A DNA stretch of 61,101 nucleotides from Octopus bimaculoides (GCF_001194135.2 NC_068985.1:105951234-106012334), one strand, 5' to 3'; counted from the stretch's first letter, positions 1 through 61,101 are shown. Numbers and translations are program-made. Notes: a model not told the origin generated them from the sequence alone.

Positions 1-3
1 CGT

Positions 4-354
4 GTATAAGGGATGACCACTAGGTAGACATCCAATATGCTAGAAAGAGGTCATCAACGACCCAACCACAAAGAAAAATAATGTTCTCCAGAAAAATTTC
101 GCAAAACACCAGAACAGGACAAAATGAGAAATATACAGAATAAAGAATTATCTATGGACTGCAGTTTTGAACATTAACATTTTACTTACGTAACAACATC
201 TGTGTTCTCATCAGCATAGACGTTCTAGAATCAATATAATTTGCATATAGTTCTACCGATTACATTGGGGCTAACATTATTTATCTTTGTGGTTGGGTCG
301 TTGATGACCTCTTTCTAGCATATTGGATGTCCACCTAGTGGTCATCCCTTATAC
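4..354. mobile_element. Fold-back/MITE element with about 80-bp terminal inverted repeats
   Basis: 4-85 (GTATAAGGGATGACCACTAGG...) is the near-perfect reverse complement of 273-354. Confidence 0.8.
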
Positions 355-912
355 ATGTATATATATAGATACACACACACACACATATATATATTATATT
401 AATCAATGAAATTCCAAGTTACTCTGATTTTCATGTTTTCTGATTTACAATATTCTTTTCTACTCTAGGCACAAGGCCCAATAGGGGAGGGGGCCAGTTG
501 ATTAGATCAACCCCAGTATGCAACTGGTATTTAATTTATCAATCCTGAAAGGATGAAAGGCAAAGCTAACCTCAACGGAATTTGAACTCAGAACATAAAG
601 ACAGATGAAATAATTTTACAATATTGAAATAAATAAATACTTTCATGCATTATGCAATCATCAGGTTTATGTAGTGACAGTCGTGTTCCACCATTGAAAG
701 TACTAGTTTATTTCAATATTGTAAAAATTGTAAATAATAAAATGTGAAAATTAGACTAAGTTGGAATTTCATTGATTAATATATTCTTTTATACACAACC
801 ATACAAACTTAGATATACATGTATATATATTCATCAGCTTTTGATAATATAGTATATTCTAGAAATAATACATTTCTAAATCTCTCAGAGAGATTTATGC
901 AGTAGTGATACG

Positions 913-1234
913 ATGAAGTAGTTGTATGCTGTCAACTTAATGTAACAGTCCCATGAAGGGAATAATACTACTGTTGGTTAGACCTAGGAAGCTGCACCAC
1001 TTCCTGTCAGCCTTGACACATTTCCTGTGTCCTTATGTTTACAAGAGGGAGACAAGCACTTCCACCCAGCTAAGCCTGCATCCAGAGACATGTTTCTGAG
1101 TCTTTGCTTGTAAACATAAGGACACATGTGTCAAGGCCGACAGGAAGCAGTGCAGCTTCTTAGGTCTAAACAACAGTAATATTATTCCCTTCATGGGACT
1201 GTCACATTAAGTTGACAGCATACAACTACTTCAT
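913..1234. mobile_element. Fold-back element with about 130-bp inverted arms
   Basis: 913 to about 1050 (ATGAAGTAGTTGTATGCTGTCAAC...) is the reverse complement of about 1107-1234, with a few transitions. Confidence 0.85.
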
Positions 1235-1283
1235 AATATATTCTGTTGCTCACTAGTTTCCATCTGCTTCTATTCTTTCGCAG

Positions 1284-2664
1284 CCAACCATGGTGACATC
1301 TTTAAAGAAGCCTTTATTGAACATTATGAGAGTGTTGAACCTGTCAGCTATTTAAGACTCATCCAAGATGTGTGTTACAAGAAACTAGAACAGTGTCAAC
1401 ATGATGAGAACCAAGCCAATGTAAGTCTCCTTTTTGTTCACAAAGTGTTTTGACATAAACAATAGAAGTCGAGGAAAGTGTAATCAAAATAAATGGGATC
1501 AGTTTTATAGTTTAGACTTCACAGCAAACTTCCTTCAACCTGTGTTGTTTCAACCCTGATCCAGCGAAAACATGTTTGAGACAGAGAAAAATTGGAAGAT
1601 TGTTGACTGGATATGAAATATCCAGATTTTAAATAAATTTTCTAATCTTTGCGTGAATGAGAAAATTAGTTTATTGGGATGATTGTTTTTACAGCAAGAT
1701 ATGATATGCCTTTCTACTACTAGCTCAATATCCAAATGTACCTGCGTTTTACTGTTAGTATAATGGGAGTTATCTACCTTGACTAGTTCAGCACCTTAAC
1801 CTCACACTGCAATTATTTTAGTATAATGGCATTGGTAAACGTTTCCCAAAGCCCGAAGGAACTCTGTTGTACGCATCTTATTTGTACCTGACAAAATTTC
1901 TTTTATATTCTAATTAATTAATAACCTTCCCTTACTTTATCTCGACATTTTGGGACAATCAGAGTGACCCAGTTTGACCCTCATCACAGGATGCCAAAAC
2001 AATCCATGCTGTTCCAGTTTCACTGAGGTTAAATACCTATGGATACTACCCTGTATATTTATTTATTCTGTATCCATTTCAGCTCATTAACTTGTTTTGG
2101 GTCCTTAAATATTGCTTTCCGCAGACAAAGCAGATATTCCCCATTCACTACCCTTTGTCTCTGGAAACTCCTTAAGATTGTTGAGCTCCAGATTTCCTAA
2201 TCAAGATGCCAGTTTATTTAAGGTTACCAGTTATCAGGTACCTATGCTATACAGAACTTAAATGTACTGCAAATCAGGGGATTTGAATTTAAAGAAAATT
2301 TAGTACAAATGGGTGCTGAAAAGTTCCTGGCTTTGAGTAAAAGAAAATACAGGAGGACCAGTTAATTATGATTTTATTCAACATATTCCCACTTACTGCA
2401 GCAGTCCTTCAGATTTTCTAAGCCCCGTAAAAGAACTGAAGGTTGGGCTTCCAACTAGGCCTTTCACAATACCCTTAAAACTAGGAACTTTTCAGCACCT
2501 CCTCATATTTGTTAGTCCATCTTCTCCTCTTAGTGTTTGTTAAAAATCTTTTATATTGGTTATTTTTCCGTCAGGTGGAACCTGTCAAGTTTAATGCTGA
2601 TAACCAAATGGAAATTGTTGAAACCAAAAACCTAAGAACCTTGCAGCCAACCGAAGAGCAGTGA
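1284..2664 (+). CDS. 3' end of an unidentified protein-coding gene (last two coding exons; upstream exons outside the window or not found)
   Basis: Exon 1284-1420: polypyrimidine tract+CAG acceptor, GTAAGT donor, open as xNHGDIFKEAFIEHYESVEPVSYLRLIQDVCYKKLEQCQHDENQAN. It splices in phase 0 to exon 2575-2664 (ttttccgtcag acceptor; VEPVKFNADNQMEIVETKNLRTLQPTEEQ*). Protein family not recognised. Confidence 0.7.
2304..2507. mobile_element. Tc1/mariner-type MITE
   Basis: TIRs GGTGCTGAAAAGTTCCTGG / CTAGGAACTTTTCAGCACC, bounded by TA. Confidence 0.7.
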
Positions 2665-3039
2665 TAAAACTCATGGTTCCTTGAGTGTAGGATTGGAAAC
2701 TTAACTGTAGAATAGTAGAGACCAGTACACTGTGCTTCTGGGATGTTCAAGATCTGGTCTAAACTTTGTTGCTACTTTTTGGCAAACATTTTCAAAATAT
2801 ATTTAATCTCTCTGTATAATTATATTGTCATTTTTTAACATCCACTTTTCCATGCTTGCATGGGTCAGACAGAATTCAAGCTGATTTTCTATGGCCAGAT
2901 ACTCAATCAACCATTTCCACAGGATTGGAGATGAACGACACCACTTGTAAGACAGTGACACTTGTTTACAACCACAATGCAATGTCAAGACAAAGAGACA
3001 CAAACATCAACATGACAGGCTGCATTGAGTTTCTTATTT

Positions 3040-3250
3040 CTTTATTGCCCACAAGGGGCTAAACATAGAGAGGACAAACAAAAGGATTAAGTCGATTACA
3101 TCGACCCCAGTGCATAACTGGTACTTAATTTATCAACCCCGAAAGGATGAAAGGCAGTCGACCTCGGCGGAATTTGAACTCAGAACGTAGCAACAGACGA
3201 AATACCGCTAAGTATTTCACCTAACGTTTCTGCCAGCTCACTGCCTTAAG
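3040..3250 (-). mobile_element. tRNA-derived SINE (family 3)
   Basis: ATCGACCCCAG..CTGGTACTTAATTTAT..CCCCGAAAGGATGAAAGGC..GGCGGAATTTGAACTCAGAACG; other copies at about 452-612, 30270-30480, 30610-30830, 44450-44660, 51690-51890, 59170-59400. Confidence 0.8.
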
Positions 3251-4796
3251 TTTGTCGACCAAATCCACTGAAACATCGAATCAGCCTGGGGCTATTGTAG
3301 AAAACACTTGCCCAAGGTTCCAGTGGGATTCAACTGCAACCATGTTGTCAGGAAGCAAACTTCTCAACCACAAGCTTAGTGGATGCAGATCAGTAGTCTA
3401 GCCTGTTGACTATGTTTCACTCTGTAACCATTATCATAGTTATAATGTCCACTTTCTCAGGCTTGTATGGGTCACACAGAATTTGTTGAGACAGTTTCCA
3501 TAACCAGATGTTCCTTCTATTGCCAACACGCAACTGTTTCTGAGCAAGGTAATATTTCACTGTAGCCAGACTTGTTTCTCAGAAGACTGGAAACAGATAC
3601 TGCTTGTATGACAGTGACATCCATTTACAACTATCATGCTATATGACAAGGAAACAAACACACATGCATACTTATATGGCAAGCTTCTTTGTTAACCTAC
3701 ATTTTAGTGGGTTCATTTTTAGAACTTCAATGTTCATACACCTACTTTCACATGTCAAAGCCCTAACCTACTTTTTCACCACCACCCCAAACTTTGTAAG
3801 GGAAGATCAACAGACAGCAAGATTATTCAGCCATAAAATATTGCTTTAAACAAGTGGCCTGTCCAACCCTTGCTAATTTTGAAAAATGGACATTGAATAA
3901 ACTAAAGATTAACAGTTAAATGAGGCAAAATTTAAAACATTCATAAAATTATCTATTGTAATATATATTTTGCCATTAATAAATTTCACTCTGTAAAATT
4001 CTCGAGTTATTTTTTTTTATACTGACCTGCCCAAAACCACAAACTTGTTTTAAAGCAGTCATCACTTTAAAAAAGAGCATTTCATGCTAATTCATGTTCC
4101 AAACACCTGCTTAATAACAAATTTATTTTCAAAATAAGGCAGTATATTTCAACTTTTGACATAAGTTGATGCTTCATTACAAATTTTTTAGAAGAATTTT
4201 ATGGAGGTTCATTGTTAGTATTCAGGACCAGAGGCCGTCTTCAACAGGTTGGTATCATCTAGTTAATTCAGCATGAATTCTACTTAAAGATTATTTTCAA
4301 CAAATACATGTAAGTAAAGTAACTGTTGTTGGTGGAAAAGTAGGTCTTTGATGACTAAGTGTGAGTGCCTTCTTAATTATATTTCTAATCAGAAGTTGGC
4401 AAAGTTGTTAATGTCAGACAAAATGCTTCATGGGATTGAGTTTTTCTCTCTGAGTTCAGATCCCACCACAATCAACTTCACCTTTCAGGGTTAAGAAAGA
4501 AAAAGAAAAGTTCCAGTTCAAGGTAGTGGATTAATGGAATTCAAAGGAAGTAGAAATGAATGCCTCGTGCTATTGGTTTCAGCTCTTAGCGTTCTGGATT
4601 CAAATCCCACCATGACCTACCCAAATGGTAAACTTAACTTGTTGCCTGCTATAGCACTATCACCTTGGGGGCTTCTATTAAAGTTCACTCTACTAAGTGC
4701 ATGGCCTAGTGTTAAGGGTGGTGCACTCATGAACATGAGATCATGGGTTCGATTCCTGGATTGGGCAGTGTGTTCTTGAGCAGAACATTATCTCAC

Positions 4797-5976
4797 ACTA
4801 GCAGTATAGCCCGGCGCTGCTCGGGATTAAGCTAGGATTATTAAATGATCAAGTGCTTTATTTTAAACCAAAATAAGTAACATGGACATCAGATTTGAGC
4901 GAAATCTGTTGAAATTGGTTTGGCTGAAAATGGTTTGCTGGCAATTTAATTGGGAAATCCCATAAGGAATCAGTTTATTGGTTATTTCCACTCATTGACT
5001 GTTTTTTTTAAAGTTGCATTAGAGATCTGCATAGGAAAAGGTTGATCTGAAGGCTTGCATTGGGGATGTGAATTGGAGTAACTTAGGAAAACTTACCAAC
5101 AGCCTTAACAAAAAAATAAGGGGTCTGTCCCTTCTAGGTTAACTCTAACCCTAANNNNNNNNNNNNNNNNNNNNNNNNNNNNNNNNNNNNNNNNNNNNNN
5201 NNNNNNNNNNNNNNNNNNNNNNNNNNNNNNNNNNNNNNNNNNNNNNNNNNNNNNNNNNNNNNNNNNNNNNNNNNNNNNNNNNNNNNNNNNNNNNNNNNNN
5301 NNNNNNNNNNNNNNNNNNNNNNNNNNNNNNNNNNNNNNNNNNNGTTTTTGTTTCATAGTTGTGAAATATAAACAAAACTCTTTCGCTCCCAAAGTAGTAT
5401 ATATGAGGAGGGAGAAAGATGAACGATTTAAAATAAATATATTTGAATTGTGTGAGAAAGTATATATAATCTCATTATAGAATATAGTGTCTTTCAAAAA
5501 CATCGTATATTTTAAACTATATCTCATGTTTAAGAAAAAAAAATGCCTTTTACATTTTACACTTTGTCTTAACTACATTTTCATTCCTAATATGCTTTCT
5601 GCCTCCCTTTCCACATTTCCGTTCTTTTGTTTTGTTTTTTTATTTAGACACTAGCAAAGTAAACTCTTAGCAAACACTGTACCCCCTCCCCCAGTCACAA
5701 ACACACTATTTCTTTCTTTCTTTCTCTCTCTCCTTCACGTGCGTACACACAGATTTGACTTCGCCATGTCAACAAACTTCAAAATTCGTAAAAGTTTATC
5801 GATTTTTACAGCTATACGCGGGTGCCTCTGAGAGAAAAAAATTGGCCAAAATGCACATAAGGTCATTCCGAATCTCCTCCTAAAATTGGAGCGACATGCG
5901 TGCTAATTTGTGGACGTGCATAAACAACATTCAGGTACACACACACACAAACATCTGTTTTATAGATATAGAGATA
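4797..5976 (+). mobile_element. Non-autonomous Helitron/HINE-like element spanning an assembly gap
   Basis: 5' ACTAGCAGTATAGCCCGGCGCTGCTCGGG hairpin head; 3' (CA)n...TTTTATAGATATAGAGATAG tail; appears inserted into a SINE fragment. Confidence 0.5.
5155..5343. other. Assembly gap (N run)
   Basis: N characters. Confidence 1.
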
Positions 5977-7576
5977 GCTGTATGATTACTGACAACTGAT
6001 GTGTAGCACACTGTGCACCTGTATAGGAAATGTCTATTTGATGAAAGGAGTGAACTAATGTGCAGTACAAACACTGATCAGTATAAAATCGTCTGTGCAA
6101 GCTGTTTCCTTGGATCAAGTGACAACCATTAAAATTTAAAGATTAAACTCAGTTGCAAGCATTTAGGCTGAACTGCTAATTTGAAGATACCTTCTTCCCT
6201 TCTGTCCACCAGCCTAGGAGGCCCTGTGAATAAATGTTCATGGACACATTGTTCCCTGATTAACCATCATTTTAACACCTACTGTTCCATACTTGCATAG
6301 GTTAGAATACACCTGGTATACACTTCTATTTAATTCTATAAATTGTTCATTTAAGACCAGTTTTTCTAAGACAATTTTATTTTTATTTATTAATATATTG
6401 AAGCCATATGTGGACTGCAACAAAAGTTCTTATAGAAATCTACAACATAGTTTGCCTCAAAACTATAATTACAGATAAAATAAGTAAAATTTAAAATTAT
6501 CTCAATTCTACATAAATGCCAACTTTCATGTGCATATTATTAGCCTTGAATGGATATGGGTAACTATTGTAAAATACTGTAATTTATCAATGTCTGAAGG
6601 AAATTACTAAGTAAAATAAATTCACATATACCCCATTGATTCATTTTAATATGCATTTTTCCATGTTTGCATGGGTCAGACGGAATTTGCAAGGGAAATT
6701 TTCAGCAAAATTTGTCACATATAGAGTAAAATTATATGTAATTTAAAAAATTGAAAATTTAAGTTGAAACTCCACAGCAGTTATTTCTTGATTTGAAAAC
6801 CCTTTACATTCAGAAATTGTCTTTCCCAAGTCCAGAACTCACTTTATAATTTTCATCTACATACTTAAAACATATTAGTAGAAAATTTTGTTAAAAAAAC
6901 ATCCGTTTTTCATAAAGTTATAAGGTCAGAAAACAACAGGGCACACACTTCTACAGTTATGCACTAAATGTATTTAGAGAAAGTGAGTACTCTTAGATGA
7001 ATAAAGAATACAAGGAAAGTAAGATGTAACAGGAGATAAATTTACACAAGTTGGGAATCAAATGTGTAAATATCATTTAGCAACTAACAGAAAACAGACC
7101 AGGTGATCGATCAGCTATTACTGCTAATGTAATATGATTGATGTCAATATTTTGTGTAAAAGAAAAAGTTACTGAATAGGTAAATCCAGATTGTTTCGTG
7201 TATTTTGGTGACAGTCTTAAAAATTTTGTTTGGTTTTTGTAATTGTGAAATTTTTTCGCCATGAACGGTTTGTGTTTTTAAACCGAATGTATTTTTTCTT
7301 ATGTTATATTTATTCCTGAATGATGTGTAAAGAAATTTTGATTTATTAAGTCTCTTAATGAATTCTTTATACTGAAATATATATTGAAGAGAAATATGTT
7401 CATTTGAATATATACGTTTTTGCGTCGTAACTCCTTTATTATTATTATTTATATATATATATAACTTTATAATAATTACAGTACTTTTATGTCATTAAAT
7501 GTAGCCAAAACTGGAGATAAATGACTAACACAACAAAAGACTTACAGAGCAAAATTTATTAACATGCCATGAAAAT

Positions 7577-7655
7577 TTATTTTTTCATGCCTTCTTGTGC
7601 CTTCAGTACACGGACCACAATCTTCTGTTCTTCAATAAGGAATGCTCGCACAATC
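7577..7655 (-). CDS. RPL34: RPL34 last coding exon (RIVRAFLIEEQKIVVRVLKAQEGMKK*)
   Basis: Poly-T+CAG acceptor, TAA stop, AATAAA 17 nt downstream. Confidence 0.97.
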
Positions 7656-10600
7656 CTGGTTAAAAAAAAAAAAAAAGTTTCATAGTAATACAAAAAAATA
7701 CACAGAAGAATGTGTAGAGTATAATCAATTGCTGATGATACTCCTGGATGACAGAGGTAAAAGTCAGGTAAACTATGAAAGATTCAAAAGATTTGGGATT
7801 GGTCACAGCAAAAATACAATGAAAATAAAACGTAATACGACAAGTCTCCTTTCTTCAACATTAGGTTAATTAAACTATTTTACAAAGTGAATTGTATTTT
7901 ATGCTAATTAAGCATAAGCTTTGATCTAAAAAGATATTCCAGCTATTATGACTAATTAAGATAGTAGAGATTTGACTGCTATTTCTAATAACTTAAATGA
8001 CCACATAGGGGCTCATTTGTGTTTGAATTTGATATTAATTGAAAAAGCACATCTGAATCTTAAGTTAGACAGCAACCCAGTGTTTTATCAGAAGTCTGAT
8101 AAATCAGCAATGTTATCATAGGATATGTTCCTGACCATAACATCTGACAAGAATTTGTATATAAAATTACAATGGAATTTTGATGCTTAATAATAAGTAT
8201 TTTAGAGGAATTTAAATGAAGGTTGATTGTTTGATTATTAAGCTATTCAGGACCAGAGGCCATCTTGGACAGGCTGGTATCACAAGGGCTACACTATCTA
8301 GTTAACTAATTCAGCATGAAAGGGAAAACTGTGATGTGAATGCAGCAAAAAAGTGTATCCATATATGGTTAACAATCATAAAAATTAAAAAAAAAGTTAC
8401 AAGTTACATTGAAAGTTTATACATTCTAGAATGTAGAAGACTATTTGAACAAGGATCCTCTTATAAGGATTCTAAACTTTGAAGTAATTATTTACTGTAA
8501 GTAGCCAAGTTTACCAACATAACATGATACCTTTTTAAACTTTTAGGTATCAACCAGCTTGAAATCAGCACTGGTTCTATGATTTAAAATTCAGAATTGT
8601 CATTTTAAACATCAACCTACTAAGTCTTATTTTAAAAATTAAATGAAACAGGCAGAATATTTCTTAGGTGATCAACACCATAATATCTAGAAGTTAACCA
8701 GAACAAACCATTGCAAAATGGGACATTGCCAAAGTACCAAAACCATCTCTCATTCAATTAGTTAAAAACTCAGTCAAAAGTCAGTGAAGCACACTAGAAT
8801 CAAAATAGTGAATCATAGCCCAGTGCTTAAGTCATCATATTTGACCAATTCAACGACACCAAACAAAAATTTCTTATAATCCCAGATTATATGCTTTCAG
8901 CTATTTTTATTTACAGGAAAGGAATACGATTCATAATTTAAATAAGGAAATTTGTGAACTTTGAATGTATAAGAGTATTGACGAGTGTAAAATAGTGTAA
9001 ACAACTAAAATAAAAGTATATGTAAATAATTTTTTTTTCTTAATATTTTATATGTAGTGGTCGAAGGAAACTCTGGCTTTTGTTAGGAGTGGTCCGCATA
9101 ACCATTCATAATACAGAGACTGGGAGCCTATTTCAGTGCAGAAGTGAATTGTCAGCACTTCACTTAGCCGCAAACACACCATATAGCTGCAATAGACTGC
9201 TGTATCACCAACAATGTGATTTCTCTAAGACATCAGCCGGTAACCTATCAAGTCCATTTACACATTTCTCAATACATACTGCTGTTATGACTTCCCTTCC
9301 TTCAAATGAACTCCGTATATCCTACTGGATTTTAAAGAAAAACAAATTTTAGCAGAGAATCTCAAATAATGTAAAGCTATTAAATTTATTACAATAAACT
9401 TTTACCAGTCTGCCATTTCACACAACATCAAAAAGAATCACAAGAAACTCCAATAAACTGTAGATGACCAAAGTTTGTAACACTTCATTCAACTAATCAT
9501 TTTTTTATATGAATACTTGATAAAAGACCAAAAATCTGAACCCATATACCAGCAGTTGGTAAATCTAAATACTGCTGAGTGATACATACAACACCTTTGT
9601 TTCTGACATTGATTCAATGAATTCTTTTTCCTTTATTAGTGTGAATCAATTCCCTACAGGATGAGCATCTGTTATATGACAACATTGGACATCTAGTATC
9701 TGATAAAAGCATTCACCAGTTTAAATTGGAAAATTAAGTCACCATTGGCCATACTATATCTACTATGGCAATACATAAACATTCTCTGGGCAACCTGCTG
9801 CACTGCCATTAACACTCATATTTAGGTTGATAGAAGGTCTACAGTAGACACATATAGCCATAACTTCAAATCTCATCCTGCCCACTGTCAGAGTGGTGTC
9901 ATTCAATAAGCTAAACCTGGTCAAAAGTCAGTGAAGCACTTTAGAATCAGAATCAGTCATAGCCCAGTGCTTAAGTCATCATATTTGACCACATAATTCA
10001 ATAACATCCAAATAATTTACATGTCCTTTCATTCTACAGTTTTAAATAAATGCTCTTAACATGACATACACTATTATTATTAAGCAAAGAAGAGACTGAA
10101 AGATTTTGGCTATATATGCAAAACTTCAAACTACTCAACTGATAGCATGCCAAAAGTTCCCAAACCCCAGATCTCTTTGGACATTTTATCTTCATAGTCT
10201 TATAAAAGATATTCACTGGGCAATCTCTGCAATGCTATCATTAGCACAACCATATATTTGGATTAACAGAAATACCACAGCTGCAGGTCACCAAGGCAGT
10301 CCTTGCAATAACCAGGGGTTGAAAACTCTATAGTTTCAGATAATAAAATGTCAATTGGTTTCAAAATCTGACTTAGCCTCTAAGCTGATAAATGCAATGA
10401 AGTTGTCTCAGATATAGGTTAGTTTGAAAGAATAAGCAAAGTGCAAACACAGACTGCCAAGCTATTTATTGATTCATTAGTTTCATTCATATTTTCTTTA
10501 GATGACTAAGACTATTATCTCAATCAAATTATCAAAACAAATTAGCTGTAGTGAAATTGAAAGAAACTTGTCAAAAATCAGTGAAGCACGCTAGAATCAG

Positions 10601-12064
10601 TTAATCATAGCCCAGTGCTTAAGTCATCATATTTGACCAAGTAATTCAACACCCAAATATTCTTCTACAACCCATGACTAATGGGTTTGTACATCATATT
10701 TGATATCCCTTTTGTGTACATCTAAACATATACAAACACACACACACATCCTGCAGCCTCTAATAGGTTAATTCTTGTCCTGTCTACTATTAGGCACTTA
10801 GCTATACAAATTAGATCAGATTACTTCAGGAAGTGGTCATAAAACATTAAAATTTCCTGCAATAAAGAATTCAATTCTGCAAGGAACCAGTTCAATGAAA
10901 TTTCATGGTACAGTTAGTGTTGTAATATAACTTGACCTTTTAGTTGTATCAGCCAAAATCATTAATACAATTTTCTGAGTACATGAATAACCCTTCAGCA
11001 TTCAGATTACTTTTTTCAAATGTAATGCTTATATATTCACAGTTCTGAATTAATCACACATTATCTTATATTTTTGAGAATTCAATGTGATTATTAATTT
11101 TAAGAATGACTCAGGTAAGGTGTGTGAGGTTGGATCTGGCCAATTTAAACATAAAACAACAAGAATATTTTGACCAGATATGGCCAGTTTAAATGCTAAA
11201 GGGTTAAAGCATACAGAAGGCAATTAATTCTCAGTTATCTGACCAATACGTTGTATATAATTGATTTTAAAGAGAGATAAAGCAAATTAAGCCAGCCCCT
11301 GAACAATTTGAACTTAATACTTCGAGGTAACAAAACTAAAGGCACTTCAGTTATTAAAAGTTAAGCCTGTTGTTTCTACTAATTACAACATATACAAGGA
11401 ATGATTAATTTATGTGAAGCTAGCTCTTCCGTTCCAGTTTCATATATCAAAAACTTTCAGAAACCATAAGCACCTAATTCAAAAGTATTTCACATAAAAT
11501 ATCAAATAGATACACAATAATAACATCAGCCCACCAATAATACTGTTTTAAGAAGATAGTCACAATTCAGTGCTTAATGCATTGTAATTGACAGATAAGT
11601 AGTATATTGAAATATTTATGTTCCCGATATTGGTACAGTGATTAATCCTTACTGCTGCGAAACCTAATACCCACAGAATGAGGACATAATACACTTAGCT
11701 ACAATGTACGATGGTATTCATGACCTCACATTGGTCTCTGAAGTGGCAAATGAAGACATAGCTGCAGGTCGCCAATGTAGTTTATGAATTAATCTGAGGT
11801 TAACATCTCAAGTGATACAATACTGACTGAATTGATTGATTGATTGGAAAGAATGAGCAGAAAAATTTAGATCCCCAAGCAATTTATAAATTCATTGGTT
11901 GAACAGGTCAGATTATCAAAATAAAATAGCTGTAGTAACAAATATTAAAAAACTTGTCAAACATCAGTGAAGCACGCTAGAATCAGACAATTAGTCATAG
12001 CCCAGTGCTTAAAATCATCATATTGGACAAGTAATAGCTAAATATATTTTTACAATAATAACTG

Positions 12065-12107
<43 letters not shown>

Positions 12108-15100
12108 AACATCTACTTTTCGATGCTTGCATGGGCCAAATGAGACTGTTAAGGTAGAATATTCATGGCTTGAGTCCTTCTCGATGCCAACCATTAGCCA
12201 TTTCCAAGCAAAGTAATAATCCCTCAATCTATCAACAAACAAACTCAGACATGTTTTTGGCAGGAACAAACATGGCACCGTTTATATAAAGTGAAGCTTT
12301 TGTTTATAACCAGTGCATAAATGTAAAAACAATGGGAAATAGGCACTCAGTAATGCACACTTGTGTGCGTATATATATATTATATATATTTATGAATATG
12401 CACACACATAGCCATGTTTATAACTGATCTGGGATAACACACTATGCTCAACTGTGAACCATGTTACACTGATCACAGACTGATTTGTGATAATACAGAT
12501 CAATAATCAATTGAAGATTCTGCTCGTATCATAAAAACATGTCCCAGTGATAACCCATGATATTCAGCTACCCAATGTTCACTGATTATTGCTTGTCTTT
12601 ACATGAATGTGTTACAAGGTTACTTATTTTTTTACATGGTTTTATGTAGCTGTACCCTTCGACATTGGACAGGTGGAAAGAAAAATACAAAGATACCTGA
12701 TCCTAACAAATGAAGTAGAAGAGTGTATTCTATTCACAAGAAATTGGAGAGGATCAAGAAAATATGACAGTGAAAAGCTTCACTGCTGAGGGCTGCAAGT
12801 TTGGTGTCAATGGACCTAACATTTATTCCAACATGGAGATGATTTATTTATCACTGTGCTAATTAGAACCAAACCACAGTGATAAACAAGTATAGGTGTG
12901 TGTGTGTTTGTGTACACACAAATATATGCATAATTTCAATGTCCCTTTTTCATGCTTATATACATTAGATGGAATTCCATCAAACGAATTTCTATGGCTG
13001 GAGAACTTCACAAAAAACTAGAAATGTAGACAACCACCTGTATGGTGGTAACACTCACTTTTAATCACAGAACCCTGTTCGCACTAATATTTATGGTTTT
13101 GTCCATTATTAACAACATTTTTCTTGAGTAGGTTTTCCCTTAAATATAATGTAATTAACAATCATACATGCGCAACATTATTTCTAGTACCAAGTGACAA
13201 CTTACATTAAAGAGTGTATTTCATTAGTAATCAACTAATCACTAATTAATGACATGAAATTTAGAGACTTAGGCAAGTTGGATCCTGTCTAACCATCCAG
13301 CTTACGCCAGCATGGAAGTGGACATAAAAACAATAACGACGACATCAAAACCATCTTTCATACACAACCATTCCACATCTGGTATAACATTGAATTAGTC
13401 AAATATAAAAATTCAGTCAGAGATCAATGAAGCTTGCTGTTTTCAGAAGATAGTCACAGTTCAGTGCTTAATTCATTGTAATTGACTGATCAGTAGTATA
13501 TTGAAATATTTATGTTCCCGATATTGGTATCTGACATATTGGAACACGTCAGATTATCAAAATAAAATAGCTGTAGTAACAAATATTTAAAAACTTGTCA
13601 AAAATCAGTGAAGCACACTAGAATCAGACAATTTGTCATAGCCCAGTGCTTAAATCATCATATTGGACAAGTAATAGCTAAATATATTTTTACAATACAA
13701 TAACTGAGAGTGTATTTCGTTAGTAATCAACTAATCAATAATTACTGACATGAAATTTACAGACTCAGGCAAGTTGGATCCTGTCTAACCATCCAGTTTA
13801 TGCCAGCACGGAAGTGGACATAAAAAAAATGACGATGACATCAAAACCATCTGTACTTCACAACACAACACAGAGACTACCATTCCACATCTGGTGTAAC
13901 ATTGAATTAGTCAAATATAAAAATTCAGTCAGAAATTAATGAACCTTGCTGTTTTCAGAAGATAGTCACAGTTCAGTGCTTAATTCATTGTAATTGACTG
14001 ATCAGTAGTATATTGAAATATTTATGTTCCCGATATTGGTAGTGATTAATCCTTACTGCTGTGAAACCTAATCCCCACAGAATGAGGACATAATACACTT
14101 AGCTACAATGTACAATGGTATTCATGACCTCACATTGGTCTCTGAAGTGGCAAATGAAGACATAGCTGCAGGTCACCAATGTAGTCCATGAATTAATCTG
14201 AGGTTAACATCTCAAGTGATACAATACTGACTTAATTGATTGATTGATTGGAAAGAATGAGCAGAAAAATTTAGATCCCCAAGCAATTTATAAATTCATT
14301 GGTTGAACACATGTCAGATTATCAAAATAAAATAGCTGTAGTAACAAATATTAAAAAACTTGTCAAACATCAGTGAAGCACGCTAGAATCAGGCAATTAG
14401 TCATAGCCCAGTGCTTAAAATCATCATATTGGACAAGTAATGGCTAAATATATTTTTACAATAATAACTGTATGTATATATATATATATATATAATTTTA
14501 ACATCTACTTTCCGATGCTTGCATGGGCCTAATGAGACTGTTAAGGTAGAATATTCATGGCTTGAGTCCTTCTCGATGCCAACCATTAGCCATTTCCAAG
14601 CAAGGTAATAATTCCTCAATCTATCAACTAACAAACTCAGACATGCTTTTGGGAGGAACAACAAAACCATCTTTACTTCACAACACAACACAAAGACAAC
14701 CATTCCACATCTGGTGTTACATTGAATTAGTCAAATATAAAAATTCAGTCAGAAATTAATGAACCTTGCTCTCACAGTTGAGTTAATTTTAATTGACTGG
14801 TTATCATATTTCCATAACTATTTAAACACAAACCACAGTGTAAACCTACTCAGTACATACTGACTGTCAACTGACCCTTTCTGCTGACTTATGGAACCTT
14901 TAAGATCAGGATAAAGAAACTGAAAACAACCACCAAGATCAATGTGTCACTGACTATTGAACTTGTAAAATACACTTGCATCTTACTTATTGTATCAAAT
15001 GCGAAAACATACCTGTTTCTAACACATTTGTGACACCTAGAACCTCCATATGCTCGGGATACCTTCTTGTGTCGTCGGGACATAGACATCCATTTAATGG

Positions 15101-18100
15101 GTCTGGCTGGAGTGATCTGAATTGAACAAATGAAACAAAAATCACCACAAATTTTTAGACATTAAAACATGCTCGTAAGTCCTGCCTTATAAAATTTTAA
15201 ATTGCTGGGTACAGCTATGTGTAGTTAAGAAGCTCGCTTTGCAACCATATGGCTTCGGGTTCGTCCGTCCCCAACCACTTAACCTGTTGACGGTTTGTTT
15301 ATGCCCCTTAACTTAGCAGTTCAGTAAAAGACCAATAAAATAGTACAAGACTTGGTATACAATTTTAACAGCCAGTGTTTCTGTGGCTGACATTTTCAAA
15401 AATGCTACTGACTGGATTTTGACAAAGATTTTATCCTTTTAGTCAGCATATTTCCATTGAAACACACTACATTTGTTTGAATTAAACTGGCCATATCCAA
15501 CCCAAACTAACTAGACCTAACCTCTCACACCTATTCTACAATGTCATTCTAAAAATAACAATCACATCATCAAAATCTTGAAGCTACAAGATAATGTATG
15601 ATTAATTCAAAACAAGGTGAATAAATTTAGCACTACATTTAACTGAGTAATAAGGAATGCTAAAGGATTAATTATGAAAATAACGAAGAGTTTGAATAAC
15701 TCATTAAGTGGATGTTTGGAATACAACTGTGTCAAAAGCAGTAAAAATGAGAAAGAAGAAATAGAAATTGAGATGAACCTCTTGTAGGCCTTTTTGACAC
15801 AAATTGAATAGAAGACAGATTTTTTGAAGAAATACTCTTCCCAATAAACCTATAAAAAATTTCTGAAATGCCCCAAAATATGTCAGATGTTTCAAGCATT
15901 ATAGTTGGTGTGGTACAAATGAAGATATTTTATCTTTTACTAGTCTCCAGCCATGTTGGGCAATGCTTTGAAGACATTTTAGTCAAATGAATCAACGCTG
16001 GGTTTTTTAAAGCCTTATTCTATCAGTCTCTTTTGCTGAACTTCTAAGTTACAGTGACGTAAACACATCAACACCAGTTGTCAAGCAGTGGTAAGACACA
16101 CACACACATATATCAATATATAACTGACTCCCATGCCAGTGGCACATAAAAAGCACCATTCAAGCATGGTTGATGCCGGTACCGCCTGACTGGCCCTCGT
16201 GCCGGTGGCATGTAAAAAGCACCTACTACACTCTTGGAGTGGTTGGCGTTAGGAAGGGCTTCCAGCTGTAGAAACCTTTTCAGATCAGACCACAGCCTTC
16301 TGGCTTGCCGGTCCTCAGTCAAACCGTCCAACCCATGCCAGCATGGAAAGCAGATATTAAACGATGATGATGATGATGAGCTTCTTTCATTTTGTCTACC
16401 AAATCCATTTACAAGGATTTGGTCAGCTTGCAGCTGTAGTAGAAAACACTTGTCCCATGTGTTATGCAGTGGGACTGAAACTGGACCATGTAGTTAGGAG
16501 TCCAGTATCAATCAAAAAATTTCCAGGACTATACATAATGTCACTTACAAGAATTTTTTAGATGTACTGCAGGATACTTTTAAAGATGCTTATAACATAC
16601 ATAGGAGTTCCAAAGTGATTAAGCTATAAAGAATGTTCAAAATTTAAACTATATTCCAATAAAACTACCTTAATTACATGATAGGGACAGTAGTAGTTAG
16701 TATCTAATTTACACAAGTCTTCTGCAAATGGTCAAGAAACAATCATCTAATGAAGTAGGCAACCTGAACTGTTTTGTATTAGTTTTCAATCTTATGGGAA
16801 AATGAAAGAGGCATTGTGTACAAACACTTTATCAGGAAAAATACGCGTCAACTTACTCCTCTCAAAGGTTCCTTGCAATCACCACATCGAGGTATGGTAC
16901 CAAGTTTTTTTACATAAAGATATACAAGTTTACCACCTGAAAAAAAAAAAAAAAGAAAGAAAAATATTATAAACAAGATATATAAACAATATAACCAAGA
17001 TGCTCACATACCAAATGCTGGAATGGTGAATAAATATTTCTACTGACAAAAATGTCTCTGAGTGGTTGACGTTAGGAAGGGCATCCAGCTGTAGAAACTC
17101 TGCCAAATTTAGATTGGAGCCTGGTGTTGCCATCCGGTTTCACCAGTCCTCAGTCAAGTCGTCCAACCCATGCTAGCATGGAAAGCGGACGTTAAACGAT
17201 GATGATGATGTAAACATTTTAGTAGGTGTGTCATCATCATTGTCTTATGTTCATATTCCATATTGGCATGGGTTGGACTATGGTATGTGTGTATCCTTCT
17301 GGATTATTCACCTCCATATTTTAAATATTGAAACTAGAACACAAGTAGCAATACTGAATTTGGTCATTTGTGAATCAAGGTCTCATCCTAATTGTAAATG
17401 TGGTGTTCCTTGAAGACAACCAAAACAGAACATTGGGTATAAGTGTAATAAAGTCAGTAGGGTATGATTCAAGGGAAACTTGGTTGCTATTTCTAGCTGC
17501 TCAAACATCCAAAAAGAGTTCTCATTGACTTGGTCTTGCTGATTATTTTCCTAAATCAAAACCTTGCCATATAAAGAAGCTTTAATACTTTGAAAGACCA
17601 TCTGCACTAGTAGTCAGATTTTTTTCTTTCTCTAACAGGTTCCAAAATCTCTAATAGACTATCAGCTCTTTCACTACAAACTAATATTTGATACAAAACA
17701 AATAACACACTTACCAGGGGTCTTGGAGCTGTTTTTGTTCACCATCACAGAAAATAAATGAAAATAAGTATTAATTTACAGCCATTTCACAAATATGAAC
17801 ATTTAACAAAATTATCTTTCAGTTGAGTTTGTTTAAAATGCAACACCAGAGATACCACCAACCCAACTCTACTCTTTTCTATGAGGCTATCATATAACCT
17901 GATATAAGTTTGTGTGGTAAAGAGGTTCACTATGCAACTGCACGGTTTTGGGTTCAGTCCCACAGTGTGGCAACTTGAACAAGTTTAAAACTCTTTAACT
18001 GCAGCATCATACTGACCAATACCTTGTAAGTGAATTTGGTAACCAGAAACTGCATTACACCCAACATGTACATTCTATGCTTAAAAAGAAAAAGGCTGAG

Positions 18101-19114
18101 TTACAAATAATGCTGACATTTCTATGAACAAATTGTCTAGTATTTGAGCTTTTAAAGACAAGTGCAATAAAGACTCCCCTACTTGGAAAACAGCTTAAGA
18201 GTTGGCATTTGGCTGCAAAATCATGCCTGAAATAATTTGCATTCGTCTAGCATGGAAAATGTACAAAAGCAATATACAACTATATGTTTGTGTGTGTGTA
18301 TTTATACACACATGCGGTACAAATACAGTGGAAAAGATGTGCAGATGTTAGATAAATTAACACTTAAAGCATGACGGGCCATCAGGCACAGGTCGACAGG
18401 CCACGACCGTGGCGCAGATGGATGCATTTAATTTATGCATTTGTTGGGGTCTAATGTCACTCAAACGCTCCAATACCCCCCAGAATGCAAGAGGACTAAT
18501 AGTTCAACTAATGACTTCTCAGATGTAAAACTTGCCACTATTATATACTAAGAAGGTATTTTAACTATTTTTTTGTTTTATTTATGGAAGTCTCATTTTC
18601 ATAAAATGTGCTCAGCAGTCCATGCTATGTAAGTGCAAATCCCAATGCTTTTTGGGTTAAAAGTCAATGAAGTTAACATGGTGTTATCTCTCTGTATGTT
18701 TTTCCTAACATAGATTACACTAATTAAATAATTTATGATTACAGAAAAAAAAAAGCATTAAATTAATGAAGTAAAATTACTGATGATTTAGCTTAACATT
18801 GTAATTTATCTTCCACATTTCCCTTATCACTCAAACAGACCAAAATGAACAAAGTTTATAATGTTTGGCTTATGACCAAAAAGTCATACATAGTAACCTC
18901 ACTTGTATATCATTTATGTTGTCTGACCAAGACAGGAAGGATATCAAATGTAAAATTTATTACACCAGTAAAATCTTTCATTTATGCTGACATGATAGAC
19001 ACAAAGCAAAAAAATGCTGAGATTTGTAAGAGACATTTAAAATACTTACACCTTCCTTCGGTTAGACTTGGTATTATAAGACAGTCGACGTCTGAATGTA
19101 AGTCTTTGAGTCAT
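7577..19114 (-). CDS. RPL34: 60S ribosomal protein L34 (eL34), 113 aa, 5 coding exons
   Basis: Exons 19114-19050, 17728-17715, 16936-16857, 15116-15013, 7655-7577 (65+14+80+104+79=342 nt), all GT-AG and frame-consistent: [113 protein letters not shown]. Hallmark eL34 motifs are present ([32 protein letters not shown]) with zinc-binding cysteines. AATAAA at 7560-7555. Confidence 0.98.
8028..8100 (-). pseudogene. Old, highly degenerate snoRNA paralogue
   Basis: Minus strand CTGATAAAACACTGGGTT...GATTCAGATGTGCTTTT aligns loosely with ATGATGA..AAGCACTGGGCT...GATTCTAG.GTGCTTCA. Confidence 0.4.
8773..8845 (-). ncRNA. SNORD88: Box C/D snoRNA, SNORD88/snR76-like, copy 1 (RPL34 last intron)
   Basis: Minus strand: terminal stem GTCAA/TTGAC, C box ATGATGA, guide AAGCACTGGGCT, D' ATGA, second guide GTGTGCTTCA, D box CTGA. 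AGCACTGGGC is complementary to the conserved LSU rRNA sequence GCCCAGUGCU. Confidence 0.85.
9918..9991 (-). ncRNA. SNORD88: Box C/D snoRNA, SNORD88/snR76-like, copy 2
   Basis: TGGTCAAA/TTTGACCA stem, ATGATGA, AAGCACTGGGCT-ATGA, GTGCTTCA-CTGA. Confidence 0.85.
10566..10642 (-). ncRNA. SNORD88: Box C/D snoRNA, SNORD88/snR76-like, copy 3
   Basis: Terminal stem, ATGATGA, AAGCACTGGGCT-ATGA, GCGTGCTTCA-CTGA. Confidence 0.85.
10991..11203. mobile_element. piggyBac-type MITE (degenerate)
   Basis: CCCTTCAGCATT / AATGCTAAAGGG termini, flanked by ATAA and TTAA. Confidence 0.55.
11545..11594 (-). pseudogene. Truncated diverged snoRNA paralogue
   Basis: Retains ACAATGC-ATTAAGCACTGAATTGTGACTATCTT, the 5' half of the 13413-type copy. 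Confidence 0.55.
11952..12032 (-). ncRNA. SNORD88: Box C/D snoRNA, SNORD88/snR76-like, copy 4
   Basis: ACTTGTC/GACAAGT stem, ATGATGA, AAGCACTGGGCT-ATGA, GCGTGCTTCA-CTGA. Confidence 0.85.
13413..13489 (-). pseudogene. Diverged paralogue of the SNORD88-like snoRNA (degenerate boxes)
   Basis: TCAGTC...ACAATGA-attAAGCACTGAACT-GTGA...AGCAAGCTTCA-TTGA...GACTGA. Colinear with the intact copies, but C=ACAATGA, D=TTGA and the guide has GG>AA. Confidence 0.7.
13593..13672 (-). ncRNA. SNORD88: Box C/D snoRNA, SNORD88/snR76-like, copy 5
   Basis: ACTTGTC/GACAAGT stem, ATGATGA, AAGCACTGGGCT-ATGA, GTGTGCTTCA-CTGA. Confidence 0.85.
13925..14001 (-). pseudogene. Diverged paralogue of the SNORD88-like snoRNA (duplicate of 13413-13489)
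   Basis: Near-identical to 13413-13489; D box further decayed to TTAA. Confidence 0.7.
14358..14438 (-). ncRNA. SNORD88: Box C/D snoRNA, SNORD88/snR76-like, copy 6
   Basis: ACTTGTC/GACAAGT stem, ATGATGA, AAGCACTGGGCT-ATGA, GCGTGCTTCA-CTGA. Confidence 0.85.
14745..14799 (-). pseudogene. Internally deleted diverged snoRNA paralogue
   Basis: Both stem ends and AGCAAGGTTCA-TTAA match the 13925 copy; the middle is deleted. Confidence 0.5.
15013..15116 (-). CDS. RPL34: RPL34 coding exon 4 (ITPARP...[17 protein letters not shown])
   Basis: ttcaattcag acceptor, GTATGT donor, 104 nt. Confidence 0.97.
16125..16378 (+). mobile_element. Family 2 retroposon (RPL34 intron 3)
   Basis: Same core and (GAT)n tail. 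Confidence 0.8.
16857..16936 (-). CDS. RPL34: RPL34 coding exon 3 ([26 protein letters not shown])
   Basis: Poly-T+CAG acceptor, GTAAGT donor, 80 nt. Confidence 0.96.
17058..17210 (+). mobile_element. Family 2 retroposon, 3' part
   Basis: Near-identical to 43825-43978. Confidence 0.8.
17715..17728 (-). CDS. RPL34: RPL34 14-nt microexon (SKTPG)
   Basis: cag|CTCCAAGACCCCTG|gtaagt; supplies the conserved SKTPG and restores the frame between the 65-nt and 80-nt exons. Confidence 0.92.
19050..19114 (-). CDS. RPL34: RPL34 coding exon 1 ([22 protein letters not shown])
   Basis: The ATG directly follows a ctttctaattctag acceptor; GTAAGT donor; 65 nt. Confidence 0.96.
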
Positions 19115-19912
19115 CTAGAATTAGAAAGGGTCTGATTAAAGTTCTACCAAACAAGAGGATGTTGGAAAAATACATATGAACTTTAATCTGAACTAGTTTC
19201 AGAAATATAGAAAGTGAGATGAAATCTGAAGAAAACAATTAATTAAAATGCACTTACTGCACACAAATGGATTACAATTAGTTGCTGCTTATTGTTCATT
19301 CGATAAAATACCTTGACAAAACTATAAAAGTTTGTCACCTCCCCTGATTTTGTTTCCCCATAACTTTTTTAAAAATGCACATTTTGAAAATGGGATATCT
19401 CAAAAAATTATGCAAGAGCAAACGATAATCATTTATTAAGATCCTAAACGTTAAGGATCAGGTGGAGGTAATCAGAGTTAAACTTTTTTTTTAGAGTTAG
19501 AGGAAAATTTAGAAATTACTCTTCAGTCGGGATTTTATGTATACAAAATAAATTTGTTAGCTAGTAAAGAAGAATAATGTGTGGCGTGCAAGCAACCATT
19601 TTACCAATTTAACAGGGTAAATTTATGTGGTGAGGGTTACAGGGAAATATTTTGATCAATTTATGTAATCATACTTCTAATTGGTTCCCACTGAACAGAA
19701 GAAACAAAAATTATTCATCAATATATTGTTACACTAAAACCAGATAAATTAAACTGCTTTCTAGTAATTAAATTTTCTACTTCCGTCCAAATTATATCAG
19801 TGAGGATAACTTGGACGTTATTTCTTGCAGGTCGAACAATCCTGTAGAGGCCCCCTCGTTGGTTTTTAAATTAAAAATACACTCAGACACGTGGTATATT
19901 TGTAATACTCAC

Positions 19913-19930
19913 CGCCGGTGAGGAGAAACC
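19913..19930 (-). promoter_or_regulatory. RPL34: Probable non-coding first exon of RPL34 with a 5'-TOP/TCT-like pyrimidine start
   Basis: Minus strand reads TTTCTCCTCACCGGCG|GTGAGTA: a pyrimidine tract followed by a strong donor. A short non-coding TOP exon is typical of animal ribosomal protein genes. The exact TSS is inferred. Confidence 0.7.
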
Positions 19931-20859
19931 CAACAATGCCACCTTTCTAAGTTCAAATCCTGATGAGATTGTTGGGGTCTTTGGTGATTGGTTTTTTTTT
20001 TTTTTTTTTGGCGATCTTTTCGATACGACTCCGAAATATCCGCCTTTTCCGTAAAAAGTGTCTTCGGCGATCTTTACCAAAGATCGGCCTTTTCCGTAAC
20101 ACCCACACGATCTTCACTACGATGTTAGAGTTTTAGGGTTACGGTTAGGGACGGAATTCCCAAACCCTAACCCTAACCCCTTCACAAGAAATCGCGCTGG
20201 GTTGAAATATCTAAAGATAAGCACGGGTTTGAAACTTGTTTACTAAGCTACTTTGAAGTTTTCTGGCAAATATCTAAGAATTTTAGGGTCAAAATTAAAG
20301 ATAGCTTGAAACTATTTTTCTTTCAGAGTTTAGAACCTAAATTGACGATTGGACATCAAGGTATACACGTTTTATAAAGTCTTTATAGAGAACAGCGTGG
20401 TTCGAATGTGCATGTCTGTGGATATATGATCTATGATCAGTTATACTGAAGTTATTAGCATCTTTGTTTATACCTTATTTTAGCTTATAATATCTTATTT
20501 TAAATGAGATCAAATCTGTTAGAAACTAGTGAATATGAATCATGAAATAACTTTTAAAAAAGTAAATGTGTGAGTGCTTTTAGGATCGTTGGAGACATGC
20601 TTCGAAACACGAACAATCTATTGTATATTTATAACAAACAGGGAAAGACATCTATAAAAAAAATAGCCCCAAACATAATAGAACGAACGACAAATAAAAC
20701 AATATCATTTATAAGTTAGAAAAATGAAGAATTCTTACGATGTTAATGGATTAAAAAGCTGGCGATGTAGAAATCACTGCCTTCTCCTTAATGTCGCTGG
20801 TGAGAAAGAGGCTAAGCGGAAGTAGAAAGCGCCGTCTACTCGTTTTCACCTCGAACAAC

Positions 20860-20953
20860 ATGACTTCGTTGTTGGAGTCTTATCAACAGCAATATTCCAC
20901 ATTAACTGCTGATATAACTCATCTCATTGGAAAAATAACTCTATCACATGGAG
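20860..20953 (+). CDS. VTI1A: VTI1A exon 1
   Basis: aacaacATG start; G|GTAAAT donor. Confidence 0.92.
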
Positions 20954-21637
20954 GTAAATCAATTCATTTTATCAGATCCTTTTTCAATTTACGAATTTTC
21001 ACAGCAATTTTTGGCTCTAATGTATTCATAAATCCAATGTTTTCTCAAGTCAGCTGCCAGTTGGACTGATCGCCTTCACTATAATTAATATATAAAATGT
21101 AACGTAATTCACTTGTGCCACCTCGAAAGTCTGTTATCTTTCCTTTCGCCTGGTTTTACAGAGATTTCTAGATCTCTTAAGATTGTCAGATCATAAATAT
21201 AACTTCACAAGTATTGTTTTGAAAATATAACTTCTCAAGTGTTGTTTAACAAAAAATATAACTTCACAACACACACACACACACCTGTTTAATTTTTGCT
21301 CTTTTCCTCCGGTTGCGTCAACAGTAATTACTGGCAACAATTATATACTGATTTTGTTTTTGTTTTTTTAACAGTTGAGAAACAAGGCCATGTACGTCAA
21401 GTGGAGAAGCTGTTCGAGGAGGCCTCGGAATTGGTAAGTAGTTTTTAATTAACCAATTAGTTATACCATACATTAAGATTTAATTATAAATCGCTACAAA
21501 GAGTGCATCTGTATATTGCCAAAATACTTTATATATATATATATATTTATGTATATATATTATACTCATATTCTGTAAATGAAATTTCTATTGGTAGAAC
21601 ACCTGACAATCTTTTGACAGTTACACGCCTTCTTTCG

Positions 21638-21669
<32 letters not shown>

Positions 21670-22042
21670 NNNNNNNNNNNNNNNNNNNNNNNNNNNNNNN
21701 NNNNNNNNNNNNNNNNNNNNNNNNNNNNNNNNNNNNNNNNNNNNNNNNNNNNNNNNNNNNNNNNNNNNNNNNNNNNNNNNNNNNNNNNNNNNNNNNNNNN
21801 NNNNNNNNNNNNNNNNNNNNNNNNNNNNNNNNNNNNNNNNNNNNNNNNNNNNNNNNNNNNNNNNNNNNNNNNNNNNNNNNNNNNNNNNNNNNNNNNNNNN
21901 NNNNNNNNNNNNNNNNNNNNNNNNNNNNNNNNNNNNNNNNNNNNNNNNNNNNNNNNNNNNNNNNNNNNNNNNNNNNNNNNNNNNNNNNNNNNNNNNNNNN
22001 NNNNNNNNNNNNNNNNNNNNNNNNNNNNNNNNNNNNNNNNNN

Positions 22043-22081
<39 letters not shown>

Positions 22082-25000
22082 GTGTGTGTTTTGTTTATTT
22101 TTATGTTACAAAAACACAATGATTAGAATCTGATAAGTATTTGTCATTCTTCACGTAAACATCATTATCATTCCGAACCAGAGTTTCGTTCATTTAGTCA
22201 GCTGTATACATCCGGTATTTATTCTATGACAAATTTACATTCGTTCGAATCTGATGCTTCGTTTCGTTGCCCCTTCAAGTTAATGTTTTATTAGTTTTGG
22301 GAATTTCCTTGCAGCCGAAATATAAATTCGATGTTTTCCGATATCGCATGACACAAAGATAATGTGCCTGTTTGGTTATTAATGCATTTCAACAACCACC
22401 ATCACGTTATTTTGTCACTACTGTTTGTGTAGGAATTTTCTGGGGAGCTACAAGAATATTGTGGAGTTAAAGCAGAAAAGCCAATTGGGTAAGGGTATTG
22501 GCCCACTAACTTCTAGGTGGTGAGGTCGAATCAATTGCAAGAGTTTTATCGTGCACTTGCGCTGAAGGCTTCAGTCCATGTACTGTTTTGAAATAGATCC
22601 TCTGGGATCAGTGGCGGCTCATAGATAAAATTAGGGGTGGGAGCTGCTTCAGAAAATGTTTAGCCGTTGTTTTAATATCATGTAAAAGGAAACAAACATA
22701 TAAAAAGAAAATTTATACATGAACTTGATCAGTTCGAGTTTTAGCCACTGCCTGGTAGTGTGCTTAATTTGTTCACTGAACACTGCCGCGAATTCCCCCT
22801 TGTTTTCAGAAATCTCCCCTTAATCACAAAATAAGGGGAGGAAATCTGCCCAATTTTTCAAATCCTGGAGCAACACTGTAGCTGGAAGCAGGATAATAAT
22901 CTAATTCTACACTTTATTACATTCAAGAATATAAACACGTTTTGAAGCACAGCACATGCGGTGTCAAAATGAAACACTACCTTTCACCAGCACACCAGGT
23001 GTGAACGACAGTGCTCTCTCTCTGTCTCTCACTCTCCCTAGCATGAAGCTTCCTATCTCGGACATGTGAACATGTGCACAACAGCCAAACACCACATCAC
23101 TGGAACTGAAGCGCACAGTTCTATACAAAGATTTTTGCGTTTTTTACATAAACTAGGGGATGGCTATTGACATTAAGCTTAAGGATTATATAACGTACTA
23201 GTACAAAGAAAGAATTAAAGAAAAATAGGATTCATTGTATTGAATATTATCGATAGAGTGGAAATAGGGTGTGCTGCAGTTCTGCAGTGCCTATGCATGA
23301 GCCGCCACTGTCTGGAATGTTAACTATGATTGACAGTCCTCTTCTCCAGCGGAAGAACCATCAGTTTTTCACAGTTCCTGGACGCCTGTGTATGAAAACA
23401 CTATGGAGGTTTACATAAAAATTAATATTTCACATACTGATGTATAATTTTATCAATACAACCTAGGTTCAGCAACTATACTATTACAGCCACTTTCTTG
23501 TACACTTGAGTAATGCATATAACTCTGGTTGTTGAAGAGTTGAGTGCATTGTTTAACTCCCACTTCATGATTGATAAATTGTAGGAAAGGCATCCAGTTA
23601 CAAAAGTAGCTGCACTTGGAAAGACCATCTTACCCTTGGAACAAATGAATATAGAACAGTAAAAAAAAAAAAAAAAGATAGCAATAAAAAACTCTACTGC
23701 ATCCTGTATATAACTTCAGTTTCTGAGATGTATTTACTTGAAAGAGAGAGAGCGAGAGCCCTTCAGTTGTCTTTGCTGGACGTGTGGATAATCTGAAATT
23801 GCCCAATAGGTGCTGATCCTGTACTCTCTTAAATTGTGTTTTGTTATCTCAAAATTAATCACTGTAAGACATAGGACCCTTTTGTATGGTCTGTGTTATA
23901 CACTTCAGCAAATATTGTATTTAGATGTGTTACCTTGGTTGGGATATAAATAATTTAAAAGTGTCCACTGGACTGATAACTAATACAATTTGGACTGCTG
24001 ATTTGGTATATGAAATTGGTTGTGTCAGCTGGACTGTCAAATAGCATGTTTGAATATGACAGATAGCAAGTCTTGATTGATAAATAACGTGTATTTGGAA
24101 GTGTTTACTGGATTGGCAAACAGCAAGTTTGGATATGTCCTCAAGACCAATTGATAGCATATTTGAATATCTCCATGAAAAAATGCAATATTTGAAGGTA
24201 TCTGTTAGCAATTGCTGCATTTGAGAAAATGTGCTGACAAATATTTAATGTTGTATTTGAATATCATCTCTGTCCAAATACAATAGTTGACAGTCTCCAT
24301 TGACAAACATGATAGGTGAAACTCTGCTTTTCTCTGTTTCTCTCTCTCTTGTTCACAACCCTCTTTCACTCACCCCCATACAATGCAACATCTGGTGTAT
24401 ATTTGTGTGTGTATATATATATATGTGTGTGTGTGTGTGAAACAGTCATTAATTCTTTTTATATGCCCTAGATTTAAGAACAGACTCATTGTATATGTTG
24501 CTTTTCACTGAACAAAATCTTTTATTATAGAATGAATAAAATTTATTTGATTCAAAATTGGGTACATCCTCCGATTAAAGTGTAAAAGCTATATTAGGTT
24601 ATCCATAAATAGGTTACTTGTAGAAGGATGTGTACCCCTGTCACATTTTAATTAATTGTCTGTACAAGTGCGATTAAAAAATTTTTTTTTTTCATCTAAA
24701 CTTGGACACTTATATATGCTCTTCCTACCTGTAACCAAACTGGTTCCTGTTTGACAGATGTACAGACAAGAATAACCAGCATAATGGTTGTAGCAGGGAT
24801 TGAACTCATGACCATATGGTCAGCTAGTTACTAGTTAACTCCTTGACTTTAGGCTACACTATATGTTACTATTGAAAATATATAAAATATCTATTCAGAA
24901 TATTTCTGTTGCTCATATGTGAAATTTTGTTGCCTGATTGTAATATTCAAGGGCTGATGTGCTTCTGTTTTATGTTCTGGGTGGAGGTGAAGGGGACAGT

Positions 25001-28000
25001 GGTGGAAATTGTACATAATGTTAGTTTGTAGTTTCTTGTTCCGAGAATCATTATTTGTGAGAGAAAATCTCAGTTACATACAATAATTTTAATATTTAAT
25101 GAGGTAACTCCAAAACAGCGGTAGTAAACTGTGCTTTTTTAAATATAAATTAACCAAAGGTAAAATCTAGAAGCACAGACACTCGTAAGCTAGTAAAGAA
25201 ATCATTATATCATTCTGTTGACCTGTTAAAAATAGCAACCAAATCTTCCTCAAATCACATTCTATTTATCTCTTAAAAAATGGGATACATTGACACAATA
25301 GGCGCAGCCGTGGCTGTGTGGTTAAGCACTTCATTTCCCAACTACATGGTTCCATGTTCAGTTCTATTGCATGACCCTTTTGGCAAGTGTCTTTTGCTAT
25401 AGCCCTAGGCCAACCTGAACTTCAAAATTAAAAGCTAATCATTGGTAACAAAGATGATTTTTATGTTGTTTTTTTTGTTTTCATAGCTGGAACAGATGGA
25501 CCTGGAGGTGAAGGAACAACCAGGCAAGGACAGGCAAAAGTATCAAACGCGAGTACGAAGCTACAAAACAGAACTTTCAAAACTTCAAACAGATGTGGTG
25601 AGTTGCAATATTTTTTTCTAATTCTTTTATTCTTTTACTTGTTTCAGTCATTTGACTGCAGCCATGCTGGAGCACCGCCTTTGTTCGAACAAATTGATCC
25701 CAAGGACTTATTCTTTGTAAGCTTAGTACTTATTCTATTGAGTTCTTTTGCTGAAACACTAAGTTACGAGTACATAAACACATTAGCATCAGTTGTCAAG
25801 TGATGGTGAGGGACACACACACAATATATATATATATATATATATATACAACGGGCTTCTTTCAGTTTCCATCTACCAAATCCACTGACAAGGCTTTAGT
25901 CAACCCAAGGCTATAGTAGAAGACACTTCCCCTAGGTGCCATGCATTGGGACTGAACCCGGAACCATGTGGTTGGTAAGCAAGCTACTTATCACACAGCC
26001 ACTCCTGCATGTCAAAGTATGATGGTTGATGCAAAATAGCTGAGAGGATGGAAAAGTGGATATTAAAATTATGTACTGCATTGTAATGTTTTGTCCTACC
26101 CATATATGCATGGAAGATGGACATTAAATGATGATGATGATACTCTCGACTCACTCATACACCAGGAATTCTAGATTGGTCTAGATTTATATTCAGATAA
26201 AATTGAGCACTAGTTTTTTTGTTGCAGGGCACTGTTCCTGTTCAGTGTTGTATGATACACTTCAGAACAATCCAATAACATGTTTAAAAGTGCAACAATG
26301 TAATAATCTATTTCAAAGAGATCCTGATAATTGTTCTTTTGCAGTGTTCTACCAGCACTATTTCAAAGTGACAAGCTGTGATAGTAATTGAGGTCTCCAT
26401 GTCAAATAATTGACCGTATTTAATCTATATTTGTCCAACATCATCAACATAATCCATGCGCTTTCTTTCACTTGTATTCAACTGAAAACGCTTGCCAGTA
26501 TCTGAACCTTCTTACCACTGAGATACATTAATATAAGACTATACAGGGTGTTCATAAATTACCTTTACAATTTGAAAAATTCAGAAAAAAAGAAATGAAA
26601 AACAAAGATGACTCAGCAGAGTTTATTGGAAAACGTAGGCAAACAAATCAAGTTTTATTAGAAACATCAAAACACTTCCACATGGGCTCCATTGGTTGCA
26701 AAGAAGTTGATTGATGGACCTTGACTTTCCAGAAGACTTCAGTAAAATTGTGCTATCAAAAGTGATTTATTGTTGGTTTGTGTTATCGTCTGTTGCATCT
26801 TTTGACATCTGTCATTATTTTTTGTATCTGAACCTATCATTGTTGAATTTGTTGCAGAGACGTGCTAAACTGGGACTTGACAGTAAAGATGACTGCATGC
26901 TTGATGATCATCATGATGCTGAGGATCAGGTAAAGTAAACAATTTAGTTTCAAAATAGCCATATTGCCTCAAGTATTGCAGTTTATATATGACTTACATT
27001 GCATCAAATATTTTATTTTCCAGCATACAAGTTGGCATAATATATAGTGTAAACCTTCAACCATTGGCACTATCTTTCCACTTTCTGCTGCATTCCGCAT
27101 GGAATTTTTTGTCCTCCTAAGTTGTATTTGGTGTATAAGCAAATCTACTTTTTTATTTATTTGTTTTTTGTTTTTTTTTTGGCTGTAAACAATTCTGCAA
27201 ACAATTCTGCCAACTCAGTGCCTTGTTTAAGTCAGAATATTATAATAGAAGTTTACTTCATGGATGTTTTGTAGCGTACTCGGTTGCTGGAGAATACAGA
27301 ACGGTTGGAAAGATCTGGACGGAAACTGGATCATGGATATCACACTGCTGTGGAAACAGGTAATTGTATTTATCCTTTTATTGCCCATCTTTTTTGCATT
27401 TAATAAGAAGTTACTGCTCTTAGCTTTTAATGACTCATTGTGTCCTCTGTGTTGTGTAATGCAGCCAAACTACTGGTTAATGTCCACTGTCACTGTAGAA
27501 CCACTTGGAGGCTCAGGGATATATTTATTGCACAATGGCCAAACAAGAGTCTCTATTTGGTTAGAAATAACAACCAAATCTCTCTCAAATCATAGTCTGC
27601 TACCATTTAAAAAGTGGAGACTTTGGATAATACAGCATGGCCATGTGGTCAAGAAGCTTGTTTTGCAACCACATGGTTTCAAGTTAAATTTCTTTGCATG
27701 GTACCTTGGGCATGTGATTTTACTATAGCCCTAAGCCAACCATGCCTTGTAAAAGAATTTGGTAGATAGAAACTGTGTGGAAACCTGTCATGTCATCATC
27801 ATCACCATTTAATGTCTGTTTAAATCAGAGGTTCTCAACCATTTTTTGCCGATGGACCCCTTAGATTCCTATTTTACTCTACTGGACTCCCATGTTTAAA
27901 AAAATTCAATTGTATTTTTATGATTAAATATTAATAGGAATTGTATTTAAAATTTTTTTTTAATATTTTGTGTATTGCAAAAGTATAAGAAATTTATTGC

Positions 28001-29313
28001 ACATAAATTTCAATAACAAAATCTCATATGAACCCCAGTTGAGAACCACTGGTTCATGTCGTGATGATTATGCATAATGGGCTTCCACACAGTTTCCATC
28101 TACCAAATTCACTATATATGTATGATATGTGTGTTTGTGCTTGTCCCCAATCCACTACTTGATAACTGGTGTTGCTTTGTTTACATCCTGGTAACCTTGA
28201 TAGAATAACTACCAGACTTAAAAAGAACTTGATAGAATAACTACCAGACTTTTTTTTAAAATGTATTGGGGTTAGTTTGTTTCATTAAATCCTTCATAAC
28301 AGTGCCCCAGCATGGCCACAGTCCAGTAACTGACACAAGTAAAAGAATAGGAAAAAGTACATTTAGGACAGTGATTTCCCAGTTTTTTTTTTTGTTTTTT
28401 TTTAGTTTTATTCCTTTTTAAAGTTTAATAGGTTCAAATTACTCCAGTATCAAAATGTGTAACTTATAAAGAACAAATGCACAATTCTGGTACAATTCAG
28501 TACTTATTACATAGTGTTACTGTAAAATCAATCTTGGTGAAATGGACAAAGTGTTTTGTCAATGCCAAATTTTAGATGCATGATTTAGACTTTGCATTGT
28601 TGTTTGTCAGTGTTTAACTTCCAAAACATTTCTTTGTTATAGATGAATTCCAGCCATATTCTTCCAAACTACATTGTTACCCAACAATGTAGCCCTCCCG
28701 TTCCCACTTCATGTTGACTAACCGAGCTCATAGCTACATTTTGAAAACATAAAAAAAATTTTTAATCATTTTATTTAACGAAGACATTTTTTTTTTATAA
28801 GTTTGCAGAAATATGAATGTTTTATATATATATATATATATCTTTATTTTTTAGAACAAATTGGATCTGCCATTCTAGAAAATCTTCATTCACAGCGCCA
28901 GACTATAAACAGATCAAGAGCTAGGGTATGTTACAACATTAACAGCTAACCATTGTCAAATAACTTTTTACTGGTTTCTTCACTTCCTACTTAATTATAT
29001 TGTCAGTTGTTGGAAAGAACTCCATCTTTAAATAAATTTGTTCCAACAATGACCATTCCAAATACACATACATATATGGAACAGACATATATATATATAT
29101 ATATGAGAAAGAGAGAGAGCAGATTGATGTAAATCTGAAAATTGTTTCTTCTACTATAAAATTCTTGAGGTTCAAAGCACAGGATTACTTGAGATTTCTA
29201 CTGCTTTGTTAATTTCAGGTTGATGAGATGAACACAGCTCTTGGGAAGAGTTCACGTTTGTTGACTGGTATGATGAAGAGGTAAGGTATTTCTATCAGCA
29301 AACACTTATTTTC

Positions 29314-29347
<34 letters not shown>

Positions 29348-30840
29348 GGTGATGATGTGTGTGTAATCATTTTCATAATTGTCATTTTAATGTTTACTTT
29401 TCCATTCTTGTGGGTCAGATAAAATTCTTTGGAGTAAATTTTCTTTGGCTGGATACCCTTCCTCTCACCAACCCTCATCTATTTTTTAGAAAGATATTTC
29501 TCTTTGTCCTTCAGACATGAACAGCAAAATGGCCAAAGTTGCAAACAAATTGCACTATTTGTATGACAGTGACTTACCTTTACAATGAGCATGTAATAAC
29601 AGGACATGTGCATGCACCTATATGTACATACACACACAGCACAGACATACATGCTGTGACATATTCACAGGTTCTGCTAGTTATTATTATTATTATCATT
29701 TTAAAAGCCACATGTCTTGTGAAATGCAACTTCCAAGGGTTTCTTTGTTGAAATTTTTTTGCCATTAATCAAGCTGTTAAAATAACGAAATGGTTAGTTA
29801 ACTGCATTCAAAGTAGTTAATGTTTGAATGAGCACGTGCATATAGAAATAGAAAAAGATAGTGAAAAACACAGGGGAGGTAATCAAATCCTCAGCAACCA
29901 TCACCAGTGTTTTACACGTATCAAAATTATGCAAATCAGACCAGAATGGTTTATGATGTATCTGGTGGTCCATCTTTAATTTCCATTAAAAGGAATTTTT
30001 TTAAATGCAGACATAAAGGAAAACTCTCTTTCCTGCCATTTACACAGTCATTAGAGGTTCTTAAGTTTTAAGAAACACAAGAACCTCTTGTGACTGAGAT
30101 GTAATTGACTATCCTCCTCCCTCAAAACTTTGTGAAAATTAGAAAGGATTATTATTATCATTATTATTATTCCTCCAAGGTCCTTTCAGGGTCAATAAAT
30201 TAAGTACCAGTTACGTCCTGGGGTTGGTCCAATTGACTGGTCCCTCCCCAAAAATTTTGGCAAGCTGTCAGAAACGTTAGCACGCCGGGTGAAATGCTTA
30301 GTGGTATTTCATCTGTCTTTACATTCTGAGTTCAAATTCCACCAAGGTTGACTTTGCCTTTCATCCTTTTGGGGTCAATAAATTAAGTACCAGTTGTGTT
30401 CTGGGGTTGATCAAATCGACTGCCCCCCCCCCTCCCCAAAAATTTCAGGCTTTATATCTAGAGTAGAAAAGGAATAAATTAAGTACTAATGAAACATTGA
30501 AGTCAATGTAATCAGTTAGTCCCCTCCCCCAAAATTTCAGGCTTTGTGCTTTTTGTAAAAGGATTATTATTATTATTATCATCATCATCATCATCGTCAT
30601 CATCATCATTATTTTAAGGCAGTGAGCTGACAGAGTCATTAGCATGATGGGCAAAATGCTTTGTGGCATTTCATCTGTCTTTACATTCTGATTTCAAATT
30701 CCGCCAAGGTTGACTTTGCCTTTCATCCTTTCAGGGTCAATAAAATAAGTACCAGTTGAACACTGAAGGTCGATATAATCGACTCATCCCTTCCCACAAA
30801 ATTGCTGCCCTCGTGGCAACATTTGAAACCATTATTATTA

Positions 30841-30875
<35 letters not shown>

Positions 30876-31363
30876 GATGAGCTGACCAAATCGTTAGATC
30901 GTCAGACAAAAATGCTAAGCAGCATTTCTTCTGGCTTTACATTCTGAGTTCAAATTCCATTAGAGTAGATTTTGTTTTTCATCATTCTAGGCTCAGTAAA
31001 ATATGTGGCCTGTACCAATATTAGCAATAATTATTTTTAGACAAGTGCCTGGGAGAATTGGTGCTTAAATCCTGTTTAGATCAACTTTGCCATTCATCCC
31101 TTTCTGGGGTTTGATAAAATATACACTAGGCAAGTTCTGGGGTTTCTATAAGTAAACTATCTCCATAAACAAAGCTTATAACCTCATCACAAGGAAAGAA
31201 ATAATTATTATAATTGTTGTTGTTTGTTTGTCAGTAAATTAACTGTCATTTCCTTTCTACCTTCAGGATCATCCACAACCGTATTATGCTTGTTGTTATT
31301 GGACTAATTATGGTAATCAGCATCTGTGTAGCACTATACCTAATTGTGCGACGGTCTTCTTGA
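20860..31363 (+). CDS. VTI1A: Vesicle transport through interaction with t-SNAREs 1A (Qb-SNARE), 216 aa, 8 exons
   Basis: Exons 20860-20953, 21375-21433, 25487-25597, 26858-26929, 27275-27359, 28855-28925, 29219-29280, 31267-31363 (94,59,111,72,85,71,62,97 nt = 651), all GT-AG and in frame. Habc N-terminus (MTSLLESYQQQYSTLTADI...LEQMDLEV), SNARE motif (RTRLLENTERLERSGRKLDHGY...ETEQIGSAILENLHSQRQTI...LGKSSRLLTGMMKR), C-terminal TM helix. Exon sizes resemble vertebrate VTI1A as recalled. Confidence 0.95.
21375..21433 (+). CDS. VTI1A: VTI1A exon 2
   Basis: VEKQGHVRQVEKLFEEASEL; AG/GTAAGT. Confidence 0.93.
21670..22042. other. Assembly gap (N run) flanked by (TA)n
   Basis: N characters. Confidence 1.
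22609..23310. mobile_element. Non-autonomous hAT-type DNA transposon in VTI1A intron 2
   Basis: 14-bp perfect TIR CAGTGGCGGCTCAT/ATGAGCCGCCACTG; 8-bp TSD TCTGGGAT/TCTGGAAT. Confidence 0.85.
25487..25597 (+). CDS. VTI1A: VTI1A exon 3
   Basis: LEQMDLEVKEQPGKDRQKYQTRVRSYKTELSKLQTDV; AG/GTGAGT. Confidence 0.95.
25622..26010 (-). mobile_element. tRNA-derived SINE (family 1)
   Basis: Reverse-complement match to 42908-43337. Confidence 0.85.
26858..26929 (+). CDS. VTI1A: VTI1A exon 4
   Basis: RRAKLGLDSKDDCMLDDHHDAEDQ; CAG/GTAAAG. Confidence 0.88.
27275..27359 (+). CDS. VTI1A: VTI1A exon 5
   Basis: RTRLLENTERLERSGRKLDHGYHTAVET; TAG/GTAATT. Confidence 0.95.
27826..28051. mobile_element. hAT-type MITE
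   Basis: TIRs CAGAGGTTCTCAAC / GTTGAGAACCACTG. Confidence 0.7.
28855..28925 (+). CDS. VTI1A: VTI1A exon 6
   Basis: EQIGSAILENLHSQRQTINRSRAR; TAG/GTATGT. Confidence 0.95.
29219..29280 (+). CDS. VTI1A: VTI1A exon 7
   Basis: VDEMNTALGKSSRLLTGMMKR; CAG/GTAAGG. Confidence 0.95.
30150..30960 (+). mobile_element. Cluster of nested or truncated family 3 SINE copies with (ATT)n/(ATC)n tails
   Basis: Repeated GGTCAATAAATTAAGTACCAGTT and ACATTCTGAGTTCAAATTCC blocks. Confidence 0.75.
31267..31363 (+). CDS. VTI1A: VTI1A exon 8 (transmembrane anchor, stop)
   Basis: IIHNRIMLVVIGLIMVISICVALYLIVRRSS*. Confidence 0.94.
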
Positions 31364-32978
31364 GAAACCTCTTGACATACCATTCTCTACAACAACCGCT
31401 CTTTCTTCATCAATATTCTATGAGAATCTGCCTGCATTATATATTTATATACACACATTCTCCAAAATATATATATATATATATATATACATGTATATAT
31501 ATAGTTTGTGTATGTGATCTACATGCTGTTACAGCATCGTCTCGAATTCCTCATCTGCTGAACCTCTGACATCTGACCTTTCCTTAGAGCCCCTCACCTC
31601 TTATATCTTTTTATTCTCTTTATATGAAGCTGGGAAAATCAAAGGACCATGTACCACCCTTACAAATGAACAGACTTTACTATGATTGTGTACTTCACCT
31701 GTAATCCTCCTTCTATCTCCCCTATCTAATTGAAATACCCTTTATTTAATTATTTATTAATTAGGAATTTGTTTGCTTTTTATTAATAAAACTTAACCCT
31801 GAATTTGTCCTTCCTGTCTGGACCTCACTGACAGCAAGATCAGAAGTCCAAAAGCAAGCAGGACATTTCAAACCATCTGATATTGCTATTTGATTGTGTG
31901 CCCTAATCCCTGTTGCTGAGGAAAACAAGGTGACGTTAATCCCTCTCTACTCCCAACATGACTGAATGGATGTTTTCATTGTTCTAAAAGCTGAGAGTTC
32001 AAACCACTACAATGGTTTCAATATATTTCTAAGTATGACACTTTATTTTATGTTGTCTTAGTTTGCCATAACCCCTGAATGGATATATTCTAGATTATCT
32101 GGGGAACATCAGCTGTGATAGGCTGGTATTTTTCCAGCTCAAAGATTTATCCTACATCTACTGAACTTCATGAAATTAGAGCCAGGTACTGGTCCTTAAA
32201 TATTTCTCTTTCCCCAGATTTTAAGGATTATTTACTTAACATATTACTATTCTCTTCCTTAAAAATGAGATGGCCAAGGGAAGAAGCCATTGGAGTGTGC
32301 TCTTAGGTTACAAGTTGAAATTTGCTAAAGGTGACTTGTGTTTTCTGGTCAGAACACTTTAGTTTACATTACCAGAGTTCACCTGGCTGTCAGGAATATG
32401 TACCAAGATAGATTGGTGATACTTATTTGACTCTAATCCACTAACACAGAAACTGGAAGTATCAATCCAGTAGCAATAGATTTCTGGGGTTTGTTTTTTT
32501 TTCAAACTATTTAGTGTTATCCCTGAGTGTGAACAACTCCCTTTGTTAAAAGGTTTATATTAGGAAACATTCGCACAATTTAGCTAATGACTCTTATTCG
32601 ATATTTTCAGTGGTAGAGGGGATGTGTTCAAATCAAGTTACATCAACTGTATCATTTGGGCCATGATAAAAATCAACAGTGAAACAACTGTTAAAAAGTT
32701 GAGGATACAGTCCTACAACAGAAGTGTTGTTGGCAGTTTATGACAGAAAGACATTCACTATGGTGCAAATAAATATTTTAAAATCAGTATTAAGCAGTAA
32801 TTCATAAAGATTTCATTAATAAATATTATCAATGTGCTTACATCAACTTATCTGATACCTGAGATACAAGTCCAATAACTGTTCTTCAATTAACGATCAT
32901 ATTTTCTTTTCAAAACATTGAATGTAAAACTAAAGAAGTTAACTCCATATTTCATGACAATGAGTAATGTTGATTTAA

Positions 32979-33196
32979 CCCTTTTGATACAAACCTGTTT
33001 GGACCATCCTGGTTCTATGATAAAAAAAAACTTCATGTTTTAAAGTGATCTAAATTAAAATTCTCCATCAAAATTTTGTAAATTCAAGTTCCAAACATCA
33101 GCTTAATAATGACAAAATTATTTTACTAAATTCTTCATTATTTTCAAAATTAATTGAAACAAAAGCAGTGCATTTCAACAGATGGTAACAAAAGGG
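32979..33196. mobile_element. piggyBac-type MITE
   Basis: TTAA-CCCTTTTG ... CAAAAGGG-TTAA; related decayed copies near 3870-4160 and 8530-8670. Confidence 0.75.
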
Positions 33197-35291
33197 TTAA
33201 GTACATTGCAGGATTTTAAAATAAAATCTTTTATTAATGTTTAATATGAAAAAAATATATGTTCCTCTGTATTTTTTTACCCAAATGGCACTAGAACTTC
33301 AAGCCATACTCTACTCCCCCAAATCTCATTTACTTCAATAATTGTTATACAAAATTACAGTAGGTAGACAGTTATATTACTGGGTAACTACTAACCACAA
33401 GTTCGTGAGTTCAAACACTGTGGCAGTCATTATTTGCTCCCTGTTTGAATACCATTCATTAACACTGCTTCAAGCTGTTTTCAGTTGAAGTGTAGTTATC
33501 CACTAAGCTGTAAGCAAAAATTTACATCAAATTTGCAAATTTATTGTTGTATAAAATGTTTTAATTTTTAAAAAATAATAAAAAAATAAAAAGAAAAACC
33601 TATCTGACCCATTTTTCAACATAGAAATAGACTGAAAAAAAGAAAAGAAAACAGTAAATAAGAAATAATATCTATTGCCATTTAAACATGGCTATTCCAT
33701 AGGAACCGATATTACTGCTATTTTTAACCCTAGGAAAACACCTCCAGCTGGTTATTCGATGCAATCTGTACTCAATATATATTGCAAGCAGGGAAGTGAA
33801 CCCCCACCATCTTCTCGCCACAAGACCACCAGGCCGTACAGTTTCAACCTCTTTGTGGTCATCTTTGGTGGTGGATACTCATCCACTAGAGATAGCAGTA
33901 GTTTACTCCAGCTCGCAGGATACAGAAATCAAGTGACACACAGTCACTGATTTTACAAGCAAATTAGCTTAATTTAAAAATCTTTATAAAGATATATATC
34001 TGGCACATAATTGAGTTAAGATGCTAAACTAGACTGCTAACAGAAAATTTGTAGTTCTAATTGTGCTTTACTGAGCACTGTGTGAATGACTAACCACTGT
34101 GCTGTGGTCTCAGATAAGATACTGGACTTCTTTTAGTCTATCAAGTTGATACCATAAATTATGTTCCCTACCAAATGACCAAGTCATTTACTCTAAGAAA
34201 AATATCTACTTATAATAAGAATTGCAGCAAATTCACAAAATACTTTATTGCCATACTAGTAACATGGCAGGATGGGATGTAAAATAAAAGAAAGAAAAAA
34301 AATTAGTTCCCGGCTTTCCCAGACTGGTGAGATTGATACAGTTGGTACCAGTATCTATACTTGCATATCAATGTCCTCAAGAAAAATGTGGGTGCAGAGA
34401 AAATCTGCTGTCTAGTTCAAAGTGAAGCACATTAAAAGCAACCAACAACCATTGAAGGCATATTCCTTAAAATATTTATGTAATATTTTTTATTAAACTG
34501 AAGTGAAATAGAATATAAATTCAATTGTTTTTAAAAACTGCTTCCCATTATTTCTTTTTAATGCTAACTTGGATATGATGGATTTTGAAATATTCAATTT
34601 TTTTTTTCTTGTGTAATTTTGTAACTTTATATCATCACAGGTTGACCAGTCACTATTTTTCTCCTGCTGACCCTAACCCAATCCATTATGAAATAAAAGT
34701 AGTGCTGGTAATCAGATAAAAAAAAAGACAGGCAAATATTTTAACATGATGATGATGGTAGTCTCTCAAAGTCTGAGAAAGACAGTTCTGCAATTTCTTG
34801 CTGAACAACCTGCACAAATGATTCATTTATAGTGATCAAGTGTTTGTGCTGTACATTAGCATCACTCCCTCTGCCTGAACAGGTGCATGGTGTACCACAC
34901 GTCAGGTGTTCAAGTGATCACAAAACAAAGTAAAATGAAGTGTTTTGCTCAAGAACACGATGCACCTCTCAGTTCAAGAATTGACACTATGATCTCTAGA
35001 TCACGAGTGTAACACCCCAACCACTATGCTATATGGCCTCTCATTACTTTAACATAATATATTATCGAACTATGTGTCTTTGTGTTCTCCATTATTTGAC
35101 TTCTATTTAAAACTCCTTAAAGTTAATTTTCAATTTTTACTTGTTAATGAGTCATCAAAATTTAAATCCAATTCATGAGGTTGGATTTGCAATCAGAGAA
35201 GTGTTATAGCTGAGACAACACATTCATTATAGGGAAAATAAATATTCTAAAACAAGTATTAAGCATTGTACATGATAAATTTAGTGAGATG

Positions 35292-35490
35292 TACCGTATT
35301 TTCTGGCATACAAGTCAAATTTTTTAGACTAATATTTACAGCTGAAAAAAGGTAGGTTGACTTATACACCAAGATGACTTTGAAGGACCAAAGATTCTTT
35401 GTGAATTGCAGCAGGATTCTGAAAGTTAGTAATGATGTTTAAATGTTTACACTTTATACTACATTGACTTATATGTTGGAAAATACAGTA
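35292..35490. mobile_element. pogo/Tigger-type MITE
   Basis: TACCGTATTTTC ... GAAAATACAGTA termini with TA ends. Confidence 0.65.
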
Positions 35491-35837
35491 TTTAAATTAG
35501 GTAATGCACACTGAGGTCTAGCTCTCCATCGGTTATGAGGACAAGTGTGCCAGTTGATGTGATCAACCAAGCCTGCTCATGAAATTAACTTGCAAGTGGC
35601 TGAGTGCTCCACAGACATGTACCTTAATGTATTTAAGGAGATTCGGCATAATACAAAATGTACAAAGTTGGCCCTTTAAATTTCAGGTATAACTCATTCT
35701 TGCCAGGTGGATCAGTGAGAAATTAAAGTCTCTTGCTCAAAGACACAATGGAATTGTTCAAGGATCGACCAATGTACAGTGTAGAACAGAAATAAAGAGT
35801 ATTTCTTAGCATTGGTTTTCAGAAATTTTAGTTTCTT

Positions 35838-35842
<5 letters not shown>

Positions 35843-35872
<30 letters not shown>
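35843..35872. repeat. (CT)n microsatellite
   Basis: Direct observation. Confidence 0.95.
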
Positions 35873-35875
<3 letters not shown>

Positions 35876-36159
35876 ATATCATTATCATCATCCTTTATCA
35901 TCCATTTTCCTTGCCGGCATGAGTTGGACAGTTTGACTGAAAACTAGTTAGCTGGGGAACTGCACTAGGTTCCAATCTGATTTGGCATGGGTCTTAACAT
36001 GCAAGTGGCTGATCACTCCAAAGACCTTAACGTAGTTCTCAGAAAGATTCAGTATGACACAGAATGTGACAATGTTGGTCTTTTGAAATACAAGTACTAC
36101 TCATTTTTACCAGCTGAGTGGACTGGAATCTAAGTCCTGTGTGCTCTTAGTGCTTATTG

Positions 36160-36370
36160 TTTCTGCACATCTACCACATACAAAGACAACTTTATCTGTT
36201 AATCTATCTGTGATTCCACTGTACCTCTTATATGTCCATAGTTTACACTGGGTACAGTGAGTGGAATTTCTTCCAACTCCTTTCCTACATATTGAGCGGG
36301 TCTATTTACCAGATGGAAAGAGAGTTTTATCTTCTTTCTTACTAACAACTTTGGTCATTGCTAGATTTAA
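36160..36370 (-). mobile_element. RTE-clade LINE fragment (Cys-rich finger region)
   Basis: TKVV...PSGK*TRSICRKGVGRNSTHCTQCKLWTYKRYSGI...FVCGRC with a stop. Confidence 0.6.
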
Positions 36371-36734
36371 AAAAATTTTTTTTAATGTTTTCAAAAAAAT
36401 CAAAAGCTAAAGTTGAAGTAGAAAATTAAATAAAAAACATGAGAATACATACAAATCATTTATTGAAACATATAAGCTAATAAACTTTTAATAATATTTT
36501 TTTAGTGTTACATTGTTTTTTGAGTTAACTCGCATATCTTGGAACCAATTATCCACATAAGTTGACGTAGGCAAGTACTATGAAGTAGATTGTCCAAGAT
36601 TGGAGAGTGGGAAGTAAGCCAAGTGCATGAAGTGGAAATGTGAGGAAGAGAAGAAATGTAGAGATGTAGTTTGGTTTGTCGTGATAGAGTGTTTGAGAAA
36701 TTTTCTTAAGTGTGGGTGGAACACACAGCGCTTC

Positions 36735-36845
36735 TAGATGCAGAAGAATTTTAACTTGCACATAACAAATAGCCATCAGATGCAGAAGAATTTTAGCTTT
36801 ATCATCAGATGCAGAAGAATTTTAGTTTGGACATAACAAATAACA
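36735..36845. repeat. Short tandem repeat, 3 x (C)AGATGCAGAAGAATTTTA
   Basis: Three direct copies visible. Confidence 0.8.
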
Positions 36846-37092
36846 AGACTATCTGAAATCATAATCATCACCATCTTCCTTCTCATCATCATTGTTTTAA
36901 TGCTTGCATGGCTCAAACAGAGTTCGCTGAGGCAGATTTTCTACAGCTGGATACCCTTCCTGTTATTAATCCTCACCTATTTCCAAGCAAGGTGATATTT
37001 TTCTGTATCCAGACATGTTTATACAGAATGCTGGAAATGAATGGCACTGCTTATATGACAGTAATACACATCTTATGCAAGATCAAGAGGAG

Positions 37093-37152
<60 letters not shown>

Positions 37153-37848
37153 GAGAACGTACGAAAAAAAACAACAGACGAGGACAGGTGGTGTAAACAA
37201 CAAAAGGATGTATTAGGTTGACGCTCGGGAATAGAGAAAGTCTTTAACATTTCGAGCTACACTCTTCAACAGAAAGAATATGGAGAAAGCAAGGAGAAAA
37301 ACACAGAGAAAAAAAAATTGAATGGTGTTTGGTCAACGATCTATCATTGCTTATATATATATATACACATACATATATAACAGGCTTTTTTTGGCTTCCA
37401 TCTACTAAATCCACTCATGGTTCAAAGTTATAATAAAAGATGCTTGCCTAAAGTGCCACACAGTGGGACTGAACCTGAAAGTCATGTGGTTGGGAAGCAA
37501 ACTTCTTAATGACACAGCCATGCAAGTGTCAGTAAAATCTGACATTGGATTGATATCCAAATATACTCTTCAGTCCTACAGGAAAAAGTGAACTTAGCAC
37601 TGAAAGCTAACTAAACACTTGTTTTCTATGCTATGCTTCTGCTTCTTATACCAATGTGTTGTACCTAACACAATACTGACAACTAAGTGGACACAATGAT
37701 GTGATGATAGTAACATTTTGGCTGGCAGTGAGAAACCCTACGTTCATCAGGGATCTAACCACTCCCTTACATCAAAAGACTGGCTGTTGTGGATGTTTGG
37801 AGAAACAACAAACTACATGAATGAATTTGAGATGTTTATTATTATCAT

Positions 37849-37911
37849 CTAATTGTATTTCACTTGTGGCTTGTTGGGATTGTTTTCAGTGAGCCAGTCA
37901 GCAAGCCAAGT
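37849..37911 (-). CDS. NME5: NME5 last coding exon
   Basis: TWLADWLTENNPNKPQVKYN*. Confidence 0.95.
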   Translation of the reverse strand, partial: TWLADWLTENNPNKPQVKYN

Positions 37912-39904
37912 CTGAAATCATAAATCAATAAAAGATTAGTATAACATATTGATTGTTTCATTATTATTTTAATAAGCAAAAATGGTAAAGCATGGTACTA
38001 ACAATGTTCATTTCACTTAATAAATACCATTGTTGTTATGATGATGATGGAGGAGGAAGTGGAGGGAAGTTGTGGAAGAGGGAGACCCAGGAAGACATGG
38101 GACAAAGTACTGAAGGCCAATCTCAAAATGCTGAGCCTTACAAAAGAGGTGACAGAGGATCAAGATATATGGCACATTGCAGTACTCAAGAAGACCCGCC
38201 CACCACAAAAGAATTGAAATCCTAAAACTAAGATGCCACATGAAGAGCATTGGTGTTATGTAAACTTCAGCCCATTGTCTCTCTTGGAAACAGGATGTTG
38301 CATCAGAAAGTGCCTCTGGTCATAAGAAACTATGCCCCTGAAACAACCATAGATAGAACACCCTACTATTTTGGGGTCCTATTTTATTTATGTTTTTTCT
38401 TAACCTTGATATCTGGTGTTATTTCTATCTTATATCCTATATGCATAAGTGATTTTTAGATAATTTAAGCAGTTTGCCATTTTAAAAGTCAACGTTTTTA
38501 TTCCTATATTTATCAACCCCTCATTCATTTTGCACCTCCTATATTTATTAGGCATAACTCCTTACATGTAAATTTTATTTATAGGTAATTTTATATGTAT
38601 TTTTGTATATTTTTATATTTCTTCTATATCTATATGTATTTTTGGTTTTATTCTTTCTACCCTTGGAGAATCTTTACTCCTGTACATGCATGATTTATGT
38701 TGATATGCATAAATATATATGATTCAACTACTTTGAATATCTTCATTTATGCATTCAAGAATCTGAATAACTGCCTATCATTTGCATTTTCAATTTTCTC
38801 TACTCTGTATTTTTTCACATTGGCTCTCTATGAGTACTCCGTAAATAGGCCATACTTTTTAAAACATAATATTATATATACGGATATATATATATATGTG
38901 ATGGGCTTCTTCCAGTTTCCGTCTACCAAATCCACTCATAAGGCTTTGGTCAGCCTGAGGCTATAGTAGAAGACACTTACCTAAGGTGCCAAGCAGTGGG
39001 ACTGAACCAAGAAGTTGGGAAGCAAGCATCTTAAGAATGTATGTATTATTAAGTGAAAAGAAAGAATGAAATGAAATAAGCTACTTACTATAGGATCCAC
39101 GTGTTTCACCTTACACAATTGTGTCAGTCCTTTTAATAAGGTTGGGTTTATAAATTTTGACATATAATTATCCATTGCTCCAGGAGACAGCAAATTGTCA
39201 GGAATGCCTGTAGAAAAATTCTCATATTTATAACAGTCAGCCTAAACGATGTGGAAATCTCTTTAGAATGGTGAGATAAAATAAGAACATCTCACCATAA
39301 TACATTAAATTCTATTTTATACTTCATACTGTTAAGCATGGCATAAAACAGAACAAACAAAAACAATATGAGAAATCCCTAATGATATAAAATTAACATC
39401 GTTAAAATCAATCATATGTAACATTTATATAATGTTGGTGTATACATATCTGTTTATCTGATATCCAAAAATAAAAATGGAAAAAGAGGAACAAATAAAG
39501 AAAGAAAAAAGGAAAAGAAATATAAACAGTAACAGTACAAAAATTGGGAAAAAATGGTTAGATGGAGTTGTAATAGAGAGGGAGTGAGAGAGATACTAAG
39601 AAAGATGAGAATGCACCATTATATATATGAGAATACATTGCATAAGCAGTAACATGGAATAAACATTGTAATGAAGTTTTATGGATTTTAGATAGACAGA
39701 CTTAATGGGGATATATTGCAGAAAGCCAGACAAATATCTAGTGTGCCCTGCCCATTCTAAAGATGGCAAGTTGTGATTTCTAGTAGGCTGAATGATTATG
39801 TACACATGCTTCTATTCACATGTTTACGAAATCAAGATTTGGTGCAAGTTCAATGGGTGGCATTCATACCCCTTAGAATCATACTTCACTCAAAGCAAAA
39901 AAAA

Positions 39905-39936
<32 letters not shown>

Positions 39937-42435
39937 TGCGAGAAAAAAACAAATCCACAAAAAGAAGCAACTTACTATCTGGAAAAAAGAATTTTATTTC
40001 TTTCTCGGCACATGTAATGTTCTCACTGCCATGGACAGCATTTTGCATGTCATCAGTGCCATAGACTGCACGGATGCTGGGGAGCAGAATAAAAGGTTAT
40101 GTGATTATCAACTATCATTCTACACATGAAGAAATTATTCAAAAACAAAAGGAGGTTTGGTGAGGCAATGGCTAAACAACTATGAAATTACACTCATCAT
40201 CATTTTTTAACAGCCAGGCATGGTGCAGACATGGCTACATGGTAAAAAGTCTGCTTCTCAACCACATGGTTCTGGGTTCAGTCTCACTGTGTGGCACTTT
40301 GGGCAAGTATCTTTTACTTAGCCTCAGGCTGACCAAAGCCTTGTGAGTGGATTTGGTAGACAGAAACTAAAAGTACCCTGGTGTGTGTGTGTGTCCCTTC
40401 CCCACCACTGCTTGACAACCAACATTGGTGTGTTTACATCCCTGTAACTTAGCAGTTTGGCAAAAGGGACCAATAGAATAAATACCAGGCTTTAAAAAAA
40501 AGATAATACTGAGTTCAATTCATTGAACTAAAAGTTTTTCAGGGTGGTACCCTAGCATGGCCGCAATCTAGTGACTGAAACAAATTTTTCAATGCTTGCA
40601 CAGGTCAGACAGTATTTGGAGGCGAATATTCTACAGCCGGATGCCCTCCCTGTTACCAACCCTCACCTGGTTCCAAAGAAGGTTGTATTTCCCCATGGCA
40701 AGACGTATATTTTGTGGAAGACTGGAAACAAACAACATCGCTTGTATGACAGCGATGTTTGTTTACAATCATCACATGATGGCAAATAAGGATATACAAA
40801 CACACACATATACATATATATACAACTATATGTATATGTGTGTGTGTGTATACATATATAGGCGTAGGAGTGTATACATATATAGGCGTAGGAGTGGCTG
40901 TGTGGTAAGTAGCTTGCTTAGCAACCACATGGTCTGGGTTCAGTCCCACTGCGTGGCATCTTGGGCAAGTGTCTTCTATAGCCTCGGGCCGACCAAAGCC
41001 TTGTGAGTGGATTTGGTAGACGTAAACTGAAAGAAGCCCGTCGTATATATGTATATATATATATATATATNNNNNNNNNNNNNNNNNNNNNNNNNNNNNN
41101 NNNNNNNNNNNNNNNNNNNNNNNNNNNNNNNNNNNNNNNNNNNNNNNNNNNNNNNNNNNNNNNNNNNNNNNNNNNNNNNNNNNNNNNNNNNNNNNNNNNN
41201 NNNNNNNNNNNNNNNNNNNNNNNNNNNNNNNNNNNNNNNNNNNNNNNNNNNNNNNNNNNNNNNNNNNNNNNNNNNNNNNNNNNNNNNNNNNNNNNNNNNN
41301 NNNNNNNNNNNNNNNNNNNNNNNNNNNNNNNNNNNNNNNNNNNNNNNNNNNNNNNNNNNTATATATATATATACACATCATCATCATCATCATCATATCA
41401 TCATTTAATCATCTTCCATGCTGGCATGGGTTGGGTGGTTTAACAGGGGCTGGCCAGGTAGAAGACTACACCAAACATCTAGCTGGTTTTTACACCTAGA
41501 TGCCCTTTCTAAAACCAACCACCCTGTAGAGTGCTTTTCACATGGCACCAGCACAAGTGAGGTCAGTTTTGGCATGGTTTTTACAGCTGGATGCTGTTCC
41601 AAATGCCAACCATTTCACAGTGTAGATTGGATGCTGTTCCTTTCCAGTCTCCCACAAAATATGTCTGGCTATGGACAAATATTACCTTACTTGGAAACAG
41701 ATAAGGGTTGGTTACAAGAAGGACATCAAGCTGTAGAATATCTACCTCCAAATACTGTCTGACCTGTGCAAGCATTGAAAACTGAATCTTTTCTTTTATT
41801 TGTTTCAGTCACTAGACTGCAATCATACTGGGGCACCACCCTGAAAATTCCTTGCCTTGCAAGTTACTTGGTGGCTCTGCTGGTGATGGTGCCACATAAA
41901 TGATGGGCGTCTTTCATTTTCCATCTAGTGAACTCATCCACAAGGCTTTGGTCAGCTTGAGGTTATAATAGAGAACACTTGCCCAAGGAGCTACACAGTG
42001 GGACTGAACCCAGAACAACATGATTGGGAAACAAGCTTCTTAACTCCACCACCAATACTTGTTAGAAATAGAAACCAAATCTCCCTCAAATGACATCCTA
42101 CTATTTTTTTAAATGTGGTCCAAGACACTATATCTAAATAAAGAGAGAAAGATCACAGCTGGAACATTCAGAGCTAACCAGGGACTAAACCACAACACGA
42201 AATCATCAACAGAGCTTGTATGTGGTCCCTTAACCTCCCTTAAATCACAGCCTATTGTCTTCAAAAAATCAAGAACACATGAATAAACTATTTCTAGATA
42301 CACTAAACCTGAATAAAAATGGGATGGTCACAGATGGTTCATCAGCTGAATACTGAAAAGTCAATATAGAACAATGGGTATATACTTCACACCTAGATGG
42401 CCAATCAACTCTCAGCCTGCAATTAAATCAATTGT

Positions 42436-42469
<34 letters not shown>

Positions 42470-43073
42470 GCAGCAGCAGCAAGAGCAACTATGATACTAT
42501 AATTTCTAGAGCAGTACCTATTGTAAAGAAGAATAGGTTTTTGTAAGGTCTTGCATAAGAGCTGATTTAATTGACAAGGTAAAAATCTGGTGATGGTCTC
42601 CCATTAGCAACAATTTGTTGATAAGAAAGGTTTGTGGAAGAGTCCAATAATTTCAATTGTTATGAGAAAGAAATGGTGATAATAATGATATATGTGTGTG
42701 TGTGTGTGTATGTATGTGTGTGTGCATGCATGCATGCGTGTGTGTGTCTGTATGTGTGTGTGTGTGAGTCCCATTTTCTCAGCGTTTTTTCTTCACATCT
42801 AATGTCTCTTTTCTCATTCACTTCCTCTATCTCACTTTTCTCCATGAACATTATTATTCTTTTTATGGGGATCTCTGTTTTTTTTTTCTTTTTATTAATA
42901 AACATATAGGCGCAGGAGTGGCTGTGTGGTAAGTAGCTTGCTTACCAACCACATGGTTCCAGGTTCATTCCCACTGTGTGGCACCTTGGGCAAGTGTCTT
43001 CTACTATAGCCTCGGGCCGACCAAAGCCTTGTGAGTGGATTTGGTAGACGGAAACTGAAAGAAGCCCATCGTA

Positions 43074-43112
<39 letters not shown>

Positions 43113-45088
43113 GTGTGTATATGTTTGTGTGTCTGTGTTTGTCCTCCCAGCATCGCTTGACAAACGATGCTGGTGTGTTTACGTCACCGTAACTTAGCAG
43201 TTCGGCAAAAGACACCGATAGAATAAGTACTAGGCTTCCAAAGAATAAGTCCTGGGGTCGATTTGCTTGACTAAAAGGCGGTGCTCCAGCATGGCCACAG
43301 TCAAATGACTGAAACAAGTAAAAGAGTAAAGAGTAAGATTATATTTAAAATAAGAAGCAGAAAAGCATGAATTTCATACATAGTTCATTATTTAATTTTG
43401 CTCAACAGTTGTTTCAGCAGCATAAATATCATTAATTTCATAATTATGCAACCAAGACATACAATTAATTTAAATTAAATGAATTTGAAAGCAATTTTTA
43501 CCTAAAGCATTATGTAGTACTCCTGATGATCTGTGTAAACATTGCTTTTAAATTAATTTAATTTACATAAATTATTTATGTATCTTAATTATGTAATTAT
43601 GGATTTAATGATGCTCATTGGACACTAAACTCCGCTTGCAAAGACTTGTTGAGGCAAGTGAAATCGAAATCGAACTAAATTCGAGCGAGATCGTCGCCAG
43701 TGCCGCTGGACTGGCTCCTCTACAGGTGGCACATAAAATACACCATTTTGAGCGTGGCTGTTGCCAGTACCGCCTAACTGGTCTTCATGCTGGTGGTACG
43801 TAAAAGCACCCACTACACTCTCCGAGTGGTTGGCGTTAGGAAGGGTATCCAGCTGTAGAAACTCTGCCAAATCAGATTGGAGCCTGGTGTAGCCATCTGG
43901 TTTCACCAGTCCTCAGTCAAATCGTCCAACCCATGCTAGCATGGAAAGCGGACGTTAAACGATGATGATGATGATGATATATGTGAAATTTATGCTTTTC
44001 TGCTTTTTATTCTAAATATGTTGCTGTAAAAGATTGTTTTAGCTGATTATATACATAGATAGAAGTTGATTCAACTTTGATTTACTGCAATGTAATAACA
44101 TTGGAGTTCAACGACATTATTAATTGGGCTCTTAATGACGATGAATTCATTTTTTTTTTCTTATGTATATACTCTCTTGGTACAGATATATTTTAAAGGA
44201 ATTATGAAGTTTAGAGAACCCAAATTTGAAATAGATGATTCCTTTGAAAGGGTTGAGTCAGGCAAAAAGGAAAATCACACCAAAGAGATGTGGGTGAACT
44301 CTGCAGTGCAATTCACAAAAGGAAAGAGTAAGAGCAGATTTCCAGGCAAGCAAAAATGATGACATTTTCAGAAAATTGACTGAGCCACCATGAAATGTGA
44401 CTTTCTTGTCAAAATCCAACAACAAATGATAATAAGATTAATAATAATAATAATCCTTTCTATTATAGGCACAAGGCCTGAAATTTTGGGGGAGGGGTAA
44501 GTCAATTACATCGAACCCAGTGCTTGACTGACACTTATTTCTTTGACTCCAAAGGGATGAAAGGCAAAGTCAACCTTGGTGGAATTTGAACTTAGAACAT
44601 AAAGATGGACAAAATGCTACTTAGCATTTTGCCCAGCATGCTAATGATTGTGCCAGTAACAACAAAATAACCATGGGTATAGAAAATGAAGAAAGTGAAG
44701 ATAGGGTCAAAAGCGTGACTCACATGGTTAGTGCTTGTGAAAGTCTTGTGCAGAAAGAGTACAAGCGTAGACATGACAAGTTAGCCTAAAACCTCCGCTG
44801 ACCACTATGTTGTAAGTATGAACATGAGGTTACAGGTGCTTGGTACCAACATACACCAGGAAAGGTAATAGACAAAAAGGGGAAGACAAAGATCCTCTGG
44901 GACTTTAACTACCAGACAGACAAGATATTAGAGCACCAAAGGCCGAATATAGTAACCTTTAGGAGGGACAAACAAGAGTAATACATGTGCTTGGTGTACC
45001 CTTATCAGATGGGTAGTCATGATGGGTAAATGGGCTTCGTATGTTTTACCCCAGTGTCACTTTGATGGCATGCTTTGCTCTCTCACTC

Positions 45089-45121
<33 letters not shown>

Positions 45122-47528
45122 AATAATTTGTTTTATTGACCACAAGGGCCCAAAACATTTAAGACAATATTAAATGATGAAATACATGAAAGAATAATAA
45201 TAATAGTTTCTACCTATCTGGATAGGTTTCTCGTGCAACGAATGTATTTGTAGGCCCCATCAGCTCCTCCCAAGTAGTTAAAGCATTGTCCCTTGCTATT
45301 ATAAGGCAGATAATGGGTCCCTGGCTCATATATTCCACCAGTTTGGTGAAGAACATCTTACCAAAATGTTCACTATAGAAGTCACTGGCTTGTTCTGGTG
45401 TCATGTGAACACGGCGTCTCTGAAAGAAATAAGTTGAGATAATAGTCTCTGATTTAGGCACATGGCCTGCAATTTTGAAAGGAGAAGATTAGTCAATTCT
45501 ACTAACATCAGTATATGACGGCTACTTTACTTTACTGACACCAAAGGGAAGGCATGTAGCTTAGTGGTTAGGGTAATTGGCTCATGATTGTGAGTTTGAT
45601 TCCCAGACATGCTGTGTCTGTGAGCAGGATACTTTATTTTACGTTGCTCCAGTCCACTCAGCTTGCAAAAATGAGTTGTACCCGTAACTCAAAGGACTGG
45701 CCTAGTCACATTCTGTATCACGCTGAATCTCCCTAAGATCTACGTTAAGAGTAAGTGTGTCTGTAGAGTGCTCAGCCACTTGCACACTGATTTTATGAGC
45801 TGGCTGTTTTGTGGATCGGATCAACTGGAACTCTTGTCATCATAACTGACAAAGTGCCAGTTAAGGGAAGAAAGACAAAGCTGACCTCAGTAGGATTTGA
45901 AATACTGCAAAGGATTTTTTTGGACACTGCAGTAGTTTTGCTAGTTTGCCACATTAGTTAACGTTGATATGGCTTATTCTTGAGCAGGTAGTTGGTGATA
46001 TATGTACGTTGGGTGGGCAGTGAGTAGCATTTCCTTTAATAAGTTAATCAGGAGATGAGAGGAGAGGCAGTACCATGCTCTATAACTAGTACTACTACCT
46101 CTCTCTCACTCAGGTGACACTGATGCTGCTGCAGCTTAAAATATGCATCTAAAGATCAATGTGTGTAAAAAAATCATAGATAGGAAGAGAACCAGAGTTG
46201 TGATCCAAGCTTTCCAACAATCAAGTGGTGGTGTTAAACTTGAGGGTTATTTATATGTTAAAGAGGAGGTTGCATGTTGATAAAATTCATTATCATCCTC
46301 ATTGTCATCTTTTAATATATGTCTTACATGCTGGCATGGGTTGGACGTTTTGACAGGCTCCAGTATCTGCTTTGACATGTTTTCTATAGCTGCATACCCT
46401 TCCTAATGCCAACCACTTTACAAGAGTGTATTGCATGCTTTTTCATGGCACCAGTACTAGTGAAGTCGCCATGTGACTTACAAAACTATGATCCATTTTG
46501 ACAGACTGGGGCTGCAGTAGAGAGGGAAACAGCTTTGTGCTAGGTAATGAGGGGTTCAGAAGAGCTAAATGGCTTGACATACCCATTTCTTCTTGATTTG
46601 TCACTTCCTCTCTCAGGCCTTGAATTAATTACTTTGTGACTCTATAAGGATCGTCAAAATTCTGAGGCTTTCTACCACATCCTGACTGAAACTATTAAAA
46701 CTACTGCTACCACCACTATCATCACCATTGTCTTCTTATTTCTCCATCATTGACAACATCACAATCAATACCATAACATGAGTTAATAATGGAGCTTCTA
46801 CATAGTCATTCAACCTACATGAATCAGATGGTAAATCTCTTTTTAAAATGTATCCTACTGTCCAAAACAATTCCAGTGGCACCCTCAATAATATAGTACT
46901 GGTTGTATAAAAAAGACAAGATGGTCTTGCTTGAAATGCCTTTGACATGGAAACTTGGGGAGCCTGCAAGTGATCGCTCGACCTGCAAAAAATCGTAGTC
47001 AAATCTTTAAATCTAAACTCTACCACCTTTAATAAAGAGAAGTAGGGGCGGACCCAGGTGGAGGGCCGTGGGGCACGTGTCCTCCTCAAGAAAAGAAGTG
47101 CGTTCTTTTCTCCTGGAATTTTATTCCTTCTGACCTTGTGCTCTCACTTCGAAAAATTCCTAGGATCGCGCATGAGAAGGATACTTTAAACAAGATGGTC
47201 CACGATATAAAAACAACGGATAGTCAAGGCTAAAATGTCTTAAATTATAGATCTGTTGGATAAGGGCTGACCTAGAATATTTACTGAAAAACTCCACCAC
47301 CAATACCATCACCACCAAACAATGAAGTGGTTGGTAACCAAAAACAGAAGGAAGAGACTATCAACATATATGTGCAACATTTGAGGTACTTACATTGATA
47401 ATAGTGAAACCTGTTCGTAGAATAATATCTTCTATAACATCAGCGTATTTCACAGCTTCTGGTTTAATAATAGCTAAAGTTTTATCAACAAATGAATTGG
47501 GATGGCATCTATTTAATTTTTCAGACAT
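37849..47528 (-). CDS. NME5: Nucleoside diphosphate kinase homolog 5 (NDK domain + Dpy-30 motif; radial-spoke RSPH23 family), 207 aa
   Basis: Exons 47528-47394, 45419-45214, 40076-39976, 39207-39089, 37911-37849 (135,206,101,119,63 nt = 624), GT-AG and in frame. Motifs: KTLAIIKP, FYSEHFGKMFF, MSQGP, MGPTN, SIRAVYGTD..QNAVHGS, PTLLKGLTQLCK..DPITWLADWL..NNPNKP. AATAAA at 37840-37835. Confidence 0.96.
38040..38215 (+). mobile_element. RTE-clade LINE ORF2 C-terminal fragment
   Basis: VEGSCGRGRPRKTWDKVLKANL...EDQDIWH, the typical GRPxxTW...DRxxW end. Confidence 0.65.
39089..39207 (-). CDS. NME5: NME5 coding exon 4 (Dpy-30 motif)
   Basis: IPDNLLSPGAMDNYMSKFINPTLLKGLTQLCKVKHVDPI; CAG/GTAAGT. Confidence 0.95.
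39976..40076 (-). CDS. NME5: NME5 coding exon 3 (contains the active-site His)
   Basis: SIRAVYGTDDMQNAVHGSENITCAEKEIKFFFPD; CAG/GTAAGT. Confidence 0.96.
40222..40585 (+). mobile_element. tRNA-derived SINE (family 1, diverged)
   Basis: Similar to 42908-43337. Confidence 0.75.
40860..41050 (+). mobile_element. tRNA-derived SINE (family 1), 5' part up to the gap, with a duplicated head
   Basis: Near-identical to 42908-43080; CATATATAGGCGTAGGAGTG occurs twice. Confidence 0.85.
41071..41359. other. Assembly gap (N run) flanked by (TA)n
   Basis: N characters. Confidence 1.
41790..42050 (-). mobile_element. tRNA-derived SINE (family 1, diverged)
   Basis: Reverse-complement similarity to family 1 (CCACAAGGCTTTGGTC, GTGGGACTGAACCC). 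Confidence 0.65.
42436..42481. repeat. Compound microsatellite (AAC)n(AGC)n
   Basis: Direct observation. Confidence 0.95.
42908..43337 (+). mobile_element. Full-length tRNA-derived SINE (family 1)
   Basis: Head GGCGCAGGAGTGGCTGTGTGG (A-box-like), GGTTCATTCCC (B-box-like), CTTGGGCAAG core, internal (TA)n/(TG)n, (AAAGAGT)n tail; many related copies in the window. Confidence 0.85.
43680..43978 (+). mobile_element. Retroposon with RTE-like 3' tail ending in (GAT)n (family 2)
   Basis: ...GGCGTTAGGAAGGGTATCCAGC...CCATGCTAGCATGGAAAGCGGACGTTAAACGATGATGATG; near-identical copies at 17058-17210 and 57820-58130. Confidence 0.85.
44700..44980 (+). mobile_element. Decayed RLE-type non-LTR retrotransposon fragment (R4/Dong-like C-terminus)
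   Basis: Translates as SVTHMVSACESLVQKEYKRRHDKLA*NLR*PLCCKY...WYQHTP...KILWDFNYQTDKILEHQRPNIV: the zinc-knuckle H..C-YKxRHD region and RPD(I) endonuclease motif, with in-frame stops. Confidence 0.8.
45214..45419 (-). CDS. NME5: NME5 coding exon 2
   Basis: RRRVHMTPEQASDFYSEHFGKMFF...ARETYPD; tttctttcag acceptor. Confidence 0.96.
45555..45860 (+). mobile_element. tRNA-derived SINE (family 4)
   Basis: GGCATGTAGCTTAGTGGTTAGGG head...CCAGTCCACTCAGC...GTGCTCAGCCACTTGC body. Confidence 0.7.
47043..47174. mobile_element. Short MITE (AGGGGCGGA..CAG-type TIR)
   Basis: TAGGGGCGGACCCAGG ... CCTAGGATCGCGCATG imperfect inverted ends; GC-rich. Confidence 0.5.
47394..47528 (-). CDS. NME5: NME5 coding exon 1
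   Basis: MSEKLNRCHPNSFVDKTLAIIKPEAVKYADVIEDIILRTGFTIIN; GTAAGT donor. Confidence 0.92.
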
Positions 47529-47817
47529 TGTTGAAGTTTTATTTCAGTTATGGCTCTATATATTCAATAATCTCTCTCTCTCTCTCTCAAACTATCCCTA
47601 TCTTTTCTCTATATTTTTCTTTTTCATTAAATTACTCAACACTCGCTCTCTTATTTTCTTTCTCCTTTTCACTCTCTCCCCCTATTCCCCTCCCTCTCTT
47701 TCAAACCTTTTGTCTTTGTCTCTCTTTTTCTCCCCGTCTTTCTCTCTCTCTCCTCAGCTTTATCTTTCTCATTCATTTACTATTCGTTCCCTTCTTTCCA
47801 ACATTGTTGTGTTAGTA

Positions 47818-47831
47818 GTTGCTATGACAGC
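47818..47831. promoter_or_regulatory. Candidate X-box (RFX site) upstream of NME5
   Basis: GTTGCTATGACAGC has one mismatch to the relaxed X-box consensus RTHNYYWTRRNRAC; adjacent TGACGTAG is CRE-like; lies between two ciliary genes. Confidence 0.45.
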
Positions 47832-50709
47832 AATGACGTAGCAGCGAGCGAAAAATGTCAGTTTTGACTCTATCATAAATAAATGGACACTACCAACAGT
47901 AACAGCTACCATCCTGGGGCCGGTGTCTGAAATCAGGTTAAGTTCAATTATACATTATTATACCTTCTGTCTACTCTTTCCTTATCTAATAACAACTTGT
48001 CTTTGCTTTAATATTATTTTATAAATTCGAAGATTTAACTTTTCTGTTAAAACAATGAAGATATGCCTGATAAAAAGTTATTTCAAATATTTTTTACCTC
48101 AATAATATCAATCTGTATTTGAACTTCGTATCTCTGACTTTGGACATATTTCATCATAGTTTGATACGTATTTTAAATTTTGTTAGCATATATAGTTTCC
48201 TTAATTGAAACAAACTCACCAAGTTAACCGAATATGGTGTCACAACACCAAATACACAGATTTTAGTTTAAATTACAGTAGCATTTATTGCTAAATTAAT
48301 GTAGTTATTGTTTAATCTTAGGAAAGTCTTGATCCAACAAACATGATCAAAGATATTCCAGATGTCACTGTCCCGTGTTTTGAGACTGTAGGATGAGGAG
48401 GCATAACTACAGTTTGGTACCCCATCTCCCTTGTTATGTTGGATGTGATTTGAGGGAAATTAAGTTATTTCTACCAGGATCCCTTGTTGGGTTGATCATT
48501 ACTCAGTGTATAAAGTCTGTTACAGCCCTGTAAAATAACAGCCGATAATGAACTTTTGGATGTCAAACTGAAATACCTAGAAGTAAAAGTATTTGATTCT
48601 GACTATTAAAACATCGAAATTAGATTTAAATCTATGCAACAAAAAAGTTGTTTTTAACTATGTATATTGTGCGAAATTAAATATATATGCAATATTTATA
48701 ATGGACAATTATTATTATAAACGTACAAAAGTAAACAGGATGAAAATGCAGAAATAAAAAGAAGGAAAGAAAAAAGAAATCAGTAAATAGATGCAAGTGT
48801 TTCTGAGGTAAATCCTGTCAAAGTTAACCTTGTCTTTCATTTCGCACCCTGGGGGGTGGGGGGGACAATAAAATAAAGTACCAGTTAAGTACTGAGAACG
48901 ATGATATCGACCAACCCCTTCCCTAAAAATTGCTGGCCTTGTGCCTAAATCAGAAACTATTTATCCAATGCAACCAGTAACAGTCCGTGTCGTCGGCAAA
49001 TAATGAAAACCAAATAGTGAAAAGTTTGTGAAGTGGAATAAACTATTTTGTTACGGAGGAAGAGAAGACATTTCGTGGGGAAAAACAAAGTTTTGTAGAA
49101 GAGAGATGCAATGTTTTCCTCACACCAAATTTATTTTTTAACTCTTATGAACTTTCCCTAAATATTAACATAATTAATGTCATTGATCTGGTAATTTTTT
49201 TTGTTACGTCTAGGGAGAGTCATCATGCCAATATAACTAACACACACACTGGTTCAATTCCACTCATTTATTAAATATCCGATTTTTTTTTTGCCAAAGC
49301 TCTTTCGTTGTTTTTTTTGTTTTTTTTTTTGCAACCTTCTCAGTGACTATCGACTCTGTCCGTTCATTTTGTTACATTTTTAGGGTATCCTCTGCTTTTA
49401 CGATCTTAAATTCCATCTGCATGTGTTTCATTCTTGGTCCCCAGTTCTTTGGGAACGAAATATACATAGATACATGTATACATATATAAGGCCAATTTTG
49501 AATTTAGGAACGTAAAAGCGCGGATACCCCATTATATCGTTGGGTCATGAATTTGTTGTGGCAGCGATCGACCCTATGTTCCAGGAAGACATTTCTACCG
49601 ACACCGGTTCACTTAGGGACCTGGTTAATTAAGTTGTAGACTTTTGTTAATTGTGTATCTAAATCAGGAATTAATGACATTTCTCTGATGTTCGTGGCTT
49701 TAAAATTCGTCAGAAAGGAAACAAAAGGAACAATATCAATACACAAAGTTTTTGGAAATTATAAATTATGACTTGTTGGTTATTTACATAGGCCTGCCTT
49801 TTCTGCATATTAGAAGGGCAATTTTATAACGAATGTTCTAATATCTAACAAGTTTATTCTGTAATTAGTTGATTGTCTATGACTCGACATCCTTTATTGG
49901 TAATCGATTCCTAGTTTCCATGGTTCCCAATCTTGTCCTTTATGTTCCTTCAATAATTTATACGAATGGCCTCTTGTTGACTGATGGAATTCTCAGATAT
50001 CTTTGCTGAGATTGATTTACATTGCTGATGCTAATGAGAAAACTCCGACGTTAGTCTCATAAATCTGTGGCATAAGTAAAGGAAATCGATTAAATGATCA
50101 GTGTAATTAGTTCCCTGTGAGGTGTGACGACGATGCGGTTTCAATTCATGGTTAGTATTCCTTCATTTATCAAAAGAAACCAATAATTCGGATGGATTCT
50201 TTGCTAGCTGTATTCGTTTAGAGGTTCGAAATCTAAAATTTAAGATGTATCAAATCATTTTCTGTGTTTATATAATTGTAATTATTTTGTTAGAATTTAA
50301 ATTGAACGAAAGTCATGAAAAAAAATAAACTAATGTTTTTAAAATGAAATTGAAAACTAAAAAATTTCATTTCTTTCCCTTGTGAAATTTCCTAGAAATT
50401 TAATTTTTTTTAGTATTTTGTTTTTATATTTAAATTTATAAGTTTGTCAAAAGTTGAAAACGAAGAAAATACGTTCTTCAGCATTTGTAATGAAATTTTA
50501 TAATTATAAATGTTTTTAAAAATTGGTTTGCCTTAAACGTACGAAATTTTTGTTTGTTTTAATAACTAATCAATTAAATTCTAAAGAATGAGATATGTGA
50601 AATGCCTCTTTTTACTACAATATTGTGTGCGTTGGGGGTGGATGCGAAATTTCTTTAGAACTTTAAACAGCGGAGGATCACGTGCATAATAAAAGACAAT
50701 AAAGCTCAT

Positions 50710-51025
50710 AATACTGCTGAGACCCCCTTCGACTGACCATGGGATTGTACCTAGAAAGTTACCCTCCCAGTCCGGGCAAAGTTGTTTATGGAAGACCAGC
50801 AGTCGCCCCTCTCCATGCTACCAGTGTTATTCAATGGAAAAGCAAAAGGGCCGATACAGCTTGGCACCTGTGACGTTGCAACTCATTTCTACAGCTGAAT
50901 GAACTGGAGCAAGGTGAAATAGAGTGTCTTGCTCAAGAGCACAACACGCAACCCGGTCCGGGATTCGAACTCTCAACCTCACCATCGTAAGCTCGACGCT
51001 CTAACCACTGAGCCATGCGCCTTCA
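50710..51025 (-). mobile_element. tRNA-derived SINE (family 4)
   Basis: Reverse strand GGCGCATGGCTCAGTGGTTAGAGCG...GTTCGAATCCCG A/B boxes followed by a non-tRNA body; related copies at 45555-45860, 57598-57790, 35520-35760. Confidence 0.75.
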
Positions 51026-51952
51026 CAGTTCATAATATATCATTTAATTATTACATATATAATGCAAAAATACTCCGCAGAAAGCAATAGTCAATAAAAT
51101 AGAAATTAAACTTTAAAATTTATTCTTTCTATGCGGTCCAGTCCGAAATGATTCATGCCTCGATGATTAGTGACTCCCTGATGTAGATGATAATGTTTAA
51201 CATTTGCACAATACCTCATATTTTGTAGGGTGTGGAGTACTGTTGTTGGAAATAACTTTGAATTTGACTGACAGTTATTTATTTTAGGAACTTCGCCTTT
51301 CGTTTCTCTGGATTAAATTTCGTACAGAAGTTTCGCCTCTGACCCCTGAAACTGGTGGAAATTGTCATCTGATGAAAGACCTCAGCCCAAATGTTTGCAA
51401 CAGGGCAGCCCCTGCCAAGGCACCCAAGAACTAGTTACTGGTGTTAAACTAGACGATAGATTAATTCAATTATATGCTTACACTATTTGTGCCCTTGTGC
51501 CAGACTGAAGCAATAGAGTAGCAGACAATGCCTTATATTTAGGTTTGTCCTTCGTGCTCTAAGTTTAAATCCCACCAAATTCAACTTTATCTTTCACCCT
51601 AAAGGATCAATAAAATAACTTCTGGTAAAGTTTAATCATCTTATACCTCTTCCCAAAATTTGGGTCTTGTATTATTATTTTAAAGCCAAGTGGCAAGCTG
51701 GACAAAATATTTAGCAGCAGTTTTTCTGGCTTTACATTTTAAGTTCAAACTCCGTTAAGCTCAGCTTTACCTTTCGTACTTTTCAGGTCAATAAATTAAG
51801 TACCAGTTGAGCACTGGAATTGATGTGATTGACTTATCCCCACTCCTAAAAAAATGGCTGGCCTTGTGCTAAAATGTGAAACTATTATTATTTAAATTTA
51901 TGTAATTATTCTTCTAAATTTCTTTTAACTATTTCAGCCACAAGTCAGCAGG

Positions 51953-54900
51953 ATGGTCACACGTAAGTAAATATTTTTATATATTTTTTAAAATTTTATT
52001 TTCAACTCAACGAGGAAGGATGGCATCTACAGTCATTTCAGGTCATTTGAGACTAGGTGTTGGTGATAATTAAGTGCAATTAGTATGATTAATGTTCAAG
52101 TTGAATTATTAGGGATTAACTGTGAGTGAGAAAATACATCTTAAGAGAGTTCCAGAGAGAGATTACTCTCAAGATGTATCGAATAAAAGTGTTTAATACT
52201 AAGTAAAGTGGGATATGCCAGATGCAAAATTAAAAAACTAGATCTGTATTAAATGGGATAAGATACAGATGGTATATAGTCAACAACTTCAGTGATGTAG
52301 AGACCATGCATTTAGTTACATTCCCTTTTACATTGTGTTCAGATCCTTCTGGGATTTTCTGACCCATGCAAGCATGGAAGCATAGACATTACACCCACCC
52401 CTTAAATTTGTTGTCTTGTGTCAAAGTTAGAAATTATCGCCATCATTATCATCCTCTTCATTATTATTATTCTTGATTTTCAGGACCCAAGACTGCTAGA
52501 AGACTTTTGGTAAGTAGCATCAATAACATTAATTTGTTCTCATTTCCCTGTTGTACATTAGTTATACTGTGAGGTCGTTACTGTCTACTTATTAGTATGA
52601 CTAGTAATCTTTTGATGCAGGGCCATGCTTTTAGTATCAATACAAATACAGTTAGACAGTTCATTTGACTCAGCATGATATGAACATAAAATAAATAGTT
52701 TTAAAATTTAGACTTTTGAATGTATTTTTTTTCATAGTTACACATATTGTTCTGCTATAAAGCTGGCTGTAGCACTTTACAGTTTGGTATATCAAAACAA
52801 GTCTACTAATGTGTCATGTCTAAAATATTAACAAACAATGCCTGTAACAACATTTAAACTTATCACTTGTTATAAACTAAGTATCATTTGTCCATTTCTT
52901 TAATAAAGACAAGGAACTTCTAAGTTTGAACATTATCCAGATACACTGAGTGGCTTAAATGAATGTTTGTTACTCTTTGACTGTCACATGCTGTCTAGTC
53001 ACTTGTGACAGTGACAGGGTTAAAACAATTCTCTTGTTGGCAATAATTAGTATATTCTTCATTATTGTTGTTGTCATCTCCACCACCACCATTAATGATA
53101 TAATAATTGCCTTGTTCAGCAATCATGAGATTAGACAGCTCTGTATGACAGCATCATTTTTCTTATACTTGTAATTTAATGTTGGTGTTTTGCTATTTTT
53201 GGTTATATTATTCATTGTGTATTGGGTAATGGTTGCAAGATGATAATCTTTTTTCTGAATCATCTTGACCCATCAAAGAACATAGAAAAGATTGACACCA
53301 ATTTAGAGTTTTAAGTTGGTGGTGGTGGTTCCAGTTATCTCAATCAAGTTCTATACTGTTTAATGTTGTTGACTAAGCTTCTATTCTAGTTTCTATTGCC
53401 ACCCACCCAAGATATCACCCTATTTCTAATTATTTTATATTTTGATAGGACAATGATAAACCTAAGCCAAGTATCAGGTACGTAAATATTTTCCTTTCAT
53501 ACCTTAATCTCATCTTTTATTTCTTTGTCTACAAAAGTTCTTCCCTATAGCTTCAGTCTCCTCTGGAAGATCCTTCCTGCATACCCTCTCTGCAAAAATC
53601 AGTCTAAATACAAGTTGCACCAACTTCACCTGTCCAGAAGGATCTCAAGAGCTATAGATTCTGCACCTTTTATTCAGACTAAACTTTATATAAACTTACT
53701 ATTCCCTCTTACAGTTAATGTTTTTGACATTACATACCTTCAATATTCAGCCAGAAAACATTACAACTCATTACAATAAACACTTAATTAGAATGTTTCC
53801 CTCCACACATACACTGTAGTAGTTTCCCTTCCTACTTTTTTAATCTCTTTCTAGTTATTTCCCTTTATTATAACAGTCCAGTATTTCTCCTCCCTCCAGT
53901 GCATTATATTTCCAATTTCTTTTCATTTAGCAGTGAAGATTTCTATGCAAACATGGCTGCTGTAGCTGAAGAAGAATCTGACTTAAGCTTATCAGATGTT
54001 GATGCTGACCAGTTGGCTAAGTCATTAGCTGTAAGTCCACCTTGTTAACCCTTGCGATGGTATTGTCATTGAGTAGTCTCAGTATAACACAAAAGTTTCA
54101 ATTAAAGTAAGATTTCATCCATTATATTTTTTTTCGCTGCTTTTGCAGATTCCTATGACTCTCTGTCACCATCCAATTCCATTATGAATTTGAATTGGAA
54201 GCTTGGGTCATAGTGATTACACAACCATGAATGCTTTGCAGTTATTCTCTTGATAGAGCTTGATGATCCTGACCATTAATCTTCTAGGATTTCTTCACTC
54301 AGCGTCAATGTAAGAAGCACCATTGGCTCAATTGAGCTTTTCTGCTACCACTTCACAATCCACTATGCTGCAGTTCCATGACTTTGACATATCCCTGGCA
54401 GGGTGGCTGAATGGCTGCTATGCCTTGCCAAAGGGCTGCCTGTTACTATGCATGGCACAGTCATCACTCCATAAGATATTTTCAGATTACCCGCATACCC
54501 AAATTTGTAATATAACTGTCACCATTTTGTCTGAAGGTTTATGATAGCATTACAGAGTAGCCTCAGTCAATTCTGCTTAAGTAGAGGTTTGGTACAGGGG
54601 TAATAAATTAAAATATTATTGAATCTTTGATACATATAACTATTACCCTCTTATCTTTACTATGGTTGTTGGTTGTGATAGCTTGTGATGAGTGAAACAT
54701 TTAACCGTCATTCTTGGAAATTTAGAAGGAAAATTACTATTACATCAATCTAGTCATATAGCTTGAAGGTTACATTGTTAGACTGCCAAACCAAATGGTC
54801 AGAAGTTCAAAACTAAGAACAGATGTTATTTTTAACTTGAGTACATTGTTTTCCTTAGTATGTCTTGGTTAAACTTTTGGAAAATGATGGAGACAAATGC

Positions 54901-56151
54901 ATAAATTCTTTTATGTCTGTCTTTTTCATCATAAACTTGCTCATTTTTTATGAATTGTTGGAACAGTTTTAGGGATGGATAGCCACCTAACACTCAACCA
55001 TGAAACTGAAACAGTACAGTTGCCCAACCCCTTAATTTTATCGCTGTCAAATGCCTTAGCTTTAGAGCTATTCAACTCCTTAACCACAAAATTTTCCAGT
55101 CCATTATACAAACGAAAGTATCAAGTCTCTTAGCCTTGTAGCTATCTAACCCATAACATCACAGATTCTAGGTCTTTGTAATAAGGTAAAACAAAGTTGT
55201 TTTCAAGATGGTTATTTATTTATTGTAGGATTTGGATGACATGGATGCAGATCTATTTGGTGGGCGGAAGAAAGACTCTGACAACAAGGCATCACAGAAA
55301 TCGAGTTTGGCAGGTACTTCAGAGTCCCACCATCCTCCTAGCAGAGATGGGAGCCAAGATCAAGAAGTAACACAACAGACAAAAGATGAACCACCAAAAA
55401 CATCTTCAACATTGAAGAATCAAGAATCAAAATGTAAATCACTTTCAAAGTTGTTTTCTTTTTTATCATTTTTTTGCACGTGTGAGTGTGTATATGGAGA
55501 TGCACCTCATAATTTGTGTGTATATGTAGATATATGTGTGCATGTATGTAGATATATATATAAATTTATGTTTGTGTACACGTTATCTTTTCTTGTTAAA
55601 CATTTTGAAACCTTGGTTTGAAATTATCCCTTGATCAGTTTGTTGCATTCATTTTTGGTTTACTTCAAGAATGGCTTCACTGAATGACAAATTAACAAAC
55701 CTGATTGATCAATTATTTCCAGTTAACGACAACATAGACTTGACTGGGTTGTTATCTGACGATGACAGCCTTCTTCAATCTATGGACAAGAAAGAGATTA
55801 CTACTAAATTAGCCTCAGATACAACAACAACAACAACCACAACAACAAAACCTGGTTCTACAGATGCACCTCCACCTCCAACAAAGACAACTACACTTAA
55901 CCCATCTCCAAATACTTCCAGTATATCAAAAGTGAAAGAAACTAAAGGTAAAGTAAATATATTTTAAGTCTCTAACAATCCAAGAGGAAAATGATGGAGT
56001 TTTCTCTATTGTCTTTCATGTTTGTGTTCAGGTGTTTGCATGTGTGAGTTTGAATATCTGCATTTATATGTGTATTTCTTTTTTCATTTTTTTGAGCAGA
56101 GAAGCCAGTGCTCATGCATGACCCTTTATCTGTGTGTGTGTATATATATAT

Positions 56152-56182
<31 letters not shown>

Positions 56183-58178
56183 CAAAGGGCTTCCTTCAGC
56201 TTGCTTCCATCTACCAAATCTACTCACAAGGTTTTGGTCAGCCCTAGGCCATAGTAGAAGACACTCACCTGTGGTGCCACATAGTGGAACTGAACCAGAA
56301 TCTGTGTGGGAAGAAAACTTCTTAACCACACAGACACGCCTGTTGGGACAAAGGTTTCTATGTCCAGATACCCTTCCTGGTGGCAACCCACGCCTGTTTC
56401 CATGCGAGGTAATAATCTCACAGTTTTACTATAACAGCTAGTAGAACCCTGAGCAAGAAATATAAAACAGCATGGTGGTCAGGAAATAGCAGAGGAACTG
56501 GAGGTGTGAGAGTTTTGGTGAAGGAAGAAATCTGTGAGAAGGTGGTGAAGGTCAGGAGAAAGAGTGACAGAGTGATAACAGTAGTGTTAGCATTTGAGGA
56601 AGAAGTGGTAAGGGTGATTTGTGGGTATGGTCTGCATACCCACAAATGATAACTGCAAGTGGAGAGATAGAGTGAAAATTGGATCAGAGCTTTGCAGTGA
56701 AAGTTGGTGTGCATCAGGGATCTGTGTTGTCACCATTGTTGTTTGCAATAGTGGTGACGGAGAGTGCAAGAGAGGGACTGTTAATGGAGACACTGGATGC
56801 AGATGACCTTGTTCTGATGAGTGGCTTTAGTTTTGGACTTTTGTCTTAGATATTTAGAAATATACTGAAGTAGATTACATCTGATGTACTGAAATTTTAA
56901 CTGTCTTTGTGTACCATAGTATGGTAGAGTCCACAACTTCTCAAACAATCTCTGAAAATTAATAAATTTGACAACTGGTCCAGTTGGATCAACAGTATTA
57001 AAACAAAAGCTGGAGCTCAGCCCCTAAAATTGAGGGAATATACTACAAGGGCTACTGATTTTCGAGTGTATTTTATACCAACAAGTATTTGATTAGTATC
57101 CACCTAATTCAGTTCATGCAACAATAATTGTAATATCCAGTAAACATTTTTTTTTTTTTTAACTTTTCTAGGACCTGCTACCAAAAAGGCTGTGACATTT
57201 AACAATGAAGATGATATATTTGATGAACTTGGTCTAAATGACAGTCCACAAGAAAATACTCAATCTTCAAAATCTAATCTTGATTATCTTTTTGGAAGAT
57301 CTTCCCCAACAGAAACTTTTGGCACTTCTAAAGACAAAAAATCCCTGGTTGATGATCTTTTGAAGGGTAAACATGTTACTAATTGTAAGTTTGTGTATAA
57401 TTAATTATCTTTTATTCTGCTAGCTTGAACAACAGTAATCAATGCTTTATTAGCAGTTAATTGCTATTCATTAGATTTCTTATCAACCTTACTGATAAGA
57501 TGATAGTGAGATGGGGGTGGGGTGTTGTTGTTCAAATTCATTAGAATGTTGATCCAAATACTTTGCAGTATTTGTTTCACCTCCTTATATCTTGGTGAAG
57601 GCACATAGCCTAGTGGTTAGGGTATTGCACTCAGGATTGCAAACAAGATCATGGTTTTGATTCCTGGACTGGATGGTGTGTTGTGTTCTAGTGTAAAACA
57701 CTTTGTTTCCAGTCCACTCAACTGTAAATGAGTAATCCTGTGACAGACTGGTGTCCTGTTCAGGGGAATGCAGTGATCTCAGTCACTTATACACAATGGA
57801 AATGACTGCTAGTTTGCTGCATCATCATCATCATCAACATTTAATGTCTGCTTTCCATGCTAGCATGGGTTGGACGATTTGACTGAGGACTGGTGAACCA
57901 GATGGCTACACCAGGCTCCAATCTGATTTGGCAGAGTTTCTACAGCTGGATGCCCTTCCTAACGCCAACCACTCCGAGATTGTAGTGGGTGCTTTTACGT
58001 GCCACTGGCACGAAGGCCAGTCAGGCGGTACTGGCAACGGCCATGCTCAAAATGGTGTATTTTACGTGCCTCCTGCACAGGAGCCAGTCCAGCAGCACTG
58101 ACAACGATCTCGCTCGAATGTCTTTTCACATTCCACCGGCACAAGTGCCAGGAAGGCGATGTTGGCCTAATAATATTA

Positions 58179-58210
<32 letters not shown>

Positions 58211-60051
58211 TCAATGTTTTCTCATTATGATTGACCTATTATATTAATGTTCTCTCATTATTACTGCCAGCATCAGAGCAGGGAACGAACAAGGAAGAAG
58301 ACTTCATTTTTGGCTCATATGTACCTTCTGCTGCTGCATCATCAACCTCATTATCAACTACAAGGAGCGGAAGGTGAGCCACATTGATTGCTCTGCTCTC
58401 CCCCCTCTCCCCCCCTCTCTCTCTCTCATGACACAACTCTCATCATTATCATTACCACCATTGTCATTGTTATCAATAGCAGCAACATCACTTGAGCCCA
58501 TGATGTAGCCTCTACATCTTAAATTAACCAAACTAGAAATAGCAGCCACATTGGTTCAAACAATACTATCTTAAAAAATGAAACGAAAAGTCACACTGGA
58601 TTATGTAGTTCTTGTCATCATCATTATTACTACTTTCGTTATCACTTTCATCATTATCATCATCACCTTTATAAAACATCTTGTACTACAAGCCTTGCGT
58701 TTATGTAATGAAATGAAAGTATCTTTATAGATGAAGTCCAAAGGACCTTTAAGAGCCATTTCTTAGCTCTGGTTCTATGGTAATTGACGAATGAAACATG
58801 AATCTTCCCATAGACAAAACACCTATTTATTGCAGTTATTTTCCTTCAAATTCCCATTTTGGCACAGGTAGGATGGTTTGACAAGACTCAATGGATTGGA
58901 GGTCCACATCCTGCTCAAATGTTTCATTTTTTTTTTTTTTTGCATGGTTTCTAAGGTTGGACCTCCTTCCTAACACCAACCATTTTACAGAGTGTATCAG
59001 GTACGTTTTTTTTTTTTCTTGGTACCAGCACTATAGAGGTCACCTTGCCATCAGTAAGTCTAAAGAGCCCTCTCAGGCTCTTTATTGTCACAGCTTCAAT
59101 TGATTACCAATCACTTTTTGTACTGAGTGCTTTATGTGGCACCAGTACTATTGATGGCCATCTTTGTTGTTAAGGTGGTGAGCTGGCAGAATCATTAGAG
59201 TACTAGAAAAAATACCTTGCGGCATTTGTACCAGTACTTTAGGTTCTGAATTCAAATTCAGCTGGGGTCAACTTTGTCTTTGATCCCTCCAGGGTAAGTA
59301 AAATACTAGTTAGTAACTGGGATCAATGTAATCAGCTATCTACCCCACACTCCAACAAGACCCAAATTTTAGGCCTTGTGCCTATGTTAGAAGCAAGTAT
59401 TGTTTATGTTGTTGTTACATTTCCAATTTTCTTTGTCTAATTGATAGATTGCTTGATAAAGGTGAAAGTAAATCTTCCCTGTTGTCAGATAATTCATCCA
59501 AACGAAGAGGGTCCTTTCTGAAGACATCTCTGGATAATGATGATGATGATGATGATGATGACGATGATGATACCTTTGACTGGTTAATGGGAATAAGTAA
59601 AGAAAAGAGCTCAATAAAATCTTCCACATCTCACAAAACAAAGAAGACAACAAAACCAAAAGTAGAAGAAAAGAAGAGTAAAGAGATTGTTTTGGATGAT
59701 GACGATGATGATGACTGGTTAGGAATCAAGAAGGCCACAACTGATACTGAATTAAATGAATCATTCAAAACTGAGATCTCTCACCCAGCTAAACCAAGTT
59801 TGACTCTTAAAGATGTTCTTCCACCTAAAACAGAAACCCCTGGGAAAGTTGAAAAATCTAAGTCTGACGAAAGTTTTGAATTTAATGTCACTCCAAAAAC
59901 AAGTGCCGTCCGAAGAAAATCTAGTGTTGTAACTAAATCAGAACCAACAATTCAAACAAGTGGGGGCCTGGAAAAATCAAGTGCCTTATCAAAATCTGAG
60001 CCCTTTTTTTCTCAACATAATACAGTCCAAGAAAAACCTGAGGAAATAACG
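51953..60051 (+). CDS. FBF1: Fas-binding factor 1 homolog (ciliary transition-fibre/distal appendage protein), 5' partial; continues beyond the window
   Basis: Frame-consistent exons 51938/51953-51962, 52484-52509, 53449-53477, 53931-54030, 55229-55433, 55723-55947, 57172-57366, 58271-58373, 59448-60051. Motifs match recalled FBF1 N-terminal blocks: EDFYANMA...DLDDMDADLFG (human DLDGMDADILG), DDIFDELGLNDSP (DDIMATLGFGDSP), VDDLLKG, EEDFIFGSYVPS (DEDFTFGAYQPT), DDWLGIK. The start codon is uncertain. Confidence 0.82.
53931..54030 (+). CDS. FBF1: FBF1 exon (SEDFYANMAAVAEEESDLSLSDVDADQLAKSLA)
   Basis: Polypyrimidine tract with TAGCAG acceptor; GTAAGT donor. Confidence 0.88.
55229..55433 (+). CDS. 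FBF1: FBF1 exon (DLDDMDADLFGGRKK...)
   Basis: tattgtag acceptor; the donor T|GTAAAT is weak but gives the phase needed by the next exon. Confidence 0.82.
55723..55947 (+). CDS. FBF1: FBF1 exon (NDNIDLTGLLSDDDS..., Thr/Pro-rich)
   Basis: ttatttccag acceptor, G|GTAAAG donor, 225 nt. Confidence 0.78.
56150..56340 (-). mobile_element. tRNA-derived SINE (family 1, 5' part)
   Basis: Reverse-complement similarity to family 1. Confidence 0.7.
56460..56825 (+). mobile_element. RTE-clade LINE fragment (internally deleted; APE endonuclease piece joined to RT piece)
   Basis: KVRRKSDRVITVVL...RVICGYG (APE) followed by KVGVHQGSVLSPLLFAIV...DADDLVLM (RT, YADD-like). Confidence 0.75.
57172..57366 (+). CDS. 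FBF1: FBF1 exon (KAVTFNNEDDIFDELGLNDSP...VDDLLK)
   Basis: Poly-T+TAG acceptor, GTAAAC donor. Confidence 0.85.
57820..58130 (-). mobile_element. Family 2 retroposon
   Basis: Close reverse complement of 43680-43978. Confidence 0.85.
58271..58373 (+). CDS. FBF1: FBF1 exon (EEDFIFGSYVPSAAASS)
   Basis: actgccag acceptor, AG|GTGAGC donor. Confidence 0.85.
59448..60051 (+). CDS. FBF1: FBF1 large exon (poly-Asp runs, DWLMG/DWLG motifs)
   Basis: 604-nt open exon, gatag acceptor, ACG|GTAAAT donor. Confidence 0.85.
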
Positions 60052-61045
60052 GTAAATGCATGGTTATTTTATAAATATAGACATGGGTTATGACTGTGTA
60101 GTTAAGAAGCTTGCTTCCCAACTGTGTGATTTTGTGTTCAGTCCCACTGTATGTCTTCTATTATATCCTCCAGGCCAACCAATGCCTTGTGAGTGAGTAA
60201 ATTTGGTAGAAGGAAACTAAAAGAAGCTCATTGTATATGTATGTGCGTGTGTGTGTGTGTCAGAGTTAATGTCTCCTTCTCTTAACATCACATATTAATT
60301 GTAAGTGAACATCACCACCACACAAGCGGTGTTATTTGCATCCAACCTTATGTGGAAACATGTCTGGTAATGGGGAAACATTATCTTGCTTGGAAACTGG
60401 TTTGGTTAGCAACAGGAACAGCACCAGACAATAGAAAATTAGCTTCAATGAATTCCTCCTGACCCATGCTATCATGGGAAAGTGGATGTTAAACTGAGGC
60501 TGAACAAAGCTTTTATTATTGCACACAACATTGAGTGTAGATGGTTGAGTTGATGGCATACTGGAAAAATGATAAACTATTGGTAACTGAATACGAACAC
60601 AGTAATGATATCTTGTTACCATCAGTTTGTGTCTGTTGCCAAGACAGTAAACTCTGAAAAGCTCAGTTGGCCTATCTCCTACAGGATTGTCATAGTCATA
60701 AATAGATACTGTTGGCTAGTATAAACCATTCCTGTAAGAAACAGCAGCAGCAGATATGAATGATTTGTAAGCTTGTAATATGGGATTCAGTTTCTCCTAG
60801 TAACCTGTCCAGGGCAAGATCTCTTGTGTATTTAATGATTTTATGGTACAAACTGTTTTTTTTTTCTTTTTGTCTTCCTAAAAAATTCTTTTTAATATTT
60901 GGTAAGATGAGTACATCGAAACCGGATATATTTTAAATCACTTACTGTAACAAAAATATTAAACAGTCTCATTCCCTCCTTTTCTATCTCCAATTACACT
61001 GTTTACATAGATGTATTCGTATAGAAAATGTCATAACTTTCAGTC

Positions 61046-61061
61046 TATAGAAAACTTAAAA

Positions 61062-61101
<40 letters not shown>
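61046..61101. repeat. (TA)n microsatellite at the window end
   Basis: Direct observation. Confidence 0.9.

Follow-up and report, generated by a model that had tools for sequence, protein, structure and literature searches.

Does a single RPL34 intron of Octopus bimaculoides hold a genuine family of box C/D snoRNA genes, and if so, how did the copies arise and how might those in its interior be released? A preliminary description of this DNA had proposed six such units. We analysed the same 61,101-nt stretch (the window) and favour, with a probability of about 0.7, the reading that the locus is a cluster of box C/D snoRNA paralogues of the SNORD88/snR76 (HBII-180) family within an intron: the third RPL34 intron contains six intact copies and three decayed ones, all in sense orientation (Table 1).

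Table 1 Features of the RPL34 intron 3 snoRNA cluster, in window coordinates
Feature	Position	Strand	Basis and remarks
RPL34 exon 4, last exon (IVRAFLIEEQKIVVRVLKAQEGMKK)	7549..7655	-	tblastn; stop 7580-7578; 3' UTR to ~7549
RPL34 intron 3	7656..15012 (intron read 15012..7656)	-	7357 nt, GT..AG; hosts whole cluster
Unit 1, intact SNORD88-like box C/D snoRNA gene	8773..8845	-	Rfam SNORD88 25.4 bits; own model 98.1 bits
Rare cryptic 3' splice site (..uuuuucuuuaaaauccag/UAGG)	9324..9326	-	spliced to exon 3
Unit 2, intact SNORD88-like snoRNA gene	9920..9989	-	Rfam SNORD88 33.3 bits, E 1.6e-4
Unit 3, intact SNORD88-like snoRNA gene	10570..10637	-	Rfam 23.0 bits; own model 95.9 bits
Segmental duplication block with p1 and unit 4	11465..12269	.	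repeat search
Decayed copy p1	11524..11592	-	C box ACAAUGC, guide ..CUGAAUU, without D box; own model 23.2 bits
Unit 4, boxes and guide intact	11956..12028	-	Rfam, alignment, fold
Decayed copy p2	13416..13486	-	C box ACAAUGA, guide GGGC>GAAC, D' GUGA, D box UUGA; 48.9 bits
Unit 5, boxes and guide intact	13597..13668	-	Rfam, alignment, fold; own model 108.7 bits
Decayed copy p3	13928..13998	-	defects as p2, but D box UUAA; own model 43.9 bits
Unit 6, boxes and guide intact	14362..14434	-	Rfam, repeat search, alignment
RPL34 exon 3 (..SRAYGGSRCHKCVRNR)	15013..15116	-	tblastn with human RPL34, sequence, RNA depth ~300

One intron hosts all of the units

The RPL34 gene occupies the minus strand, and the snoRNA units share its sense orientation. 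One dominant splice junction in RNA-seq (7654/15012, cut +1), supported by 223-426 reads per RNA run and seen in RNA contigs too, bridges the entire intron, and RNA read ends accumulate at 7549, the 3' end of the gene. We found no other RNA-seq junction with at least 3 reads in 13150-15300, and RNA-seq re-mapping across 7480-10715 yielded the cryptic acceptor at 9324 as the sole additional splice site, with 3 reads against 406 for the main junction in one RNA run (0.7%). The remaining RNA joints were (TA)n or (CA)n microsatellite artefacts, and targeted re-mapping for internal exons found none beyond the three-read acceptor. We conclude that no exon separates the snoRNA units in the poly(A) RNA read here, a source that may miss NMD-sensitive or non-polyadenylated isoforms. 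The exon borders and junction reads, with no real internal exon, confirm that six units of one family lie on the RPL34 sense strand in one intron. Internal re-splicing, one of the release routes put forward in the preliminary description, lost ground: recursive-splice motifs AG/GT(A/G)AG(T) and AGGTATG, and also AG/GTRAGT sites (the first slash marks the cut), numbered zero within intron 3.

Six intact units share boxes, guide and stems

The 12-mer AAGCACTGGGCT occurs exactly six times without mismatch in the window, always on the minus strand (8817, 9961, 10609, 11999, 13640 and 14405), where 0.17 occurrences are expected by chance; none of 100 shuffles reached seven matches. A seventh site, at 44514 with one mismatch, lacks the boxes and was set aside as a chance match. 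Measured stem to stem, the six intact units span 68-73 nt and follow one layout: a terminal stem encloses the C box (AUGAUGA), the guide AAGCACUGGGCU running into D' (AUGA), and then GUGCUUCA running into the D box (CUGA). No unit departs from the C box near the 5' end, which fits RUGAUGA, or from the CUGA near the 3' end, and the blocks UAUGAUGA, UUAAGCACUGGGCUAUGA, UGAUUCUA, GUGCUUCACUGA and UUUGAC are likewise invariant in all six. D' reads AUGA instead of CUGA, and C' is degenerate (UGAUUC). A naive C/D scan of the whole window returned these units and GATGAT microsatellites, and nothing else.

Terminal stems of 6-9 bp were predicted, with fold z values of -1.7 to -3.3; 90.7% of stem cells are paired, compared with 17-52% in controls with the partner slid, and at stem columns 4/79 G-C is exchanged for U-A between units. 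The predicted fold of unit 1, which lies 1117 nt upstream of the 3' splice site, has an 8-bp terminal stem. Units 4-6 carry an inner-stem C.U mismatch (one in unit 4) that an outer CUUGUC/GACAAG stem offsets, and they have the best fold energies of the set, -21.4 to -22.6 kcal/mol.

The guide matches SNORD88 in sequence and register

In an Rfam E-value scan, SNORD88 (RF00604) was the sole snoRNA family matched by all six units, with scores of 33.3, 25.4, 24.8, 24.4, 23.0 and 22.5 bits. The Rfam check suggested earlier thus singles out one family at scores (22.5-33.3 bits) that all fall below its gathering score of 46 bits, and a scan of the window at the gathering threshold gave no match; we therefore class the units as functional equivalents resembling SNORD88 and do not count them among the curated members of the family. 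The D-box region aligns poorly to the SNORD88 model. Other matches in the E-value scan were rejected as low complexity: AT/GT microsatellite "miRNA" matches, and a snoR79 match at 58586-58670 over GAUGAU repeats.

We take the LSU rRNA motif GCCCAGUGCU to be complementary to the guide, with the fifth position upstream of D' opposite its third C. AAGCACUGGGCU followed by AUGA matches the Rfam SNORD88 consensus AGCACUGGGCU followed by CUGA column for column, in the same D'+5 register, which upholds the guide assignment of the preliminary description. The targets it gave are also correct: SNORD88/88A-C guide methylation at human 28S Cm3680 (PMC5597630), and snR76 does so at yeast 25S Cm2197 (PMC5699541). 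We infer from sequence that the units are SNORD88/snR76 (HBII-180) box C/D guides for a conserved LSU methylation, a putative function. The second invariant element, GUGCUUCA, could presumably pair with human 28S AAUGAAGCGCG, 37 nt downstream of the Cm site, through 9 bp including one G.U. The matching human position lies between Am3703 and Gm3723 and has no listed methylation (PMC5597630), and we therefore do not propose GUGCUUCA as a second methylation guide.

Old, young and dead copies record local duplication

The copies go back to repeated rounds of local duplication, tandem and segmental, in a birth-and-death pattern. Along most of its extent, the block at 11465-12269 is 94-98% identical to 13871-14661, which holds p3 and unit 6, and its p1/p3 end (11465-11635) is more diverged, at ~68% identity. 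The cores of units 4-6, all located in young segmental duplications, are 93-99% identical to one another; unit 6 is 99% identical to unit 4 and hence a young duplicate. Repeat search and alignment also recovered p1-p3, in each of which boxes and guide are broken. The earlier count of six is thus right for intact copies, and had missed both the three decayed ones and the young duplications around units 4-6. Copies of at least three ages are present, namely old lineages with randomised flanks, young duplicates at 94-99% identity and dead copies. With dead copies beside intact ones, the locus offers a natural experiment in snoRNA gene birth and death in which neutral decay is visible.

Between the old lineages, core identity is 82-90%, compared with 23-50% for the ±100-nt flanks and 0.32 ± 0.09 for random pairs. 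Flank identity at the random level marks the duplications behind units 1-3 as old. Substitutions and indels occur only in the D'-C' loop, which has an invariant block on either side and is itself variable in both sequence and length, in the two bases before GUGCUUCA and at the stem edge. Across three related organisms, unit 2 has 1 change (at 9940) in ~70 nt, against ~5-6% in its flanks. High core identity, random flanks and differences placed in the D'-C' loop together point to selection on the cores as conserved islands, whereas core conservation among units 4-6, as young duplicates, says little. The conserved islands of the preliminary description thus stand for the cores and need trimming at the margins: the ~30 nt adjoining units 1-3 retain residual homology, and ~55% of the downstream flank of unit 3 is shared with units 4-6.

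Could the cores instead be alike through recent duplication or gene conversion, the six units being what is left of a single former snoRNA gene? They do lie close together, tandem arrays undergo conversion and units 4-6 are clearly recent, yet the random-level flanks of units 1-3 place those duplications far back, and conversion would have homogenised the variable D'-C' loop as well. Moreover, the sister copies free of constraint lost precisely the boxes and guide, and the unit 2 orthologue is more conserved than its own flanks. We regard relic status as very unlikely.

A dispersed origin is less probable still. The intron does carry high-copy repeats, and the preliminary description had itself considered that the motif might be a fragment of a genome-wide transposon; a snoRNA retroposon would be a variant of the same idea. 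In four DNA runs, however, depth over the units was 1.3-3.6x single-copy, an excess explained by the copies within the same intron, compared with 100-400x over the neighbouring transposon at 8917-9300. All copies lie on the host strand of one intron, a search with our own model found no further copies in the 61-kb window outside it, and no A-rich tail was seen in the unit flanks. The low DNA depth of the units rules out a transposon origin for practical purposes, and we give a transposon or retroposon fragment almost no weight.

Expression and release from the intron

If the locus is the SNORD88-like cluster that we favour, the units would be transcribed within the RPL34 pre-mRNA. With the nearest unit 1117 nt from the 3' splice site, snoRNP assembly would probably rely on the 6-9-bp terminal stems and not on splicing-coupled positioning. 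The intron would be excised and debranched, then trimmed by exonucleases from both ends. To free the internal units, every unprotected spacer of 0.6-1.6 kb would also have to be cut endonucleolytically at least once, a hypothetical step, after which exonucleases could trim back to each snoRNP to leave RNAs of ~70 nt. In each intact copy the 10-bp D' guide AGCACUGGGC would then bring fibrillarin to the third C of GCCCAGUGCU for 2'-O-methylation, the predicted equivalent of human 28S Cm3680 and yeast 25S Cm2197. We found no conserved hairpin common to all spacers that could serve as an RNase III-like site; the only spacer hairpin candidates are (TA)n palindromes 35 nt upstream of units 4 and 6. 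We know of no Rnt1-like snoRNA pathway in animals.

Standard RNA-seq gave a flat, pre-mRNA-level depth over the units, and RNA contigs over the units continue into the flanks at intron-level depth; such libraries do not retain RNAs of snoRNA size. These profiles bear on whether the paired snoRNPs might instead protect the intervening intron, so that the main products would be sno-lncRNAs that run from unit 6 to unit 1 or over parts of that interval. The precondition of at least two snoRNA genes in one intron is present (PMC5054931; PMC11028025). In intron-rich RNA runs, however, contig depth, a rough measure, was flat, at ~21-24 outside the array (7696-8775) and ~15-21 between units (9316-10600), with ~2000 over exon 4, and intron depth was equally low in other RNA runs. 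By this rough measure there is no plateau of the kind expected for the fused sno-ended RNAs suggested in the preliminary description, and we consider sno-lncRNAs an improbable main product.

How many of the copies are productive is a separate matter. Only a subset might be, for example units 1-3 and one of units 4-6, with the others silent young duplicates heading for decay like that of p1-p3; on that view the locus would not be a six-fold expressed cluster but a birth-and-death array. Units 4-6 are 93-99% identical and sit in duplication blocks of 94-98% identity, they share the inner-stem C.U mismatch, three copies are demonstrably dead, and reviews put the unexpressed share of annotated snoRNA copies at between a quarter and two-thirds (PMC11028025). 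Against this, every box and the guide are retained in 6/6 units, and the outer stem compensates for the mismatch in units 4-6, which have the lowest energies. We hold partial silence to be possible, if on balance unlikely. More tentative still is a fuller proposal: that all six copies are expressed from one 7.4-kb animal intron by a route independent of splicing position and dependent on endonucleolytic cuts, a step uncharacterised in animals, that the expansion is a lineage-specific dosage adaptation at the LSU site, and that GUGCUUCA is an accessory element pairing within the snoRNA or with rRNA, not a second methylation guide. For the favoured cluster itself, the locus provides a tractable substrate for how internal members of intronic clusters are released in animals, and the D'-C' loops, which differ among units 1, 2, 3, 5 and the pair 4/6, distinguish the copies, making copy-specific probes possible.

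Comparison with known systems

SNORD88A/B/C (HBII-180, RF00604), yeast snR76 and Neurospora CD12 have the identical D' guide AGCACUGGGCU in the same D' register and the same conserved LSU target site, the guide pairing in the octopus units being predicted from sequence. Like the units, SNORD88 has an aGUGC element downstream of C', and UUUGAC(A) also occurs in the family consensus. The units differ in being shorter (68-73 nt against a 91-position model), in having D' AUGA where the SNORD88 consensus has CUGA, and in placing the D box directly after GUGCUUCA; UUUGAC, upstream of the D box in the family, here supplies the 3' strand of the terminal stem. They score below the SNORD88 gathering threshold and their host is RPL34; the human SNORD88 paralogues occupy separate introns of C19orf48. 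Neurospora CD12 (= snR76 = HBII-180) resembles the units in its 10-bp D' guide and intronic location (PMC2780460).

The preliminary description had leaned on a rule of one snoRNA per intron and knew of no precedent in molluscs. One per intron is the predominant animal pattern, a vertebrate-centred tendency with known exceptions, and the RPL34 cluster overturns no rule: chicken has introns with two identical snoRNA copies (PMC2770669). The chicken introns are likewise animal introns with duplicated copies of the same snoRNA, with two identical copies where the RPL34 intron has six and three of differing age. In the literature searched we found no work on how snoRNA genes are organised in molluscs, cephalopods included. 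Intronic snoRNA gene clusters are reportedly dealt with by Liang 2002, Huang 2004/2005 and Chen 2008. Introns of the human 15q11-13 SNORD116 region and of SLERT, which give rise to sno-lncRNAs, also contain at least two snoRNAs each; unlike them, the RPL34 intron has no sign of inter-unit RNA accumulation by the rough measure of contig depth.

Novelty had therefore been overstated, as "intronic gene clusters" are a defined class (PMC11028025) and several snoRNA genes are described in single introns of rice, Drosophila and Chlamydomonas (PMC2780460). The rice, Drosophila melanogaster and Chlamydomonas clusters resemble the RPL34 cluster in combining several snoRNA genes, often tandem-duplicated isoforms, in one intron in sense orientation. 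The RPL34 cluster differs from these, as they are described, in its lineage, its 0.6-1.6-kb spacers, its 7.4-kb intron, its single family and its interleaved decayed copies. The cluster is real and its organisation is already known from rice and fruit flies; beyond plants, algae and flies, the cephalopod example adds a lineage in which snoRNAs have hardly been studied.

Architecture and family resemblance of the units

All six units lie on the minus strand, the sense strand of RPL34, within 8773–14434 and span 68–73 nt from stem to stem. Their elements follow one order: 5′ stem half GUC(A/C)AA, U and C box AUGAUGA; after 2–4 nt, AAGCACUGGGCU and D′ AUGA; a variable loop of 8–15 nt, a C′-like CUGAUUC, UA and two variable bases; then GUGCUUCA, D box CUGA, two bases and 3′ stem half UUUGAC. 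The guide, a 12-mer, has six exact matches, against 0.17 expected. A covariance model made from the six units and searched unfiltered against the whole window scored them at 96–109 bits, gave three additional minus-strand matches (48.9, 43.9 and 23.2 bits) and found no other match above 14 bits. The six same-architecture C/D units of the preliminary description are therefore borne out.

Positions of the cluster and its surroundings (window coordinates)
Feature	Position	Strand	Evidence
RPL34 coding exons (4)	~19114–19058, ~16937–16854, 15116–15013, 7655–7580	minus	tblastn
Last RPL34 intron	15012–7656	minus	exon borders, junction reads
Intact units 1–6	8773–8845, 9920–9989, 10570–10637, 11956–12028, 13597–13668, 14362–14434	minus	own model
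Decayed copies	11524–11592, 13416–13486, 13928–13998	minus	own model matches, broken boxes/guide
Blocks with units 4 and 6	11465–12269, 13871–14661		94–98% identity
Cryptic 3′ splice site	9324–9326	minus	3 reads, one run, versus 406 for main junction
(TA)n microsatellites	12063–12103, 14469–14494
High-copy interspersed repeat	8917–9300		word depth
Repeated element	30512–30609	minus	shared sequence
Repeated element	44356–44640		shared sequence

At E-value thresholds, Rfam matched six of six units to SNORD88 (RF00604) and to no other snoRNA family. The family anticipated in the preliminary description was thus recovered for every unit, but the scores (33.3, 25.4, 24.8, 24.4, 23.0 and 22.5 bits) all fell under the gathering score of 46, and the units had no match at that curated cut-off. 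The low scores arise because the units are ~20 nt shorter than the Rfam model, their D box directly follows GUGCUUCA, and UUUGAC(A), an element conserved in the family, serves as the 3′ half of their terminal stem. Since the shortfall has this visible cause, we call the units SNORD88-like, putative functional equivalents and not certified members of the family. The Rfam consensus likewise conserves aGUGC and UUUGACA, comparable with GUGCUUCA and UUUGAC of the units.

In the Rfam alignment, AAGCACUGGGCU-AUGA aligned column for column with the family consensus AGCACUGGGCU-CUGA, and therefore the D′+5 rule points to the nucleotide that SNORD88 selects. The targets cited in the preliminary description are right: human 28S Cm3701 (3680) is guided by SNORD88/88A/B/C (PMC5597630) and yeast 25S Cm2197 by snR76 (PMC5699541). 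Neurospora CD12, equivalent to snR76 and HBII-180, is intron-encoded and has a 10-bp D′ guide (PMC2780460).

Every unit has a predicted fold with a closed terminal stem (z-scores −1.7 to −3.3), and 90.7% of stem cells pair in the alignment, compared with 17–52% after shifting the 3′ side by 1–3 columns. Columns 4/79 hold G-C or G-U in some units and U-A in others; units 4–6 carry a C·U mismatch at columns 8/75 but have an extra outer CUUGUC/GACAAG helix. Drawn from six related sequences, this covariation is suggestive of the terminal stem, not proof. AAGCAC within the guide is complementary to the invariant GUGCUU ahead of the D box, and the two pair in the predicted fold. GUGCUUCA and UUUGAC also have complements in 28S rRNA, AAUGAAGCGC and GUCAAA, 13–40 nt downstream of the Cm site; these complementarities may represent a helix by which the guide masks itself, or accessory pairing with rRNA.

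Signs of selection on the cores and growth of the array

The three additional matches, absent from the preliminary description, are decayed SNORD88-like copies. Their C box has become ACAAUGA, the GGGC of the guide GAAC or GAAU, D′ GUGA, and the D box UUGA, UUAA or nothing recognizable. They share duplication blocks with intact units: units 4 and 6 lie in ~800-bp blocks, 94–98% identical over most of their length and each containing one decayed copy, and unit 5 lies within a related but shorter block. Units 1–3 are older than units 4–6. The array has therefore expanded through successive local duplications, and some of its members are already gone. The decayed copies are interleaved with intact ones; in RNA sense, each follows an intact unit at ~110–365 nt downstream.

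When the old lineages are compared (unit 1, unit 2, unit 3 and the group of units 4–6), cores are 82–90% identical, whereas the 100 nt on each side are 23–50% identical (up to 56% downstream, unit 3 versus units 4–6), confirming that boxes and guides stand as conserved islands in diverged flanks; random pairs from the same intron gave 0.32 ± 0.09. Substitutions and every indel within the cores are confined to the D′–C′ loop, to the pair of bases preceding GUGCUUCA and to positions beside the stem. A working C/D snoRNA is expected to show this pattern, which neither gene conversion nor mere recency would produce. As the decayed copies lost precisely the boxes and guide, they serve as an internal neutral control. 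In three related organisms (B, C and D), ~5–6% diverged from the window in this intron, unit 2 has a single change, at 9940, one of the variable positions, and its flanks carry 13 changes over 236 nt and 30 over 560 nt; the direction is the expected one, though weak on its own.

Contigs of B and D match the window to 10586, mid unit 3, and then run into unrelated sequence (TGCCAAGTACAACAATAC...); other D contigs continue straight to 10607. The break points to an allele with an insertion, an additional partial copy or a branch in the graph, and copy content may therefore differ between relatives.

In four DNA runs from organism A, bins containing the units had 1.3–3.6× single-copy depth, as k-mers common to the intron's own copies would give, versus 100–400× word depth for the element between units 1 and 2; the contrast was the same in organism B. 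On this depth the units are not a dispersed repeat, nor the genome-wide transposon fragment considered in the preliminary description. The element itself reached a word depth of ~46000 in one organism B run. Elsewhere, a repeated element sharing ...CCTTT..AAAGCACAAGGCCTGAAATTTTGGGGGAGGGG... and adjoining (ATT/GAT)n tracts is probably SINE-like; a chance 11/12 match to the guide, at 44514, sits in it.

Placement within one RPL34 intron

We located the RPL34 exons by tblastn with human RPL34. The borders of the last intron (slashes mark splice sites), cag/AUCACU...AACAG/guaugu and ...uuuaaccag/GAUUGUG, give a length of 7357 nt. Exactly this junction was bridged by 223–426 reads in each of three raw-read RNA-seq runs and was also present in RNA contigs from older runs. 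The remaining apparent junctions were (TA)n/(CA)n microsatellites linked to each other (10748, 12063, 12913 and 14469), and the check was repeated on sub-stretches without these microsatellites. Reads remapped to 13150–15300 gave zero junctions; on 7480–10715 the only additional junction joined exon 3 to a cryptic acceptor at 9324 (uuuuucuuuaaaauccag/UAGG), with three reads in one run against 406 for the main junction. The recursive-splice motif AG/GURAGU does not occur in the intron. We conclude that all nine units, intact and decayed, lie inside one intron of the mature-mRNA pathway, as the preliminary description held for the intact ones; the internal re-splicing that it entertained finds no motif.

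The cryptic site lies at the edge of the high-copy repeat, and its use would bring premature stop context into RPL34. Thousands of RNA reads are misaligned to the tabulated (TA)n tracts, which in RNA sense lie 35 nt upstream of units 4 and 6, and spurious junctions result; once transcribed, the tracts would fold into (UA)n hairpins directly adjoining these units.

Proposed release from the intron

Unit 3′ ends lie 1117 to 6706 nt upstream of the 3′ splice site, none near it, and spacers of 0.6–1.6 kb separate the units. The analysis demonstrates the anatomy, family resemblance, single intron and selection pattern. Beyond this, we infer that the units are co-transcribed with RPL34 and that snoRNPs would assemble on each unit's own k-turn and stem, regardless of splice-site distance. 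After debranching, exonucleases would remove the intron ends, and internal units would be freed only if the long spacers were cut endonucleolytically and then trimmed. The spacers contained no conserved hairpin fit as a dedicated cleavage signal. The intron could instead yield stable snoRNA-ended long RNAs, a fate known for some human two-snoRNA introns (PMC5054931) and raised in the preliminary description, but contig depth, a coarse measure, was flat in four intron-rich RNA runs (~21–24 in the tail of the intron beyond the array, ~15–21 between units, ~2000 in exon 4) and lends this outcome no support. That only some copies are productive is a fair rival to expression of all six.

Across 7696–10632 in runs X9, X12 and X13, intron depth (contig depth only) was slightly higher towards the 3′ end, at ~21–24 versus ~15–18 further 5′, opposite to the sawtooth profile usual for co-transcriptional splicing. 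Among RNA–DNA differences in 7300–15300 (raw reads, runs X36–X38), A>G (21–23 places) and T>C (12–15) exceeded all other types; the excess, with many places in microsatellites, could be A-to-I editing or polymorphism.

Comparison with known clusters

Our search, within one literature collection, found no studies of snoRNA gene organization in cephalopods or molluscs. One snoRNA per intron, treated as a rule in the preliminary description, is called predominant in animals, with exceptions, and "intronic snoRNA clusters" are named as a separate class (PMC11028025). As a model in an animal, the locus is chiefly valuable for studying snoRNA birth-and-death and how clusters are processed. The cluster is real and well formed, and its kind of organization is already described in other lineages: two chicken introns each hold two identical snoRNA copies (PMC2770669), and the title of a cited Chlamydomonas study refers to extensive intronic clustering of snoRNA genes.
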